Below the pieces are notes generated by a model. It worked only from the letters and a program-made list of their open reading frames with translations. It was not told where the DNA came from and searched no databases. From Sulfurimonas sp. SAG-AH-194-C20 (GTDB lineage Bacteria; Campylobacterota; Campylobacteria; Campylobacterales; Sulfurimonadaceae), in the NCBI GenBank assembly GCA_029215975.1, contig JAEMVD010000002.1, positions 27,235 through 91,234 of the forward strand: a DNA stretch of 64,000 nucleotides, read 5' to 3'. Within the stretch, counting starts at the first letter, position 1. Each line of letters opens with the position of its first letter. Positions 1 to 64,000 of the stretch are shown here, in pieces. Both the position numbers and the translations under genes were made by a program.

Positions 1-267
1 CCCTATAAAAAACTCTGCCGAATTCTTTTTGCACATACAAATGGAGCAAAGGCACAAGAGGCTATGCGGGAGATGGAGTCTAAACTACAAAGTATAAGTG
101 AAATTGAAGTTGTGGGTGCGGGAAAATGCTCTATTGAGAGAGTGGCTAATAAGTATAGATTCGAGATACTCTTACGCTCAGACAAGGCAACTGCACTCAT
201 TAACGCAGTTAATACAACTAAGGTGAAATTAGCTGAAATAGATATGGATCCTATTGATTTTGGCTAA
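1..267 (+). CDS. priA: Primosomal protein N' (PriA), C-terminal fragment (gene starts before window)
   Basis: Frame open from base 1 (PYKKLCRILFAH...IERVANKYRFEILLRS...EIDMDPIDFG), typical of the PriA C-terminus. Confidence 0.8.
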   Translation, partial: PYKKLCRILFAHTNGAKAQEAMREMESKLQSISEIEVVGAGKCSIERVANKYRFEILLRSDKATALINAVNTTKVKLAEIDMDPIDFG

Positions 268-811
268 AAAACCAGTAAAATGCCAGCATAAGACCTGGTG
301 TTTTTTGGAAAGACTCATCAAACATAAATGCTTTAGCCTCTTTAAGTTTAAGATAAATAACTTCAATGTTCTCTTCTTCTAGTCCACCACCTGCGTTTAT
401 CATCAAACTATCATTTATCTGTGCATAGTAGAGTGTTTGAAGTGCTCCTGAGATGCCAACACTAGTGTAGTAGGAAGTGATTTTGCTAATTGAGTTTAAA
501 GGAATATCATAACCACACTCTTCAAGTACCTCTTCTCTAGCTATCTCTTTGTCGCTTAAGTCTTTATCTATAATGCCCGCACAGAGTTCATAAGTGTAGC
601 CATCTTTTTTGTTAGCATTAAGTACAGGAGGTCGAAACTGTTTGACTAAAACAAAAGCATCTCTGTCTATGTTGTAGAGTAAAACACTTACTGCATCGTG
701 GGAGATGATTGCTTCCCAGAGTTTTTTGTGACCTTCTACTTCATAAGTAATAGCAATAGGTTTAATAAAGTTTGGATTTTCTAATGGAGCGGTTTTTATG
801 ATTTTAGCCAT
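251..811 (-). CDS. NUDIX hydrolase (ADP-ribose/GDP-mannose pyrophosphatase type)
   Basis: Nudix box ELCAGIID...AREEVLEECGY; VLVKQFRPP. Confidence 0.9.
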   Translation of the reverse strand: MAKIIKTAPLENPNFIKPIAITYEVEGHKKLWEAIISHDAVSVLLYNIDRDAFVLVKQFRPPVLNANKKDGYTYELCAGIIDKDLSDKEIAREEVLEECGYDIPLNSISKITSYYTSVGISGALQTLYYAQINDSLMINAGGGLEEENIEVIYLKLKEAKAFMFDESFQKTPGLMLAFYWFFSQNQ

Positions 812-2027
812 CTGTTTTGCATCCTTGAATGTGAATATAGCACTGGTTTGTAAAGTTTTTCTTCTTTTTATAAGGTGTCTGATTGTTTAGATGTAGGGCG
901 ATAGACTCATCATAATTTTTTTGTAGTCTTAAAAAGGCTTTCTTCTCTATACCTCTGAGTTTTTTTGTAGTAACTTGAACCACACGAAGTGGATTTATAG
1001 CTCGACCGCGTTTGCGGAGTTCAAAGTGAAGGTGTGGACCAGTTGAGCGCCCCGTTGTTCCTACATAACCTATAGTTTGCCCTTTTTTAACATACTTTCC
1101 TCGTCTAATTCCACGGCGAAAAGATTTCATATGTGCATAACGTGTCTCGTAACCATCAGCATGTCTTATTTTTACAAGGTTACCATAACTCCCAAGTCTA
1201 GCAGCATAACTGACACGACCACTTCCCGCAGCTACGATAGGAGTACCACGTCTTGCTGCATAGTCCATACCTAAGTGGGCTTTCCATTTATGTAAAACAG
1301 GATGCCACCTGCGTTTAGTAAAGTATGAAGAGATTCTAGCACCTCTAACAGGACGAGCAAGTAAAAAGCCCTCTACCTCGTGTCCCTTTTCATCATAGTA
1401 CCTACTGTCATCATTAAGATAGATATAGTGCTTTTTATGTCGCATCTCTATCATGGCTACATGTAAGATAGGCATAGAAAAGACTTCGTCTAAACGGTAC
1501 TTCTGCTCATAGATCATAACTAGGTCATCACCCGCTCTTATGTCATTTTTAAAGTTTAGTGAGTTTCTAAAATTTGCTGTGAAGATTTGAGCGAGTTTTT
1601 TACTACCTGTATATTTCATGATAGTGTAGTTTGGTGAACTCACTATCTTTGTGGCAAAAGATTCTACTTTTGTAGTACTGATGATGGGAATAGCTTCAAA
1701 TTTATAAGCATTATTGTTTTTATAAATGTGAATTTGCAGTTCATCATTCAGAGGAAGTAAAACTTGTCCTATGCTTTTGTTTGCATCATAAAGAACTTGG
1801 TAGTGCATACCAGAACGCATCTCTTCAGTGAGGCGTTGGTCATCTTTGTCGAGATTATAATAGAGTGGTCTTATTGGCAGAGCATTTTTTTCTAAAAAGA
1901 CTAAAAAAGTTTGACCACTTGGCCAACGGTAGCGCTCAACTTCAGAAGAAAAGAGATTTGTAATGAGGAATAAAAAAAAGAAAATACGTATCAAAAAACT
2001 AAGCCTATTATAAAAATTGTAAAACAT
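804..2027 (-). CDS. M23 family peptidoglycan DD-endopeptidase (Csd3/MepM-like); start may be TTG at 1994
   Basis: HLGMDYA (HxxxD) and STGPHLHFE (HxH) zinc motifs; hydrophobic N-terminus. Confidence 0.9.
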   Translation of the reverse strand: MFYNFYNRLSFLIRIFFFLFLITNLFSSEVERYRWPSGQTFLVFLEKNALPIRPLYYNLDKDDQRLTEEMRSGMHYQVLYDANKSIGQVLLPLNDELQIHIYKNNNAYKFEAIPIISTTKVESFATKIVSSPNYTIMKYTGSKKLAQIFTANFRNSLNFKNDIRAGDDLVMIYEQKYRLDEVFSMPILHVAMIEMRHKKHYIYLNDDSRYYDEKGHEVEGFLLARPVRGARISSYFTKRRWHPVLHKWKAHLGMDYAARRGTPIVAAGSGRVSYAARLGSYGNLVKIRHADGYETRYAHMKSFRRGIRRGKYVKKGQTIGYVGTTGRSTGPHLHFELRKRGRAINPLRVVQVTTKKLRGIEKKAFLRLQKNYDESIALHLNNQTPYKKKKNFTNQCYIHIQGCKTDG

Positions 2028-2095
2028 TATCAAATTTTTGCTTAGTCTGAGGTTTGTTTGATATAATCGCATATAAATAAAATTAAAGAAGCAAT

Positions 2096-2869
2096 ATGAA
2101 ACATATATTTTTACTACTCGTTATAGCACTAGGACTGAGTGCTTCAATGATAAAAACTACACTACTTTCTATTGATTATGATAAAAATAGAGCCACTGTC
2201 AAAATTAAGAGTGTAGATATAGGTGTTAGTGGTTTTTTGGTTCATACACTAGCTAAAAATCATACTACAATTGTAAAAAATGTGCAAGTTATATCGTATG
2301 ATAAAACAAGTGAGATAGCAACATTGGAAATGAACACCTTTAATGCTTTACAAAATAATGCTCTTCCAACAGGACGCTGGAAAGCACTTGCAGGCGATAA
2401 GGTAGAACTAGCATTTGGATACTCTCGCTCAATGCTCATTGCTCCGAGTGAAGAAATTTATCATCGTATAACAAAAAGTGTTAAAACGCAGTGGGTGCAT
2501 ATAGATATATTTGCCACTGTTATCTCTTATAGAGGGCACCCGACACCACTTAAAGAAGACTTTAGTGCTATGAGTATTGCTAGTAGTGTAGGACTTTTAT
2601 TTATTTATATTGACAAGAAACTTTATACAGTCGATATAAATACTTTCGTTATTTTAAGTATTAGTGATGCTCCTTTAGTGCAAGATACTTTACAGCTTCC
2701 TTTTTACTCAAGAGTTGAACATATTGAAGCAAACTGGTGGGGAGATGGTAGTAGTGAGTTAGAAGTGTACGAGCCTTACTACTTTGGACTTTTGAAAAAA
2801 TATAATCCTAATAATAAAGCACTGATACAAAATATAGAGAAATTTGAAAAAGGACAAAAAAATGATTGA
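2096..2869 (+). CDS. Exported protein with plasminogen-binding (PgbA-like) N-terminal domain
   Basis: Signal peptide; IGVSGFLVH, LQNNALPT, LIAPSEEIY, HPTPLKEDF motifs; sits between M23 peptidase and glcD as in related taxa. Confidence 0.7.
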   Translation: MKHIFLLLVIALGLSASMIKTTLLSIDYDKNRATVKIKSVDIGVSGFLVHTLAKNHTTIVKNVQVISYDKTSEIATLEMNTFNALQNNALPTGRWKALAGDKVELAFGYSRSMLIAPSEEIYHRITKSVKTQWVHIDIFATVISYRGHPTPLKEDFSAMSIASSVGLLFIYIDKKLYTVDINTFVILSISDAPLVQDTLQLPFYSRVEHIEANWWGDGSSELEVYEPYYFGLLKKYNPNNKALIQNIEKFEKGQKND

Positions 2870-4247
2870 TGCAAAACATTTACAACATTTTACATCTATA
2901 GTTGGTGATGATAATATTTACAGTGATAAAGCACACCTAATAGCTTACTCATACGATGCAACACGCACAAAGTTTGAGCCTGATGCTGTTATATTTCCTA
3001 GAAATGAAGATGACATATCAAAGATACTTAAATACTGTAATGAAAAAAGAATAGTCATCGTTCCTCGTGGAGCAGGGTCTGGTTTTACAGGTGGAGCACT
3101 TCCTAGTAGTGGTGGAATTGTTTTAGGCTTTGAAAAACACATGAACAAAATCCTAGAGATAGATATGAAAAATATGGTAGCCATAGTGCAACCAGGTCTT
3201 ATAAACATGGACTTACAACGTGCTGTTGAAGCGGTTGGTCTTTTTTATCCACCAGATCCAGCGTCTCAAGACTACTCGACTATCGGTGGAAATGTGAGTG
3301 AAAATGCGGGAGGTATGCGTGCTGCAAAGTACGGAATCACTAAAGATTATGTGATGGCAACTCGCGCAGTTCTTCCAAACGGTGACATCATTAAAGCGGG
3401 CAAGCGCACCATCAAAGATGTGGCGGGTTATAACATAAGCGGTATTCTAATCGCGAGTGAGGGAACACTTGCTGTACTTTCAGAAATTACACTGCGTTTG
3501 ATTCCTAAACCGAAGATGACAAAAACAGCAGTAGGGATTTTTGACACTGTAAACGCAGCGATGGAAGCAGTTTATAAAACTATGGCAAGTGGAATTACTC
3601 CTGTTGCCATGGAGTTTTTAGATAATCTTACTATTCGTGCAGTTGAGCAAGTTCATGGCAAAGGTCTTCCTGTTGATGCAGGTGCTTTACTTGTAACTGA
3701 TGTTGATGGAAACCTCGAAGATGATTTAAACTTTCAACTTGCTCAAATTGAGAAGGTATTTAAAGAGAATGGTTGTAGAGAATTTAGAATAGCAAAAGAT
3801 GAAAAAGAGGCAGCTGATATCTGGTTTGCTCGGCGTAATGCTTCTCAAGCGATTACTATTTATGGTAGCAAAAAGCTCAACGAAGATGTTACTGTCCCAC
3901 GTGCTGCATTGCCAGAACTGTTAAATAAGTTTAATGCAATTGCTAAGAAATATGATATCAACATCCCGTGTTTTGGTCATACAGGTGATGGAAATGTACA
4001 TACAAATGTTATGGTAGATGGGAAAGACCCAGAGCAGGTAAAAATCGCTTATCAGGCAATAGAAGAAGTTTTTCAAGCAACTATTGACTTAGGTGGAACA
4101 CTCTCTGGTGAGCACGGTATCGGTCTTGCTAAAGCACCTTATATGCGAATGGCGTTTAGTGACGAGGAGATGAACCTCTTTAAGTCCATTAAAATGGCGT
4201 TTGACCCTAACAACATTTTAAACCCTGCAAAAATGGGTCTTGATTAA
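2862..4247 (+). CDS. glcD: FAD-linked oxidase, glycolate oxidase subunit GlcD-like
   Basis: PRGAGSGFTGG, YPPDPAS, GHTGDGNVH, SGEHGIG, DPNNILNP; AGGA RBS before ATG 2862. Confidence 0.85.
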   Translation: MIDAKHLQHFTSIVGDDNIYSDKAHLIAYSYDATRTKFEPDAVIFPRNEDDISKILKYCNEKRIVIVPRGAGSGFTGGALPSSGGIVLGFEKHMNKILEIDMKNMVAIVQPGLINMDLQRAVEAVGLFYPPDPASQDYSTIGGNVSENAGGMRAAKYGITKDYVMATRAVLPNGDIIKAGKRTIKDVAGYNISGILIASEGTLAVLSEITLRLIPKPKMTKTAVGIFDTVNAAMEAVYKTMASGITPVAMEFLDNLTIRAVEQVHGKGLPVDAGALLVTDVDGNLEDDLNFQLAQIEKVFKENGCREFRIAKDEKEAADIWFARRNASQAITIYGSKKLNEDVTVPRAALPELLNKFNAIAKKYDINIPCFGHTGDGNVHTNVMVDGKDPEQVKIAYQAIEEVFQATIDLGGTLSGEHGIGLAKAPYMRMAFSDEEMNLFKSIKMAFDPNNILNPAKMGLD

Positions 4248-4248
4248 C

Positions 4249-5064
4249 ATGAGTGAAAAAAGTACTCACATTCTTAAAGAGATTAAGTTTTGGGTGAGTA
4301 CTTTTGTTGACAAAGAGCTTACACTCTTTGCTGCTAGTCTGAGTTTTTATACTATTTTTACCATCATCCCACTTCTTTTAATAATACTAACACTTTTAAC
4401 TTCACTTCCAAGTTTTGCAGATCATTACGAGAGTATAAAAAGTTTTATTTTCTCAAATCTTATGCCAGTAAATTCTGAACTAGTGATGGAAAAGTTAGAT
4501 ATATTTTTAGCAAACTCTTCAAAAATGGGGATGATAGGTTTTGCGATGATTTTAGTGGCTTCATTGCTCTTTTTTAAAAACTTTGAGTATATTGCTAACA
4601 AGATATTTCATGCAAAACCTAGAACTCTTTGGGAGTCCATAACAACTTACTGGACGATGCTCACTCTTACTCCTATTGCTTTAGGAGTCTCTTTTTACAT
4701 TACCGGCTATATCGCAACTCTAATGGCTTCAAACTCTTTAACTTCAGGTTTTAATATCTTGCCATTAGTCCCGTATGTTATTATCTGGGCACTTTTCTTT
4801 TTGATATTTCAAATAGGACCAAACGCAAAGATAAATCCTAGAGCTTCATTTATAAGCTCATTTATCATCTCCATAGTCTTTAGTGTGAGTAAAAATGCTT
4901 TTATTTATTATGTGTTTTTAAACAAATCATACACTACAATGTACGGCTCTTTTGCTATCGTTATGTTCTTGTTTTTATGGATTTACGTCTCGTGGATTAT
5001 CTTTATTTATGGCTTGAAGTTATGTTATATTATTGACAAATTATACCAAAATAAAAATCATTAG
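4249..5064 (+). CDS. YihY/BrkB family inner membrane protein
   Basis: AASLSFYTIFTIIP, YGSFAIVMFLFLWIYVSW; multiple TM helices. Confidence 0.88.
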   Translation: MSEKSTHILKEIKFWVSTFVDKELTLFAASLSFYTIFTIIPLLLIILTLLTSLPSFADHYESIKSFIFSNLMPVNSELVMEKLDIFLANSSKMGMIGFAMILVASLLFFKNFEYIANKIFHAKPRTLWESITTYWTMLTLTPIALGVSFYITGYIATLMASNSLTSGFNILPLVPYVIIWALFFLIFQIGPNAKINPRASFISSFIISIVFSVSKNAFIYYVFLNKSYTTMYGSFAIVMFLFLWIYVSWIIFIYGLKLCYIIDKLYQNKNH

Positions 5065-5146
5065 TATACAATCTTTTTTAGGTCAATATAAAGAGCTGAT
5101 TCAAATGTTGAGTTATCAAGAAGATACTATTTTGCAGACTGACTAG

Positions 5147-7015
5147 TTAAGTTGTGCTTGTTAGCAGTATTGTAAAACAAGCTCCCTCTTTTGTATTGTG
5201 TACATGAAGTTGAGAGAGCATACTGTCTTCGATTATCATTTTAGATATATAAAGCCCTAAACCTGTTCCTTGTGAGCTGTGTTTTGTGGAGTAGTATGGC
5301 TCAAATATTCTATCTAAGATGTCTTCTTGTATCCCCCCTCCATTATCAAAAATCTCAATTTTACAGTGTTCATCAGTCTCTTTTATATTAATTGTAATTT
5401 TTGCATTCTTAGTGTTTTTTACACTTAGAATATCTTTGGAGTTGGTTAGAATTACTAGTAAAACTTGTTGTAGCTCGTTTTTATATCCATTATATACAAT
5501 TTGGGATATATTTTTTTCTATGATTATGGAGTGTCTCTCAAACATATTTTCTAGTAGTTTTAGTGTATCATCTATAAGTTCATTTAGAAAAAAAGTATTT
5601 TTTTGTTTATTTGGAGTAAAATAGTTTTTAAAATCATCAATGGTTTTAGACATATAACTAGTAAAATTTTCAATTTCATGGAGTTTTGTTTCTATCTTTT
5701 CATTTTGATAGTTGTGATGATTCATCTCAGATTCTACTACAAAAATACAAGAGTTTATTTGAGAAAGAGGTTGTCTCCATTGGTGTCCTATATTTTCTAT
5801 CATCTGACCTATCGCACTCATTTTACTTTGATGAAAAATCATTTTATCTTTAGATATATTCTCTTTTTGTAAAATTTTAATTCTAAAGGAGAGTATAAAG
5901 GCTAGAAGAATAGCCTCTATCAAAATACCTATCATCGCAGCACTAAATACAAAGGCATTGTACTGAAAAAATCCTATGAAGTAGAGATTACTGATAAGGG
6001 CGAAAAAGGAAAAAACAGAATTACCGATTATAAATATAAGTGCTAAAGGGTTTCCCGCTTTCATAAATCTATAAGTGGTAAAAAGAAGTATAATCAACAT
6101 ATAAAAATAGAGTGTAGATGCTATATGTAAAGCAATTTCAAGCTTATAAAAACCAATAAGAAATCCAAAAGAGAAAAGAAAAACGACTGAATTAAGTAGT
6201 TTGTCTTCTAGTGGAAACTTTTGTTTTGTTTCAAAGATGGTTTTAGAAAACATAGCTAGAAAAATGGGTATGAGTAAAACCGAAAGTAAAAACTCTCTAC
6301 TAATAGAATCAAAATATATACCAAAATTACTAGCTAACATACCAGACAAGAAAGACTGCCAGACAACAGCACTAGCAAGGTATAAGGAGTAATAAATATA
6401 CTCTTTTCGCTTGCTAGTGAGATAAAGCATAGCATGGTAAAGAGCTAATGCTATGAGCATACCTAGGATAATAAACAATATTGTATTGCCCTTCGCGACA
6501 CTTTTTTTAGAAGAAAAGGCATCGTTAATCTCAAAATAAGGGTACTGCATAGAGTTCATAATATTTTTTATATAGATAGTCTTTGTCTCGTTACTCTCAA
6601 GAGTAGTTTGAAATATAGCATCCGTTGCATACATCTTTTTTTGCGTATCATTTTTGTTGGCTAAGTCGATAAAAAGTTTACTTAGAACTTTGTTGTTTTT
6701 TAGTTCATAGAACTCGATTTTGTTTGCGACATAAGCATGCTTGTTATGTATAAAAAGCTTCTTTTTCTTTGCTGTTTTGTTTGTTATGGCAAATCGAATC
6801 CATGTGTGGGTTTTGTTTTTTCCTAAAGAGAGACTATTTGTCCCTGTCTCAAAGTTTTGAGACTTTACATCATGAAGTTTTAGCTTAGTAGTTGCATCTA
6901 CAAAGTACTCTAGTTTAAAATGTTTAATGTTTACATCATTTTGCTCAACTATTACCGTAGGCATGGCGTTTAAAAAAGAAGTTAAGAGAGAAAAGAAAAA
7001 AAGTATTTTAATCAT
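5147..7015 (-). CDS. 7TM-DISM sensor histidine kinase (no adjacent response regulator)
   Basis: Periplasmic DISM-like domain (THTWIRFAI), about 7 TM, H-box ENIGHQWRQPL, DNGGGI, FEPYYSTK, GTGLGLY. Confidence 0.9.
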   Translation of the reverse strand: MIKILFFFSLLTSFLNAMPTVIVEQNDVNIKHFKLEYFVDATTKLKLHDVKSQNFETGTNSLSLGKNKTHTWIRFAITNKTAKKKKLFIHNKHAYVANKIEFYELKNNKVLSKLFIDLANKNDTQKKMYATDAIFQTTLESNETKTIYIKNIMNSMQYPYFEINDAFSSKKSVAKGNTILFIILGMLIALALYHAMLYLTSKRKEYIYYSLYLASAVVWQSFLSGMLASNFGIYFDSISREFLLSVLLIPIFLAMFSKTIFETKQKFPLEDKLLNSVVFLFSFGFLIGFYKLEIALHIASTLYFYMLIILLFTTYRFMKAGNPLALIFIIGNSVFSFFALISNLYFIGFFQYNAFVFSAAMIGILIEAILLAFILSFRIKILQKENISKDKMIFHQSKMSAIGQMIENIGHQWRQPLSQINSCIFVVESEMNHHNYQNEKIETKLHEIENFTSYMSKTIDDFKNYFTPNKQKNTFFLNELIDDTLKLLENMFERHSIIIEKNISQIVYNGYKNELQQVLLVILTNSKDILSVKNTKNAKITINIKETDEHCKIEIFDNGGGIQEDILDRIFEPYYSTKHSSQGTGLGLYISKMIIEDSMLSQLHVHNTKEGACFTILLTSTT

Positions 7016-7031
7016 TGTCATAATTTTACAA

Positions 7032-8306
7032 CTATATGGTGTTGTTGATAGCATATATAAAAAATCCCAAGAGGTACATCAAGAGTGCATAGATAAAAAC
7101 TCTATGATACATAGCGAGTAAAGAGAGTCCAACCTCAACAAATAAAAATTTTAAATCAATAAGTATCTCAACAGTATGCGTCTCTAAATGCATAAGTAAA
7201 CCTAAGTATGAGTCAAATAAGTTCCCGCTTCCTATGAGATGCAAAAAGATACCTATGGGATAAAAGAGAGTAAAAAGTCCTGTCCAAATGATGGAGAGAG
7301 GATGGTAAATACTAAAGTTACCAAAGATGACAATGGAGTAAGGTAGCATGGTAAAGTAGAGCCAAAAAGGAAGCATTAAAAATTTCCAAACTTTACTTCT
7401 GTCATTAAAATGTAGTAAAAACAAAAAGATATAAAATACACCAGCGATACTCAACCAAAAACCAATGTTAAAGTAGAGTCTAGGAAAGATAACAAGGACA
7501 AGCACTAAGGTCAAAAAAAGTGTTTGCATAGAGATGATTTTTAGCCCTCTATCGTAAAGAATAAACCCTATGAGTAACATAACAAAGGCTCGAAGTAGAG
7601 AAGGGGGCATATCTAAAAACACAAGATATATAAGAAGAGAGATGGCAATAATGATAAAACTATCTACCCTGAGACTTCTATATGGAAAAAACCGTTTTTG
7701 TAGATATCTATATGGATACTTGATAAGAAAAAAGAGAATACCGCTAAGTACACTCAAATGAAATCCACTTATGGCAATTAGATGTGAAATCCCAAGACTT
7801 GAAAACACTTTTTGTAGCTCTAGTGGAAGCTGTTTTGCAGTAAAGAGTGCTTGATAAACAAGAGAGACATCTTTACTTTTATGTTGTTTGTTGATACGGG
7901 AATTAAGTCCTGTTTTATAACTGGTGTCAGTATGAATTTCTATGATTTTACTAAAGGAGTAAAAACTTTGCATATAATCATAAAAGCTAGTTTTACCTGC
8001 CCAAACTTCCAGCGTGACATGTTTATATTTTATATCTTGAAGCTTTTTACTAGCTGTTGTGTAAAAAGTAAAACCATCTTCACTTTTTAATTTTAATACT
8101 TGGTAGGTTTTTAGTTTACCTTTTTTGATTTTTGTTTTTGTGTACTGCTTGAGTACAGTTGCATTTACAAGTTGTGAGTCAAACTTTGTGAGCTGTTTAA
8201 AGTTATAGTACTCCATTCCCATGGAGATAGCTAGTAGTACACAAGCTAAGATAAAAAAGTTTAGAAAATCTTTTTTCGTTTGAAATAGGGAGACTTTTTC
8301 TAGCAT
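7032..8306 (-). CDS. comEC: ComEC/Rec2 family competence protein
   Basis: LGISHLIAISGFHL, PPSLLRA, IGFWLS; multi-TM. Confidence 0.88.
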   Translation of the reverse strand: MLEKVSLFQTKKDFLNFFILACVLLAISMGMEYYNFKQLTKFDSQLVNATVLKQYTKTKIKKGKLKTYQVLKLKSEDGFTFYTTASKKLQDIKYKHVTLEVWAGKTSFYDYMQSFYSFSKIIEIHTDTSYKTGLNSRINKQHKSKDVSLVYQALFTAKQLPLELQKVFSSLGISHLIAISGFHLSVLSGILFFLIKYPYRYLQKRFFPYRSLRVDSFIIIAISLLIYLVFLDMPPSLLRAFVMLLIGFILYDRGLKIISMQTLFLTLVLVLVIFPRLYFNIGFWLSIAGVFYIFLFLLHFNDRSKVWKFLMLPFWLYFTMLPYSIVIFGNFSIYHPLSIIWTGLFTLFYPIGIFLHLIGSGNLFDSYLGLLMHLETHTVEILIDLKFLFVEVGLSLLAMYHRVFIYALLMYLLGFFIYAINNTI

Positions 8307-9752
8307 CTAAAGTTGTGGTATATCAATTTGTGGGACATTCATCTGTGCTGATGAAGTATCTATGTTTTCATAAACAGTCTCAACTCCAGTACTAAACGCA
8401 GGAGCATCAACAAAACGAGTGAGTTTCTTCTGAAAGATTAGTTTTACATGACCTGTTGGACCATTACGCTGTTTACCAATGATAATTTCAGCCTCTTCTT
8501 CTTCTTTTTCAACATACTCGGAGATAAACTCTTTTCCTTCAGCTTTAGCAGCTTTTTCACGTTCTTTTTCTTCTTTGTAAAGGTAGACATCATCACGATA
8601 CACAAAAAGAATAATGTCAGCATCCTGCTCAATAGACCCAGACTCACGAATATCACTAAGCATAGGGCGTTTGTCATTACGAGACTCAACACCACGGTTA
8701 AGCTGAGAAAGTGCGACAATAGGCATCTCAAGCTCACGTGCAAGCATCTTTAATCCACGAGAGATTTCAGATACTTGTATATGTCTGTCTTGTTTCCCGA
8801 TACCCTGCATAATCTGTAAGTAGTCGATGACGGCTATCTCTATTTCAGGATGTTGATTTTTTAGTTTTCTAAGCTTAGAACGTAGTTGATTTATGTTCAA
8901 ACTACCTTGGTCATCCACATACAGTTTTGCAGAGTTCATTCTGTCAACTGCCCCATTAAGCGAACTCCATTGGTTGTCATTCATATCACCCACACGAAGT
9001 TTTTGAAGAGGGATAGATGTTTGGATAGAGAGTAAACGCAGCATCAACTGTTCAGCAGGCATTTCAAGTGAGAAAAATGCCACACCCTTACCGTTCATGA
9101 TAAGGCTATTTACAGTGTTTAGGATAAAAGAAGTTTTACCCATTGCAGGACGAGCTGCGATGATGACAAGGTCACCCTTACCAAATCCAGTAGTCATTTT
9201 GTTAAGTTCTGCAAAACCTGTATCTACTCCAACAAGGACACTATTCCCACGGGCTTTCATCTCTTTGATGTATTCCATCGTGTCAATAGTCATCTTCGGT
9301 GCATCTTTAAAGTCAGAAGTTTGGTTGTCTTGAGTAATGTCATAGAGTTTTTTCTCTACTATATCTATGACTTCAGCAGCGGGGAGTTCTTCTTCAACAG
9401 TAACTCTTTTTATCTCAGTTGTAAGTGTTAAGAGATGACGTTTGAGTGATTTGTCTTTTACTTCATCAACATAAGCTTTTGTATTTGAGATAGGGTTGGC
9501 AGATAAAATCTCAAGCATAACCTGCTCATCAAATTTCTTGGCTTTGATAAGCTCTTTTTTGATAAACTCTTCATCAATAGGCTGATCTCTTTGAAGTAAA
9601 AGCGTCATAGCATTAAAGATTTCTTGATGTGCAGGAAGATAAAAGTCATCTACCTTTAAAGCAACACTTAGTTCATCAAACTGACTTGGTTCAAAAACGA
9701 TAGAACTTAAAATACTGCGTTCAAAGGCTAGGTTGTATAAATTATCTTGCAT
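8307..9752 (-). CDS. dnaB: Replicative DNA helicase
   Basis: AARPAMGKT, FSLEM, IDYLQ, LSQLNR, SDIRESGSIEQDAD, KQRNGPTG. Confidence 0.98.
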   Translation of the reverse strand: MQDNLYNLAFERSILSSIVFEPSQFDELSVALKVDDFYLPAHQEIFNAMTLLLQRDQPIDEEFIKKELIKAKKFDEQVMLEILSANPISNTKAYVDEVKDKSLKRHLLTLTTEIKRVTVEEELPAAEVIDIVEKKLYDITQDNQTSDFKDAPKMTIDTMEYIKEMKARGNSVLVGVDTGFAELNKMTTGFGKGDLVIIAARPAMGKTSFILNTVNSLIMNGKGVAFFSLEMPAEQLMLRLLSIQTSIPLQKLRVGDMNDNQWSSLNGAVDRMNSAKLYVDDQGSLNINQLRSKLRKLKNQHPEIEIAVIDYLQIMQGIGKQDRHIQVSEISRGLKMLARELEMPIVALSQLNRGVESRNDKRPMLSDIRESGSIEQDADIILFVYRDDVYLYKEEKEREKAAKAEGKEFISEYVEKEEEEAEIIIGKQRNGPTGHVKLIFQKKLTRFVDAPAFSTGVETVYENIDTSSAQMNVPQIDIPQL

Positions 9753-10813
9753 TATTTACTAGACTCCGCCATTTTTTCAACTTCATAAACAAACTTATCT
9801 ACAAGCTCAGACTCATCAAGGTTAGCGATTACTTCACCCTTAACCATTACAAGACCCTTACCCTTACCATAAGCGATGGCTACATCAGCATGAGCCGCTT
9901 CGCCTATGGCGTTTACAACACAACCCATTACTGAAACATTCAGAGGTGTTTTTATGTGAGCTGTTCTGCGTTCTATCTCAGCAACAGCAGTTACTAAGTC
10001 CGCTTCAATCCGTCCACATGTAGGACAAGAGATGATGTTAAGACCATCAGGCATAGCACCACTATCTTTGAGGATTGCGCGAGCAACATTTATCTCTTCT
10101 TCAAGCTCGCCCGTGATACTTACACGCATAGTATCACCAATACCTTCGAGTAGAAGTGTTCCAAGACCGATAGAGCTTTTTACTGTTGCATGAAAAAGTG
10201 TTCCAGCTTCAGTAACACCCAAGTGAAATGGATAGTTGTTTTTCGGACGAAGTTGTCTATAAGCATTTACAGTTCTCTCTACATCACTTGCTTTGAGCGA
10301 GATTTTTATGTCTGTAAAACCTAAGTCTTCAAGGTACTTGATGTTGTACTCAGCTGACGCCACCATCCCCTCTGCAGTCTGACCATACTTGTTTTCAAAC
10401 TCTTTTTCTAAACTCCCTGCGTTTACACCGATACGAATAGGAATATTTCTCTGCTGACACGCTTTAACTATCTCTTTTATACGAGATTTTTCACCGATGT
10501 TTCCAGGGTTAAAACGGATACAGTCAACGGACTCGGCTGCGATGAGTGCGAGTTTATAGTTGTAGTGGATGTCTGCTACTAAAGGAAGGTCTATTTGCTC
10601 TTTTATGGATTTAAGTGCGAGGGCATCTTCCATATCAGGAACAGCCACTCGAACAATGTCACATCCTGCAAAGTGTAAGCGTTTTATCTGCTCAACTGTA
10701 GCATCTACATCATAAGTGTTAGAGTAAGTCATCGACTGTGTAGAGATTGGAGCATCTCCACCAACAGCTACATCACCGACATATATTTTTTTAGTTGGGT
10801 ATCTTGTAATCAT
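9752..10813 (-). CDS. ispG: (E)-4-hydroxy-3-methylbut-2-enyl-diphosphate synthase
   Basis: [39 protein letters not shown]. Confidence 0.98.
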
Positions 10814-10861
10814 AGAGTGATTTTAACCACTTTTATATGAAGAAGTGCTTATCTCTATCCC

Positions 10862-12832
10862 CTAAAATTTAAAGTCCATATTTGCATAAAGATAACGTCC
10901 CGGTTCATTGAGCAACATAACCTCGTTGCTACCGGTGATTACAAGTGTTAAATCTGCATAAGTATTACTCGTAACATAGGTTGCATCAAAGATATTATTT
11001 GCTCCAAAAGTAAAGTCAAATTTTTTGTTCACGGCATGTTTTATTTTAAAATTTACTATACTCCATGCAGCTAGCTCTTGCTCTCCATTGTCTGAATCAA
11101 ACTTACTCCACTTATCACTAGTCCTAAAGTCAAGTGTTGCTAAAGAGTTGTTCGCATACTCATAGTTTAAAGCAATTTTTGCTCGCAGTGGTGCCATATC
11201 TGCTAGGTTTTTGTTAGTTTGACCTACAAGTGCCTTGTCTTTAGTACCCTCTTTATATGAAGCATCCATATCTAAAGTTATATCATCATTTATGTAGTAA
11301 CTAAGTGAGAACTCCCCACCTAAAACCGTAGCATCAATGTTTACAAAAGCATTTGTAGTTTCACCTGCTTGAATGTAAATATAATCTTTAAGTTTAGAGT
11401 AAAAAGCTTTGATTCTTAATTTAAAGTCATCGTTATCACTCTCATATCCTAAATCAACTTCTGTGTTTGTTGTCTGTTTTAGGTTTGGTGTTCCGACAAC
11501 ATTACCACTTTTTAAGAAGTATAACTCTCTTGCATCAGGAACACGTGAAGCCTGACCTAAACCAAAAAAGAGTTTGTTGTCTGTGTTTAAGTGATAAGAA
11601 GAAAAAATATTTGCATTTAAGGCTTGGTAGTTGTTGTCTTTTAATCCACCTGTGTTTGTGATACCTGTATTGTCGTAGCGTAGACCAACAGAGACATTAA
11701 AATCGCCATAAGAGTTTTCTACTTGTGTAAAAATAGCCATATTGTTGGTGATAGTTTCACTAATGCTATCAGCCCTATAAGCCCCTGTACTTGTAGTTAG
11801 ATATTCACCTTGCCATTCGCGTTTACTAGCATCTAAACCAAGAAGAACTTTATGTGAAGAAAAGGTAAAATCATTTTTTAACTTGAGACCTTGCATATAT
11901 GATTTCATAGCATTAGTGATATCATTTGCTGGGGTGTCTGCTGCATTTCTATACTTAGTACTCATCGGATGGTCTACATCAGAGTAGTAGTACTGCAAGT
12001 TAAGGTTTTTAAAGTTTTGGGATAAATCTTTGATGTCATAAGCTATGGAGTAGATGTTAGAGTCATCATAAAGAGCATCCATAGAAGAGTTCGCATACAA
12101 AATATTTGTACTTCTGTTGGCAGTTACACTGAGTTGTAACTCTTGGTTTTTAAGAGTACTTACAAATGCTTTTGCATTAACACTCTTTTTTGAGTAGGCT
12201 TCTAGGTTTTCATATTCTGTTTTGTACTGATTTCCTGAAGGTGCCTTGTTCTTTGTCTGCTGGGTTAGAGTTTTTCCATCACCATCTCTGTACTGATTAC
12301 TTGACTCTGTAGAGGCTGTGACTAAAACACGGATAGTATCATTACCACCATTCACAGTAGCTCCAAGTTTTTTGTAGCTAAATGCACCTAGCCCTGCATT
12401 TATCTCTGCTTTAGTCTCTTTTGTCGGTTTTTTTGTTTTTATCTTGAGTCCACCACTTAGTGTTCCAAAATTTGTAACATCATAAGGACCCTCAATAACT
12501 TCGATACTCTGTATCTGGTTCGCTAAGATGTGTGACACAGGAGGATCCATACGGTTAGGACATGCCCCTTGGATTTTTGTACCATCTATTTCTACTGAGA
12601 TGTTGTCACGTTTTTGCCCACGAATGAGAACATCATTAGCGATACCACTTCGTCTGCTTATATCTATACTTGGAACTGAGTCACTAAGTGCTTGAGCAAC
12701 ATCTGCTGAGATTTGAGCATTTTGTGCTACTTCTGTAATGAGAGTTGATTCTACATTTAAAGTTGAGAGGTTTATTTCACTTGCCTGCAGACTTGCATAT
12801 GTTAAGAGTGAAAGAATAAGTGTTTTTGGCAT
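10862..12832 (-). CDS. TonB-dependent outer membrane receptor, OprC-like copper receptor
   Basis: Plug GACPNRMDPP (CxxxM), barrel VDHPM (HxM), terminal EPGR...DFKF; RBS favours ATG 12832. Confidence 0.85.
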   Translation of the reverse strand: MPKTLILSLLTYASLQASEINLSTLNVESTLITEVAQNAQISADVAQALSDSVPSIDISRRSGIANDVLIRGQKRDNISVEIDGTKIQGACPNRMDPPVSHILANQIQSIEVIEGPYDVTNFGTLSGGLKIKTKKPTKETKAEINAGLGAFSYKKLGATVNGGNDTIRVLVTASTESSNQYRDGDGKTLTQQTKNKAPSGNQYKTEYENLEAYSKKSVNAKAFVSTLKNQELQLSVTANRSTNILYANSSMDALYDDSNIYSIAYDIKDLSQNFKNLNLQYYYSDVDHPMSTKYRNAADTPANDITNAMKSYMQGLKLKNDFTFSSHKVLLGLDASKREWQGEYLTTSTGAYRADSISETITNNMAIFTQVENSYGDFNVSVGLRYDNTGITNTGGLKDNNYQALNANIFSSYHLNTDNKLFFGLGQASRVPDARELYFLKSGNVVGTPNLKQTTNTEVDLGYESDNDDFKLRIKAFYSKLKDYIYIQAGETTNAFVNIDATVLGGEFSLSYYINDDITLDMDASYKEGTKDKALVGQTNKNLADMAPLRAKIALNYEYANNSLATLDFRTSDKWSKFDSDNGEQELAAWSIVNFKIKHAVNKKFDFTFGANNIFDATYVTSNTYADLTLVITGSNEVMLLNEPGRYLYANMDFKF

Positions 12833-12875
12833 AGTTATGACCTTAATAGTTTTAATATGCAAATAATAATAAAGT

Positions 12876-12900
12876 AGTGTTACAAAAGTGTTAAGTGTTA
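12876..12900. promoter_or_regulatory. AGTGTTA direct repeats (12876, 12887, 12894), candidate OmpR-family operator
   Basis: First two copies 11 bp apart, just upstream of a minus-strand TATTAT -10 for the TonB receptor. Confidence 0.45.
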
Positions 12901-12925
12901 GTAGTATTTATGATAAAATTTCATC

Positions 12926-13063
12926 ATGAGTACAAAAGAGAAGATAAAAAGAACAATTTTAATAGCCTTAGGTTTTGGTCTGGCAACTTACCTTATAATG
13001 AGTGGAACAGCTATGCTAAACCAAGATAACAATACAACAAAAGAGATACCAACTCATGGCTAG
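12926..13063 (+). CDS. Small 45-aa single-TM protein, not in ORF track (MSTKEKIKRTILIALGFGLATYLIMSGTAMLNQDNNTTKEIPTHG)
   Basis: Basic N-terminus plus hydrophobic helix; stop overlaps alr start; TGATAAAAT 6 nt upstream of ATG. Confidence 0.65.
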   Translation: MSTKEKIKRTILIALGFGLATYLIMSGTAMLNQDNNTTKEIPTHG

Positions 13064-14054
13064 CATAACTCTAAGCAAGGCAAATTTCTTCCATAATCTT
13101 GACATTATAAAAGAGCAAACGCAAGCAATAGAAAAAATAGCACTAGTTTTAAAAGATAATGCTTATGGACATGGTTTATGTGAGATGGCAAAGTTGGCTA
13201 AAGAGTATGGTATTACCCGTGCAGTTGTGCGTTCAAACGAAGAAGCACAAACAATAGAAGAGTTTTTTGAGTATGTACTTGTTTTAGCAGATACTCCAAA
13301 AATTCCGAGTAAAAAGATACGATATACCATTAATGATATAAAAAAGATTAGTGAGTTTGCAAAGGATAGTTTGGTCGAGTTAAAAATAGATACAGGAATG
13401 AGTCGAAACGGTATTGCCTCGCATGAAATGCAAGAGGCTTTATCTCTCATAAAAGAGCAAGGTCTAAATCTTGAAGCAGTGTTTACTCATCATGCTTGTG
13501 CTGATGAACTCTCTGGAGAGTACGAGAAACAAAAAGAGAAGTTTGAGAAAATAAAAAAAGAGTTAAGCAAGTACTCAAATCTGCGTTTTCACTCATGCAA
13601 TTCAGCAGCACTTTTTCGTGAAGAAAATTTTGATGAAGATATGGTGAGAGTAGGCATTGGGGCTTATGGCTGTTTAGAACTTCCATTTCCTTCAAACGCA
13701 GAGGAGTTAAGACCTGTTTTATCACTCTATGCACAAAAAAATTCATCACGAGAAGTAAATTGTGGTGATTGTGTTGGTTACGGTGGTACATTTAGTGCAA
13801 AAAAAAGTGTTCTTGTAAGTAATTATGACTTTGGTTATGCAGATGGATTTTTACGCTCTTGTGCTCAAGGGTATAAAACACCTGATAATACAAACATAGC
13901 AGGAAGAATCTCTATGGATAACAGCTCGTTTGTAAGTGATAAAGAAGAGTTACTCATCTTTAATGATGCAAGAGATGTAGCAAAATATGCAGGGACTATA
14001 AGCTATGAAGTTTTAACTGCACTCAAACCTCACCTTAAACGCAGACTTGTCTAA
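13056..14054 (+). CDS. alr: Alanine racemase
   Basis: LKDNAYGHG (PLP lysine), IDTGMSRNG, VGYGG, GYADG, GRISMD, TISYEV. Confidence 0.96.
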   Translation: MASITLSKANFFHNLDIIKEQTQAIEKIALVLKDNAYGHGLCEMAKLAKEYGITRAVVRSNEEAQTIEEFFEYVLVLADTPKIPSKKIRYTINDIKKISEFAKDSLVELKIDTGMSRNGIASHEMQEALSLIKEQGLNLEAVFTHHACADELSGEYEKQKEKFEKIKKELSKYSNLRFHSCNSAALFREENFDEDMVRVGIGAYGCLELPFPSNAEELRPVLSLYAQKNSSREVNCGDCVGYGGTFSAKKSVLVSNYDFGYADGFLRSCAQGYKTPDNTNIAGRISMDNSSFVSDKEELLIFNDARDVAKYAGTISYEVLTALKPHLKRRLV

Positions 14055-14443
14055 GAGTTTACTTTGATGATGGCGTTTGAGAAGATAACTCCATCAACTC
14101 CAAGTAGTGCTAACTCTTCTATCTCTCCCTCATTCTCAATGCTTACTAAAATTTTTGCATCAAAAAGGTAAGATTCGGCTATATTTTGAGCTGTTTTTGC
14201 TAGTGCTTTATCGACTACTATAAAGTCACATTCTAAAGATGAAGCATACATTAACTCCTTTATATTAGAGATACTCAAAGCATATCTAATGTCATTTTTG
14301 TTGAGGTGATTGATGATGTCTAGGTTTTGCTCACTAAATTCTACAAAAACAGATGAAGAGGGTGGTGTGTTTGTTATGGCTTCTATGGAGTTTATATGGT
14401 AAAAACTAGAAGATTCTAAAAATCTATGTCCAAAAAATAGCAT
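14051..14443 (-). CDS. Conserved hypothetical protein
   Basis: 130-aa ORF in operon with rsmG; AQNIAESYLFDAKIL. Confidence 0.75.
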   Translation of the reverse strand: MLFFGHRFLESSSFYHINSIEAITNTPPSSSVFVEFSEQNLDIINHLNKNDIRYALSISNIKELMYASSLECDFIVVDKALAKTAQNIAESYLFDAKILVSIENEGEIEELALLGVDGVIFSNAIIKVNS

Positions 14444-14677
14444 TTAAGCAGCCTTTACTACGCACTCTTGTGAGCAGTAGTACTTTGCATTACTTAAAAT
14501 AGATTCACTTACCTCTGCATAAACACCACACGAAGAGCATTCAACCATATCATCTGCTTTTTCTTCATTCTTTTTAGCTTTGGCTTGATTCTTTTGTGAA
14601 ATTGTTGGCTTTTTTTTGATAAACATAAAATATACTATGCCTATAACCCCTATAACAAGTAGTACTTTTAGTATCAT
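14444..14677 (-). CDS. PP0621-family small membrane protein with Cys cluster
   Basis: N-terminal TM; [10 protein letters not shown]...YYCSQEC. Confidence 0.8.
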
Positions 14678-15264
14678 AATGTCTCTCCTAGTAGTAAATA
14701 GTGTCTATTTTTTGTCTCAATTATTTTATGTTGCATATTTTGAACACCATCTTGGACTTCATCAAAAACTTTTTCACCCTTGTAAAAAAGAAATTTTGTA
14801 TCTTTATCACGAAAGTTTTCACTGAGTTTGAGGAGCATTTTTGTCTCAGTCACAGCACGAGAAGTTATCATTTCAAAAACTTTTGGCTCCATCTGCTCTA
14901 CTCTTTTTTTGACAACAGTTACATTTTTTAAACCCAAATCAGCTTTGATAAACTGTAAGAAAGAGGCACGTTTAGAGAGTGGTTCTACTAAAGTTACATG
15001 GGTGTCAGGCAGTCCAAACGCAAGTATCATACCTGGAAAACCAGCACCTGTACCTATGTCCATCAAAGAAGAAACTTTAGGTAAAAAAGAGAGTGGGAAA
15101 ACCGCATCGTAGATAAACTCATCAAGGGTTTGACTATCTTTAGCACCCGTTAGGTTATGGACTTTATTCCACTTATGTAGATGCTCTTTGTATTTTTGTA
15201 CATTATAAAAAAAGTCTTCTGGTAAGATGATATTATCATTCGAGAGTGTAGCTTTTAAATCCAC
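14674..15264 (-). CDS. rsmG: 16S rRNA m7G527 methyltransferase
   Basis: [23 protein letters not shown]; GTG start. Confidence 0.95.
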
Positions 15265-15309
15265 TTAAATCCTTTTAAAAAGGTATTTTAGCTGATTTGT
15301 CGATTATCT

Positions 15310-16407
15310 TCAACACTCATGATAAAAAGAGTATTGATTCTTTCCTAAATCTTTGGCTTTATACATAGCCGTATCGGAAAATTGTAGAAGTTCTTTGGTA
15401 TTTTGTGTATCTTGTGTATAAATACTAATACCTATACTACAAGTAAGGGATATCTTTTGAGGGATAAAAATAGGTTTTCTAACTTTTTCTATAAGTTTTT
15501 GAGCAAGGGTAGCAGCAACATCACAACTTTCAAGTTGCTCGATTATACATACAAACTCATCACCACCAAAACGAGCTATCGTATCTTCTTTGCGTAGTAC
15601 GCTTTTAAATCTCGAAGCTATTTCACACAGTACGATATCTCCTGCTGAGTGACCATAAGTATCATTGATTATTTTAAATAAATCAAGGTCAATAAAAAGA
15701 ATAGCAAAATCTTTCTTGCTGCGATCAGATTTTATAGTAGCTTGTTGCAGTCTATCTCTAAATAGAATTCTGTTAGGGAGTTTTGTCAAATGGTCATAGT
15801 GTGCTTGTTCTAGAAGAAGTTCTTTGTTAGTTATCTCTTCTAAGAGATGAGTATTTATACTGCGAAGTTCTTCTTCAGTATACTCTACCCTCTTATGATA
15901 AGTGTAGACAAGAATAGAAGAGACAAATATTGGCATAACTATATAGATAAATTCATTCATAGGATAAGTAGTTTCTTTGGTATACATCAAAACTAATAGT
16001 GTTATAGTAGCCATCAAGGTGATTAAGAATCCTAGCCTTGCACTTACTAAATAGAATGTAAGAAGAATGAGCACTATAAACCAGCCTGACGCCATCATAG
16101 AGTTTGGTATATTAAAAAGTGTAATTAAAATGAGAATAAAATATGTTATTGAAAGTGGATATGCAACTTTTAGGCAATTACCTTTGGCCCTTTTTATGTA
16201 CATAAGAGAAGCAAGTGATATAAGAAGAATAACAAAATCTACACTTGCTTGAAGGAAATTTTCTTGATAAAATCTAATGATGGTTAAGACACCTAGCAAT
16301 AGAGACATTATAGTAAGAACAGCATTAAAAAGTATGTGCTGCAGTTTTACTTTATACTCTTTATCTGTAAATACAAAGCCACTTTCAAGAAATTTTTTTA
16401 TATTCAT
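15310..16407 (-). CDS. Membrane-bound diguanylate cyclase
   Basis: N-terminal TM helices; DHLTKLPNR, RKED I-site, RFGGDEF. Confidence 0.92.
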   Translation of the reverse strand: MNIKKFLESGFVFTDKEYKVKLQHILFNAVLTIMSLLLGVLTIIRFYQENFLQASVDFVILLISLASLMYIKRAKGNCLKVAYPLSITYFILILITLFNIPNSMMASGWFIVLILLTFYLVSARLGFLITLMATITLLVLMYTKETTYPMNEFIYIVMPIFVSSILVYTYHKRVEYTEEELRSINTHLLEEITNKELLLEQAHYDHLTKLPNRILFRDRLQQATIKSDRSKKDFAILFIDLDLFKIINDTYGHSAGDIVLCEIASRFKSVLRKEDTIARFGGDEFVCIIEQLESCDVAATLAQKLIEKVRKPIFIPQKISLTCSIGISIYTQDTQNTKELLQFSDTAMYKAKDLGKNQYSFYHEC

Positions 16408-16454
16408 GTATAATCCTCTTTAAAACATTATACATTGTTTTATTTTAAATGCAG

Positions 16455-18920
16455 TTATATTTTATAAAAAAGTTTTTCTATCTCATTTGAGGGAAGAGGA
16501 GGAGAATAGAAATAACCTTGTATAAGCTCACAACCATTAGCAATCAAAAAGTCCTTTTGTTCTTGCGTCTCTACCCCTTCCGCAATAAGTTTTAAATTTA
16601 AACTTTTCCCAAGTGCAATAATTGCTTTTGTGATAGCCATATCATCTTCATCCTGGGGTATATCTTTTACAAATTCACGATCAATTTTTAGTTTGTCAAG
16701 TGGGAGTTTTTTTAAGTAAGCAAGAGATGAATAACCTGTGCCAAAATCATCTATAGCGACTTCAATGCCAAGGCTATGTATTTTATTTAACTTAAGTATA
16801 GAAGCTTCAGGGTTTTTCATTACCTGACCTTCAGTCACTTCTAGTTCTAGCCACTCAGTTTTAAAATTAATACTTTGCATAGTATCAAGAAGGTAGGTGA
16901 GAAAATCAGCTTCATTGAGCTGTTTCATAGCTAAATTTAATGAAAGAACACCAGGGATAAATCCCTTCTCATACCAAGTTACAAACTGTTGCATTGCAAG
17001 ACGCATTACAAGTCTATCTATCTCGATAATGAGACCTGTTTCTTCCGCAATAGGAATAAAATTTATAGGTGATATAATTCCTAAAGTTGGATGTTCCCAT
17101 CGTATTAGTGCTTCCATGCCCATAATTTTTTCTGTTCTTGTATCAAACTGAGGTTGGTAGTAAACTATAAATTGTTCTTCTTTGATAGCCATTCTTAAAC
17201 TAGACTCCAAGACAACGCGTTCAAAAGCTTGTGATGTCATATCTGATGAGTAGTACCGAAAAGTGTTTCTACCTGCATCTTTGGCTTTATACATCGCTAC
17301 ATCAGAGTACTTAATAAGATTATCTTGTGTAGTAGCATCATCAGGGTATATACTAACTCCAATACTAGCAGTTACATAAAGGTTATGGTTATTGATATTT
17401 ATAGGTTCTTTCATAACATTTATAATTTTGTTTGCTACTATTGAGATACTACTCACATCTTGTAAGTTTTTGAGAATAATTGTAAACTCATCTCCTCCAA
17501 GTCTAGCTAAAGTGTCCTCTTCTCTGATAGTTGATTGTAGCCTTCTTGCTGCTTCTATAAGTACTTTATCACCAATATGATGCCCAAGTGAATCATTTAT
17601 TTGTTTAAATTGATCAAGATCTATAAAGAACAGAGCAAATTTCTCATTGTTGCGTTTTGAAGAGATGATAGTCTGAGAAAGTCTATCTTTAAAAAGTGTT
17701 CTGTTTGGCAAATCTGTGAGTGTATCATAGTGTGCTTGTTTTTGCAGCTGTAGTGTTTGTTGTTGTAGCAGTTCTTGAGTCTTTTTATATGCGGTGATGT
17801 CTCGAAGATAACCAATATACCCATCTACATTATCATACTCGTCTTTAGATACACTTAGCGACATATCACATAAAATTCGATTAGAATTTTGTTTAAGCAT
17901 ATAAGCTTCAATATCTAGTTTCCCCTGATTGTTTAAAAGAAAAAATATCTCCTCAAAAGTGTATTCATTCTCTTTGTCATAAATTTTGGCTATGCTCTTT
18001 CCTACTATCTCTTGTGGTTGGTAACCAAAAAGAGTTGTACTTCCTCTATTCCAGTGAGTGATAATCCCATTTTTATCTGTAGAAACAACTGAATCATGAA
18101 TATACTCTAGTACTTTAGCTTGTTTTTTATGCTGTAGCTCTAGTTCTATAGTCTCTGAAATATCTGTATCAAAAAGTACAATAGATTCTTGTTGCTTATA
18201 GGTAATCGTATGCAGATAGGATTGAACATGATACTGTGTTGCATCTTTTCTCAAGTGAATACTTCTGTTTAGTGCATAGTTTTTTGTGTTGACTAGAGAA
18301 CGCAGTCGTAAAATGTCTTCATCTTTAAGATGAGGATTAATATCTTTAACATTCATCTGTAATAATTCATCTTTTGTATAGCCTAGAGCATCACAAGCTC
18401 CTCTGTTGACATAAAGGTAGCCTAATGTATCTAAAGAGATAATATAGATTTCATTTGAGGAGTATTCAATAAGCTCGGAGAGTTCTTCTGCCTGTGCTTT
18501 TGTAGAAACTTGTTCACTAATATTTTGCGTTGTACCTAAAAGTTTATGCGGCTCCCCATCTTTATCATAAATCACTTGTCCATTGATAAAGAGATTTATA
18601 ATTTTACCACTAGAGTGCATTGCTTCACACTCATAGCTAATTGATTTTCCACTTTTGATTGCATTTTGGAGGATTTCTTGTGCTTCTTCTCTGTACTTTG
18701 GAAGTAAGAGCGAAAAAAATAATTCTAGGTTGAGCGGAGTCTCTTTTGAAATACCATAAAGTTCATAACTCATATCAGACCAAGTTGAGAGATGTGTTTT
18801 TAAATCAATTTCCCAGCTACCAAGCTTAGAAACTGCCTCTAGTTTACGAAGAGTATCTTCTCTAGCTTTGAGTTTTTTAAGTGCAGTGGCTAAGTCATCA
18901 TTCTGTATGTCTATAGGCAT
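16455..18920 (-). CDS. Multi-PAS GGDEF-EAL c-di-GMP enzyme
   Basis: Three PAS-like domains, RLGGDEF, EALIRW, DDFGTGYSS, AEGVET. Confidence 0.94.
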   Translation of the reverse strand: MPIDIQNDDLATALKKLKAREDTLRKLEAVSKLGSWEIDLKTHLSTWSDMSYELYGISKETPLNLELFFSLLLPKYREEAQEILQNAIKSGKSISYECEAMHSSGKIINLFINGQVIYDKDGEPHKLLGTTQNISEQVSTKAQAEELSELIEYSSNEIYIISLDTLGYLYVNRGACDALGYTKDELLQMNVKDINPHLKDEDILRLRSLVNTKNYALNRSIHLRKDATQYHVQSYLHTITYKQQESIVLFDTDISETIELELQHKKQAKVLEYIHDSVVSTDKNGIITHWNRGSTTLFGYQPQEIVGKSIAKIYDKENEYTFEEIFFLLNNQGKLDIEAYMLKQNSNRILCDMSLSVSKDEYDNVDGYIGYLRDITAYKKTQELLQQQTLQLQKQAHYDTLTDLPNRTLFKDRLSQTIISSKRNNEKFALFFIDLDQFKQINDSLGHHIGDKVLIEAARRLQSTIREEDTLARLGGDEFTIILKNLQDVSSISIVANKIINVMKEPININNHNLYVTASIGVSIYPDDATTQDNLIKYSDVAMYKAKDAGRNTFRYYSSDMTSQAFERVVLESSLRMAIKEEQFIVYYQPQFDTRTEKIMGMEALIRWEHPTLGIISPINFIPIAEETGLIIEIDRLVMRLAMQQFVTWYEKGFIPGVLSLNLAMKQLNEADFLTYLLDTMQSINFKTEWLELEVTEGQVMKNPEASILKLNKIHSLGIEVAIDDFGTGYSSLAYLKKLPLDKLKIDREFVKDIPQDEDDMAITKAIIALGKSLNLKLIAEGVETQEQKDFLIANGCELIQGYFYSPPLPSNEIEKLFYKI

Positions 18921-19028
18921 TTATACTCCAGTTATCTAAAATGGGGATGGTATTTAAGAATGCCAAAGCTTACCATAATACCTCTAAAACTAAACCATTT
19001 TTAGTCTTATTTAAGGGATTGATTTTAC

Positions 19029-19592
19029 TTAGAGTAAATGTCCCATTTCATCGCGTTTAGTACCTAAATAGTCCTCATTAAACTCATTAGTCTGGGTTAT
19101 TATGGGCATGCGTTCAATAATTTCAACTCCAGTAATTGCATTTACTTTATTAGGATTATTTGTAAGTAACTTTATCTTTTTAATGTTGAAGTAATCTAAA
19201 ATAAAGTTAACAACCTCATATGTTCGCTCGTCTGAGGCGAATCCAAGTTGGTGATTTGCTTCGATTGTGTTAAAGCCTTTATCTTGTAGGGCATAGGCAT
19301 TTATCTTATTTAAGAGACCAATATTTCGACCCTCCTGACGAAGGTAGATAACCATTCCTCCCTCTTTATTTATAAGTTCAAGGGCAAATTCTAGTTGATC
19401 ACGACAGTCACACTTGAGACTACCAAGTGCGTCACCTGTTAGGCATTCTGAATGAACTCTGACTATAGGATCTTGTGCTAAATTTTTGGCATAGATAACT
19501 AGATGTTCTTTTTCACCCTCTTTAAAGGCTTTTACATGAAACTCACCGAAACGAGAGGGTAAGTTTGCTACTTGGGATATTTCTATATTCAT
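19029..19592 (-). CDS. ribA: GTP cyclohydrolase II
   Basis: VRVHSECLTGDALGSLKCDC, RQEGRNIGL, LLTNNP. Confidence 0.97.
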   Translation of the reverse strand: MNIEISQVANLPSRFGEFHVKAFKEGEKEHLVIYAKNLAQDPIVRVHSECLTGDALGSLKCDCRDQLEFALELINKEGGMVIYLRQEGRNIGLLNKINAYALQDKGFNTIEANHQLGFASDERTYEVVNFILDYFNIKKIKLLTNNPNKVNAITGVEIIERMPIITQTNEFNEDYLGTKRDEMGHLL

Positions 19593-19658
19593 TAATTTAA
19601 TCTTTAAAAGGGTAAAATATTTTCTTAAAATTAATTATAGCAAAAAAAAGGTTCAAGA

Positions 19659-20636
19659 ATGTTTCAAAGATTTCGCCGTACTCGTTTAAACAAGCATCTT
19701 CGCTCACTAGTAAGAGAGACACAGGTAAATGTAGAAGATTTTATATATCCTCTTTTTATACGAAGCGGTAAGGGTATAAAAACAGAAGTAGCATCAATGC
19801 CTGGTGTTTTTCAGATGAGTATAGATGAGATTTTAAAAGAGTGTGAAGTGCTTAAAGAGTTGGGAATTTACTCTATTTTACTTTTTGGTATTCCTGATAC
19901 TAAGGATTCTATCGGGAGTGATGCTCTGTGTGAACATGGTATCATCGCCTCATCTATTCGTGCGATTAAAGCTGTACATCCTGATATGTTTATAGTTACT
20001 GACCTCTGTTTTTGTGAGTACACAGACCATGGGCATTGTGGAATTATAGATGAGACGAGAGAGACTGTAAATAACGATGCTACATTAGAGATTTCAGGTG
20101 AACAAGCACTTATCCATGCAAAGGCTGGAGCCGATATGATAGCTCCGAGTGGAATGATGGATGGTATCATCGAGACACTTCGAGAAGCACTTGACAAAGC
20201 TGGATATGAGAACTTACCTATAATGGCATACTCAACAAAGTTTGCTTCTGGGTACTATGGGCCATTTCGTGATGTTGCAGAGTCAAGTCCTAGTTTTGGT
20301 GATCGTGCAAGCTATCAAATGGACCCTGCAAATCGCCGTGAAGCTATCTCAGAATCTGTAAGTGATGAACTACAAGGAGCAGATATTTTAATGGTAAAAC
20401 CTGCCCTTGCTTATCTTGACTTAGTCAGAGAAATAAAAGATGCTACTTCACTACCTATGGCTGTTTATAATGTAAGTGGTGAGTATGCGATGTTAAAACA
20501 CGCAGGAAATGCAAATCTTATAGACTACGATAGAGTTGTGATGGAAACTATGGTGGCGTTTAAGCGTGCAGGAGCAAACATCATCATCTCTTACCATGCC
20601 AAAGAAGTAGCAAAGATGTTAAAAAGTACTAAATAG
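19659..20636 (+). CDS. hemB: Porphobilinogen synthase
   Basis: [35 protein letters not shown]. Confidence 0.98.
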
Positions 20637-20697
20637 TTGCTAAATTAAACAAAACTATTATAGAATATAGATTAACTAAAATATATAGGAAGAAAAA

Positions 20698-21624
20698 TTG
20701 AGACATTTTTTAACACTAAAAGATTTTACAAAAGAAGAGATTTTAGAAATTATCGACATCGCTATTGATATAAAAAAAGATTTAAAAGCGGGTGTGTATC
20801 AAAAACCACTTCAAAACAAAACTCTAGCAATGATTTTTGAGAAGAGTTCTACACGAACACGTGTGAGCTTTGAGACAGGTATGTTTCAACTCGGTGGACA
20901 TGCACTCTTTTTAAGTAACCGTGACATTCATCTTGGTCGTGGTGAGCCTATCGCTGATACTGCAAAAGTTATTAGCAGTATGTGTGATATGGTAATGATA
21001 AGAACATTTGAGCATAGTATGATAGAAGAGTTTGCAGCTAACTCAAAAGTTCCTGTTATAAACGGACTTACTGACTCCTTTCACCCGGTACAACTCTTAG
21101 CAGACTACTTAACTATGATAGAGTATGGCATCAACGAAAAAGCTGTTGTTGCTTATGTTGGTGATGGAAACAACATGACAAATTCTTGGATGTTTCTTGC
21201 TGCAAAGATGGGCTTTAGCTTGCGTATAGCTACACCAAAAGGTTATGAAGTTGATAGTAGTATTTTAGAAGAAGCACTAAAGATGGCTACACTAAGTGGT
21301 GCTAAAATTACTGTGATGAATGACCCTAAAGAGGCTATAAAAAATGCAACTATCGTTACAACTGATACTTGGGCTTCAATGGGACAAGAGGATGAAAAAG
21401 AGGAACGAATCAAAGCATTTAAAGGTTTTATGGTTGATAGCTTGCAGATGTGTTTAGCTAGAAAAACTGCTAAATTTCTTCACTGCTTACCTGCTTACAG
21501 AGGGCAAGAAGTCTCTCACGAACTTATGGAGCTTCACTCTGACATCATCTTTGATGAGGCAGAAAATAGACTCCATGCGCAAAAAGGGCTTATGGTTTGG
21601 CTAGATCGACAGGCAAAGAAGTAA
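20698..21624 (+). CDS. argF: Ornithine carbamoyltransferase
   Basis: [27 protein letters not shown]. Confidence 0.97.
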
Positions 21625-21642
21625 AAACTTCTTTTCTACAAA

Positions 21643-22608
21643 TTAATATTTTATTCCTGTAACTTCTCTAATTCTTTCTATCATAGGTAGGGCAGTAGCT
21701 CTTGCCTTATCTGCACCCATATCCAAAATCTCTCTTACTTCGAGTTGATTATTTGCGTAGTACTCGCGTTTCTCACGAAACTCTCTAAAGTATTCCCACA
21801 TAACTTCTGCTAGATAAATTTTAAAGTGCCCATGACCTTCTCCACCTTTTTTATATCTACTTTGCAAGTCTGTGAGTTCATCACCCTCTAAAAATAGTTT
21901 TGCGATATTGTAAACATTACAGCCTTCAAATTCTTTTGGGTCTTCTAGGGCTACTTGCTCTGTAACTATTTTCTTGATTGTTTTAAGCTGTTTTTTCTCT
22001 TCGCCAAAAATATTTACAGTATTTTTATAAGACTTTGACATCTTTTGTCCATCGGTTCCTGGAACAGTCTGAACATTTTCTTCCACACGAAAGCTTGGAA
22101 TTGTAAAAATTTCGCCATATTGGTTATTAAACTTTATAGCAATATCACGAGCTATTTCTACATGTTGGATTTGATCTTTTCCAACAGGAATGATGTCAGG
22201 AGAGTAAAGAAGAATATCAGCTGCCATTAAAACAGGATAAGAAAAAAGTGAGTGGTTTGCTTTAATCCCTTTAGCAGTTTTATCTTTGTAACTATGAGCA
22301 CGCTCAAGTAAACCCATAGGAGTATAAGAAGATAAAAACCAGTAAAGTTCAAGGACCTCTTTAACATCAGACTGTACCCAAAAAGTATTTTTCTCAGGGT
22401 TGATTCCCAGTGCTAAAAAGTCAGTTGCTGACTGCATTGTAAGTTGCGCAAGTCTTGTCCCGTCATTTACACTTGTCATTGCATGATAGTTGGCTATAAA
22501 AGTAAAAGTGTCTTCTTTCTTTTGTGCATCAACCATCTGTTTAATAGAACCAAAGTAGTTCCCTATATGTAAGTCACCCGATGATTGAATCCCCGTTAAT
22601 ACTCTCAT
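21643..22608 (-). CDS. trpS: Tryptophan--tRNA ligase
   Basis: LHIGNY, YPVLMAADIL, PVGKDQ, KMSKS. Confidence 0.97.
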   Translation of the reverse strand: MRVLTGIQSSGDLHIGNYFGSIKQMVDAQKKEDTFTFIANYHAMTSVNDGTRLAQLTMQSATDFLALGINPEKNTFWVQSDVKEVLELYWFLSSYTPMGLLERAHSYKDKTAKGIKANHSLFSYPVLMAADILLYSPDIIPVGKDQIQHVEIARDIAIKFNNQYGEIFTIPSFRVEENVQTVPGTDGQKMSKSYKNTVNIFGEEKKQLKTIKKIVTEQVALEDPKEFEGCNVYNIAKLFLEGDELTDLQSRYKKGGEGHGHFKIYLAEVMWEYFREFREKREYYANNQLEVREILDMGADKARATALPMIERIREVTGIKY

Positions 22609-22713
22609 AAAATAAAATTCCTATATTTTTTTTGTAATTATACCTATTTCAGCTTTATTTAGTTACCATATACATAGTACAAGAAGTAAAAACTTCTTTA
22701 TAAAGGATTTACG

Positions 22714-23043
22714 ATGAACTTACAAATTCGTTCAAAAGACATCACATTGACTGACGCTACTAAAGCACATATTGAAGGTGCTGTTGAGGCATTTAGAAAA
22801 TATTCATTAGAAATTACAAGTATTAACTGTACTGTTGGGGCTGAGAAAAAGGGTGTACATGTTGAGTTTGATATTCATATTGCACATGCACAACCTGTTG
22901 TTATTAACCAAAATGATGATTCTTTAGATGCTGCTATTGATTTGGCTATAGAAAAAGGGAACAAAGCACTTCGTAGACTTCATGACAAAGTAGTAGACCA
23001 TAAAAACACTTCTGTTAAAGACTTAGAAACTCTTGACACATAA
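22714..23043 (+). CDS. hpf: Ribosome hibernation factor (HPF/RaiA, short form)
   Basis: MNLQIRSKDITLT...LDAAIDLA...ALRRLHDK. Confidence 0.88.
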   Translation: MNLQIRSKDITLTDATKAHIEGAVEAFRKYSLEITSINCTVGAEKKGVHVEFDIHIAHAQPVVINQNDDSLDAAIDLAIEKGNKALRRLHDKVVDHKNTSVKDLETLDT

Positions 23044-23048
23044 TTTTA

Positions 23049-23074
23049 GTATATACCTATATATGGGTATATAC
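23049..23074. terminator. Palindromic hairpin GTATATACCTA-TATA-TGGGTATATAC after hpf
   Basis: 11-bp stem including one G-U; lacks a clear U-tract. Confidence 0.5.
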
Positions 23075-23104
23075 ACCTCTCTTTCATCATACAAGGAAAC
23101 CTGA

Positions 23105-23713
23105 TTGAAACTTATTGTTACACTTCTTTTATTTTTAAACATATCCCTTTATGCCGATAGCGATTTAATACTTCGCGGTGCTTATGGAACATCTTCAGCT
23201 AGTGATTTTGATCAACTTTACACATTTACAGGCTTAAATACGAGTCCATTTAACACATCAGTTTATAACCTCGCCTTGGGAAAAAGGTTTGTTGAGAACT
23301 TTTATGGTTTACCTATAGATTTTAGTGTCAATGGTGGTGTGAGTTACTTTGATGAAAATGCTTATCAAGATAATTTTTTAGAAGCGACACTCTATGTTAA
23401 AATGTATATTAAACTAAACCTATTTTCAAATCAATTTCGTTATGGTATAGCAGAGGGTGTTTCATATGCTGGAAAAGTTCCGTGGGTTGAAGCGCAAGAA
23501 GCGATAGTAGAGGGAGATAATCAGTCTAACTTATTAAATTATATGGAGATGACTTTTGATTTTGATATTGGGAAATTAATTCATGTCAAAAGCATGCATA
23601 ACCTATACTTAGGTTACCTTATAAAACATCGTTCAGGTGCCAAAGGAACATATGGTGGTGTGTATGATGGTGGCTCAAATTATAATGCACTATATTTAGA
23701 AAAAAACTTTTAA
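23105..23713 (+). CDS. Outer membrane beta-barrel protein, paralog 1
   Basis: Signal peptide, amphipathic strands, KHRSG, terminal YLEKNF. Confidence 0.7.
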   Translation: MKLIVTLLLFLNISLYADSDLILRGAYGTSSASDFDQLYTFTGLNTSPFNTSVYNLALGKRFVENFYGLPIDFSVNGGVSYFDENAYQDNFLEATLYVKMYIKLNLFSNQFRYGIAEGVSYAGKVPWVEAQEAIVEGDNQSNLLNYMEMTFDFDIGKLIHVKSMHNLYLGYLIKHRSGAKGTYGGVYDGGSNYNALYLEKNF

Positions 23714-23715
23714 GG

Positions 23716-24321
23716 ATGAAAATGAAGTATATACTTTTACTACTAATTACACTTACTTTGAATGCACAAAACGATTTTTCTGTACGTGTACTTTATGGAA
23801 CTGCGACAGATAAAGCACTAGGTGACATACTGATAGGGGACTTCGGTTCTTACCCGGAGAGCTTAAGTGTTAGTGCATTTGATGCCGGTTACTTACTAAA
23901 TAAAGATACTTTTGACTTACCAATAAACATCTATGTTAAAGCTGGTTTGGGACAGTTTAATGAGGGTAGTTACTCTAATGTTAATGAACTTGTACTTTAT
24001 GTAAAAGCGGTTTATAGTCTTGACTTTTTAGATAATCGTATCCGTTTTGGGTTAGGAGAAGGATTCTCTTATACTAGTGATATTTTAAGGGTAGAACAAT
24101 TCGAAGCAGACACTACAACAGATGGAAAAACATCTCAGTTTTTAAACTACTTAGACATTACAGTTGATTTTGATTTTGGAAGACTTATAAGGTATGCACC
24201 CCTGCATGATACATATATTGGTGTAGCATTAAAGCACCGTTCAGGTGTGTTTGGGCTTGTAAATGGTGTAACAAAAGGTGGCTCAAACTATAACTCTATT
24301 TACTTAGAAAAAAACTTTTAA
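23716..24321 (+). CDS. Outer membrane beta-barrel protein, paralog 2
   Basis: Shares GEGxSY, LNY, DFDxG, KHRSG, GGSNYN, YLEKNF with upstream gene. Confidence 0.7.
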   Translation: MKMKYILLLLITLTLNAQNDFSVRVLYGTATDKALGDILIGDFGSYPESLSVSAFDAGYLLNKDTFDLPINIYVKAGLGQFNEGSYSNVNELVLYVKAVYSLDFLDNRIRFGLGEGFSYTSDILRVEQFEADTTTDGKTSQFLNYLDITVDFDFGRLIRYAPLHDTYIGVALKHRSGVFGLVNGVTKGGSNYNSIYLEKNF

Positions 24322-24330
24322 GGCTAAGAT

Positions 24331-24753
24331 ATGTTTGAATGGGTACTTTGGTTTCATGTCATCTCTTTTATATCTTGGTTCGCGGTACTTTTTTACTTAC
24401 CACGGCTTTTTATCTACCATACAGAACATAAAGAAAATGTTGGTTTTGTAAAAGTAGTAAAAATCCAAGAGTACAAACTTTTTAAGTATATCGGTGTCCC
24501 TTCTATGTGGACAACAGTATTTAGTGGTTCTTATCTTGTGTATGAAATAGGTCTTGCAGATAACACATGGTTACACGCAAAACTTCTTTTTGTAGCTATT
24601 TTAATAGCTTACTTCTTCTCGATGGATTATTATAGAAAGCAACTAGAAAAAGATGAGTGTGAAAAAAGTGGAAAGTTTTTTAGACTGTATAATGAAGTGC
24701 CAACTATCTTAATGATGATTATCGTGGCAATGGTAGTTCTTAAACCCTTTTAA
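24331..24753 (+). CDS. hemJ: Protoporphyrinogen oxidase HemJ
   Basis: HVISFISWFAVLFYLPRLFIYH, WLHAKL, YNEVPT, VVLKPF. Confidence 0.93.
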   Translation: MFEWVLWFHVISFISWFAVLFYLPRLFIYHTEHKENVGFVKVVKIQEYKLFKYIGVPSMWTTVFSGSYLVYEIGLADNTWLHAKLLFVAILIAYFFSMDYYRKQLEKDECEKSGKFFRLYNEVPTILMMIIVAMVVLKPF

Positions 24754-24782
24754 CAGAGTTCATAAAAGGAATAAAATTCCTT

Positions 24783-26270
24783 TTATTTCTCACCTTTTTT
24801 CTTTGCTTTAAAGAGAAGAGGTGTACCTGTAAAGTTAAAAGCCTCACGCATTTTGTTTGTAAGGTAGCGTCTATAAGTAAAGTGAAGACCACTTGGTTTA
24901 TTCATGATTATAGCTATCTTTGGTGGTCGCGTTTCATACTGTGTTGCATAGTAGATACGGATAACCTGTCCACTTACACTTGGAAGAGTATGGCGACGAA
25001 GTGCTCTCTCTATAACTTCATTTACCTTACTTGTAGTAATTCTCTGAGAATAGTTCTCGTTAATCTCTAAAATCATATCGTGAAGTTTATCAACTCTTTG
25101 GTGTGTTAAAGCAGATAGAGTTAAGATAGGTGCATAAGAAAGAAACTTAAATCTATCACGAATTTCTACAATAATTTTATCATGATCTTCGCGTTTAGAA
25201 ATATCCCACTTGTTTAAAACGATGATACAAGCTAAACGGTTAGAATCAACAAGACCAGCAATCTTTTCATCTAGGTCTAAAAATGGCTGACTTGCATCTA
25301 AAACAACAAGTGCCATATTTGAGTTTTCAAGCATTTCAGTTGTACGCATTAGTGCATACTTCTCAATTCCTAAGATTCTACCACGACGACGAAGTCCTGC
25401 CGTATCTACAAAAGTAAGTTGTTTACCACCATACTCTACAGTTTCATCAATTGGATCAATAGTTGTTCCAGCAACAGAACTTACAACACAGCGTTCTTCA
25501 CCTAAAAGTGCATTTAAAAGTGAAGACTTACCAACATTTGTACGACCAATGATAGCGATTTTAATGTGGTTTACATCTTCTTCATCAAACTCTTTGATAC
25601 GGTCGTTATCTCCAAAGATAGAATCATCAGTGATAACACCGTCCATTTCATCTTCATCCCAGTAAGTAAAACCATCATCATCTTCATCACGAGTGTTTTT
25701 AAAGAACTCTTCATCATTCATCTCAGCTGCTTCTTCGCGGATAACTTCAACGACTTTTTCTTCCTCTTCTTTTACAGTATCTTCTTCAGGTATTTTATCT
25801 GCTACCCAGTCAAGAAGTTCTACAGTGTTTCGGTTATGCGCTACAGAGATACCAAAAATAGCATCTGTACCAAACTCATAATAATCCCAAAGATTTTCTT
25901 TCATCTTGTCGTTGTCAATTTTGTTAACAACTAAAGCCATATCTTTACCCATAGCCTGAAGTTCATAAAAGAACTTTTTATCTTCATCTTCAGGTATGCT
26001 TTTTCCATCAACCATATAAAGAATGATGTCTGCAGCATAAGCAGCTTTAAGAGACATCTCTTTTATCTTGTCAAAAAGCTCACACCCTTTGTCTAGTCCA
26101 CCTGTATCAAGAAGTAGTGCTTCTTTATTATTTACAACAAAATGACGGCGTTTAACATCACGAGTAGTACCAGCTTGTTCTGAAGTAATCGCATCACGAT
26201 TTTTTACTAAACGATTAAAAAGAGAGCTTTTCCCAACATTTGGACGACCAACGATGGCGATTTTTTTCAT
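24783..26270 (-). CDS. der: Ribosome biogenesis GTPase Der (EngA)
   Basis: Two G domains (GRPNVGKS, DTGG, NKID; GRTNVGKS, DTAG, NKWD) and KH-like tail. Confidence 0.98.
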   Translation of the reverse strand: MKKIAIVGRPNVGKSSLFNRLVKNRDAITSEQAGTTRDVKRRHFVVNNKEALLLDTGGLDKGCELFDKIKEMSLKAAYAADIILYMVDGKSIPEDEDKKFFYELQAMGKDMALVVNKIDNDKMKENLWDYYEFGTDAIFGISVAHNRNTVELLDWVADKIPEEDTVKEEEEKVVEVIREEAAEMNDEEFFKNTRDEDDDGFTYWDEDEMDGVITDDSIFGDNDRIKEFDEEDVNHIKIAIIGRTNVGKSSLLNALLGEERCVVSSVAGTTIDPIDETVEYGGKQLTFVDTAGLRRRGRILGIEKYALMRTTEMLENSNMALVVLDASQPFLDLDEKIAGLVDSNRLACIIVLNKWDISKREDHDKIIVEIRDRFKFLSYAPILTLSALTHQRVDKLHDMILEINENYSQRITTSKVNEVIERALRRHTLPSVSGQVIRIYYATQYETRPPKIAIIMNKPSGLHFTYRRYLTNKMREAFNFTGTPLLFKAKKKGEK

Positions 26271-26401
26271 GAATGAGCCTTGTAAAACTTATGAAGAGTT
26301 ATTTATACCTTATGGGTATTTTATATTTTTGTGATTATAGCTAAATTATGTTTAGGCAAAGTTGTAAGAAGAACTAATACTCTAAAAATATTTACTACAT
26401 G

Positions 26402-26420
26402 AATGACACAAGCTGTCATT
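26402..26420. promoter_or_regulatory. Inverted repeat AATGACA-N5-TGTCATT, candidate operator
   Basis: Perfect 7-bp arms in the divergent intergenic region between der and the LPP20 operon. Confidence 0.4.
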
Positions 26421-26552
26421 GAATCTTAGTACATTACGAATGCAAGTATATAAGGCTTTAAAGCATAATAATATATAACATTATTTGTACTAAAGTCATA
26501 GAAGATTAAGATTTATGTAGCTATAATGCATAAATAAAAATAAGGACAAGAA

Positions 26553-27131
26553 ATGAAAAATAGTATTATATCAATCTCAGCAGCAACTTTATTAGTTGCA
26601 ACTTTAGTTGGTTGTGGTGGAGAAACTCCAAAACCACAAGAACCTGTAAATAACTTTGCATGTAAACAAGAAAATGTATTGGCTCCGAAGTGGACATGTC
26701 TTCCAATGATAGAAGGTGCTTATGCTGGTGTTGGTATCAGTGAAAAAAGTAGAGCAGGAATGGCTCACATGCGTAAAGTAGCACAAATGAATGGTCGTTC
26801 CGATCTTGCACAACAAATCAAAGTACAAGTAAAGTCAAGAATGAAAGGTTTCACTCAAACAACTGGTGCAGCGGATAGTGAAACTGTAGATAAAATGACT
26901 CAGGCAGTAGATGATCAAATGGCTAAAGTTGATTTAGCTGGTTCAAAAGCAGTTGATATTTGGACATCACCTTCAGGAAGTATTTATATGCTCATGACAG
27001 TACCCGAAGACTATATAAACAAAACAGTAAATGAAACAGCAAAAACAAGTTTTAAAAATGATAACGCTCTATGGCAACAATTTCAAGCTGCAAAAGCTTT
27101 TGATGCAATGGATGCTGCTTTAGCTAACTAA
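26553..27131 (+). CDS. LPP20-family lipoprotein
   Basis: Lipobox LVGC; APKW, GVGIS, AQMNGRSDLAQQIKVQV, W..PSG.IY. Confidence 0.8.
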   Translation: MKNSIISISAATLLVATLVGCGGETPKPQEPVNNFACKQENVLAPKWTCLPMIEGAYAGVGISEKSRAGMAHMRKVAQMNGRSDLAQQIKVQVKSRMKGFTQTTGAADSETVDKMTQAVDDQMAKVDLAGSKAVDIWTSPSGSIYMLMTVPEDYINKTVNETAKTSFKNDNALWQQFQAAKAFDAMDAALAN

Positions 27132-27538
27132 TGAAAAAAGTACAACTACTTATAGTTGTGCTTTTTCTCTCCTTTACAGCATGCTCTTCTTCTCCTAAGC
27201 TAAAAGATTCTAATTCAATGCCATCATGGGTGCATAATCCAAGTGAACAAGGCAAAATTGGGGCTGTCGGAGTAGCTAGAAGAACATATGATTCATCTCT
27301 CTCAACTCAGAGAAAACTTGCAATTAAGCGTGCCCTCGATGAACTTGCACTTCAAGCTAATGTGAAAGTGAAGATTCGGATGACTAAAGAAGAAACAGTT
27401 ACTAACTCAAAAACTACGTTAAAAACAAAAGACTATAGTACCTATGGTGCAAACGAGACTATTTCAGCATATATTAAAGATACATGGATGGACAGAAGTT
27501 CTAATGAACTTTATATATGGATGTTAATGGATAAATAA
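27131..27538 (+). CDS. LPP20-like lipoprotein
   Basis: Lipobox FTAC; PSWVHNP, AVGVA, AIKRALDELALQ, ELYIWM. Confidence 0.75.
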   Translation: MKKVQLLIVVLFLSFTACSSSPKLKDSNSMPSWVHNPSEQGKIGAVGVARRTYDSSLSTQRKLAIKRALDELALQANVKVKIRMTKEETVTNSKTTLKTKDYSTYGANETISAYIKDTWMDRSSNELYIWMLMDK

Positions 27539-27548
27539 AAGGCAAAAC

Positions 27549-29468
27549 TTGAGACTTACATTTTTAATTACAATTTCGCTTATTTTAAGCAGTTCTTTAG
27601 TAGCTGACTCTATATTTAGCAAAACATATGAAGGCTGTGCATCTAGCAAGAGAGAAGCACTATATACTCTAAGTGGAAACATTCAGTCCCGAATTAGTAC
27701 GCATATTGAGCAGACAATTGTTTTGAGTAACGAGAAAGATATAAAGTCTAAAGTTTCAGACTATAGTAGTTCTACAACAAACCTTTCTCTCGTAAATATA
27801 GAGTATAAAAAGCAAAAAAATGAAATATGTGCAGTTGTAAACAAAGATGCACAGGTGAAAAATACGAATAAGCTTCTGAGTCAAGCACTTCTGTATGATG
27901 CAAAGAATCTTCCCAAAGATACAGATGTAAAAATTGAGAAACTCTCAACATGGATATCTAACATCAAGCAACTCTCTTTTTTAATCCCGGCTTTTTTAAA
28001 TGAACAAGACACAAGTATTGAACAGTCTATACTTAATCAAAAAGAAAAGTCTTTTACAGATATATATACTAAATCAATAGCATACTCAAACTCACTTTTC
28101 TTTAGAAGTTGTAAAACTACTAAAGAAAAGGCAAAGATAGCACTGAATGAAGTTCTGTTTCCAAATACAAAAAAAGATGCTAAAAAAAGTTTTATAGACT
28201 CCATCGCTAATATATTTGTCTCTAACGATTCCACAAAGATGCTCGATATTTTTGATGCCCAAATCATAGAAGTAAAAAAAGATGAAGATATTTGTTTGAT
28301 GATAAAAAAAGAAGAACTTCTTGGAATAACTCAAAAGATGCATGCAGATGTAATGAGAGTAAGCGAAGCAAGTCTCTCAAAAAATCCTCTCAAAAGATAC
28401 AAGAATATAGAAAATAATCTTTATGAACAACTTGATGTAACAAGAGCACTTATGAAAAACTATTCTAGTGTGTATAAATCAAATGACTTTAGTCAACTCG
28501 ATAAAAAGAGAAAACTCTTAGAAAATATACAAGCAAAAACTTTTCCTCAGTATATAGTATTTAATATATCGGGGGGAACTGATATAGCTATTATACTGGA
28601 TAAAAAAAGAGTAAAAAATAATGAGAAATATTATGTACAAGATGGTGAGCATACCTACAAAATAACATCTAAAGGAAACTGCCCATTAGTAGATACTTTT
28701 AAGAGTGATTTATTTCAAAATAAAACTGTCTCTGAGGATTTAAGTGGACAAGAATACCCAACTGTTATATTTCAAACAGATAAAGAGCCTAATATTGTTA
28801 TTAATGGGCGGGTAGTTGTAATCAATATGACACAGATAATTAAGCAGTGTGAGGGAACAGCACGTTATGTTGTCAAATATGCAAATCAAAATAGTAGTGG
28901 TGAAATAGAGACTATACCCGGTGCAAAAAATACAGTAAGTTTGGATTTTTTAACAAAAGAAGAGTTAGCTATTTTTAATGATGCTAAAACTAAAAATTTT
29001 ACCACTACAAGTGAAGCTATGTTTGCAGAGACACTAACACCTTTAAATAGTGAAAAGTTTGAGTTTAGTATCACTCGTGAGCCTATGAATGGAGAAGTTA
29101 CACTACATAAAAGTGGTAGTTTTCAGTATATTTCAAAGAAAGGTTTTACCGGTTTAGATAACTTCGAGTATGAGATTACAACTCCAGATAAAACTAGTGC
29201 ACCTAAACTTGTAGCAATCTCAGTAGGAGTGTCACTTTTTCCAACTTTAGCAACTGCCAAAGTAGAAGAAAACCTTACCAATCCTCAAAAGGCTATTATC
29301 CAAAGTACACCCCAAAATAAATTAGATACTTTAGGTGAACAAAAATATCAAAAATGGAAAAAAGTTGTAATGTCACAAGATATAGGTAATGTTGACTTTC
29401 TTAATATGCTAAAACAAAAATATCCAAGTGAATTTCAAAGGCTTCGTGAAGAAATGATAAATAAATAA
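27549..29468 (+). CDS. Large exported protein with internal repeat and Ig/cadherin-like (Big_9-like) domain
   Basis: TTG start, signal peptide; two Cys-paired repeats; NGEVTLHKSGSFQYISKKGFTGLDNFEYEI. Confidence 0.7.
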   Translation: MRLTFLITISLILSSSLVADSIFSKTYEGCASSKREALYTLSGNIQSRISTHIEQTIVLSNEKDIKSKVSDYSSSTTNLSLVNIEYKKQKNEICAVVNKDAQVKNTNKLLSQALLYDAKNLPKDTDVKIEKLSTWISNIKQLSFLIPAFLNEQDTSIEQSILNQKEKSFTDIYTKSIAYSNSLFFRSCKTTKEKAKIALNEVLFPNTKKDAKKSFIDSIANIFVSNDSTKMLDIFDAQIIEVKKDEDICLMIKKEELLGITQKMHADVMRVSEASLSKNPLKRYKNIENNLYEQLDVTRALMKNYSSVYKSNDFSQLDKKRKLLENIQAKTFPQYIVFNISGGTDIAIILDKKRVKNNEKYYVQDGEHTYKITSKGNCPLVDTFKSDLFQNKTVSEDLSGQEYPTVIFQTDKEPNIVINGRVVVINMTQIIKQCEGTARYVVKYANQNSSGEIETIPGAKNTVSLDFLTKEELAIFNDAKTKNFTTTSEAMFAETLTPLNSEKFEFSITREPMNGEVTLHKSGSFQYISKKGFTGLDNFEYEITTPDKTSAPKLVAISVGVSLFPTLATAKVEENLTNPQKAIIQSTPQNKLDTLGEQKYQKWKKVVMSQDIGNVDFLNMLKQKYPSEFQRLREEMINK

Positions 29469-29479
29469 AAGGTTATAAA

Positions 29480-30643
29480 ATGAAAAAGTTATTACTTTCA
29501 TTGGTGCTAAGTGCACTTCTGTTCTCTAGTGAAAAAAATGATGCAGTAGCAAAAATGTTGCAAGAGTTTGAAGCATCCAAACAAGCACAACAAAAAGAAT
29601 TTACAAGCTATAAGGCACAATTGGAAAAAGAGTATAGTAATTATAAACAAGAATTAAAAATCTACTGGGAAGACCCTAAATTATCAACGAAAAAAGAGTG
29701 GGTTAGTTACACTAAAGATAAAAAAAGTCGTTCAAAAGTTGACTTTGAAAATAATAGCTATACTGTTGAAGTAATAGCCAAAAATCTTAAAGATGCGACA
29801 ATTAAACTTAAAGAACGCATTTCATATATTGTCAGTAAAAACACAAAAGAAGTAGTTCAAACAGACCCACTTCAAAAAAGAGTAGCTAAAATATCTCAAG
29901 CTACGGATGTGGTGACATCACCGATAAAAGCAAAGCCAATTTTGAGTACACTTATTTTTCACGATAATCCTACTAGGTATGAAGTAAAAACTTATGCGAC
30001 TCAAACACTTCAAGAAAATAAGATTGTAACAGCTAAAGCAAAAAGTAAAAATGAAAAAGTTTATAAACTCAATGTAAGGTTACCTAAAAACTCTAAGATA
30101 AAACTCTCGCAGGTATACCAAGGTGAAGTTTCAAAGAATTCAAAACGATTTAAACTTCCTAATGAATTAGTATTTGCTATTATGCAAACAGAGAGTGACT
30201 TTAATCCTTTTGCTAAATCTCATATTCCTGCTTTTGGTTTAATGCAAATTGTTCCTCGTTCAGCGGGTAGAGATACATATAAGCTGTTGTATAAAAAGAA
30301 GGGTATGCCTAGTGCAACTTATCTCTATAATGGAGAGAATAATATTCAAATGGGAAGTGCATACCTGTACATACTTTACTATAGATACCTTAGAAAGATT
30401 AAAAACCCACAAAGTAGACTTTACTGTACAATAGCTGCTTATAATACAGGTGCTGGTAATATCGCATGGGCATTTACACGTAAATACAATATGAGTAAAG
30501 CCGCTCCAAAGATAAATGCACTAAGCCCAGAACAAGTTTATAATCGCCTACTTAAAGATTTGAGATTTGATGAACCAAAAAATTACTTAAAAAGAGTGAG
30601 AAGAAGAATGAAAGTTTATAAGGTCGCCTATAAAGATTTGTAG
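29480..30643 (+). CDS. MltC-like lytic murein transglycosylase (DUF3393-like + SLT)
   Basis: RSKVDFEN..TVE; AIMQTESDFNPFAKS, GLMQIVP, NIQMGSAYL, AAYNTGAG. Confidence 0.9.
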   Translation: MKKLLLSLVLSALLFSSEKNDAVAKMLQEFEASKQAQQKEFTSYKAQLEKEYSNYKQELKIYWEDPKLSTKKEWVSYTKDKKSRSKVDFENNSYTVEVIAKNLKDATIKLKERISYIVSKNTKEVVQTDPLQKRVAKISQATDVVTSPIKAKPILSTLIFHDNPTRYEVKTYATQTLQENKIVTAKAKSKNEKVYKLNVRLPKNSKIKLSQVYQGEVSKNSKRFKLPNELVFAIMQTESDFNPFAKSHIPAFGLMQIVPRSAGRDTYKLLYKKKGMPSATYLYNGENNIQMGSAYLYILYYRYLRKIKNPQSRLYCTIAAYNTGAGNIAWAFTRKYNMSKAAPKINALSPEQVYNRLLKDLRFDEPKNYLKRVRRRMKVYKVAYKDL

Positions 30644-30685
30644 ATTTGGGCAAGATGAAGCATATATTTAATGATAAGGAAACCT

Positions 30686-31129
30686 TTGAAGCTATACTAC
30701 TCATATGAAGCATTTAGAACTGATACGCAAGCACTGATGCAAAAAAGTAAAAGCTTTGAACCACAAGCTATCATAGCGATTGCAAGAGGAGGATTAACCC
30801 TTGCTCATTGCATGGCAGAGGGTTTGAACCTGCGGGATGTACAGAGTATAAGAACAGAGTTATATGATGTAGAGATTAAACGCAAGGAAATTACTCTTTT
30901 TGGAAGCTGTGATTTTGGGGAGAAAAAAAGGGTATTAGTTGTTGATGACATAGCAGATAGTGGAGAAACACTTCAAACTGTAATGTCTTATTTACAAAGT
31001 AACTTTGAGGATGTAGAATTTCAATCTGCTACACTTTTCTATAAAAAAAGTTCCGTTTATGAACCTCATTTTTGGGTAAATGAAGCGGATGCATGGATAG
31101 AGTTTTTTTGGGAAAAAGATTTTGTATAG
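30686..31129 (+). CDS. Purine phosphoribosyltransferase (Gpt-like); TTG start after AAGGA
   Basis: AIARGG, VLVVDDIADSGETL, WIEFFWE. Confidence 0.9.
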   Translation: MKLYYSYEAFRTDTQALMQKSKSFEPQAIIAIARGGLTLAHCMAEGLNLRDVQSIRTELYDVEIKRKEITLFGSCDFGEKKRVLVVDDIADSGETLQTVMSYLQSNFEDVEFQSATLFYKKSSVYEPHFWVNEADAWIEFFWEKDFV

Positions 31130-31130
31130 A

Positions 31131-32033
31131 TTATCTTGCTATAACTTTATCTCTGCCTGACTCTTTAGCTTTATAAAGAAGAATGTCAACCCTTTTTATG
31201 AGAGTACTCATTTCCTCATTTGGAACATACTCTGTAACTCCAAAACTAGCAGTTATAGCGAGCTCTTTGTTTGTAAAAGGAGTGCTTTTGATAAGTTTTT
31301 GCAATTTTTCTGCAATATATATAGCAACTTCTAAGTTTGCAGCAGCGATAAAAATAAAAAATTCTTCACCACCAAAGCGAATGAAGGAATCATTATCTCG
31401 AATAGAGTTTTGAGTTAGCTTGGAAATCTCAATAAGAACATCATCACCAACATCGTGACCGTAAGTGTCATTGACTTTTTTAAAGTAATCGATATCAAGC
31501 ATAATCAATGAAAAAGGTTCACTATATGCTTTTACCCTCGATGTAAGTTGATAAAACTTATCTTCTGCCCCATACCGATTGTAAGCACCAGTGAGAGGGT
31601 CAATAACATTACGCAACTCACTCTCGCTGAGCTCATTTGTTAAAGTTTTTTGTGTACGATCAACATTTTGTAGATAAACTAGAAGGTTTTTGAGTTGATG
31701 GAGGTAGCTTTTATAGGTAAAAAGAGAGATGATATTATGCTCTTTTAGAGTGCTTGAAAGATGGTCATAATCTTCAAGGTGAGAGATAAGAATAACGGGA
31801 GTACCGCTACTTTCTATATCGTTATGAAGATTCTCTAAGAGTTCTAATATTTCTATGCTATCAAGGCTTATATAAATAAGAATAAGGTCAGCATGATTAT
31901 CCATAAGATACTCTAGTGCTTCTTCTTTTGTAATTGTATATATTATGTTTATATCCAAGCACTGAAGCTCAGAGGATAACTCTTGATGATAGAGTTGAGA
32001 ATTATCAAATGTTAGTAAGTTATATTGTTTCAT
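31131..32033 (-). CDS. Diguanylate cyclase with degenerate receiver-like N-domain
   Basis: DPLTGAYNR, RDND I-site, RFGGEEF. Confidence 0.9.
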   Translation of the reverse strand: MKQYNLLTFDNSQLYHQELSSELQCLDINIIYTITKEEALEYLMDNHADLILIYISLDSIEILELLENLHNDIESSGTPVILISHLEDYDHLSSTLKEHNIISLFTYKSYLHQLKNLLVYLQNVDRTQKTLTNELSESELRNVIDPLTGAYNRYGAEDKFYQLTSRVKAYSEPFSLIMLDIDYFKKVNDTYGHDVGDDVLIEISKLTQNSIRDNDSFIRFGGEEFFIFIAAANLEVAIYIAEKLQKLIKSTPFTNKELAITASFGVTEYVPNEEMSTLIKRVDILLYKAKESGRDKVIAR

Positions 32034-32052
32034 GCACTAACTCTACAAAGAA

Positions 32053-32820
32053 TTAGCTTTTAGAATCTTTAAGCTTAGTCTCTTGAATCATTTCATAAGC
32101 TTGATTTATCTCCTGAGTCTTTCTTGTAGCCTCTTGCATATAAGCCTCATCTTTACCTTGAGAAGCGATGATGTCTGGATGGTATTGTCTTACTAGTTTT
32201 CTATAAGCTTTTTTGACAACTTTTATGTCATCAGCTTTATTTACACCTAATATTTTATATGCATCTTCAATATTTGCTTTTGGAGATACATTTTTCATCA
32301 TCTGCTCAAACTGATCAAAGATAGCATGATAAGCATCAGGATTAAACTCTAAAGCCTCTGCTATTGTTTGTAAAGCATCTTCTTCCTCGCTTGAACACTC
32401 ACCGTCTATAAACGCGAGTTGAATTAAAAAGCCCATAAACTGTTGGAGTTTTGCTCGGTCGCGTTTGATAGCACTTGCTAAGCGATGTGCGATGTCTTGT
32501 GTATCATCACTTCTATCTTTTTCTTGGTTAAATATATCTTTGAGTATCTGTTTTGTCTTCTCAGGTTGGGGAAAAACTGCTGAGATGTCATCAAACATTA
32601 TGCCGATAAGTTGTGCTTCAAGAGCATCAACTCTCCCATCTGCTTTAGCAACTTTAGCTACAAGGGCTACAAAGAGTCCTAGTTCGCTATTTTTTAATGA
32701 CTCATGAGAGACAGAGAAATTTTCAAAAGCTTTTTTTGAGTAGTTTTCATACTTTGAGTAACTTTTAAATACAGAGTATAAAATATAGCCGATGACTGCA
32801 AGAACGATGAGGTTGAACAT
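32053..32820 (-). CDS. djlA: DjlA-like co-chaperone (TM + TerB + J domain)
   Basis: AKVAKADGRV, AYKILG, YHPD, EINQAYE. Confidence 0.88.
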   Translation of the reverse strand: MFNLIVLAVIGYILYSVFKSYSKYENYSKKAFENFSVSHESLKNSELGLFVALVAKVAKADGRVDALEAQLIGIMFDDISAVFPQPEKTKQILKDIFNQEKDRSDDTQDIAHRLASAIKRDRAKLQQFMGFLIQLAFIDGECSSEEEDALQTIAEALEFNPDAYHAIFDQFEQMMKNVSPKANIEDAYKILGVNKADDIKVVKKAYRKLVRQYHPDIIASQGKDEAYMQEATRKTQEINQAYEMIQETKLKDSKS

Positions 32821-32886
32821 AAATATCCTTTTGATTTTGTTTATTATAAAGAAGAGAAGTTAATAGATGGGTATAATTACATTTAT

Positions 32887-32980
32887 TAAGAACCAACAGT
32901 TCAATGCAGGGAGGCACTAAATGCCGAGTCGTATAAGAACCAACAGTTCAATGCAGGGAGGCACTAAATGCCGAGTCGTA
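32887..32980 (+). repeat. Perfect 47-bp tandem direct repeat x2 (TAAGAACCAACAGTTCAATGCAGGGAGGCACTAAATGCCGAGTCGTA)
   Basis: Copies at 32887-32933 and 32934-32980, no spacer. Confidence 0.95.
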
Positions 32981-33864
32981 ATTACTTCGAAAATATGAAT
33001 AAGGGTGTTAAGTATATGCTTGTCGCCTCTTTTACCTTTGCTATTATGGGTGCTTTTGCTAAACTAGCTAGCGAGAGTGTCTCCTCTTTAGAAGTAGTGT
33101 TTTTTAGAAATTTAGCAGGTGTTGTCATCATAGGTTTTGCGATTTTGAAAAATCCGATGACACATAAAGGTGGTAAACCTTTTTTACTTTTTTTTAGAGG
33201 TTTTATAGGATTTTTAGCGCTCCTTGCTTTTTTTTACAATATTGCCCATATATCACTTGGAGATGCAATGACTTACTCAAAAACAAGCCCTATATTTACA
33301 GCTGTATTTGCCTTTGTTTTTTTACAAGAGAAGTTGAATTATAAGACTTGGGTAGCTATTTCTGTAGGATTTATTGGTATCGTATTTATCACACAACCGA
33401 GTTCTCTTGGTTTGAGTAAATATGATTTATTAGGGATATTCTCAGGAGTGGGGGCAGCACTTGCATATACTTCTGTGCGCGAGTTGAAAAACTATTATGA
33501 TACAAGGGCAATAGTGCTTTCCTTTATGTTAAGTGGAACAGTTGGACCAATAATTCTATTTCTCATTTATCCTTACTTCAATGCTCCAGAACTTGACTTT
33601 TTACTAAGTGATTTCATCCTGCCAAAGGGAATAATATGGTTTTATTTAACAGCAATGGGAATCTTTGCAACAATTTCTCAAGTGTTAATGACTAAGGCTT
33701 ATGGAGAAACTAAGGCTGGTATCATTGGAGCTGTAAGTTATAGTAACATTTTGTTTTCTATTATAGTGGGTATGATATTGGGTGATTCCTTCCCCTCTGT
33801 CAGTACAAATTTTGGTATTTTTCTTATAGTTTTCGCTGGCATAATGGTAGCAAAAGCAAAATAA
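32968..33864 (+). CDS. DMT/EamA family transporter (alternative start 32995)
   Basis: About 10 TM; EVVFFRN, SPIFTAVFAFVFLQEK, QVLMTKAY. Confidence 0.92.
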   Translation: MPSRNYFENMNKGVKYMLVASFTFAIMGAFAKLASESVSSLEVVFFRNLAGVVIIGFAILKNPMTHKGGKPFLLFFRGFIGFLALLAFFYNIAHISLGDAMTYSKTSPIFTAVFAFVFLQEKLNYKTWVAISVGFIGIVFITQPSSLGLSKYDLLGIFSGVGAALAYTSVRELKNYYDTRAIVLSFMLSGTVGPIILFLIYPYFNAPELDFLLSDFILPKGIIWFYLTAMGIFATISQVLMTKAYGETKAGIIGAVSYSNILFSIIVGMILGDSFPSVSTNFGIFLIVFAGIMVAKAK

Positions 33865-33878
33865 GCTATAATAAGCTT
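33845..33878 (+). repeat. 34-bp direct repeat, left copy
   Basis: TGGTAGCAAAAGCAAAATAAGCTATAATAAGCTT; matches 36247-36280 with 2 mismatches. Confidence 0.9.
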
Positions 33879-33891
33879 TATAAGGAAAACA

Positions 33892-35253
33892 ATGAAAAAA
33901 TCACTCATAACCCTAATTCTTTTGACACTTTTTATCACTGCTTGTGGTAGTGCCAAACTCTCACCCGATCAGAAAAGTATGATACATAATCGTGATTTAC
34001 TTTATACTATTGTCCCTATGTGGGAAGAGAAAGACAGGATATATGGTACAAATTATAAAATAGGAACATTAATTCCTATTAATAGCTCTGTTAGAGTTAT
34101 CGCGGCAAATAATAAGGCGATAGTTTTTGAATATAACGGCAAAAAAAAGACTTATTATATTATGCAAAATCACTCTCGTGTTGACACATCTGCAACATTA
34201 GCAAGAACTTTTTCAAGAACACCAGTACAGCTTAATGTATACACTAAAGAAATGCAAATAAATATAATAAGAGGAAACCTTACAAATAATATGACAAAAG
34301 ATCAAGTTATCTTTGCCCGAGGTTATCCCCCATTTCATAGAACACCTTCTCTGACACAAAATAGTTGGAAGTACTGGAATACAAAACATGGCACACAAAC
34401 AATACAATTTACTAATGGAGTTTTAGGTGGTATAGGGATGCCTTATTCAAGTCTACCAGTTGCGCTTACTCAGGTGCAAAACCCAATAATTAATACAAAA
34501 CTTCCATATAATTTTACCAAAACAAATATATCGCAGCCAGATTCATTTGTTCTTGCAATCGGTATAAATAAGTACCAAGAAAATCCTGATGTTGCATATG
34601 CAGATAAATCAGCTCTTGCATTTGCTGAGTTAGCAAAGACAACTATGGGTGTGCCAAAAGAAAACATAATTACACTAACAAATGAGCAAGCAACTTCAGG
34701 GCAACTAAAAGCTAAAATGGAGCTTATAAAGGAACTCTCAGATAGTAGAGGAAATCTCTATATTTATTTTGCAGGACATGGTGTTCCCGGTAAAGATGGA
34801 GCAACATATATTCTTCCATATGATATGAATGCAGATACTATTCATCTAGAACCAAACCTTAGACTCGATAAAATTTATGCAAAACTGGCCAAATTGGATG
34901 TTAAAAAAGTATTTGTAATTATGGATACTTGTTTTAGTGGTAAAGATGATGATGGATCACTTCTTTATAAAGGTGTAGCTCCTGTCCTTAAAAGTAAAAA
35001 AGTTAAAGTTACCAGTAGCAAACTCACTGTTCTTACAGCTGGAAAGTCAACAGACTTTGCAAATGATTTTGAGTCTAAACAGCAAAGAATGTTCACGTAC
35101 TATCTCATAGATGAATTATCAAAAGGTAAAAGTAATATTAGTGAAATCTATCCAGAGATTCAGTCAAGAGTGAAGCGTTCATCTCTGATGAAAGGACTTG
35201 GCTATAAACAAATTCCACAGAAATATGGAAATACATCTCAAAAGTTTTATTAA
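33892..35253 (+). CDS. Lipoprotein with C-terminal caspase-like (peptidase C14) domain
   Basis: Lipobox ITAC; VLAIGINKY, YFAGHG (His), MDTCFSG (Cys), FTYYL, QIP. Confidence 0.88.
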   Translation: MKKSLITLILLTLFITACGSAKLSPDQKSMIHNRDLLYTIVPMWEEKDRIYGTNYKIGTLIPINSSVRVIAANNKAIVFEYNGKKKTYYIMQNHSRVDTSATLARTFSRTPVQLNVYTKEMQINIIRGNLTNNMTKDQVIFARGYPPFHRTPSLTQNSWKYWNTKHGTQTIQFTNGVLGGIGMPYSSLPVALTQVQNPIINTKLPYNFTKTNISQPDSFVLAIGINKYQENPDVAYADKSALAFAELAKTTMGVPKENIITLTNEQATSGQLKAKMELIKELSDSRGNLYIYFAGHGVPGKDGATYILPYDMNADTIHLEPNLRLDKIYAKLAKLDVKKVFVIMDTCFSGKDDDGSLLYKGVAPVLKSKKVKVTSSKLTVLTAGKSTDFANDFESKQQRMFTYYLIDELSKGKSNISEIYPEIQSRVKRSSLMKGLGYKQIPQKYGNTSQKFY

Positions 35254-35255
35254 AT

Positions 35256-36215
35256 ATGAAAAATATATTTTTAATTTGGCTGTTAGTACCATTTTTAGGT
35301 TATGCTTCTCCAAACTGGATGTTCAAAATAGAACATGAAAAAAGTATAGTTATTGGGTATGGTGTTGGTGTTTCACTTAAAGAAGCCAAACAGAGTGCAA
35401 TGTCTGATATAACAAATTTTCTCTCAGTTGAAATAAACTCAGATATGGCAATTTCCTCAAGTGATGTCAATGGAATTGCTAGTAATAGTTCATATGCAAA
35501 ACTCAGAACTAGTTCTCAAGCACAACTTAGTGGAATAGAGTTTATTAAGATAAAACAAGAAGGAAATCTTTGGTATATCGCTGCTCAATATGATAATACC
35601 CCTTTTAGTGTAAAGTTTGCTAAACTAATAGGGATAGTTAGTAAAAATGAAGTACAAAATAAATATCTTAAAAATACAGCACTCTTTTCTTCTTTAAATA
35701 AAGAGATGGAGTGCAATCTAAACTATTCACTTATTAGGCAAGATAATCTATGGCAAATAAAGTATAAAAAATCAATTATTCCTCTGAACCAAAAAGAGTT
35801 TTATAAACTTTTTTCAAGTGAGCATAATGAAATTATTTATCTGAGTGCAAATAAAAAAGTCTATAAAGAACAGGATGAAATGTACTTTAATATACAGCAT
35901 AAAAAACCTGGATTTATTTCTATCGTTTATGTTGAACATAATGGAAAAGTAGGTGTTCTTCTTGATAACATTCCTTCTAGAGGTGATTTTAAATATCCAG
36001 ATATAAAAGACGAAGATGTATTTAAAGTTTCTAATCCCTATAGAAAGACTGTTAAAGAACTTTATGTTGCAATATATTCACAAAAAAGTTTAAATCTTCA
36101 AGAATTTGAAAATATTGGGGACTCGCAACTCGATGAGAGCAGTTATAACTTTGATAAACTTGTCAAACTTTTAGATAAGAATGATTTTTCTAGTTATATT
36201 GTTAAAATTAAATAA
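35256..36215 (+). CDS. Exported LPP20-like protein with DUF4384-like C-terminal domain
   Basis: Signal peptide; PNW, GYGVG..LKEAKQSAMSDI...VEINS; KKVYKEQDEMYFNI...GFISIVYVEHNGKV...ELYVAI. Confidence 0.7.
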   Translation: MKNIFLIWLLVPFLGYASPNWMFKIEHEKSIVIGYGVGVSLKEAKQSAMSDITNFLSVEINSDMAISSSDVNGIASNSSYAKLRTSSQAQLSGIEFIKIKQEGNLWYIAAQYDNTPFSVKFAKLIGIVSKNEVQNKYLKNTALFSSLNKEMECNLNYSLIRQDNLWQIKYKKSIIPLNQKEFYKLFSSEHNEIIYLSANKKVYKEQDEMYFNIQHKKPGFISIVYVEHNGKVGVLLDNIPSRGDFKYPDIKDEDVFKVSNPYRKTVKELYVAIYSQKSLNLQEFENIGDSQLDESSYNFDKLVKLLDKNDFSSYIVKIK

Positions 36216-36246
36216 AAACTGTATAGTGCCTTTATCTTTGAATATG

Positions 36247-36280
36247 TGGCAGCAAAAGTAAAATAAGCTATAATAAGCTT
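36247..36280 (+). repeat. 34-bp direct repeat, right copy (contains likely kdsA -10 box)
   Basis: TGGCAGCAAAAGTAAAATAAGCTATAATAAGCTT. Confidence 0.9.
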
Positions 36281-36308
36281 AACAAAAATTTTAAACTAAG
36301 AAGAAAAT

Positions 36309-37100
36309 ATGAAGCTTTTATCAGGACCTTGTGTAATCGAGAGTGAAGAGAATATCTTTAAAATTGCTAAAGAGTTAGAACGGTATCATAATGATGAGAC
36401 AATAGACTTCTACTTTAAAGCGAGTTTTGACAAAGCAAACCGTACCTCCTTAGAGTCTTTTCGTGGACTTGGTATGGAAGAGGGTTTGAGAATACTCCAA
36501 AAAGTAAAAGATGACTTTGGCTATAAAATAGTAACCGATGTTCATGAATCTACTCAGGTAAACGCAGTCGCAGAAGTGGTAGATATGCTACAAATTCCTG
36601 CATTTTTGTGTCGTCAAACAGACTTGCTTGTAGCTTGTGCAAAAACATCTTGTGAGATAAATATTAAAAAAGGGCAGTTTCTCTCCGCTGATGCGATGAA
36701 GTACCCACTTCTAAAGGTACTACAAACTCGTGGGTGTAGTGAGCCAACTTATGCAAACGCACTCAAACATGGAGTCTATCTGTGTGAACGCGGAAATAGT
36801 TTTGGTTATGGAAATATGGTTGTAGATATGAGAAACCTTGTCATCATGCGAGAGTTTGCACCAGTTATATTTGATGCAACACACTCAGTCCAGATGCCAA
36901 CAGCAGAGAATGGAAAAACGGGTGGAGACAGCTCGATGGTTCCTCATCTTGCTAAGGCAGCAGCAGCCATTGGTGTGGATGGTTTCTTTTTTGAGACACA
37001 CTTTGACCCAAGTGTAGCTTTGAGTGATGGACCAAATATGTTAAAATTGCAAGACTTAGAAAAACTAATACAAAAAATACAAAAAATTCAAGAGATATAA
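36309..37100 (+). CDS. kdsA: KDO-8-phosphate synthase
   Basis: [42 protein letters not shown]. Confidence 0.98.
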
Positions 37101-37110
37101 GGAAAAATAG

Positions 37111-37575
37111 ATGAAGTTAATTGAAGGTAAATTAAGAGTACTTAATGGAAAGAAGATTGCAATAGTAAGTACAAGATGGAACCATTTTATAGTAGATAGA
37201 CTAGTTGAGGGTGCAACTGATGCATTTGATCGTCATGGTGGAAATGAAGAAGACATAACTCAGGTTATCGTTCCAGGTGCATTTGAACTTCCTATGATAG
37301 TTGATCAACTACTATCAAGTGGAAAGTATGACGCTGTTTGTGCTTTAGGTGCTGTTATCCGTGGGGCAACTCCTCACTTTGACTACATCTCAGCAGAGGC
37401 TACTAAGGGTATCGCGACTATGAGCCTTAAGTACCAAAAACCAGTAAGTTTTGGACTTCTTACAACCGACACTATCGAGCAAGCCATAGAACGTGCTGGG
37501 ACAAAAGCTGGAAACAAAGGTTTTGAAGCGATGACTACGGTTATAGAGATGTTAAACCTATATGAGGAACTATAA
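37111..37575 (+). CDS. ribH: 6,7-dimethyl-8-ribityllumazine synthase
   Basis: [28 protein letters not shown]. Confidence 0.98.
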
Positions 37576-37973
37576 TGGCAACTAGACATCACGCTCGTAT
37601 GGCTGTTGTAAGCCTTTTATATGCCTTTGATTTAGGAAATGGTAACACAGCTGAGCATACAGATGAAATACTCGAAGAGAAGAAAATCCGTAACAAACAA
37701 AAAGATTTTGCACTTGATTTATACAGTGGTGTTATGAGTAATCTTGATGCTTGTGATGCAAAAATCATTGAGAATCTTAAAGACTGGGATTTCCAAAGAC
37801 TTGGAAGCATCGAGCGTGCGACTCTACGTTTAGCAGCTTTTGAGATACTTTTTGGCGATTTAGATTCTGCTGTGGTTATCAATGAAGCGGTAGAAATCAC
37901 CAAAGCTTTTGGAACAGAGCAGTCACCTAAGTTTATAAATGGTGTATTAGACGCTATTAGCAAGTCTAAGTAA
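37575..37973 (+). CDS. nusB: Transcription antitermination factor NusB
   Basis: RHHARMA, INEAVEITK, FINGVLD. Confidence 0.97.
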   Translation: MATRHHARMAVVSLLYAFDLGNGNTAEHTDEILEEKKIRNKQKDFALDLYSGVMSNLDACDAKIIENLKDWDFQRLGSIERATLRLAAFEILFGDLDSAVVINEAVEITKAFGTEQSPKFINGVLDAISKSK

Positions 37974-37977
37974 TTTA

Positions 37978-40407
37978 ATGCAAAAGTTACTATTTTTAGC
38001 ACTCTTTTTTACAGTTTCACTTTCTGCTGAGATTGATTATACGAAAAAAAATAACTGTCTAAATTGTCATAGTGGTATTGAGCATATTCGTGAAGAGAGC
38101 TCTAAAATGAGTAAAGCGATTGCCACTAAAGCAAAAGAGGCTGGTTATGCTGAAAATAGTTGTATTATCTGTCATGGCGGAAATCCTGCTACAAGACATA
38201 AAAGTAAGGCACACAAAGGTACGATAGAGTACTTTAAAAGTCATGCTGGACCAAAAGAGTACTATCCTGCACCTGCAAGTTCTTGGATAAACGAGAACAC
38301 TTGTGGTGTTTGTCATCCAGTTCAAGTAAAAAATCAGATGAACTCTTTAATGATGACAGAACAAGGAAAAATCCAAGGGGCGATGTGGTCTTTTGGTGCC
38401 AAAGAGGGTTATAAACACATAAATGGTAACTACAAAACACATAATCCTCGTGATCCAATGTCTCGTTCGGGAACTAAAACTTATCGCGAGTACATGGAAA
38501 AACTCGCAAAGATGGAACCTCAAGCTTTTCCAGCGAAGATGCAAGAACTTCCAAAAGCTCCAACACTAAAAGAAGTAACTGCTGATCCATCTTTAGCTGT
38601 TTTTACATATCTTCGCCAAGAGTGTTTGCGTTGTCATACAGGAAGTAAAGGTCGCTCAAAACGTGGTGACTTTAGAGGAATAGGATGTGCATCCTGTCAT
38701 GTACCTTACTCAAATGAAGGTTTTTATGAGGGAAATGATCAGTCTATAGATAAAAAATCCCCAGGACATATGCTCTCTCATCAGATACAGTCTTCTCGCA
38801 AGGTTAAAGTAAATATCCATGATGTGAAATACTCGGGTGTTCCTGTTGAGACATGCTCAACCTGCCATAACCGTGGTAAACGCATAGGTGTCTCTTACCA
38901 AGGGCTTATGGAGACTTCATATAACGCTACTTTTGATAAAGATGGAAACGGACAGCCAAAACTGCATACTAAACGCTACTTACACATGAAAGAAGATATT
39001 CACTATCAAAAAGGGATGTTGTGTCAAGATTGCCACACTTCAAATGACTTGCATGGTGATGGTTTTTTAGGTGGAGCAAATTTAGCAGCTGTTGAGATAG
39101 AGTGTCAAGATTGTCACGGAACTACCAAAGCATATCCTTGGGAGTTACCTATTGGTTACTCTGATGAGTTTTCTAAAGAGAGAAGTCAAGGTAAAGCTCG
39201 TGGTGTTACTGGGGACTTAGCTGAGTATCTAAAACAAGGTTATGTTCCTGCTGATAAGGGTGATGGATATATCTTAACAGCACGCGGAAATCCACTTCCT
39301 AAAGCTGTTAAAAAGGGCAACAAAATCATAATGCACTTGGCTAGTGGAAAAGATATAGAACTTAAACCACTAAAGCTTTTAAAAGAAGAAAAAAGACTCT
39401 CTAAAAAAGCACTGATTGCTATGGATGTTGTGACTGCACACACCGAAGAGTTGGAGTGTTACACTTGTCATGCTACTTGGGCACCTCAATGCTATGGTTG
39501 TCATGTAAAGATAGACTATAGTGGTGGAAAAACAAATGTCGATTATTTAAAAGCTTCTCACGATCAAGATATTCACGGAACTACTGGTGGCATGCGAGAC
39601 TTAAAAAAATATCTTATACCGGGAAAAGTGACTGAAACTCGTTCATATTTACGTTGGGAAGACCCTGCATTAGCTCAAAATGGTGAGGGTCGTATAACTC
39701 CTGTTATACCTGGATGTCAAACAACCATTACGGTTATTGGTGAAGATGGAAAAGCACTGCTTCAAAACCATATATTTAAAGTGAAAAATGTAGAAGGAGC
39801 TGGAGAAGAGGGACAAAATGCTATAGATATGTCACCTGTTCAGCCTCATACCATTTCTAAAGAGGCACGTAACTGTGAGTCTTGTCATGTCTCAGATAAG
39901 GCTTTAGGACTTGGTGTCGGCGGTGGAAAACTCAACGCAGACTGGTCTAAAACAACTATTATAGATTTGATGAGTCCAGATAGAAAAATTCTACCAAGAA
40001 AAACAGATGAGCAGATACCAGGGATTCCAAATCTCAAACATGATTACTCACAGTTTGTAGATGAAAATGGTACTCAGCTTATGACAGTAGGACATCACTT
40101 TAAGCTTTCACAAGCACTAGACAAAGAGCAAAGAGCAAAACTTGACCGTCGCGGTGTTTGTCTCTCTTGTCATATAGATATACCAGAGGGAAATTTAGCG
40201 GTTAGTGCTATGACACACATAGCCGAGATGGCGGAGATAGAGATAGATAACAAAGAACATAAAAATATTTTAAATAAAATTTTAAATATTGGTGCAGCTA
40301 CACAGATTGTCATAGGAATATTTGTTTTACTAGTGTTTATCTATCTTGTATATACTCTTTTCATTAAGAAAAAACTGATTAACCCAAGAAACAGAGGATG
40401 GAAATAA
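37978..40407 (+). CDS. Multiheme c-type cytochrome (12 CxxCH), C-terminal TM anchor
   Basis: Signal peptide; CLNCH, CIICH, CGVCH, CLRCH, CASCH, CSTCH, CQDCH x2, CYTCH, CYGCH, CESCH, CLSCH. Confidence 0.92.
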   Translation: MQKLLFLALFFTVSLSAEIDYTKKNNCLNCHSGIEHIREESSKMSKAIATKAKEAGYAENSCIICHGGNPATRHKSKAHKGTIEYFKSHAGPKEYYPAPASSWINENTCGVCHPVQVKNQMNSLMMTEQGKIQGAMWSFGAKEGYKHINGNYKTHNPRDPMSRSGTKTYREYMEKLAKMEPQAFPAKMQELPKAPTLKEVTADPSLAVFTYLRQECLRCHTGSKGRSKRGDFRGIGCASCHVPYSNEGFYEGNDQSIDKKSPGHMLSHQIQSSRKVKVNIHDVKYSGVPVETCSTCHNRGKRIGVSYQGLMETSYNATFDKDGNGQPKLHTKRYLHMKEDIHYQKGMLCQDCHTSNDLHGDGFLGGANLAAVEIECQDCHGTTKAYPWELPIGYSDEFSKERSQGKARGVTGDLAEYLKQGYVPADKGDGYILTARGNPLPKAVKKGNKIIMHLASGKDIELKPLKLLKEEKRLSKKALIAMDVVTAHTEELECYTCHATWAPQCYGCHVKIDYSGGKTNVDYLKASHDQDIHGTTGGMRDLKKYLIPGKVTETRSYLRWEDPALAQNGEGRITPVIPGCQTTITVIGEDGKALLQNHIFKVKNVEGAGEEGQNAIDMSPVQPHTISKEARNCESCHVSDKALGLGVGGGKLNADWSKTTIIDLMSPDRKILPRKTDEQIPGIPNLKHDYSQFVDENGTQLMTVGHHFKLSQALDKEQRAKLDRRGVCLSCHIDIPEGNLAVSAMTHIAEMAEIEIDNKEHKNILNKILNIGAATQIVIGIFVLLVFIYLVYTLFIKKKLINPRNRGWK

Positions 40408-40409
40408 TT

Positions 40410-40853
40410 ATGAAAAAAATCGCACTACTATTAACAATAGTTTTAAGTCTTACTGCAAATGACATTATAGTAAAAGAGTCGTGTACTGATGTTAGTACAA
40501 CAGCAAATAATATCAAAAATATTGTAAGCTCCAAAGGCTTAAGTGTATTTGCAATAATTAACCACAGTGGTAATGCAAAAATGGTTGATATGAAGCTTAA
40601 TGAGTCAAAGATGATAGTTTTTGGAAACCCAAAACTTGGAACTGCTTTGATGCAACAAGATATGACTGTTGGACTTGACTTACCACTTAGAATACTTGTT
40701 TATAAAGATACAGATGGCAAAGTGAAAATGGCATACAGAGATGGCTCTTGGTTAGCATCTAAGCATATACTTAATGCACCAAAAAAAGAAAAAAAGATAA
40801 ACAAAGCAATGGCAATGTTTGTGAGTAAAGCGGGACAATGTTCAAAAGATTAA
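40410..40853 (+). CDS. DUF302 family exported protein
   Basis: GLSVFAIINH, VFGNPKLGT, GLDLPLRILV. Confidence 0.85.
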   Translation: MKKIALLLTIVLSLTANDIIVKESCTDVSTTANNIKNIVSSKGLSVFAIINHSGNAKMVDMKLNESKMIVFGNPKLGTALMQQDMTVGLDLPLRILVYKDTDGKVKMAYRDGSWLASKHILNAPKKEKKINKAMAMFVSKAGQCSKD

Positions 40854-41896
40854 CAAAAGAAGAAGCATTAGACTTAATCAAAAATGCTGACTTAAAAGAG
40901 CTTGGACGATTAGCATCGGCACGAAAAAAAGAGTTACATCCTAAAGGAATTACAACTTTTGTAATAGATAGAAATATTAACTATACAAATATCTGTTGGG
41001 TTGATTGCAAGTTTTGTGCTTTTTATAGACATGAAAAAGATGCAGATGCTTATGTGCTTACTTTCGATGAGATAGATAAAAAGATAGATGAACTCTTAGA
41101 AATCGGTGGAACACAGATTCTTTTTCAAGGTGGTGTACATCCTAAACTAAAGATAGAGTGGTATGAGGATTTAGTTGAGCATATTCATACTAAGTATCCA
41201 AGTATAACTATTCATGGGTTTAGTTCTATTGAGCTTGATTTTATCGCTAAAGTTTCTCGTATTACAATCCAAGAAGTACTTTCGCGTTTAAAAGTGAAAG
41301 GTTTAGCTTCTATTCCTGGTGCTGGTGCTGAGATACTCTCAGATAAAGTTCGAGATATCATTGCTCCTAAAAAGATAGATGCTAAAGTTTGGGTTGGTGT
41401 GCATCGTGAAGCACATAAGCTAGACATAATGAGTACAGCTACTATGATGTATGGAACGGTTGAGAGTGATGAAGATATAGTTGATCACTTTGAGATGGTA
41501 CGTAACTTACAAGATGAAACAGGTGGTTTTCGTGCGTTTATCATGTGGAGTTTTCAGGGTAAAAACACTGAACTCCTTAAACTCATTCCAGATATGGAAA
41601 AACCATCTTCAAATCGCTACCTGCGTTTACTAGCAGTTGCAAGACTCTACCTTGATAATGTACCAAATATCCAGAGTTCATGGGTAACACAAGGACCATA
41701 TATTGGTCAAATGGCACTGCGTTTTGGTGCGAATGACTTAGGCTCAACTATGATGGAAGAAAATGTAGTAAGTTCAGCAGGTGCGGCTTATGCAATGGCA
41801 AAAGAGGAGATGGTACAGCTTATCCGTGATATAGATGAGATACCAGCGGTGCGAAACACAGCATATGAGACTTTAAAAATCTTCGAAGCATCATAA
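40838..41896 (+). CDS. mqnC: Cyclic dehypoxanthine futalosine synthase (radical SAM)
   Basis: DRNINYTNICWVDCKFCAF, PGAGAEIL, NIQSSWVTQG, GSTMMEENVV. Confidence 0.93.
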   Translation: MFKRLTKEEALDLIKNADLKELGRLASARKKELHPKGITTFVIDRNINYTNICWVDCKFCAFYRHEKDADAYVLTFDEIDKKIDELLEIGGTQILFQGGVHPKLKIEWYEDLVEHIHTKYPSITIHGFSSIELDFIAKVSRITIQEVLSRLKVKGLASIPGAGAEILSDKVRDIIAPKKIDAKVWVGVHREAHKLDIMSTATMMYGTVESDEDIVDHFEMVRNLQDETGGFRAFIMWSFQGKNTELLKLIPDMEKPSSNRYLRLLAVARLYLDNVPNIQSSWVTQGPYIGQMALRFGANDLGSTMMEENVVSSAGAAYAMAKEEMVQLIRDIDEIPAVRNTAYETLKIFEAS

Positions 41897-43177
41897 ATGA
41901 AAATATTTTTAACACTTTTAGTACTAGGACAAATTTTAATGGCAACAACAATAGACTCAATCGAGATAAACGGTGTAAATGTACCTCTAATATATGAAGA
42001 GGATAATAGACTTCCAATAGTAACAACTCAAGTGGTTTTTACAAATAGTGGAAGCATAACAGACATTAAAAAAGCGGGTATTGCTAAGTTTAGTGCTAAA
42101 GTTTTTAACGAGGGAACAGCAAAACTTGGCTCAAATACTTTTGCCGAAGCCCTAGAGTCAAAAGCAATTCATATCTCGGCAAATGCTGGAAGTGAAACTT
42201 TTGTTATGGAAGTTAGTTCATTAAAAGATGAGTATGCAAACTCTTTAAAGTATTTAGACTCACTTTTAAAAGATCCTAACTACTCTAAAGAAGCGATGAG
42301 TAAAATAAAAACTATGACACTTGGAAGTTTAAGTAGAAAAGAGAATGACTTTGACTACATTGCCGGGGCTGAGCTTAAAAAGCTTATGTTTGAGGGGAGT
42401 GTTTTAGCTACTCCTTCAACTGGTACTCAAGAGAGTGTTAAGTCCATCCGTGTGACAGATGTTAAGAAGTTCGTTAAAGAGCATTTAGTGCTTTCACGTG
42501 CCATCGTTGTTGTGGGTGGAGACATCTCTTTAGAAGAGGTAAAGAAAAATATGCAAACTGTTTTATCATCACTAGAAGTAGGTAAATCAGAAGATGTTGC
42601 ACATTTTACAGTAAGCAAAAGTGTAAAAAAATCTGTGCTTAAACGTGAAACAGAACAAGCATATATTTATTTTGGAACTCCTTATAACATGAGAGTGAAT
42701 GACGAAGAGTACTATAAAGCTCGAGTTGCTACTTTTATCTTAGGTACAGGTGGTTTTGGCTCGCGTTTAATGGAAGAGATTCGTGTGAAGCGAGGACTTG
42801 CTTACTCTGCTTATGCTCGTGTTCATATGAGTAAATCAAGTTCATATATGTCAGGTTACCTTCAAACAAAACTAGACTCTATGGAAGAAGCTAAAAAAAC
42901 AGTCAGTGAAGTTATAAACGACTTTGTAAAAAATGGTGTCACAAAAGAAGAGTTAGAACAGACAAAGAAGTTTATTCTTGGAAGTGAACCATTAAGAGTT
43001 GAGACTATGAGTCAGCGTTTAAGTAGAACATTTATGGACTATTACAAAGGCTTTGAAGCCGGTCACTCTACAGCAGAGTTAGAAAAAATCAAGAACTTAA
43101 AACTTAAAGACTTAAATAAATTTATTAAGAGTCATAAAGAGATTTTAAATATTACTTACGCGATAGTTACGAAATAG
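41897..43177 (+). CDS. M16 peptidase-like protein, probably non-catalytic
   Basis: GFGSRLMEEIRVKRGLAYS; HxxEH site replaced by KFSAK. Confidence 0.88.
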   Translation: MKIFLTLLVLGQILMATTIDSIEINGVNVPLIYEEDNRLPIVTTQVVFTNSGSITDIKKAGIAKFSAKVFNEGTAKLGSNTFAEALESKAIHISANAGSETFVMEVSSLKDEYANSLKYLDSLLKDPNYSKEAMSKIKTMTLGSLSRKENDFDYIAGAELKKLMFEGSVLATPSTGTQESVKSIRVTDVKKFVKEHLVLSRAIVVVGGDISLEEVKKNMQTVLSSLEVGKSEDVAHFTVSKSVKKSVLKRETEQAYIYFGTPYNMRVNDEEYYKARVATFILGTGGFGSRLMEEIRVKRGLAYSAYARVHMSKSSSYMSGYLQTKLDSMEEAKKTVSEVINDFVKNGVTKEELEQTKKFILGSEPLRVETMSQRLSRTFMDYYKGFEAGHSTAELEKIKNLKLKDLNKFIKSHKEILNITYAIVTK

Positions 43178-43284
43178 CCTAATAGTATGGCATTTTGTCA
43201 TATATATAAGTGGTAATTTGAAAAAGTATTATAATTGTCGTATCGGTTGGCGGTTATGAGTGTTAAATTTTATTGTGAGGAGTA

Positions 43285-43452
43285 AGGTGGGACAGGGTTA
43301 GCCTTTAATAAAGGAGTAACAATGAGATTCACCCTCATGATTGTTATAATCATAGTTCTTTTAGAACTAAGGTTATATTCAGAAATCTTGTTTAGAAATT
43401 TCACATTTCAAAAAGCTTTTAGAGAGTTCCAGCTCTCTAACTGTCCCAACTG
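43285..43452 (-). ncRNA. Putative cis-antisense antitoxin RNA (3' end uncertain)
   Basis: Minus-strand TGCTATAAT at 43459-43467 pointing into the peptide ORF; perfect hairpin 43419-43440. Confidence 0.5.
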
Positions 43453-43453
43453 A
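43322..43453 (+). CDS. Putative type I toxin peptide (MRFTLMIVIIIVLLELRLY + 24-aa tail), not in ORF track
   Basis: AAAGGAG RBS in hairpin; hydrophobic core; TATAAT at 43230-43235; long-range 5'/3' pairing. Confidence 0.65.
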   Translation: MRFTLMIVIIIVLLELRLYSEILFRNFTFQKAFREFQLSNCPN

Positions 43454-43499
43454 ATAAAATTATAGCATATTTTGTTTAAAAAGAAAAAGGAAAATAGAT

Positions 43500-45737
43500 T
43501 TGGCTACAACTCTAATCGGTCAAATAGATAGAATCCTTTTTGAAGATGAGGGCTTTATTATCGCGGCTCTTAAGTCTGGTGAAAAGATTAGTGGGACTTA
43601 CTATGAGAGTGATATTGAGAGTATAAAAGGCTCGGCTATTACCCTCACCGGATTTTGGGAAGATCATAAAAAGTATGGAAAAACTTTTAAGTTTGAGACT
43701 CTCAAAGTCAACCAAAACGAACTTTTTTTCTTTTTAAACAAAATTATCAAAGGTTTCACAAAAAAACTAACAGCAGAACTTATACAGATGTTTGGGCAAG
43801 ATGGTTTAGTTGAGATACTTGATAATGATATAGAGAGGCTTTTAGAGTTTAAGGGCATAAAAGAAAAACGTCTTAAAAAGATTCAAGCCTCTTGGAAACA
43901 GTTTCGTTCAATGCGGCGTTTAGGAGAATTTCTCTCTCCTTTTGATGTCTCTCCAGCACTCCTTACTACAATAGCAACTGCTATGAAAGATGTAGATGAA
44001 CCCTGCACAAAGATAAAAGACAATCCTTACATACTTACACATATAAACTCCATCGGTTTTAAGCGAGCAGATGAACTCGCTCTTAAAATGGGGATAGATA
44101 GAGAAGATGAAGGGCGCATTAGCTCGGCTATGGATTATGTCCTACTTAACTACTGTGAAGCTCAGGGGAACTCCTGCATAGCTAAAGAAGTGCTTTTTAG
44201 TGGCTTAGATGAACTGCTTATGTTTACTCATAAACACAATCTTTATGAGGCCGCTTTAGTTGAGAGAGTAGGTGAGGGAAGCATCGTCATTATGAAAAAT
44301 GATAGAGTTTCACCTGCTCGACTTTATGATGCAGAAAAGTACTTATATGATGAGTTCAAGATGCGAACTAAACTTAGTAGTGGTGGATTTGTTAAAAATA
44401 TAGATGAGTTTTTAAAAGACTCTTCGCTTAAACTAGGCGAACAGCAAAAAGAGGCAGTTGTAAAGATAAATGAGGGAGCAATGCTTCTCTTTTTAGTGGG
44501 TTACGCGGGAACTGGTAAAAGTACTACAAGTAAAACTATTCTTGAACTCATAAACACAAAGCATGATAAAAAAGAGATAATGACCTGTGCTTTAAGTGGC
44601 ATTGCCTCTCAACGCATAAGTGATACTACAGGATATGAGTCTGCAACTATACAATCTCTTCTTATAAAGCATGAAAATAGTGATAAATTTCCTTATAGTG
44701 TAGTGCTTATTGATGAAGCTTCCATGATTAACTCTTCACTTTTTGCAAGACTTATGGGAAAAATCTCTCGTAAGGCTATCGTCATTATAGTTGGAGATGA
44801 TGCACAACTTCCTCCCATTGGTGCAGGAAATGTTTTAAGCGATGTGCTTACTCTTGAACTTGCACCTACTGTGAAACTAACTCAGATATATAGACAGAGC
44901 GAAGACCAAGCTATAACTCTTATAGCGAATGATATTCGTAAGGGTGTAGTACCTCAGTATAGAGCTAGTTATGAGGATTTTGAGTTTGTGGACATCACTA
45001 TCGCGAACTACTATGCACTAAAGAATCAACTCTCAACAGATGAGCTTAAAAACCTTAGAGATGAGAACTCTCAACAGATAATAGTAGAGATAGTTCACCG
45101 TGTTTTAGACTCACTCAAAAAAGCGAGATACAGACTACAAAACAAACAGATAAAAGAGTACCTCAATTACTTTCAAGTTATAACACCGATGAAAGGTGGC
45201 ATACTTGGAAGTACAAATCTTAACAAGGTTTTACAAGAGTACTTTAATCCTAATCCTAAAAAATGTGTTAAACGCAGTGGTTTAGAGTTTCGCCTTATGG
45301 ATAAGGTGGTGCACACTAAAAATGAGAACATGACCTCATGGAGTGGGGATGGTTTTAAAATGGGTGAAGACTCCAACCAAAGACGTATCTTTAACGGTAT
45401 GAGTGGACTTCTTTTTAAGATAGAAGAGGATGATGAACAACTGTTCGTTTTCTTTCCAAACGAAGATGTGGTGGTAGTGTATGAGTATGAAGAGCTTAAA
45501 AGCCACCTTATGCTTTCTTATGCTTTAACTATCCATAAAGTTCAAGGAATGGAGTATGACATAGTAGTTATACCTATGACTTTTACTCACTTTATCATGC
45601 ATAATACTAAGCTAATTTACACAGCCATCACTCGGGCTAAACACAAGTGTATCTTAGTAGGTGAGGGAGCTGCGTTTGAGAGTGGGTGTCGAAAGTTTGA
45701 AGCAACAAGACGTGATACTGTTCTTTTAGAACTTTAA
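43500..45737 (+). CDS. recD2: RecD2-like SF1B helicase
   Basis: G.W..HKKYG..F, HhH KGIKEK, DNPY, IGFKRAD, GYAGTGKS, IDEASM, VGDDAQLPPIGAG, YALTIHKVQGMEY, YTAITRA. Confidence 0.92.
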   Translation: MATTLIGQIDRILFEDEGFIIAALKSGEKISGTYYESDIESIKGSAITLTGFWEDHKKYGKTFKFETLKVNQNELFFFLNKIIKGFTKKLTAELIQMFGQDGLVEILDNDIERLLEFKGIKEKRLKKIQASWKQFRSMRRLGEFLSPFDVSPALLTTIATAMKDVDEPCTKIKDNPYILTHINSIGFKRADELALKMGIDREDEGRISSAMDYVLLNYCEAQGNSCIAKEVLFSGLDELLMFTHKHNLYEAALVERVGEGSIVIMKNDRVSPARLYDAEKYLYDEFKMRTKLSSGGFVKNIDEFLKDSSLKLGEQQKEAVVKINEGAMLLFLVGYAGTGKSTTSKTILELINTKHDKKEIMTCALSGIASQRISDTTGYESATIQSLLIKHENSDKFPYSVVLIDEASMINSSLFARLMGKISRKAIVIIVGDDAQLPPIGAGNVLSDVLTLELAPTVKLTQIYRQSEDQAITLIANDIRKGVVPQYRASYEDFEFVDITIANYYALKNQLSTDELKNLRDENSQQIIVEIVHRVLDSLKKARYRLQNKQIKEYLNYFQVITPMKGGILGSTNLNKVLQEYFNPNPKKCVKRSGLEFRLMDKVVHTKNENMTSWSGDGFKMGEDSNQRRIFNGMSGLLFKIEEDDEQLFVFFPNEDVVVVYEYEELKSHLMLSYALTIHKVQGMEYDIVVIPMTFTHFIMHNTKLIYTAITRAKHKCILVGEGAAFESGCRKFEATRRDTVLLEL

Positions 45738-45750
45738 GAGGAAAATGTAA

Positions 45751-46452
45751 ATGCCCGGTCGACTCTGTATGTTTGATGATGAAGCTTTTAAGTTCGATAT
45801 TTTTACTAAACTTGGGGATTTCAGAGATACTATTGGCAGTATAAAGAAACAATATAACATTGCCCCTACATTAAACATAGCAATATATACAAACACAAAT
45901 ATCTATACTTATGCACATTTTGGTCTCATTCCCTCTTGGGCTTCCTCTCGTTCAAGTATGCAGATAAATGCAAGAAGTGAAAGTGTGTTTGAGAAGAGTA
46001 GTTTTAAAGAAGCATATAAACAAAGAAGATGTTTAGTCCCACTCAATGGTTACTTTGAATGGACAAAAGATAAGGTAAGTAAAAAGAGTCAAGCTCATTT
46101 TATCGTTTCAAGCGACGGGGATTATTTTGTATTTGCAGGTATCTATGAGTCTTGGTATGACAATGCTCTTAAAAAAACTATATTAACTTGTGCAATACTT
46201 ACAACACAGCCAAATGAAAAAATAGCAATTCTGCATGACCGTATGCCTGTTATACTAAAAAATAATGACTGGGAATTATGGCTTAATGATAATAGTACTT
46301 ATAGAGAGCTAAACCAACTATTTACCCCACTTTCAAGTGAAAAAATAAACCACTTTAGAGTAGGAGAACTAGTCAATAGTGTTAAAAATAATGGGGTAGA
46401 TTGCATTAGTGAATCTAATGTAATAACACCTAGGCAAGGAACACTCTTTTAA
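45751..46452 (+). CDS. SRAP / YedK / HMCES family protein with N-terminal Pro instead of Cys
   Basis: YNIAPT, FGLIPSW, INARSE, RRCLVP..GYFEW, HDRMPVIL, VNSVKN; N-terminus MPGRL. Confidence 0.92.
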   Translation: MPGRLCMFDDEAFKFDIFTKLGDFRDTIGSIKKQYNIAPTLNIAIYTNTNIYTYAHFGLIPSWASSRSSMQINARSESVFEKSSFKEAYKQRRCLVPLNGYFEWTKDKVSKKSQAHFIVSSDGDYFVFAGIYESWYDNALKKTILTCAILTTQPNEKIAILHDRMPVILKNNDWELWLNDNSTYRELNQLFTPLSSEKINHFRVGELVNSVKNNGVDCISESNVITPRQGTLF

Positions 46453-46458
46453 AAGAGC

Positions 46459-47067
46459 CTATATAATCCATTCTCTAAATGCTATCTTCATTTTAAGCCT
46501 ATGCTTAACTAAGGGAAAGACAATTAGAAAGGATCCAAAAGTCATGTAAACAGGGAGCAACATACTCTCTAAACTATGATCTGTAATAGCAAAAATAGCG
46601 ATAAAAGAACCTGTAAAAAAGAATATCCATGCGAGTGGTTTCTCTTCCTCAGGACTTGCAAATACAAAACGCAGGGTCGGAAAAAGTGCACAAAAGTCAG
46701 CTAGTATGGCGATGCTTATTGGTACTATTCCTGAATCATCTTTAAAAAAATACCAAATCACGATAGCAGACAATCCTCCAACAAGAGAAAATATCTCTAA
46801 GGTATCTACTTTTTGACTCTCTCCTTTAAAGAGAGTAAGAATAAAGATGATACTTGGATTTATCATAAATATCAGGGTGAGCATTTTAGTAACTTCATCA
46901 GCAGTCTCAGGTGTAATCAGCCAAAATGCAAAACCGATAATACTCCAGATAAACCATGAAATACGATTAGGCTTGACAGTGCCTCGGAAGATACTTATAG
47001 AGTAGGGAAGTATAGAAATAGCTAAAATAAATTGTGCAAAAAGGCCTAATGTGTATGGTTCTATCAT
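46459..47067 (-). CDS. Hypothetical multi-TM membrane protein
   Basis: AAGGA RBS before ATG 47067; about 7 TM; GTVKPNRISWFIW. Confidence 0.75.
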   Translation of the reverse strand: MIEPYTLGLFAQFILAISILPYSISIFRGTVKPNRISWFIWSIIGFAFWLITPETADEVTKMLTLIFMINPSIIFILTLFKGESQKVDTLEIFSLVGGLSAIVIWYFFKDDSGIVPISIAILADFCALFPTLRFVFASPEEEKPLAWIFFFTGSFIAIFAITDHSLESMLLPVYMTFGSFLIVFPLVKHRLKMKIAFREWII

Positions 47068-47105
47068 GAAGTTCCTTGAAGTTACTAGAGCTTTTTTTTG
47101 AGAGT

Positions 47106-47128
47106 AAACACGGTGCATTACCGTGTTT
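47106..47128. terminator. Hairpin AAACACGGT-GCATT-ACCGTGTTT downstream of lipoprotein gene
   Basis: Perfect 9-bp stem just after stop at 47141. Confidence 0.6.
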
Positions 47129-47140
47129 TAAGTGGAGTGA

Positions 47141-47644
47141 CTATTTAGCTTCGATAAGTGCTATAAGTTCTTTTTGAGTAGAGATAGCTGTAATTTTAGT
47201 AATTTTACCATCTTCTACAGAAAGAGCGATGATTTTCTCAACATCCATATCTTTTCTAAATGGAGCAGCAACTGCTTTTTCATTTAAAAGTAAAACAGTA
47301 TGTTTAAAGTCTTTAAGTCCAGGAAGGATAAAAAGGCTTTTGATGATTGAAGGTGCAGCACTTACATCTGCTATAAACTCTGTGTTGTTGTCTGAAAGGT
47401 AAGTTGCTTCTTTAGTCTCAAAGTAGTCATTACAAGTGTGTGCAGACTCTTTATCAAAAGCGAAAACAACTGTAGCAGTAGTACTTTTAAGTGTATGTAC
47501 TTTTTCAAACTGATCTTGAAGAGTTAAGCCATTAAGACTTTTACCAATTACAAGTTTAGCCTCAACATTTTGAGTACTTTCTTCTTTAGAACCACAAGCT
47601 ACAAAAAGTAGAGCAAGTGTTATCGCTGTAATAATTTTCATCAT
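47141..47644 (-). CDS. Lipoprotein, thioredoxin-like fold probable
   Basis: Lipobox FVAC; LQDQFEK.HTL, IADVSAAP. Confidence 0.7.
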   Translation of the reverse strand: MMKIITAITLALLFVACGSKEESTQNVEAKLVIGKSLNGLTLQDQFEKVHTLKSTTATVVFAFDKESAHTCNDYFETKEATYLSDNNTEFIADVSAAPSIIKSLFILPGLKDFKHTVLLLNEKAVAAPFRKDMDVEKIIALSVEDGKITKITAISTQKELIALIEAK

Positions 47645-47739
47645 TATCGTATCCTTTTTTTATTGTTATGAAATGATACACAAGATAGTTTATATTTACA
47701 ATGGTGTATAATTGCAAAATTAAAATTTAAGGATGCAAA

Positions 47740-48018
47740 ATGGCATGGGCAACAGCAAGACATATACTAGTAGAAGATGAAGAAAAATGTTCACAATTAA
47801 AAGAAGAGATAGCAGGTGGAATTGATTTCTCAGATGCAGCAAAAACAAACTCAAATTGTCCTTCATCAGCGCAGGGTGGAGACTTAGGTAAGTTTAGTCC
47901 AGGACAAATGGTTCCTGAGTTTGATAAAGTCGTGTTTAACGGTGATGTTGGTGTAGTTTATGGACCAGTTAAAACTCAGTTTGGTTACCACTTACTAGAG
48001 GTTACGGGGAGAGGATAA
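47740..48018 (+). CDS. ppiC: Parvulin peptidyl-prolyl isomerase
   Basis: ARHILV, SNCPS...GGDLG, MVPEFD, KTQFGYHL. Confidence 0.95.
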   Translation: MAWATARHILVEDEEKCSQLKEEIAGGIDFSDAAKTNSNCPSSAQGGDLGKFSPGQMVPEFDKVVFNGDVGVVYGPVKTQFGYHLLEVTGRG

Positions 48019-48889
48019 TCTCTTCGAGTTCCTCTAGAGGAGCGGATATAAGTCCATCAAACTGTGTTTTATTAAAAGTTTGCTGGCGTTTTGCGAGTTG
48101 TGCGGTGTGAATAGATATTAACTCGCACATCTCCTCTTTTTCTACTTTTGCATCTAAAAACTCTAAAACTTCTACTATTCCGATACTACTCATAGAGTGT
48201 GGTAAACGCGAGTACTTCTGCTCTAAAACACAAACTTCATCTATTAAACCCATCTCAAGCATCGCAGTTGTACGTTTTTTAATGCGCTCACGAATAGTCT
48301 CTCGTGATACTTCTATGTTATAGATAGGCATTTTCTCGATGATTGGTTTTGGTGGATTTTTACTAAACCACTGAGAAGGTGTTAAACCTGAAGCTTCATA
48401 GATTAGTAAAGCTTTTTCTATTCTATAAGCATCATTTTTATCTATGTTTTTCATATACTCAGCATCATTACGAGAGAGTAGCTCATAACACTCAGTTAAA
48501 TTTTTGAGTTGTTCATTTACTCTGGTTTTAATCTCTTGAGAAATAGAGGGAAGAGTTGAGAGTCCTTGCATTAAAGACTTAAGATAAAAAGATGTTCCAC
48601 CAACTATGACAAGGTTCTTGGCATTTTCTTTACAATTTTTAACAACCTCTTTATACAAAGATATAAAAATATCTACACTAAAGTACTCATCAGGACTTAA
48701 AACATTTATGCCAAAGTGCTTTACTTTAGAAAGCTCTTCTTTTGAAGGTTTGGCTGAGACTATGTCTATCTCTTTGTAGATGCTAAGTGAGTCTATGGAG
48801 AGTATGTAAGCATTAGTCTTGAGTGCGATTTTTATGGCTAAGTCACTCTTCCCTGATGCAGTTGGTCCAATGATTGCAAGTTGATTCAT
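48002..48889 (-). CDS. miaA: tRNA dimethylallyltransferase
   Basis: GPTASGKS, SIDSLSIY, VGGTSFY, LAKRQQTF. Confidence 0.96.
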   Translation of the reverse strand: MNQLAIIGPTASGKSDLAIKIALKTNAYILSIDSLSIYKEIDIVSAKPSKEELSKVKHFGINVLSPDEYFSVDIFISLYKEVVKNCKENAKNLVIVGGTSFYLKSLMQGLSTLPSISQEIKTRVNEQLKNLTECYELLSRNDAEYMKNIDKNDAYRIEKALLIYEASGLTPSQWFSKNPPKPIIEKMPIYNIEVSRETIRERIKKRTTAMLEMGLIDEVCVLEQKYSRLPHSMSSIGIVEVLEFLDAKVEKEEMCELISIHTAQLAKRQQTFNKTQFDGLISAPLEELEEIILSP

Positions 48890-48957
48890 GCTGAAATTAT
48901 ATCATTTTAAAGCTCTTTTAGATAAAATAACTAATAATTATGTAAAAGGGAAATATC

Positions 48958-49818
48958 TTGCAAAGAGTTATACAAAAAGCGAAAGATTTTAATGAGTTAG
49001 TAATGTTTGAACACTCTATCTTTTCTCTTCCTTTTATCTTTATAGCTATGGTTGTAGCAGCTGATGGTTGGTTTGGTTTTTGGCTTTTGTTTATGGGTAT
49101 TTTAGCCGCTCTTAGTGCTAGAAACTTTGCTATGGGTGTGAACCGATATGCTGATCGTGACATAGATGCACAAAACCCAAGAACAGCTTCTCGACCAAAT
49201 GTAGATGGACGGCTAGACTCTTTTAGCATTTTACTTTTCATTCTAGTAAACGCAGTGATTTTTGTAGCTGTGGCATACATGATAAACCCTTTAGCCCTGA
49301 AACTTTCTCTCCCTATACTTTTTGTATTAGGCTCATACTCTTACTTTAAGCGTTTCTCGTCAATGGCACATATCATTTTAGGGATTTCACTAGGTCTTGC
49401 TCCTATCGCAGGTGTTGTAGCAGTAAGTGCTACTATCCCTTTGTGGTCTATGCTTTTGAGCCTTGGTGTTGTTTTTTGGGTGGCGGGATTTGATTTACTC
49501 TACTCTTTACAAGATATGGCATTTGACAAAGAAAAAGGTCTGCATTCTATTCCCTCAAAATATGGAGCAGAGACTACACTTTTAATCTCAGCGATTTTTC
49601 ATACACTTACAATTTTATTTTGGGCACTTTTCGTTTATGAGGCTAATCTAGGCTATATCGCATATTTCGCTGCGTTTGGGAGTGCTTTAGTCTTGGCATT
49701 TGAGCAAGAGCTCGTGCGTCGTGACTTTACACAAATAAATCGTGCTTTTTTTACTGTAAATGGCTACTTAGGTGTTGCATTTTTTGCTTTAATTATTTTA
49801 GATAGGATTGTTTCATGA
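48958..49818 (+). CDS. mqnP: UbiA-family prenyltransferase of the futalosine pathway
   Basis: FEHSIFSLPF, NRYADRDIDAQNPRTASRP, AGFDLLYSLQD. Confidence 0.88.
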   Translation: MQRVIQKAKDFNELVMFEHSIFSLPFIFIAMVVAADGWFGFWLLFMGILAALSARNFAMGVNRYADRDIDAQNPRTASRPNVDGRLDSFSILLFILVNAVIFVAVAYMINPLALKLSLPILFVLGSYSYFKRFSSMAHIILGISLGLAPIAGVVAVSATIPLWSMLLSLGVVFWVAGFDLLYSLQDMAFDKEKGLHSIPSKYGAETTLLISAIFHTLTILFWALFVYEANLGYIAYFAAFGSALVLAFEQELVRRDFTQINRAFFTVNGYLGVAFFALIILDRIVS

Positions 49819-50336
49819 GTACTCCACGTTTAGTTCAAGCCCCCATTAGTATCTGTTTTAGTGAAGCAGATATAGACAAAGAAGTTTATGAGAGGGAGTA
49901 CCAACAGTTAAGTGAGTCTGATGAAGATCCAATTAGCCAATGGTTAAAACTTGCAAAAGCAAAAGGCGATACAAGAGAGACAGACCCTATACTTTTAGAA
50001 CTCGTAGTTGAGCTACATAGAAAGATAGATTCACTAGAGATGTTTTTAAAAGATGAGGTACCTTCTCGTGTCTCACTTATCAGTTCTTGTGCTATTGAGT
50101 CCATAGGGTTTGAGTACTTTAAGATGGAGAGTGAAGTTTTGCAAGAGGGTGTTATTTACTATGGTCGTATTGAAATGCCTATCTATCCTAAACATGATGT
50201 TGGAGTGTTTTTTCAAGCAAAAGATAGTAGTTTGGCAAAGATAATTAAGATGCACGATAGAGATGAAAAAGAGTGGAATGCCTACCTGACAGCAAGAGAA
50301 AGAGTTTTAATCCGTGAAGCAAGAGAGAAAAGATAA
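49815..50336 (+). CDS. Conserved hypothetical protein
   Basis: 173-aa ORF overlapping mqnP stop (ATGA). Confidence 0.75.
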   Translation: MSTPRLVQAPISICFSEADIDKEVYEREYQQLSESDEDPISQWLKLAKAKGDTRETDPILLELVVELHRKIDSLEMFLKDEVPSRVSLISSCAIESIGFEYFKMESEVLQEGVIYYGRIEMPIYPKHDVGVFFQAKDSSLAKIIKMHDRDEKEWNAYLTARERVLIREAREKR

Positions 50337-50854
50337 TGCAATATTTACAGTTTAATATAGAGTATATTGTTGTGGCGATGGCGGGGATTATCCTCTATCT
50401 TCTTTATTATGTGTATGCAAAAGATGCTAGTTATACGAAAAATATTCGTTCCGTCGCAACTGTTGTAGAAGAGATGAATCGTGAACTTTTTTATCTAAAA
50501 AAGAACCTGACTCAAACACAAGGAAGCATAAAAGAAAATTCACAACGTATGAATGATGAAGCGATATATGAAGAAATAGAACGCAGTGTTTACGATATGG
50601 TTCAACCTCTAAGTTTAGGACTAAAACAGCTCCAAGATAACATAAATGCCATTGATACAGAAGTGGCAAACCGGATCGCTCATTTAGAAAGTGGTGTGAA
50701 ACAGATAAGTATTCCGACCTCTGTTCATGGAAATGATGATGAAAAGATTCTCTCTCTTTTTAAGCAGGGTGTATCAGTTGAGACTATCTCAAAAGAGTTG
50801 CATATTTCACAGCCAGAAGTAGAGTTTGTACTTAAAATAAACAAAATAAAGTAG
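50336..50854 (+). CDS. Hypothetical TM + coiled-coil + C-terminal HTH-like protein
   Basis: N-terminal TM; LFKQGVSVETISKELHISQPEVEFVL. Confidence 0.75.
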   Translation: MQYLQFNIEYIVVAMAGIILYLLYYVYAKDASYTKNIRSVATVVEEMNRELFYLKKNLTQTQGSIKENSQRMNDEAIYEEIERSVYDMVQPLSLGLKQLQDNINAIDTEVANRIAHLESGVKQISIPTSVHGNDDEKILSLFKQGVSVETISKELHISQPEVEFVLKINKIK

Positions 50855-50858
50855 TCTT

Positions 50859-52040
50859 ATGGGTGCAGATAAAAAACTTTTTACCTTAGTGAGTATATTA
50901 ATCGGGATTAGTGTGATGCTTTCATACACTCTCGCATCTTATACGACACTTCTCTTTGGTGTAAATGAGTTTCATTTTGCTATTCGTCAAACTTTTTTTG
51001 CTATTTTAGGGATAAGTATTATCTTTTTTCTCTCTCAACTTGACCCCGATAAATGGCTCACTCCCATAGGATTTTTACTCTTTTTTGGCTCACTAACTCT
51101 TATGATAGCTATGCCATTTCTCCCAGAGTCTTTAGTCTCAGCAGTAGGTGGAGCAAAACGCTGGATAAAGATAGGAGGATTTTCTTTAGCACCTGTAGAG
51201 TTTTTCAAGGTAGGTTTTGTCTATTTTCTTGCATGGAGTTTTTCTCGTAAATTAGGACATCATGATGGTATGGGTATTATGAATGAGTTTAAACGTTTTG
51301 TTCCTTATGGGGTAATATTTATAGGGGCTATGTTTATCATTGCATTTTTGCAAAAAGACTTAGGACAGGTCGTGGTTCTTGGTTTGACTCTTCTATTTAT
51401 GCTTATTTTTGCTGGAAGTAGTTTCCGTTTTTTCTTTAGTATTTTAGGCGGAATTATTACTGCTGTTATTATTTTTGTAGTTACTGCTGAACACAGACTT
51501 ATTCGTATAAAGTCATGGTGGGCGTTAGCACAGAACTCTGTTTTAGAGATACTACCTGCGAGTTTAGCCGAGAAACTTCGAGTACCAGTTGAGGTTGAAC
51601 CATATCAGATAGGACACTCATTAAATGCCATAAACAATGGTGGAATTTTTGGTGTAGGCATAGGAAATGGTACTTTTAAACTAGGTTTCCTCTCAGAAGT
51701 TCATACCGACTTTATCTTAGCAGGTCTAGCAGAAGAGTTTGGTTTTGTAGGTGTTGTATTTGTAGTGTTCATCTTTTTATGGATGCTCCAACGTATCTTC
51801 AAAATTGCCAACCGTGCACAAGATAAAAGTGTATATCTTTTTAGTATAGGTATTGGACTCATTTTATCTTTTGCTTTTTTAGTGAATGCTTATGGTATCA
51901 GTGGAATTACTCCTATTAAAGGGATTAGTGTACCTTTTCTCTCTTATGGTGGCTCTGTTATGCTTGGCTCTGCATTTGGTATAGGAATGGTGCTTATGGC
52001 TTCAAACAGAGTAAATATGGACAAGGCGGATATAGAGTGA
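50859..52040 (+). CDS. ftsW: Peptidoglycan glycosyltransferase FtsW
   Basis: GGAKRWI, PVEFFK, QKDLG, SEVHTDF, PFLSYGGS; upstream of murG. Confidence 0.94.
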   Translation: MGADKKLFTLVSILIGISVMLSYTLASYTTLLFGVNEFHFAIRQTFFAILGISIIFFLSQLDPDKWLTPIGFLLFFGSLTLMIAMPFLPESLVSAVGGAKRWIKIGGFSLAPVEFFKVGFVYFLAWSFSRKLGHHDGMGIMNEFKRFVPYGVIFIGAMFIIAFLQKDLGQVVVLGLTLLFMLIFAGSSFRFFFSILGGIITAVIIFVVTAEHRLIRIKSWWALAQNSVLEILPASLAEKLRVPVEVEPYQIGHSLNAINNGGIFGVGIGNGTFKLGFLSEVHTDFILAGLAEEFGFVGVVFVVFIFLWMLQRIFKIANRAQDKSVYLFSIGIGLILSFAFLVNAYGISGITPIKGISVPFLSYGGSVMLGSAFGIGMVLMASNRVNMDKADIE

Positions 52041-53062
52041 ATATATGCATAACAGGTGGTGGAACAGGTGGTCATCTTATGATAGCAGAGGCACTTCTTG
52101 AAGCGGCTATACAAAAAGGACACACCGCTATCTTTATCGGTTCTACACATGGACAAGATAGAAAATATTTTGAGGATTCGTCAGCTTTTAAAGAAGTGCA
52201 TTTTTTTGAGACAACCGGTGTTGTAAACCAAAAAGGTTTAGGAAAACTAAAAGCACTTTTTAAAGTTTTTAAAGCATTTTTAAAATCAAGATCTGTGTTA
52301 AAGTCTGAGAAAATAGATGCTGTGTATAGTGTAGGTGGTTTTTCTGCTGCACCTGCTGCGTTTGCGAGTCTTTTTCTGAGAGTACCTCTCTTTATACACG
52401 AGCAAAATGCAGTCTATGGAAGACTAAACGCACTTCTTAAACCCTTTGCTTCGAGCTTCATCTCTGCTTACGATAAAGACTCCTCTATAAAAGGGTATCC
52501 AGTAAAAAAGATTTTTTCAACAACAAAACGAGTGAGAAAAGAGTTAAAAAACATCATCTTTTTAGGTGGAAGCCATGGTGCAAAAGCCATAAATGACTTA
52601 GCACTTTTAAAAGCAAAAAAACTCAATGCTATGGGTATCCACATAATCCATCAAGCAGGTGAAGCTGACTTCCTTAGAGTACAAAGTGCTTATCAAAACT
52701 TGGGCATTGAAGTAGAGCTTTATGGCTTTACCAAAGAGATACCCGCACTTATAGCTAAGGCAGATTTGGCTGTGAGTCGTGCGGGTGCGAGTACTCTGTG
52801 GGAGCTTACAACTAACGGCTGTCCCACTCTTTACGTGCCTTATCCTTATGCCGCAGGAAACCATCAGTACTATAATGCGAAGTTTATAGTAGATGATGAG
52901 ATGGGTTGGTGTGAGCTAGAGGGTAAAAAACTCTCTCTTGCATTAGATAAGATACTTAAAGATATAGACTTAGACTTAGCAAAACACAGTAGTCGTTTAC
53001 TTGATTACTCAAACAAAGATGTAGCGATAAAAATGATAAACGCAGTAGAGGAAATAATATAG
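52037..53062 (+). CDS. murG: MurG N-acetylglucosaminyltransferase
   Basis: GGGTGGH, HEQN, GGSHGA, SRAGAST, HQYYNA. Confidence 0.97.
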   Translation: MNICITGGGTGGHLMIAEALLEAAIQKGHTAIFIGSTHGQDRKYFEDSSAFKEVHFFETTGVVNQKGLGKLKALFKVFKAFLKSRSVLKSEKIDAVYSVGGFSAAPAAFASLFLRVPLFIHEQNAVYGRLNALLKPFASSFISAYDKDSSIKGYPVKKIFSTTKRVRKELKNIIFLGGSHGAKAINDLALLKAKKLNAMGIHIIHQAGEADFLRVQSAYQNLGIEVELYGFTKEIPALIAKADLAVSRAGASTLWELTTNGCPTLYVPYPYAAGNHQYYNAKFIVDDEMGWCELEGKKLSLALDKILKDIDLDLAKHSSRLLDYSNKDVAIKMINAVEEII

Positions 53063-53665
53063 ATGTTACATGAACTAGCACAAACACTTGTAGATTTGAT
53101 TTTTGATTGGGGATACTTGGGTATCTTTATTATGATGGCTATTGAGAGTAGTTTCATTCCTTTTCCTAGCGAAATAGTTTTGATTCCTGCTGGATACTTA
53201 GCAAGTCAAGGTGAGATGAGTATAGGTATGATAATGCTGAGTGCTCTTGGTGGCTCTATGGTTGGTGCATTTGTGAACTATTATCTCGCACTTACTTTAG
53301 GGAGAAAAATTCTCATAAGATACGGAAAGTACTTTTTCATAAAAGTAGAAACCTTAGAAAAAATGGAAAACTTTTTTCAAAAGCATGGGCATATCTCCAC
53401 TTTTACAGGACGACTTATCCCGGGGATTAGACAACTTATCTCTATTCCCGCAGGTTTAGCTCGTATGAACTTAGCAGAGTTTTCACTTTTTACAGCTTTA
53501 GGAGCTGGAATTTGGGCTTTAGTTCTTATACTCTTAGGCTACTATATAGGTGAAAATCAAGTACTTATTAATACTTACTTACGAGAGATAACTATTGCAG
53601 TTATACTTGGTTTAGTTATCATTGTTAGTGTATACTTTCGCATTAAAAAAAAGAGGAATAAATAA
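53063..53665 (+). CDS. DedA family membrane protein
   Basis: ESSFIPFPSE, GRLIPGIRQLISIPAG. Confidence 0.93.
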   Translation: MLHELAQTLVDLIFDWGYLGIFIMMAIESSFIPFPSEIVLIPAGYLASQGEMSIGMIMLSALGGSMVGAFVNYYLALTLGRKILIRYGKYFFIKVETLEKMENFFQKHGHISTFTGRLIPGIRQLISIPAGLARMNLAEFSLFTALGAGIWALVLILLGYYIGENQVLINTYLREITIAVILGLVIIVSVYFRIKKKRNK

Positions 53666-54144
53666 TGGATTATATGTTTGAAGCTGGATTTTTAGGAACA
53701 AAAGCACCATTTTTTATGGACTTTGTTACACTACTTGTTGCACTACTCCCAGTGCTAGTATATGGTGCGATAATTTTAGCTAGAAAGAGAATGTATAAAA
53801 CACACATGGTAGTGCAAAACATCATTTTTGTAGTGGCTTTAGTTGTTGTTGCTTACTTTGAAGTTGGTGTTCGTGTTGGTGGTGGTTTTGATGCATTTAT
53901 GGAGGGAAGTGGAGTGCCTTATACTTATGCACTAATAGTCCTACTTGTACATATCCTCATCGCAGTTGTTATGCTTTTTTACTGGGGTCTTACTATTGTA
54001 AATGGAAATATTAACTTCAAAAAAAGAAGCCTACCCGGCATAGCATCTCGTTCTCATAAGGTGATGGCACTCAAGGCTTTTGTAGCTATTATCTTCACTT
54101 CTTTTAGTGGTATCTGGGTATATCTATTATTATTTGTATATTAA
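53665..54144 (+). CDS. DUF420-like membrane protein
   Basis: 4 TM with conserved His residues; GIWVYLLL. Confidence 0.7.
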   Translation: MDYMFEAGFLGTKAPFFMDFVTLLVALLPVLVYGAIILARKRMYKTHMVVQNIIFVVALVVVAYFEVGVRVGGGFDAFMEGSGVPYTYALIVLLVHILIAVVMLFYWGLTIVNGNINFKKRSLPGIASRSHKVMALKAFVAIIFTSFSGIWVYLLLFVY

Positions 54145-54154
54145 AAGGAATTAA

Positions 54155-54622
54155 ATGATTAAAATCGATGAAAAAGCACCGGAGTTTTGTCTCCCAAATC
54201 AAGATGACATAGAAATCTGCTCCCGTGATTTAAAAGGAAAGTGGATAGTTTTATATTTCTACCCTCGTGATAACACTCCTGGATGCACAACTGAAGCTTG
54301 TGAGTTTACACAAGCTGCACCTGATTTTAGCGATCTTGACGCTATCATCTTAGGTGTAAGTGCTGACACAACTAAAAAGCACCGTAACTTTATAGAAAAA
54401 CAAAACCTTGGCATAACACTACTAAGTGATGAGTCAACTGAGATGATGCAAGAGTATGGTGTTTGGCAGATGAAGAAAAACTATGGTAAAGAGTATATGG
54501 GAATAGTACGTAGTACTTTTATCATAAATCCTGAGGGAATTGTTAAAGCTGTCTTTGAGAAAGTTCGTGTGAAAGAGCATGTAGCCAAAGTTCAAGCTGA
54601 GCTTGTAAGTTTACAAGCTTAG
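54155..54622 (+). CDS. bcp: Peroxiredoxin Bcp
   Basis: YFYPRDNTPGCTTEAC, GIVRSTFII. Confidence 0.96.
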   Translation: MIKIDEKAPEFCLPNQDDIEICSRDLKGKWIVLYFYPRDNTPGCTTEACEFTQAAPDFSDLDAIILGVSADTTKKHRNFIEKQNLGITLLSDESTEMMQEYGVWQMKKNYGKEYMGIVRSTFIINPEGIVKAVFEKVRVKEHVAKVQAELVSLQA

Positions 54623-54634
54623 ATTTTAGTAGTT

Positions 54635-54661
54635 AAAGTTCTCCTCTAAGAGGAGACCTTT
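54635..54661. terminator. Probable bidirectional terminator between bcp and porin gene
   Basis: TCTCCTC-TAA-GAGGAGA stem flanked by AAAG/CTTT. Confidence 0.65.
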
Positions 54662-54667
54662 ATACTG

Positions 54668-56308
54668 TTAATATCTATATCTTAGATAGAAACGAATGTC
54701 TTGTGCTGTATCTACATACAGGCTTGAGTTACCCATTGTGTCACTGATTTCAAATGGTGTTCCTGTTCCAGTGCTTCCATCAGCTGATCCACCGAAGAAA
54801 CCATTGCTTCCTGCATATTTATAATCAATATATGTCGCACGAATCTGGAATGTTAAGATGTCTTCGACTATTGGTTCTGTAAAGTAAACTTCATATGCTT
54901 GTCCACGAGTAGCAACTTTAGAGCCTATACTTGTGTCTTCAGCATAAGTTATACTTCTCCAGTATTTACTACCTTGGTTATACTCTAACCCCCATCTCCC
55001 ATCTTCTGTTATAAATGATGGCATTTGTAGCCCTGCCCATGCAGAGTACCCAGTTACACTATCAGTCCTTCCAAGCATGGACTTTCCTTCAAGAGGATTA
55101 GTAACACTCATGGCACCACTTACAAAGAAGAAAGTATCATCAAGATAATCACTCCACTCATCACCAATACCATTAAGAGTTAAGTTGGCTGTTACACTAT
55201 GGATTCCACCAACTGTATCAAAACCTTGAGAAAAGTCTCCTGGATTTTTGACATCAATAAGGTTGTTTGCATAGTAGTACTGTGTAGCGACTGCATATTG
55301 ACCATCGTCATAAGGAACAAATATTAAACCACCTAAATCTATGTCAGGATTTGAAGGTGCTGTGTTTGTTCCACTTCCATCTGTTCCATCGTATGGTGCA
55401 GGGCTAAATTTATCGGATGCATTGGTCATTCCACGTCCTGCACAGAACTTAACATACATTCCTTCTACACCGATAACATCTTCAAGTGAAAACTTAGAAC
55501 TAATTCCATCAAACTCTACATTAATAGTGTGACCCATTGGAGAAGAAGCACCATCATCCTCTCTAAGATTAATTAAATGACCATTTGTAGATGGACGCCT
55601 ACCAATACTAAATGTCCATGGAATGTCTGAACCAAGAAAAGTATCATTTTTATATAAAAAGTATGCTGAGCGGATATTAAGTCCATGCCCTGCAGGATTT
55701 TCATTTTCAACCCAGTCAAATGACTCTAGTGGACCATAAGAATTACTACGTTCACCAAATGCTTTATTGTAAGCTAGTTGACCCGAGAAGCTAAGGTTAT
55801 CAGTAGCTTTCCAGCTCATGTTAATCCAAAATCTATTTGTAAGAAAAGCATTGTTCCCTTGTTCTGAACCATCAGCCATTTTATACTGTAAGTTATCAAG
55901 AGCAACTCTGTAATCAATGTTGAATTTTAAGTGAGAACCATTTGTAGCTTTACTAAGTTCGAAGATACTCTCTTCCATTTCAGCTATTCTTTCTTCAATA
56001 GTTATTTCTTCGTCTTCATCCTCGTCGTCTGAATCTTCAGAATCATCATCTTCAGAGTCAGAATCCTCATCTTCAGAGTCAGCATCCTCTGCAGTTGTAG
56101 CTTCTTCATCATCAGCATCTTCATCAGCTTCTTCTTCAACTTCTTCTTCAACTGCTTGTGTGTCTTTTGACTTCAGCGTAACTAGTTCCTCTTGCATCTG
56201 TTTCATTTTTAGTTCCATCGACTGGATACGCTCATACATTGACTCTGCGTTTAAACTAGATGTTAGTATAGTCGCAGCAGCTAATGATAATAGTAAAGGC
56301 TTGTTCAT
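54668..56308 (-). CDS. DUF3373-like outer membrane porin with acidic N-terminal linker
   Basis: Signal peptide, coiled coil, D/E tract, FSIGRRPST, EYNQGSKYW, terminal YLRYRY. Confidence 0.75.
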   Translation of the reverse strand: MNKPLLLSLAAATILTSSLNAESMYERIQSMELKMKQMQEELVTLKSKDTQAVEEEVEEEADEDADDEEATTAEDADSEDEDSDSEDDDSEDSDDEDEDEEITIEERIAEMEESIFELSKATNGSHLKFNIDYRVALDNLQYKMADGSEQGNNAFLTNRFWINMSWKATDNLSFSGQLAYNKAFGERSNSYGPLESFDWVENENPAGHGLNIRSAYFLYKNDTFLGSDIPWTFSIGRRPSTNGHLINLREDDGASSPMGHTINVEFDGISSKFSLEDVIGVEGMYVKFCAGRGMTNASDKFSPAPYDGTDGSGTNTAPSNPDIDLGGLIFVPYDDGQYAVATQYYYANNLIDVKNPGDFSQGFDTVGGIHSVTANLTLNGIGDEWSDYLDDTFFFVSGAMSVTNPLEGKSMLGRTDSVTGYSAWAGLQMPSFITEDGRWGLEYNQGSKYWRSITYAEDTSIGSKVATRGQAYEVYFTEPIVEDILTFQIRATYIDYKYAGSNGFFGGSADGSTGTGTPFEISDTMGNSSLYVDTAQDIRFYLRYRY

Positions 56309-56482
56309 TCTTTCCCCTTATTTTGTAATAAATCTATGATACTATACATTATATAAGATAAAACTAATTTGAAAGCAGGCTTAATTGCTATAATAAAATC
56401 TAATAGTGGGTACAAAAGCTTAAATTAAATAAGATTTGAGTATAATTCGCGGATTTTTCATTTCTCTTAGTAGAATAGAAAA

Positions 56483-56597
56483 CATTAAACAGATATGTGT
56501 CAAAAGTTAGTGCAACTCTCTTTTTAGTGAGTCAATGTCCGACATTATCGAAGTTAACTAACAAAATCTTCGCATAAATGCGATTTAAGGATTACCT
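56483..56597 (+). promoter_or_regulatory. Structured rpsB leader (candidate S2 autoregulatory element)
   Basis: TAGAAT at 56471; hairpins AATGT-CCG-ACATT, GTTAG/CTAAC, TCGCA-TAAA-TGCGA next to RBS. Confidence 0.5.
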
Positions 56598-57362
56598 ATG
56601 GTAACTATGAAAGACCTTTTAGAATGTGGTGTACACTTTGGACACCAAACACGTCGTTGGAACCCGAAAATGAAAAAATACATCTTTGGTGTTCGTAAAA
56701 ATATCTATATAATTGATTTACAAAAGACTTTACGTTATTTCCGTAACACTTACACAATAGTTATGGATGCAGCAGCAGAAGGTCAAACTGTTCTTTTTGT
56801 TGGTACAAAGAAACAAGCTCGTAACTCTGTAAAACAAGCGGCTCTTGATTGTAACATGCCTTATGTTGACAACAGATGGTTAGGTGGAATGCTTACTAAC
56901 TTTCCAACTATTCAAAAGTCTATCCGTAAACTAGACATTATTTCTGAAATGCAAGAAAATGGTCAAATTGATCTTCTTACAAAGAAAGAAAAATTAATGC
57001 TACTTCGTAAAAAAGTTAAACTAGAAGCATATTTCGGTGGTATCCGTAACATGAAAAAACTTCCAGATATGCTTTTTGTAGTTGATGCTGTTAAAGAGCA
57101 CATTGCAGTTCTTGAAGCACGTTGTCTTAAAATCCCAGTAGTTGCTCCACTAGATACTAACTGTGATCCAGACCTAATTGATTACCCAATTCCAGGCAAT
57201 GATGATGCGATTCGTTCTATTCAACTTTTCTGTCGTGAAATGACTGCAGCTATCAACGAAGGTAAAGCTCTAAGAGATGCACCTGTTGAAGAAGAGCAGA
57301 CTGAAGAAGTAGAAGCAGCAACTGAGACTACTGAAGCTCCAGCTGCAACAGAAGAAGCATAA
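56598..57362 (+). CDS. rpsB: 30S ribosomal protein S2
   Basis: [33 protein letters not shown]. Confidence 0.99.
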
Positions 57363-57364
57363 TT

Positions 57365-58417
57365 ATGGCAGCAGTTACAGCAGCAATGGTAAAGGAGCTT
57401 CGTGCTTCTACTGATGCTCCTATGATGGATTGTAAAAAAGTTCTTGTTGAAGCTGATGGAGACATGGCAAAGGCAACTGAACTTCTTAAGGCTCGTGGTA
57501 TCGCTAAAGCAGCTAAAAAAGCTGATAGAATCGCGGCTGAAGGTCTTGCTGGACTTGTTATAGCTGATGACTTTTCTAAAGCTACTGTTATCGAAATTAA
57601 CTCTGAGACTGATTTTGTTGCTCAAAACGAAGGTTTCCAACAGTTAGTAAAAGATGCTACTCAAGCTGTTTATGATGATCAGCCTGCTGATGTAGCTGCG
57701 TTTAACGCATCTGCATTTGGTGCAACTTTTCAAGCTGAAGTAATCAAAATCGGTGAAAAAATTGAGATGAGACGTTTTGCTACACTTAACGCTGATGCAA
57801 CTACTTCTTTAAATGGTTATATTCACTCAAACACTAGAATAGCAGTTCTTGCTATCGCTAAGTGCGACAGTGAAAAAACTGCAGAGGCACTAAGACCTTT
57901 CATGAAGCAAGTTGCTATGCATGCATCTGCTATGAAACCAACTACTCTTTCTTATAAAGATTTAGATGCTGCTTATGTTGCATCTGAAACTGTTGGAAGA
58001 ATCGAAGTTATCAAAAAAGAGAACATTGAATTAGGTCGTTTGAAGAAACCTCTTAAAAATGTACCTACTTATGTTTCTATGAGCCAACTTACTGAGGAAG
58101 TTTTAGCAAAAGCTGAAGCTGACATCAAAGCTACTCTTAAAGAGCAAGGTAAGCCAGAGAAAATCTGGGACAAAATTGTTCCTGGATCTTTAGCTCGTTT
58201 TATCTCTGATAACTCTACTCTTGATAAAGAGCAATGTTTACTTGACCAAAACTTTGTAATGGATGACAAATTAACGGTTGCTCAAGCAGTTGAAAAAGCA
58301 GCTAAAGCTGTTGGTGGTACTGCTGAAATTACTGAATTTGTTCGTTTTGAAGTTGGTGATGGAATTGAGAAAAAAGAAGAAGATTTTGCTGCGGAAGTTG
58401 CTGCACAAATGGGTTAA
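57365..58417 (+). CDS. tsf: Elongation factor Ts
   Basis: [26 protein letters not shown]. Confidence 0.99.
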
Positions 58418-58448
58418 GCTTTTAGCTTAACAATCTCTCTTTCTATAT

Positions 58449-58484
58449 AAAAGGCTTGGAACTTCGGTTTCAAGCCTTTTTTTT
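58449..58484 (+). terminator. Rho-independent terminator after tsf
   Basis: AAAAGGCTTGGAAC-TTCG-GTTTCAAGCC followed by T8. Confidence 0.9.
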
Positions 58485-58516
58485 GCCAAATTTTTATGAA
58501 GATGATATAATAATTT

Positions 58517-59728
58517 ATGTCACAAAATAAGAAATCAAAAATTATAATTATTGGTGGTGGTTATGCAGGAATAAAGACTACACAAAAACTTGCCAAAAAT
58601 CCTAATAATGAAATTATACTTCTCGATAAGAATCCCTACCATTATATGCAAACTGAAGTCTATGACCTTATTGCAAATGAAGAAGACTTTGCACAAATCA
58701 CACTTGATTTATTTACATACTGCAGCGGATTTAAAAACAATAATGTAACTTTTTATAAACAAGAAGTAAAAAATGTAGACTTCGAGAAAAAAAAAGTAAT
58801 TACCACGGTAGATAGACTCTATTATGATTATCTTGTTATCGGAGTTGGTGCTCGTACTAAATTCGCTGCAAATGTTGATGGACTCCGTGAATATGCATAC
58901 GGAATAAAAGCACTTCATCGTGCTATGTACTTTAAACAAAAGTTTGAGATGTCTTTGTTTAAAAAAGTAGATGAAAGTGGCACAACATGTACCCCAATTA
59001 GTATAGTGATAGCGGGAGCAGGTTTAAGTGGTGTTGAAATAGCTGCACAAATGGCATCTTTTGCAAAAGAATTTTACAAAAATAATAACTTTTTATGTCG
59101 TAAATTAAACATAGTACTTGTAAATGCAGCAGAGAAAATTCTCAAAGGTATGGACAAGCATTTAGTTGAAAGGTCTATAAAAAGATTAGTAGACTTAAGC
59201 ATAGTTATAAAAAACAAAGAAAAAGTTGTTTCTTTGACAAAAAACAGTGTAACACTTAGCAGTGGCGAGAAGATATTTATGGACTTTATGATTTTTGCAG
59301 GGGGAATTGAGCCAAATGGGTTGATATTTGACCTTAAACTACAAAAAAACGAAAGAGGATTCTTAGAAACAAAATCAAGCCTACAAGTGAAAGACTATAA
59401 CACTGTTTATGCTATTGGCGATTGTACTACACTTTATGATAGTGAAAAAAATGTACTAGCACCAACAGCAGACATCGCAGAACAGATGGGAGAACTTTGT
59501 GCTAAAAATATTAGCCTACATCAAAAAGGTAAAATGTTACACTCACATAATATAAAGTCAAGAGGAATCCTTATCGCACTCGGAAGAAAATATGCGACTG
59601 CAAAAGTTTTTGGTATCTATATAAATGGCTATCTTGCATATATGATGAAAAAAATTATTGAAAGAGTATATTCAAAAAGATTAGATATGCATTCTTGTGT
59701 TGGATGTAAAAAAATATTTGATGAGTAA
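58517..59728 (+). CDS. Type II NADH dehydrogenase-like flavoprotein
   Basis: IIGGGYAG, YDYLVIGVGA, GAGLSGVEIA, VYAIGD. Confidence 0.88.
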   Translation: MSQNKKSKIIIIGGGYAGIKTTQKLAKNPNNEIILLDKNPYHYMQTEVYDLIANEEDFAQITLDLFTYCSGFKNNNVTFYKQEVKNVDFEKKKVITTVDRLYYDYLVIGVGARTKFAANVDGLREYAYGIKALHRAMYFKQKFEMSLFKKVDESGTTCTPISIVIAGAGLSGVEIAAQMASFAKEFYKNNNFLCRKLNIVLVNAAEKILKGMDKHLVERSIKRLVDLSIVIKNKEKVVSLTKNSVTLSSGEKIFMDFMIFAGGIEPNGLIFDLKLQKNERGFLETKSSLQVKDYNTVYAIGDCTTLYDSEKNVLAPTADIAEQMGELCAKNISLHQKGKMLHSHNIKSRGILIALGRKYATAKVFGIYINGYLAYMMKKIIERVYSKRLDMHSCVGCKKIFDE

Positions 59729-59765
59729 AAACTTATCTTTAGTAAGTTTAGAATATAATAATTAA

Positions 59766-60410
59766 ATGAATTTACTTACAGCACACAACATGGCCCATAC
59801 TTTTGAATACGAACTCTTTAGCGGTGTAAATATAGAACTAAATAAGCAAGAAAGTATAGCGATAATAGGTATGAGCGGAAGTGGAAAATCAACACTACTT
59901 CATCTACTTTCAACACTACTTACACCCAAAAAAGGTTCTGTTTTACTCTTTGGAGAAGATGTCAGCAAAATGAGCAAAAAAAGGCTCTCTACCATAAAAC
60001 GTCATGATTTAGGGCTTATCTTTCAGTCTCATTATCTGTTTAACGGTTTTAGTGCATATGAAAACTTAGAAGTCTCGCAACTACTTTCAGGTGAAAAAAT
60101 AGAAGATGAGTTACTTGAAGCCTTGCATATAAAAGAGCCCATACATCAAAAAGTGACACAACTCTCAGGCGGACAGCAACAACGTGTCTCCATAGCAAGA
60201 GTTTTAACAAAAAAACCTCGTATAATTTTTGCAGATGAACCAACCGGAAATTTAGATAAAAAAACAGCAGATGAAGTGATGAAGCTTTTTTTTAACTACT
60301 GTAAAAGTAATGATGCTGGAATGATACTAGTGACTCATGACAATGAGTTAGCGCACCAATGCGATAAAGTATTTCACCTTGAAGATAAAAAACTCCTACG
60401 AATCAAGTAG
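59766..60410 (+). CDS. ABC transporter ATP-binding protein (LolD-like)
   Basis: [30 protein letters not shown]. Confidence 0.93.
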
Positions 60411-60418
60411 TTTAAAAT

Positions 60419-61183
60419 ATGGAGTTTATGAAAATATTTGAAGAGACTTATGTAGTCGGATTTTTACTTCTTTTTTTTCGTTTTGCAGCACTCTTTGTAG
60501 CTGTTCCCATTTTTTCTCATAAAAATATTCCTATGCAAATTAAAGTTGCGATGGCACTTTTTTTTACTATCGTTTTTTACTCCTCTATGCCCGCCGTTGA
60601 AATAGAGATAAATATAGCGACTGTTATATTGGCAATATTGAGTGAGTTTATGCTTGGTCTAGTTGTTGGAATAGTTCTTTTACTTGCATATCATGTAATC
60701 ACATTTGCAGGAGGAATTATCTCTTTTATGATGGGCTTTTCAATGGCAAGTGCAATCGATCCACAGTCAGGTGTCTCAATGCCCATCATATCTCAGTTTT
60801 TATCACTAATGGCATTGATGGTACTGCTCTCATTAAATCTACACCACTGGGTACTGCTGTTTGTAGACAGCTCTTTAAAAACTATACCCTTGGGTGGTTT
60901 TGTTATGAGTAAAGATCTTTATCATTATGTAATTCATGCAGCTTCAAATATGTTTATGGTTGGTTTTATGATTGCATTTCCTATCGTCGCACTTTCTTGG
61001 CTTGCAGATGTTATTTTCGGTATGTTGATGAAAACTATGCCTCAATTCAATCTTTTAGTTATTGGATTTCCGATAAAGATCATGGTTGCATTTGTTGTTA
61101 TAATAGCGACATTTGCTTCGACAATGCTAATCGTAAAAACTCAAATGATGGATGCATTTAATGCTTTAGAGATGTTTTTTTAG
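60419..61183 (+). CDS. fliR: Flagellar export protein FliR
   Basis: MGFSMASAIDP, LHHW, KTMPQFNLLVIGFPIK. Confidence 0.95.
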   Translation: MEFMKIFEETYVVGFLLLFFRFAALFVAVPIFSHKNIPMQIKVAMALFFTIVFYSSMPAVEIEINIATVILAILSEFMLGLVVGIVLLLAYHVITFAGGIISFMMGFSMASAIDPQSGVSMPIISQFLSLMALMVLLSLNLHHWVLLFVDSSLKTIPLGGFVMSKDLYHYVIHAASNMFMVGFMIAFPIVALSWLADVIFGMLMKTMPQFNLLVIGFPIKIMVAFVVIIATFASTMLIVKTQMMDAFNALEMFF

Positions 61184-61240
61184 TTTTATTTAGATACAAT
61201 AATAGTAATATAATCAATATACTACTCTCAAGGAATATTC

Positions 61241-62545
61241 GTGAATATCTTACTCATAAATGATAACCCTGTCGTTAATAAACTTGTTACACTTAGTGCT
61301 CAAAAAACCTCTGATACTCTTGAAGTTGTCGAGTCTATAGACTCTTTAGAATCAACTAGCTATGATTTAGTTGTTATAGACGACACACTTTATAGTGATG
61401 AGCTTCATATGGAACTAAATGCAAAAGTTCAGTACTCAAAATCACTTTACATCTGTTCTAGAGATGCAGAAGAAGTAAGCGGGTTTACTAAAACACTAAA
61501 AAAACCATTTTTACCAACAGACTTAGTAGAACTTTTTTCATCGTTAAGTAAAGAAGTGGATGAGATTGATCTAAGTGTATTAGAAATAGAAGACTTAGAA
61601 GAAGATGAAATCGAAGAACTTGAGAGCTTGGAAGAAGATGAAATCGAAGAACTTGAGAGCTTAGAAGAAGATGAAATCGAAGAACTTGAGAGCTTGGAAG
61701 AAGATGAAATCGAAGAACTTGAGAGCTTAGAAGAAGATGAAATCGAAGAACTTGAGAGATTGGAAGAAGATGAAATAGAATAACTTGAGAGCTTAGAAGA
61801 AGATGAAATCGAAGAACTTGAGAGCTTGGAAGAAGATGAAATCGAAGAACTTGAGAGCTTAGAAGAAGATGAAATCGAAGAACTTGAGAGTTTTGAAGAA
61901 GATGAAATCGAAGAACTTGAGAGTTTGGAAGAAGATGATAGTGTTTTAGATGGCGATGAAGCACAAAAAGTAAAAGATTTACTTGACGAAACCGATATAA
62001 ATATTGAGGATGAAGAAGAACTTGAGGTTGAAGAAGAACTTGAGGTTGAAGAAGAGCTTAAGGTCGAAGAAGAACCTGAAATCGAAGTTGAAGATGAACT
62101 TGAAGTAGAAGAAGAGCTTGATGTCGAAGAAGAACCTGAAATCGAAGTTGAAGAAGAACTTGAAGTCGAAGAAGAACTTGATATCGCTTCACAAATTGAA
62201 AACGCAGTTGAAGATTTGAGTGAAGAAGACTTAGAGAGTGAGCTAGATGAAGGGACTCTCTTAGATATAGTTTCGGGTGACTTAGACTCTTTAACTAGTA
62301 AAGATATGAAGTTGGCTGTTGGAGAAAGTGTTGAAGAAGAAATATCTGATACTACAAATAATGAAGATGGGATTGTAGAAGATGAAAGTTTAGTTGAAGA
62401 AGTTCTTGTTGAAAAAAATGATGATGCAGAGAATAAAGGTCTAGAAGCATTAAAAAATCTCCTTGCCGCGTTAAGTGATAAAAATGTTGCAGCTTCGATG
62501 AAAGGTATGAAAATCAGTATTAATATTACACTAGGGGATAGCTAG
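61241..62545 (+). pseudogene. Highly acidic protein with receiver-like N-domain, interrupted by in-frame TAA at 61781-61783 (possibly a sequence error)
   Basis: ORFs 61241-61783 and 61826-62545 share a frame; MNILLINDNPVV...KPFLPTDL and terminal GMKISINITL. Confidence 0.8.
61595..61939 (+). repeat. 33-bp coding tandem repeat, 10 full units plus a partial (LEEDEIEELES)
   Basis: TTR GAA GAA GAT GAA ATC GAA GAA CTT GAG AGC; first codon alternates TTA/TTG. Confidence 0.95.
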
Positions 62546-63171
62546 TGATAAAAAACAATGGTGTTGTACTTGTTCTCTCTGGTCCAAGTGGAGCTGGAAA
62601 AAGCTCGTTAATAAATAAAATATCTGATGAAATTGGTGACTATTATTTTTCTTTATCTACTACAACTCGTGAGAAACGAGAAGGTGAGGAAGAGGGTGTA
62701 CATTATCACTTTGTGAGTAAAGAAGAGTTTGAAAAAGATATAGAAGCTGATAACTTTTTAGAGTATGCTACTGTTCATGGAAACTACTATGGTACTTCTT
62801 TAAATCCTGTACGTGAAGCACTCCATGAAGGAAAGCTTGTTATCTTTGACATAGATGTTCAAGGAAATATGGCTGTAAAAAATAGGCTTGGAGATATAAC
62901 AACTTCTGTTTTTATAACACCTCCAACACTTTCAGAACTCAAACGCAGACTGCAAAAACGTTCAACCGATACAAAAGAGATTATAAAGGGACGCATTCAA
63001 GTTGCTAGACGTGAGATACAAAGAACATCAGAATATGATTTTATAATAGTAAATGATGACCTGGATATTGCAGCAAAAGTTTTAAAACAAATTGCATTAA
63101 CTGCAAGACTAAAAATACCACACAATATGATAAATAATTTTGTTCAAAAGTGGGAAGATATAAGAGAATAA
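62545..63171 (+). CDS. gmk: Guanylate kinase
   Basis: SGPSGAGKS, TTR..REGE..GVHYHF, GNYYGT, DIDVQG. Confidence 0.98.
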   Translation: MIKNNGVVLVLSGPSGAGKSSLINKISDEIGDYYFSLSTTTREKREGEEEGVHYHFVSKEEFEKDIEADNFLEYATVHGNYYGTSLNPVREALHEGKLVIFDIDVQGNMAVKNRLGDITTSVFITPPTLSELKRRLQKRSTDTKEIIKGRIQVARREIQRTSEYDFIIVNDDLDIAAKVLKQIALTARLKIPHNMINNFVQKWEDIRE

Positions 63172-63240
63172 ATACTGATAAGAGAATTTACAGTAAAATT
63201 GAGTTATAATCTCAAAATAAATATTTAAAAGGAAAGATAT

Positions 63241-63471
63241 ATGGGAATGCCTGGTACAACTGAATTAGTAATAATATTTGGAATTATCGTTTTATTATTT
63301 GGAGCAAAGAAAATACCTGATCTTGCAAAAGGTATTGGTAAAGGAATCAAAAACTTTAAATCTGAGATGAAAGAAGTAGATGAAGTTGTTGCAGAAGCAC
63401 CAAAAAAAGTCGAGGGAAGTGAAGAAGTAGCATCTACTACTGAAACTCCAAAAACTACAACACAAGCATAA
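63241..63471 (+). CDS. tatA: Twin-arginine translocase TatA
   Basis: [23 protein letters not shown]. Confidence 0.96.
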
Positions 63472-63475
63472 TACT

Positions 63476-64000
63476 TTGAAACAACGTGTATCGGCGCTTT
63501 TGCGCGAAAAACTGGGTCGTGAGGTTGTTTTAGAAAAACCACGTGACCGTTCTTTTGGTCACTTTGCTACTCCTATAGCATTTTCACTTGCTAAAGAACT
63601 TAGAAAATCTCCTATGATTATTGCAGAAGAAATTGCTGCATCTTTTGGTGAGTATGAAGAGTTTTCAAGTGTAGAATCTGTAAAAGGTTACTTAAACTTT
63701 AGACTAAGTGAAGGCTTTTTAGCTGAGTATGCATCTTGGGCACTAGAGAATCCTAGTGACTTTGCAAAGCAAGAAAAAAATCAAAAAATACTTTTAGAAT
63801 TTGTCTCGGCAAATCCTACAGGACCTCTACATATAGGGCATGCTCGTGGTGCTGTTTATGGTGATACTCTTTACCGTTTAGCAAAACACTTAGGCTATGA
63901 CATCACTGCAGAGTACTATGTAAATGATGCTGGGAATCAGATAGATTTACTTGGTCTGTCCATACAACTTTATGCTCGTGAGAACATCTTAAAAGAGACT
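63476..64000 (+). CDS. argS: Arginine--tRNA ligase, N-terminal part (runs off window)
   Basis: TTG start; FGHFATP, EFVSANPTGPLHIGHARGA, EYYVNDAGNQ. Confidence 0.97.
   Translation, partial: MKQRVSALLREKLGREVVLEKPRDRSFGHFATPIAFSLAKELRKSPMIIAEEIAASFGEYEEFSSVESVKGYLNFRLSEGFLAEYASWALENPSDFAKQEKNQKILLEFVSANPTGPLHIGHARGAVYGDTLYRLAKHLGYDITAEYYVNDAGNQIDLLGLSIQLYARENILKET

Follow-up and report, generated by a model that had tools for sequence, protein, structure and literature searches.

The window, that is the whole stretch of 64,000 nucleotides analysed, contains two neighbouring genes on the forward strand, placed between eamA and kdsA. Gene 1 (33892-35253) is an open reading frame of 453 aa, aligned with ten homologues, which encodes a predicted lipoprotein with a caspase-like (C14) protease domain. 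Gene 2 (35256-36215), an open reading frame of 319 aa with 43 homologues, encodes its partner, a predicted exported protein that joins an LPP20/HP1454-like part to DUF4384. An earlier sequence-only reading of this DNA had given gene coordinates and quoted several motifs of gene 1, and all of them are present: MTKDQVIFARGYPP...WKYW at residues 134-162, FAGHG at 293-297 and DTCFSG at 345-350. It had also placed the start of gene 2 directly behind gene 1, which the coordinates of the open reading frames bear out, the ATG of gene 2 lying 2 nt past the TAA of gene 1. The sequence AAGGA is found at 33882-33886, 5 nt 5' of the gene 1 ATG at 33892.

This two-gene cassette has been inserted between eamA and kdsA, and a direct repeat of 39 nt lies on both sides of it. 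A repeat search located the left copy at 33845-33883 and the right copy at 36247-36285 (no strand assigned), identical at 35/39 positions, and both align with the empty eamA-kdsA junction of congeners. The left copy takes in the final codons of eamA with its stop, the TATAAT at 33867-33872 and the beginning of the leader of gene 1; the right copy holds a degenerate eamA 3' end and the promoter-like TATAAT of kdsA, and the best sigma-70-like match of the region (36246-36274) lies in it. The distribution of the cassette is patchy. PADLOC, run on both genes, returned a match to its generic caspase model only (E 1.9e-10) and nothing for gene 2, so that a known defence-system architecture is unsupported.

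Residues 1-18 of gene 1 (33892-33945, forward strand) were assigned by rule-based inference to a signal peptide with a lipobox, made of MKK, a hydrophobic core and I-T-A-C; the lipobox ITAC, with Gly at +2, occupies residues 15-19. The lipoprotein signal previously proposed for gene 1 is thus present and also conserved: Cys18, the lipidated residue predicted by the lipobox rule, is invariant in 11/11 aligned sequences, among which the lipobox variants TAC, SGC and GGC occur. Gene 1 contains only two Cys residues, this putative lipid anchor and the catalytic one. However, in the database gene 1 and its closest named homologue are called from Met91, as a protein of 363 aa. We favour the long lipoprotein form over the Met91 start because ten homologues of 455-522 aa, 40-76% identical, align across the N-terminal region, because Cys18 is invariant and because of the AAGGA mentioned above. 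Sorting to the outer membrane by the +2 residue is a rule of E. coli and may not hold in Campylobacterota; an outer-membrane location of gene 1 is probable.

The signal is followed by an N-terminal module, residues 19-181 (33946-34434, forward strand), delimited from the structure model, the family of its homologues and its BamE matches. In the model a beta-rich subdomain (about residues 36-89) comes before a BamE-like alpha-alpha-beta-beta-beta subdomain (about residues 117-180, 34240-34431), with pLDDT mostly 84-96 and 73-83 at residues 51-60 and 141-170. The modelled helices (119-127 and 136-143) and strands (158-162, 168-174 and 177-179) fit the BamE order. The homologues of the module count 827 representatives, mostly stand-alone proteins of 180-200 aa, and the BamE-like module belongs to this large family of stand-alone lipoproteins; at one locus (L023) it is a separate lipoprotein gene adjoining a caspase-partner pair.

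Concerning BamE (SmpA/OmlA) itself, the module has in common with it the predicted lipoprotein character, the modelled alpha-alpha-beta-beta-beta order and a G-M-[ST]-K...V motif, but it is about 160 aa long, has the additional beta-rich subdomain and belongs to its own stand-alone lipoprotein family, and nothing ties it to the BAM complex. All scores of gene 1 are below the Pfam cut-off: the BamE family (PF04355) matches with E 0.058, and its 13.6 bits with the full-length protein and 16.1 with the isolated module compare with a cut-off of 23.2. Among 45 members of the module family, 22 have BamE matches in Pfam with E of 0.1 or less, the best being 7e-4. BamE chains of the PDB appear at E 0.3-0.5 (one at 0.32), and an Atlas cluster named SmpA/OmlA scores 0.92. 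Together with the secondary structure, these matches give weak but consistent support to the BamE/SmpA-like middle segment suggested from the sequence. In some homologues of gene 1, PF28270 is annotated in the N-terminal region. A disordered linker, residues 182-201 (34435-34494, forward strand), with pLDDT < 50 and a length that varies among homologues, connects the module to the protease.

The Peptidase_C14 domain covers residues 212-453 (34525-35250, forward strand) and is defined by Pfam, fold and invariant residues. PF00656 matches residues 219-453 with E 3.1e-12 and 47.1 bits, against a cut-off of 21.4. In fold comparison the model of residues 212-453 reached Z 21.9 with the metacaspase AtMC4 (6w8r; rmsd 2.8 over 215 aligned residues), 21.7 with the paracaspase MALT1 (3v4o) and 21.2 with GSU0716 (3bij), and Foldseek gave E 1e-10 to MALT1 and GSU0716. 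Lower values were found for a legumain-type ligase (5h0i, 17.8), the GPI transamidase (7w72_K, 16.2) and gingipains (about 10). Matches to the caspase domain took up the fold searches made with the complete gene 1 model. Sequence searches of the PDB, with the caspase profile and with the caspase domain alone, found no relative, and it is the fold comparison alone that links the domain to solved caspases. The NCBIfam model NF047832 (EACC1-associated caspase) gave 59.6 bits and did not reach its cut-off of 140, and the EACC1 partner is absent. One source labels a homologue of gene 1 'GPI8', which is an automatic label.

The catalytic His296 (34777-34779) and Cys347 (34930-34932) are invariant in 49 homologues and in 22 caspases paired with a partner gene, and in the latter Asp345, two residues before the Cys, and Asp353 are invariant too. 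The intact His and Cys attributed to this C14 domain from the sequence are therefore backed by a Pfam score over the cut-off, by fold Z values of 21-22 and by the invariance of the dyad, and the domain is predicted to be catalytically intact. In the metacaspase/orthocaspase branch the S1 pocket is acidic and formed by Asp95 and Asp211 of TbMC2 (PMC6426788). Asp345 occupies the position of Asp211, and no counterpart of Asp95 could be placed; Asp238 was considered as an S1 residue and dropped, being variable in distant pairs. An invariant Asp at this distance from the catalytic Cys is shared with metacaspases, which makes cleavage after Arg or Lys the probable P1 specificity of gene 1.

Gene 2 starts with a type I signal peptide (residues 1-17), with no lipobox and no Cys near the cleavage site. 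The junction A-(S/T)-P-x-W is conserved in its 43 homologues, some of which carry a lipobox instead. Three domains follow, all on the forward strand. The LPP20 (SHS2-like) domain, residues 19-116 (35310-35603), was recognised by its fold and by Pfam in the family: PF02169 matches gene 2 itself with E 4.8e-3 and 17.8 bits, below the cut-off of 25.9, and is found in 18/18 diverse partner homologues (best E 2.4e-11), while the modelled fold gives middling Z values of 8.0 to both Lpp20 (5ok8) and HP1454 (4kzs). The middle domain, residues 117-190 (35604-35825), consists of two helices and three strands at pLDDT 87-96 and matches no family; many homologues have a pair of Cys in it, seen as paired columns of the diverse alignment. 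The last domain, DUF4384, residues 191-319 (35826-36212), is an Ig-like beta-sandwich, assigned by Pfam in the family and by fold. PF14326 matches gene 2 itself with E 5e-4 and 20.5 bits, under the cut-off of 27, and 17/18 diverse homologues (best E 3.4e-8), and the fold has middling Z values of 8.2-8.8 to the MG2 domains of alpha-2-macroglobulin, C3, C4 and C5, and to RbmA. The description of gene 2 as an exported LPP20-like plus DUF4384-like protein, weak by its own matches, is therefore upheld at the level of the family.

Inside the LPP20 domain, between the SHS2 helix and the next strand, is an insert at residues 56-91 (35421-35528) that we interpret as an amphipathic beta-hairpin from its periodicity, its N-G turn (residues 72-73) and its location, corresponding to that of the FlgP hairpin. 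Hydrophobic residues recur with period 2 on both arms and Gly73 is kept in 38/43 sequences. Residues 59-89 have pLDDT < 50 in the monomer model, and a flexible loop is the alternative to the hairpin. The insert has no invariant Lys or Arg, nor is any Asp invariant in the low-confidence segment, where the highest share of Lys/Arg is 0.60 at one column and less in the diverse set.

Residues 1-113 of gene 2 are related to HP1454-like proteins of Helicobacter-type genomes at a profile E of about 5e-14. The first domain has the fold of Helicobacter pylori HP1454 and Lpp20 (HP1456), and gene 2, as HP1454, would be a secreted protein of three domains and about 300 aa; an Atlas structural comparison considered for this likeness gave TM 0.40 over residues 2-286. 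Gene 2 differs in its long hairpin insert, and the Helicobacter genomes checked have HP1454-like proteins and no caspase. The families of the HP1454 middle and C-terminal domains (PF22018 and PF22017) gave no match to gene 2 with E of 1 or less, in a Pfam copy not confirmed to hold both. HP1454, which has in its first domain the nearest solved relative, binds FlgP, FapH and itself (PMC11756786). In FlgP, the protein of the basal disc of the Campylobacter flagellar motor, a beta-hairpin between the SHS2 helix and the next strand builds the ring (PMC12222027); gene 2 has an SHS2/LPP20-type fold as well, and its putative hairpin is at the position of the ring-forming one. It differs from FlgP in lying outside a flagellar locus and in having two extra domains and no lipobox, and searches at E up to 1 gave no match of gene 2 to the FlgP family or to any NCBIfam model; ring formation by gene 2 is what the analogy would suggest.

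The two genes are paired in other genomes, as the sequence-only reading required. In Campylobacterota, 22/24 intact partner genes examined adjoin a caspase gene whose product has a signal peptide or lipobox, spread over five or more GTDB families of the order, and 20 of these 22 lie directly downstream of the caspase, often with overlapping stop and start. The remaining two (L019 and L031) have no caspase neighbour. A six-frame search with PF00656 missed partner-adjacent caspases in three genomes (G168, G107 and G250), which a family-specific HMM recovered, and the count of lone partners based on PF00656 was consequently rejected. Two genomes (G031 and G287) have one partner gene for three tandem caspases. 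The identities of the caspase domains correlate with those of the partners (r 0.70; 0/2000 permutations as high), and the N-termini of the paired caspases vary, being BamE-like, WD40, Lcl_C or without known domain. A paralogue of the caspase, 55% identical and located on contig C1 of the same genome, which is 66% complete, has no adjoining partner. A profile search with the partner alignment in a set of 5.8 billion proteins found close Campylobacterota relatives only, and a search for related loci found 7 close ones; beyond the phylum, the distribution of the partners is based on Atlas cluster labels. For 16 partner and 16 caspase homologues the longest source contigs were reported as having the same size.

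Among known systems, orthocaspases and metacaspases (MaOC1 of Microcystis, Geobacter GSU0716) resemble gene 1 in C14 profile, fold, dyad and the Asp before the Cys, and also in having variable accessory domains on one side, WD40 included. However, the studied ones are cytoplasmic, whereas gene 1 is by prediction exported and lipid-anchored, and it has in addition the LPP20-DUF4384 partner gene and the BamE-like N-terminal module. Single-chain fusions join DUF4384 to caspases, subtilases, lysozymes, trypsin-like domains, CsgG, FlgO and kinases (Atlas clusters; PMC6426788; bioRxiv 10.1101/2022.08.17.504292). The caspase-DUF4384 fusions, found in cyanobacterial and proteobacterial orthocaspases, hold the same two domains and stand in a Rosetta-stone relation to our gene pair, but here the domains are on two exported proteins and DUF4384 is joined to LPP20. 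The domain is also C-terminal in one group of Csx30, the substrate of Csx29 (bioRxiv 10.1101/2022.08.17.504292), in a type III-E CRISPR system that, unlike the predicted module, is cytoplasmic and RNA-triggered. The sequence-only reading had regarded the locus as its best candidate for an undescribed system. This stands for the two-gene module, as no literature describing an exported caspase with an LPP20-DUF4384 partner was found, but not for its ingredients, since prokaryotic caspase homologues with predicted export had been noted by 2012 (PMC3501461) and DUF4384-protease fusions were already described (bioRxiv 10.1101/2022.08.17.504292; PMC6426788). Our literature search found no characterised exported caspase homologue.

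The explanation that we consider best, with somewhat less than an even chance of being right, is that the partner forms an oligomeric scaffold on which gene 1, a protease tethered to the outer membrane, is docked or by which it is regulated, the substrates being envelope or surface proteins. The two genes would make up an accessory cassette, coupled in translation, for a protease module acting outside the cytoplasm. Gene 1 would be exported via Sec, lipidated on Cys18 and probably anchored to the outer membrane on its inner face, where the BamE-like lipoprotein module may position or target it in the envelope, with the caspase domain, probably cutting after Arg or Lys, at the end of a flexible linker. 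Gene 2 would reach the same compartment; the FlgP-like hairpin of its LPP20/SHS2 domain probably makes it assemble with itself into arcs or rings beneath the outer membrane, and the Ig-like DUF4384 probably serves to dock or regulate the caspase domain. The partner would thus probably be a constant scaffold or regulator rather than a substrate, while the variable N-terminus of the caspase would select the place or the ligand.

In the cited literature, the bacterial caspase homologues with experiments or a stated location are cytoplasmic (cyanobacterial orthocaspases, Csx29/Craspase), whereas the family of gene 1 puts, by prediction, the same catalytic machinery outside the cytoplasm on a lipid tether. 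Its partner combines domains of the ring type, from the vicinity of the outer membrane (FlgP, Lpp20), with DUF4384, which is often joined to proteases. Once understood, this pair would reveal a first function of DUF4384 and the targets of an exported caspase and would test the variable N-termini as receptors; the cassette, small and self-contained, could readily be moved to a test host. We also considered a sensor-executioner arrangement, which seems distinctly unlikely: interchangeable N-terminal receptors outside the cytoplasm (BamE-like, WD40 or the lectin-like Lcl_C) would sense a foreign signal or one of damage, in the periplasm or at the outer membrane, and activate the caspase, and this would cut or remodel the ring-forming partner so as to seal or breach the envelope or to signal across it. 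If true, it would be a periplasmic counterpart of cytoplasmic caspase-based immunity and cell death.

The strongest competitor of the scaffold explanation, possible although rather unlikely, is that the partner is a dedicated substrate or effector: the caspase would be triggered through its N-terminal sensor and the cut fragment would act on the envelope, by analogy with Csx29-Csx30 and caspase-gasdermin. The tight one-to-one genomic coupling, the patchy, cassette-like distribution and the sensor-like variable N-termini of the protease agree with it, as does the DUF4384 of Csx30, and the partner has a 30-residue low-confidence segment and linkers between domains that might be cut. However, this segment lacks an invariant Lys, Arg or Asp and has the periodicity of a structured hairpin, and a domain that is fused also to lysozyme, subtilase and kinases is ill suited to a caspase-specific substrate; because DUF4384 is joined to so many unrelated enzymes, we prefer to see it as a docking or localisation domain. 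An unlikely case is that of the partner as an inhibitor or chaperone, a pro-domain in trans or an immunity protein silencing a dangerous periplasmic protease until its release. It would explain why the partner is always co-encoded, usually translationally coupled and downstream, can serve several caspases, and has a DUF4384 sandwich resembling the MG domains of the alpha-2-macroglobulin protease traps (Z 8.2-8.8). That similarity, though, is of middling Z and generic for Ig-like sandwiches, neither a bait region nor a thioester motif was seen in the partner, and the 55%-identical paralogue of contig C1 has no adjoining partner, in a genome 66% complete.

It is very unlikely that the caspase fold serves as a transpeptidase or sorting enzyme instead of a hydrolase, attaching or processing surface proteins like the clan CD enzymes GPI8, legumain-type ligases and PorU, the partner being an adaptor on the acceptor side. 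The fold matches to 5h0i (Z 17.8), 7w72_K (Z 16.2) and gingipains (Z about 10), the presumed outer-membrane-proximal location and the 'GPI8' label of one homologue would fit; yet metacaspase, paracaspase and GSU0716 score higher (Z 21-22), the label is automatic and no cargo candidate with a shared C-terminal signal was identified. Finally, the genes could be mere neighbours without a functional link, or the protease an inactive scaffold, as might be argued from the partner genes without a caspase at L019 and L031 and from the HP1454-like proteins that Helicobacter keeps without a caspase. This is extremely improbable and already largely refuted by the counts, with 22/24 pairing across at least five GTDB families; moreover, stop and start overlap in many pairs, the two proteins co-diverge and the catalytic dyad is invariant.

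Both open reading frames that the sequence-only reading had placed at 33892-36215 lie exactly there and are co-directional: gene 1, encoding the caspase-like lipoprotein (33892-35253, +; 453 aa), and gene 2, encoding its LPP20-DUF4384 partner (35256-36215, +; 319 aa). Every gene 1 motif quoted in that reading (the lipobox, the middle segment, the His and Cys motifs of the C14 domain) was found in the sequence. Since gene 2's ATG follows the gene 1 stop codon (TAA) after only two bases, translational coupling of the two is likely. The genome assembly is 66% complete, with Sulfurimonas sp. SAG-AH-194-C21 as the closest named relative; the database gene calls for gene 1 and for its closest named homologue start at Met91 and comprise 363 aa. 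The N-terminal region of gene 1 aligns with ten homologues of 455-522 aa. In this 11-sequence alignment the stretch from Cys18 to Met91 is conserved as protein and Cys18 is invariant, inside a lipobox TAC, SGC or GGC, which upholds the proposed lipid anchor; the ATG at 33892 is preceded by AAGGA at a distance of 5 nt. Judged from the sequence, the long form of 453 aa is the real one and the protein is a lipoprotein, whose mature form contains two Cys only, the lipid-anchor Cys18 and Cys347. The public gene calls, among them the NCBI record of SAG-AH-194-C21, leave out the signal peptide and lipobox as well as half of the N-terminal module (window 33892-34161).

In gene 1 the Pfam model Peptidase_C14 exceeds its cut-off (E 3.1e-12) over residues 219-453; the NCBIfam EACC1-type caspase model scores far under its cut-off, and PADLOC gave only a generic caspase match. 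In the AlphaFold model (pLDDT 84) residues 212-453 form a caspase fold matching Arabidopsis metacaspase 4 (Z 21.9), MALT1 (Z 21.7), Geobacter GSU0716 (Z 21.2), and legumain and GPI8 (Z 16-18). Foldseek was consistent with these matches, and PDB sequence searches returned no solved structure related by sequence to this caspase. The catalytic His296 and Cys347, which had been read as intact, are invariant in 49 homologues and, together with Asp345 and Asp353, in the 22 caspases adjoining a partner gene. Cleavage after basic residues would fit, because Asp345, two residues before the catalytic Cys, stands at the position that Asp211 occupies in the S1 pocket of TbMC2 (PMC6426788); the second pocket Asp of TbMC2 is without a placed counterpart.

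Residues 19-181 of gene 1 were modelled mostly with high confidence (block means 73-96) and are followed by a disordered linker (182-201). The modelled order, a beta-rich part and then two helices and three strands, is that of BamE. An exhaustive search with residues 19-200 returned 827 cluster representatives, 280 of them at E <=1e-10. The majority are stand-alone proteins of 180-200 aa, a few carry two or three module copies or a caspase fusion, and most of 44 aligned homologues have a Cys behind a hydrophobic leader. Pfam BamE matches gene 1 sub-threshold at residues 130-167 and 22 of 45 family members weakly, PDB BamE chains appear at E 0.3-0.5, and the nearest Atlas cluster is named SmpA/OmlA. 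The BamE/SmpA-type resemblance first suggested for this segment thus holds on weak but consistent matches and a fitting modelled secondary structure, pointing to a module BamE-like in fold, not BamE.

For gene 2, Pfam places LPP20 at 19-107 and DUF4384 at 202-238, both sub-threshold; among 18 diverse homologues all match LPP20 and 17 match DUF4384, so that both assignments, proposed earlier for the single protein, are firm at the level of the family's sequences. Three domains are seen in the model (pLDDT 82.6). That of residues 17-116 matches Lpp20 and HP1454's first domain equally (Z 8.0 each), and residues 191-319 form an Ig-like sandwich with middling best matches (Z 8.2-8.8) to RbmA and to MG2 domains of the alpha-2-macroglobulin/complement family. 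Most homologues open with a type I signal whose end reads A-(S/T)-P-x-W, some with a lipobox; the middle domain of many holds a pair of Cys, which would fit a periplasmic protein. Residues 59-89 have low confidence in the monomer model. The alignment of 43 homologues shows here an insert, hydrophobic at every second position, with two arms about a conserved N-G turn (Gly73 in 38/43) and no invariant Lys or Arg. It is placed after the SHS2 helix and before the next strand, as is the beta-hairpin through which FlgP forms the Campylobacter basal-disc rings (PMC12222027). Two-hybrid and co-IP assays showed HP1454 binding to FlgP, to FapH and to itself (PMC11756786).

Profiles built from the family's own caspase domains and partners were scanned over Campylobacterota genome loci. 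Twenty of 24 intact full-length partners are encoded directly downstream of an exported caspase gene on the same strand, often with overlapping stop and start, two are divergent from a neighbouring caspase gene and two are alone (an additional copy is fragmentary and interrupted by stop codons). The expected co-occurrence of the two genes was therefore found for 22 of 24. A hydrophobic signal-like leader or lipobox opens every examined paired caspase with a complete N-terminus (L015 and L022, with uncertain start or cut contig, were excluded). The N-terminal regions themselves vary: BamE-like in the window, elsewhere WD40 propellers, Lcl_C lectin-like or unassigned. Locus L023 of a Sulfurimonas MAG shows the window's fusion in split form, with the BamE-like module encoded by its own 193-aa lipoprotein gene (2047-2628, -), divergent to the genes of a 409-aa caspase and its partner (2772-4960, +). 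Across 22 pairs, caspase-domain identity correlates with partner identity (r 0.70, 0/2000 permutations; genome relatedness inflates the test). Two pairs occur in the closest relative, G014, with 30% identity between their caspases and 31% between their partners. No caspases were found in the Helicobacter-type genomes checked, which keep HP1454-like proteins matching the partner's first domain only. Three homologues (P0017, P0044, P0072) are caspases of ~480 aa with an N-terminal domain labelled PF28270 in a precomputed table.

The window's own genome has a second caspase (contig C1:41337-42095; L020:4335-5270, -), a shorter lipoprotein of 311 aa, 55% identical to gene 1 in the caspase domain and with no adjacent partner; it may use the window's partner in trans. 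A 139-aa lipoprotein gene precedes it. In G031 (L016, G031:C4) and G287 (L035, G287:C10) three tandem exported caspases are followed by one partner gene. These caspases have 306-875 aa, one with WD40 repeats, and those of G031 adjoin genes with an Mla-like appearance, judged by N-terminal sequence only.

Of 29 other congener loci examined, 21 have eamA directly followed by kdsA; the remaining loci either stop before this point or showed no kdsA close by. The window and G014 alone carry genes 1 and 2 between eamA and kdsA. A 39-nt imperfect direct repeat (33845-33883 and 36247-36285; 35/39 identical) brackets the cassette and corresponds to the eamA 3' end and the intergenic, kdsA promoter-like TATAAT of the empty site. 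Read from these sequences, the cassette is an insertion between eamA and kdsA. The family is patchy: gene 1 was matched in 12 of 41 relatives, and the number of caspase matches reaches eight in some genomes. A 2012 paper predicted exported prokaryotic caspase homologues from N-terminal helices (PMC3501461), and caspase-DUF4384 fusions are on record (bioRxiv 10.1101/2022.08.17.504292; PMC6426788); our literature search found no paper on an exported caspase and LPP20-DUF4384 pair, or experiment on one. Two features set this locus apart, the fusion to a BamE-like module and the clean scar of the insertion.

By sequence, gene 1 encodes an exported, lipid-anchored C14 protease, predicted to be catalytically intact, and forms with the gene for an exported LPP20-DUF4384 protein a conserved, mobile two-gene unit. 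The protease would hang from the outer membrane, positioned or targeted by its N-terminal module, and would cut envelope proteins after basic residues; the partner would self-assemble through its hairpin and dock or regulate the caspase through DUF4384. We prefer a scaffold or regulator to a substrate because DUF4384 is fused in single chains not only to caspases but also to lysozymes, subtilases, trypsin-like domains, kinases, CsgG and FlgO (PMC6426788; bioRxiv 10.1101/2022.08.17.504292; Atlas clusters), because the partner's flexible segment has no conserved cleavage residue, and because one partner can serve several caspases, as in G031 and G287. That the caspase cleaves its partner is still a serious rival, since one group of Csx30, the protein cleaved by Csx29, ends in a DUF4384 domain (bioRxiv 10.1101/2022.08.17.504292).

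The shared insertion site in G014 has a further gene of 216 aa (L011:3363-4013, G014:C1) that the window lacks; placed between kdsA and the partner gene, it resembles a response regulator, judged by N-terminal sequence only. Upstream of eamA, a receiver-GGDEF gene stands beside one for a TerB-like/J-domain membrane protein (31131-32820, -; by eye from sequence), and downstream of kdsA-ribH-nusB an 809-aa protein (37978-40407, +) with many haem-binding CxxCH motifs starts with an N-terminal signal and ends in a membrane helix; gene order is identical in G014 on both sides.
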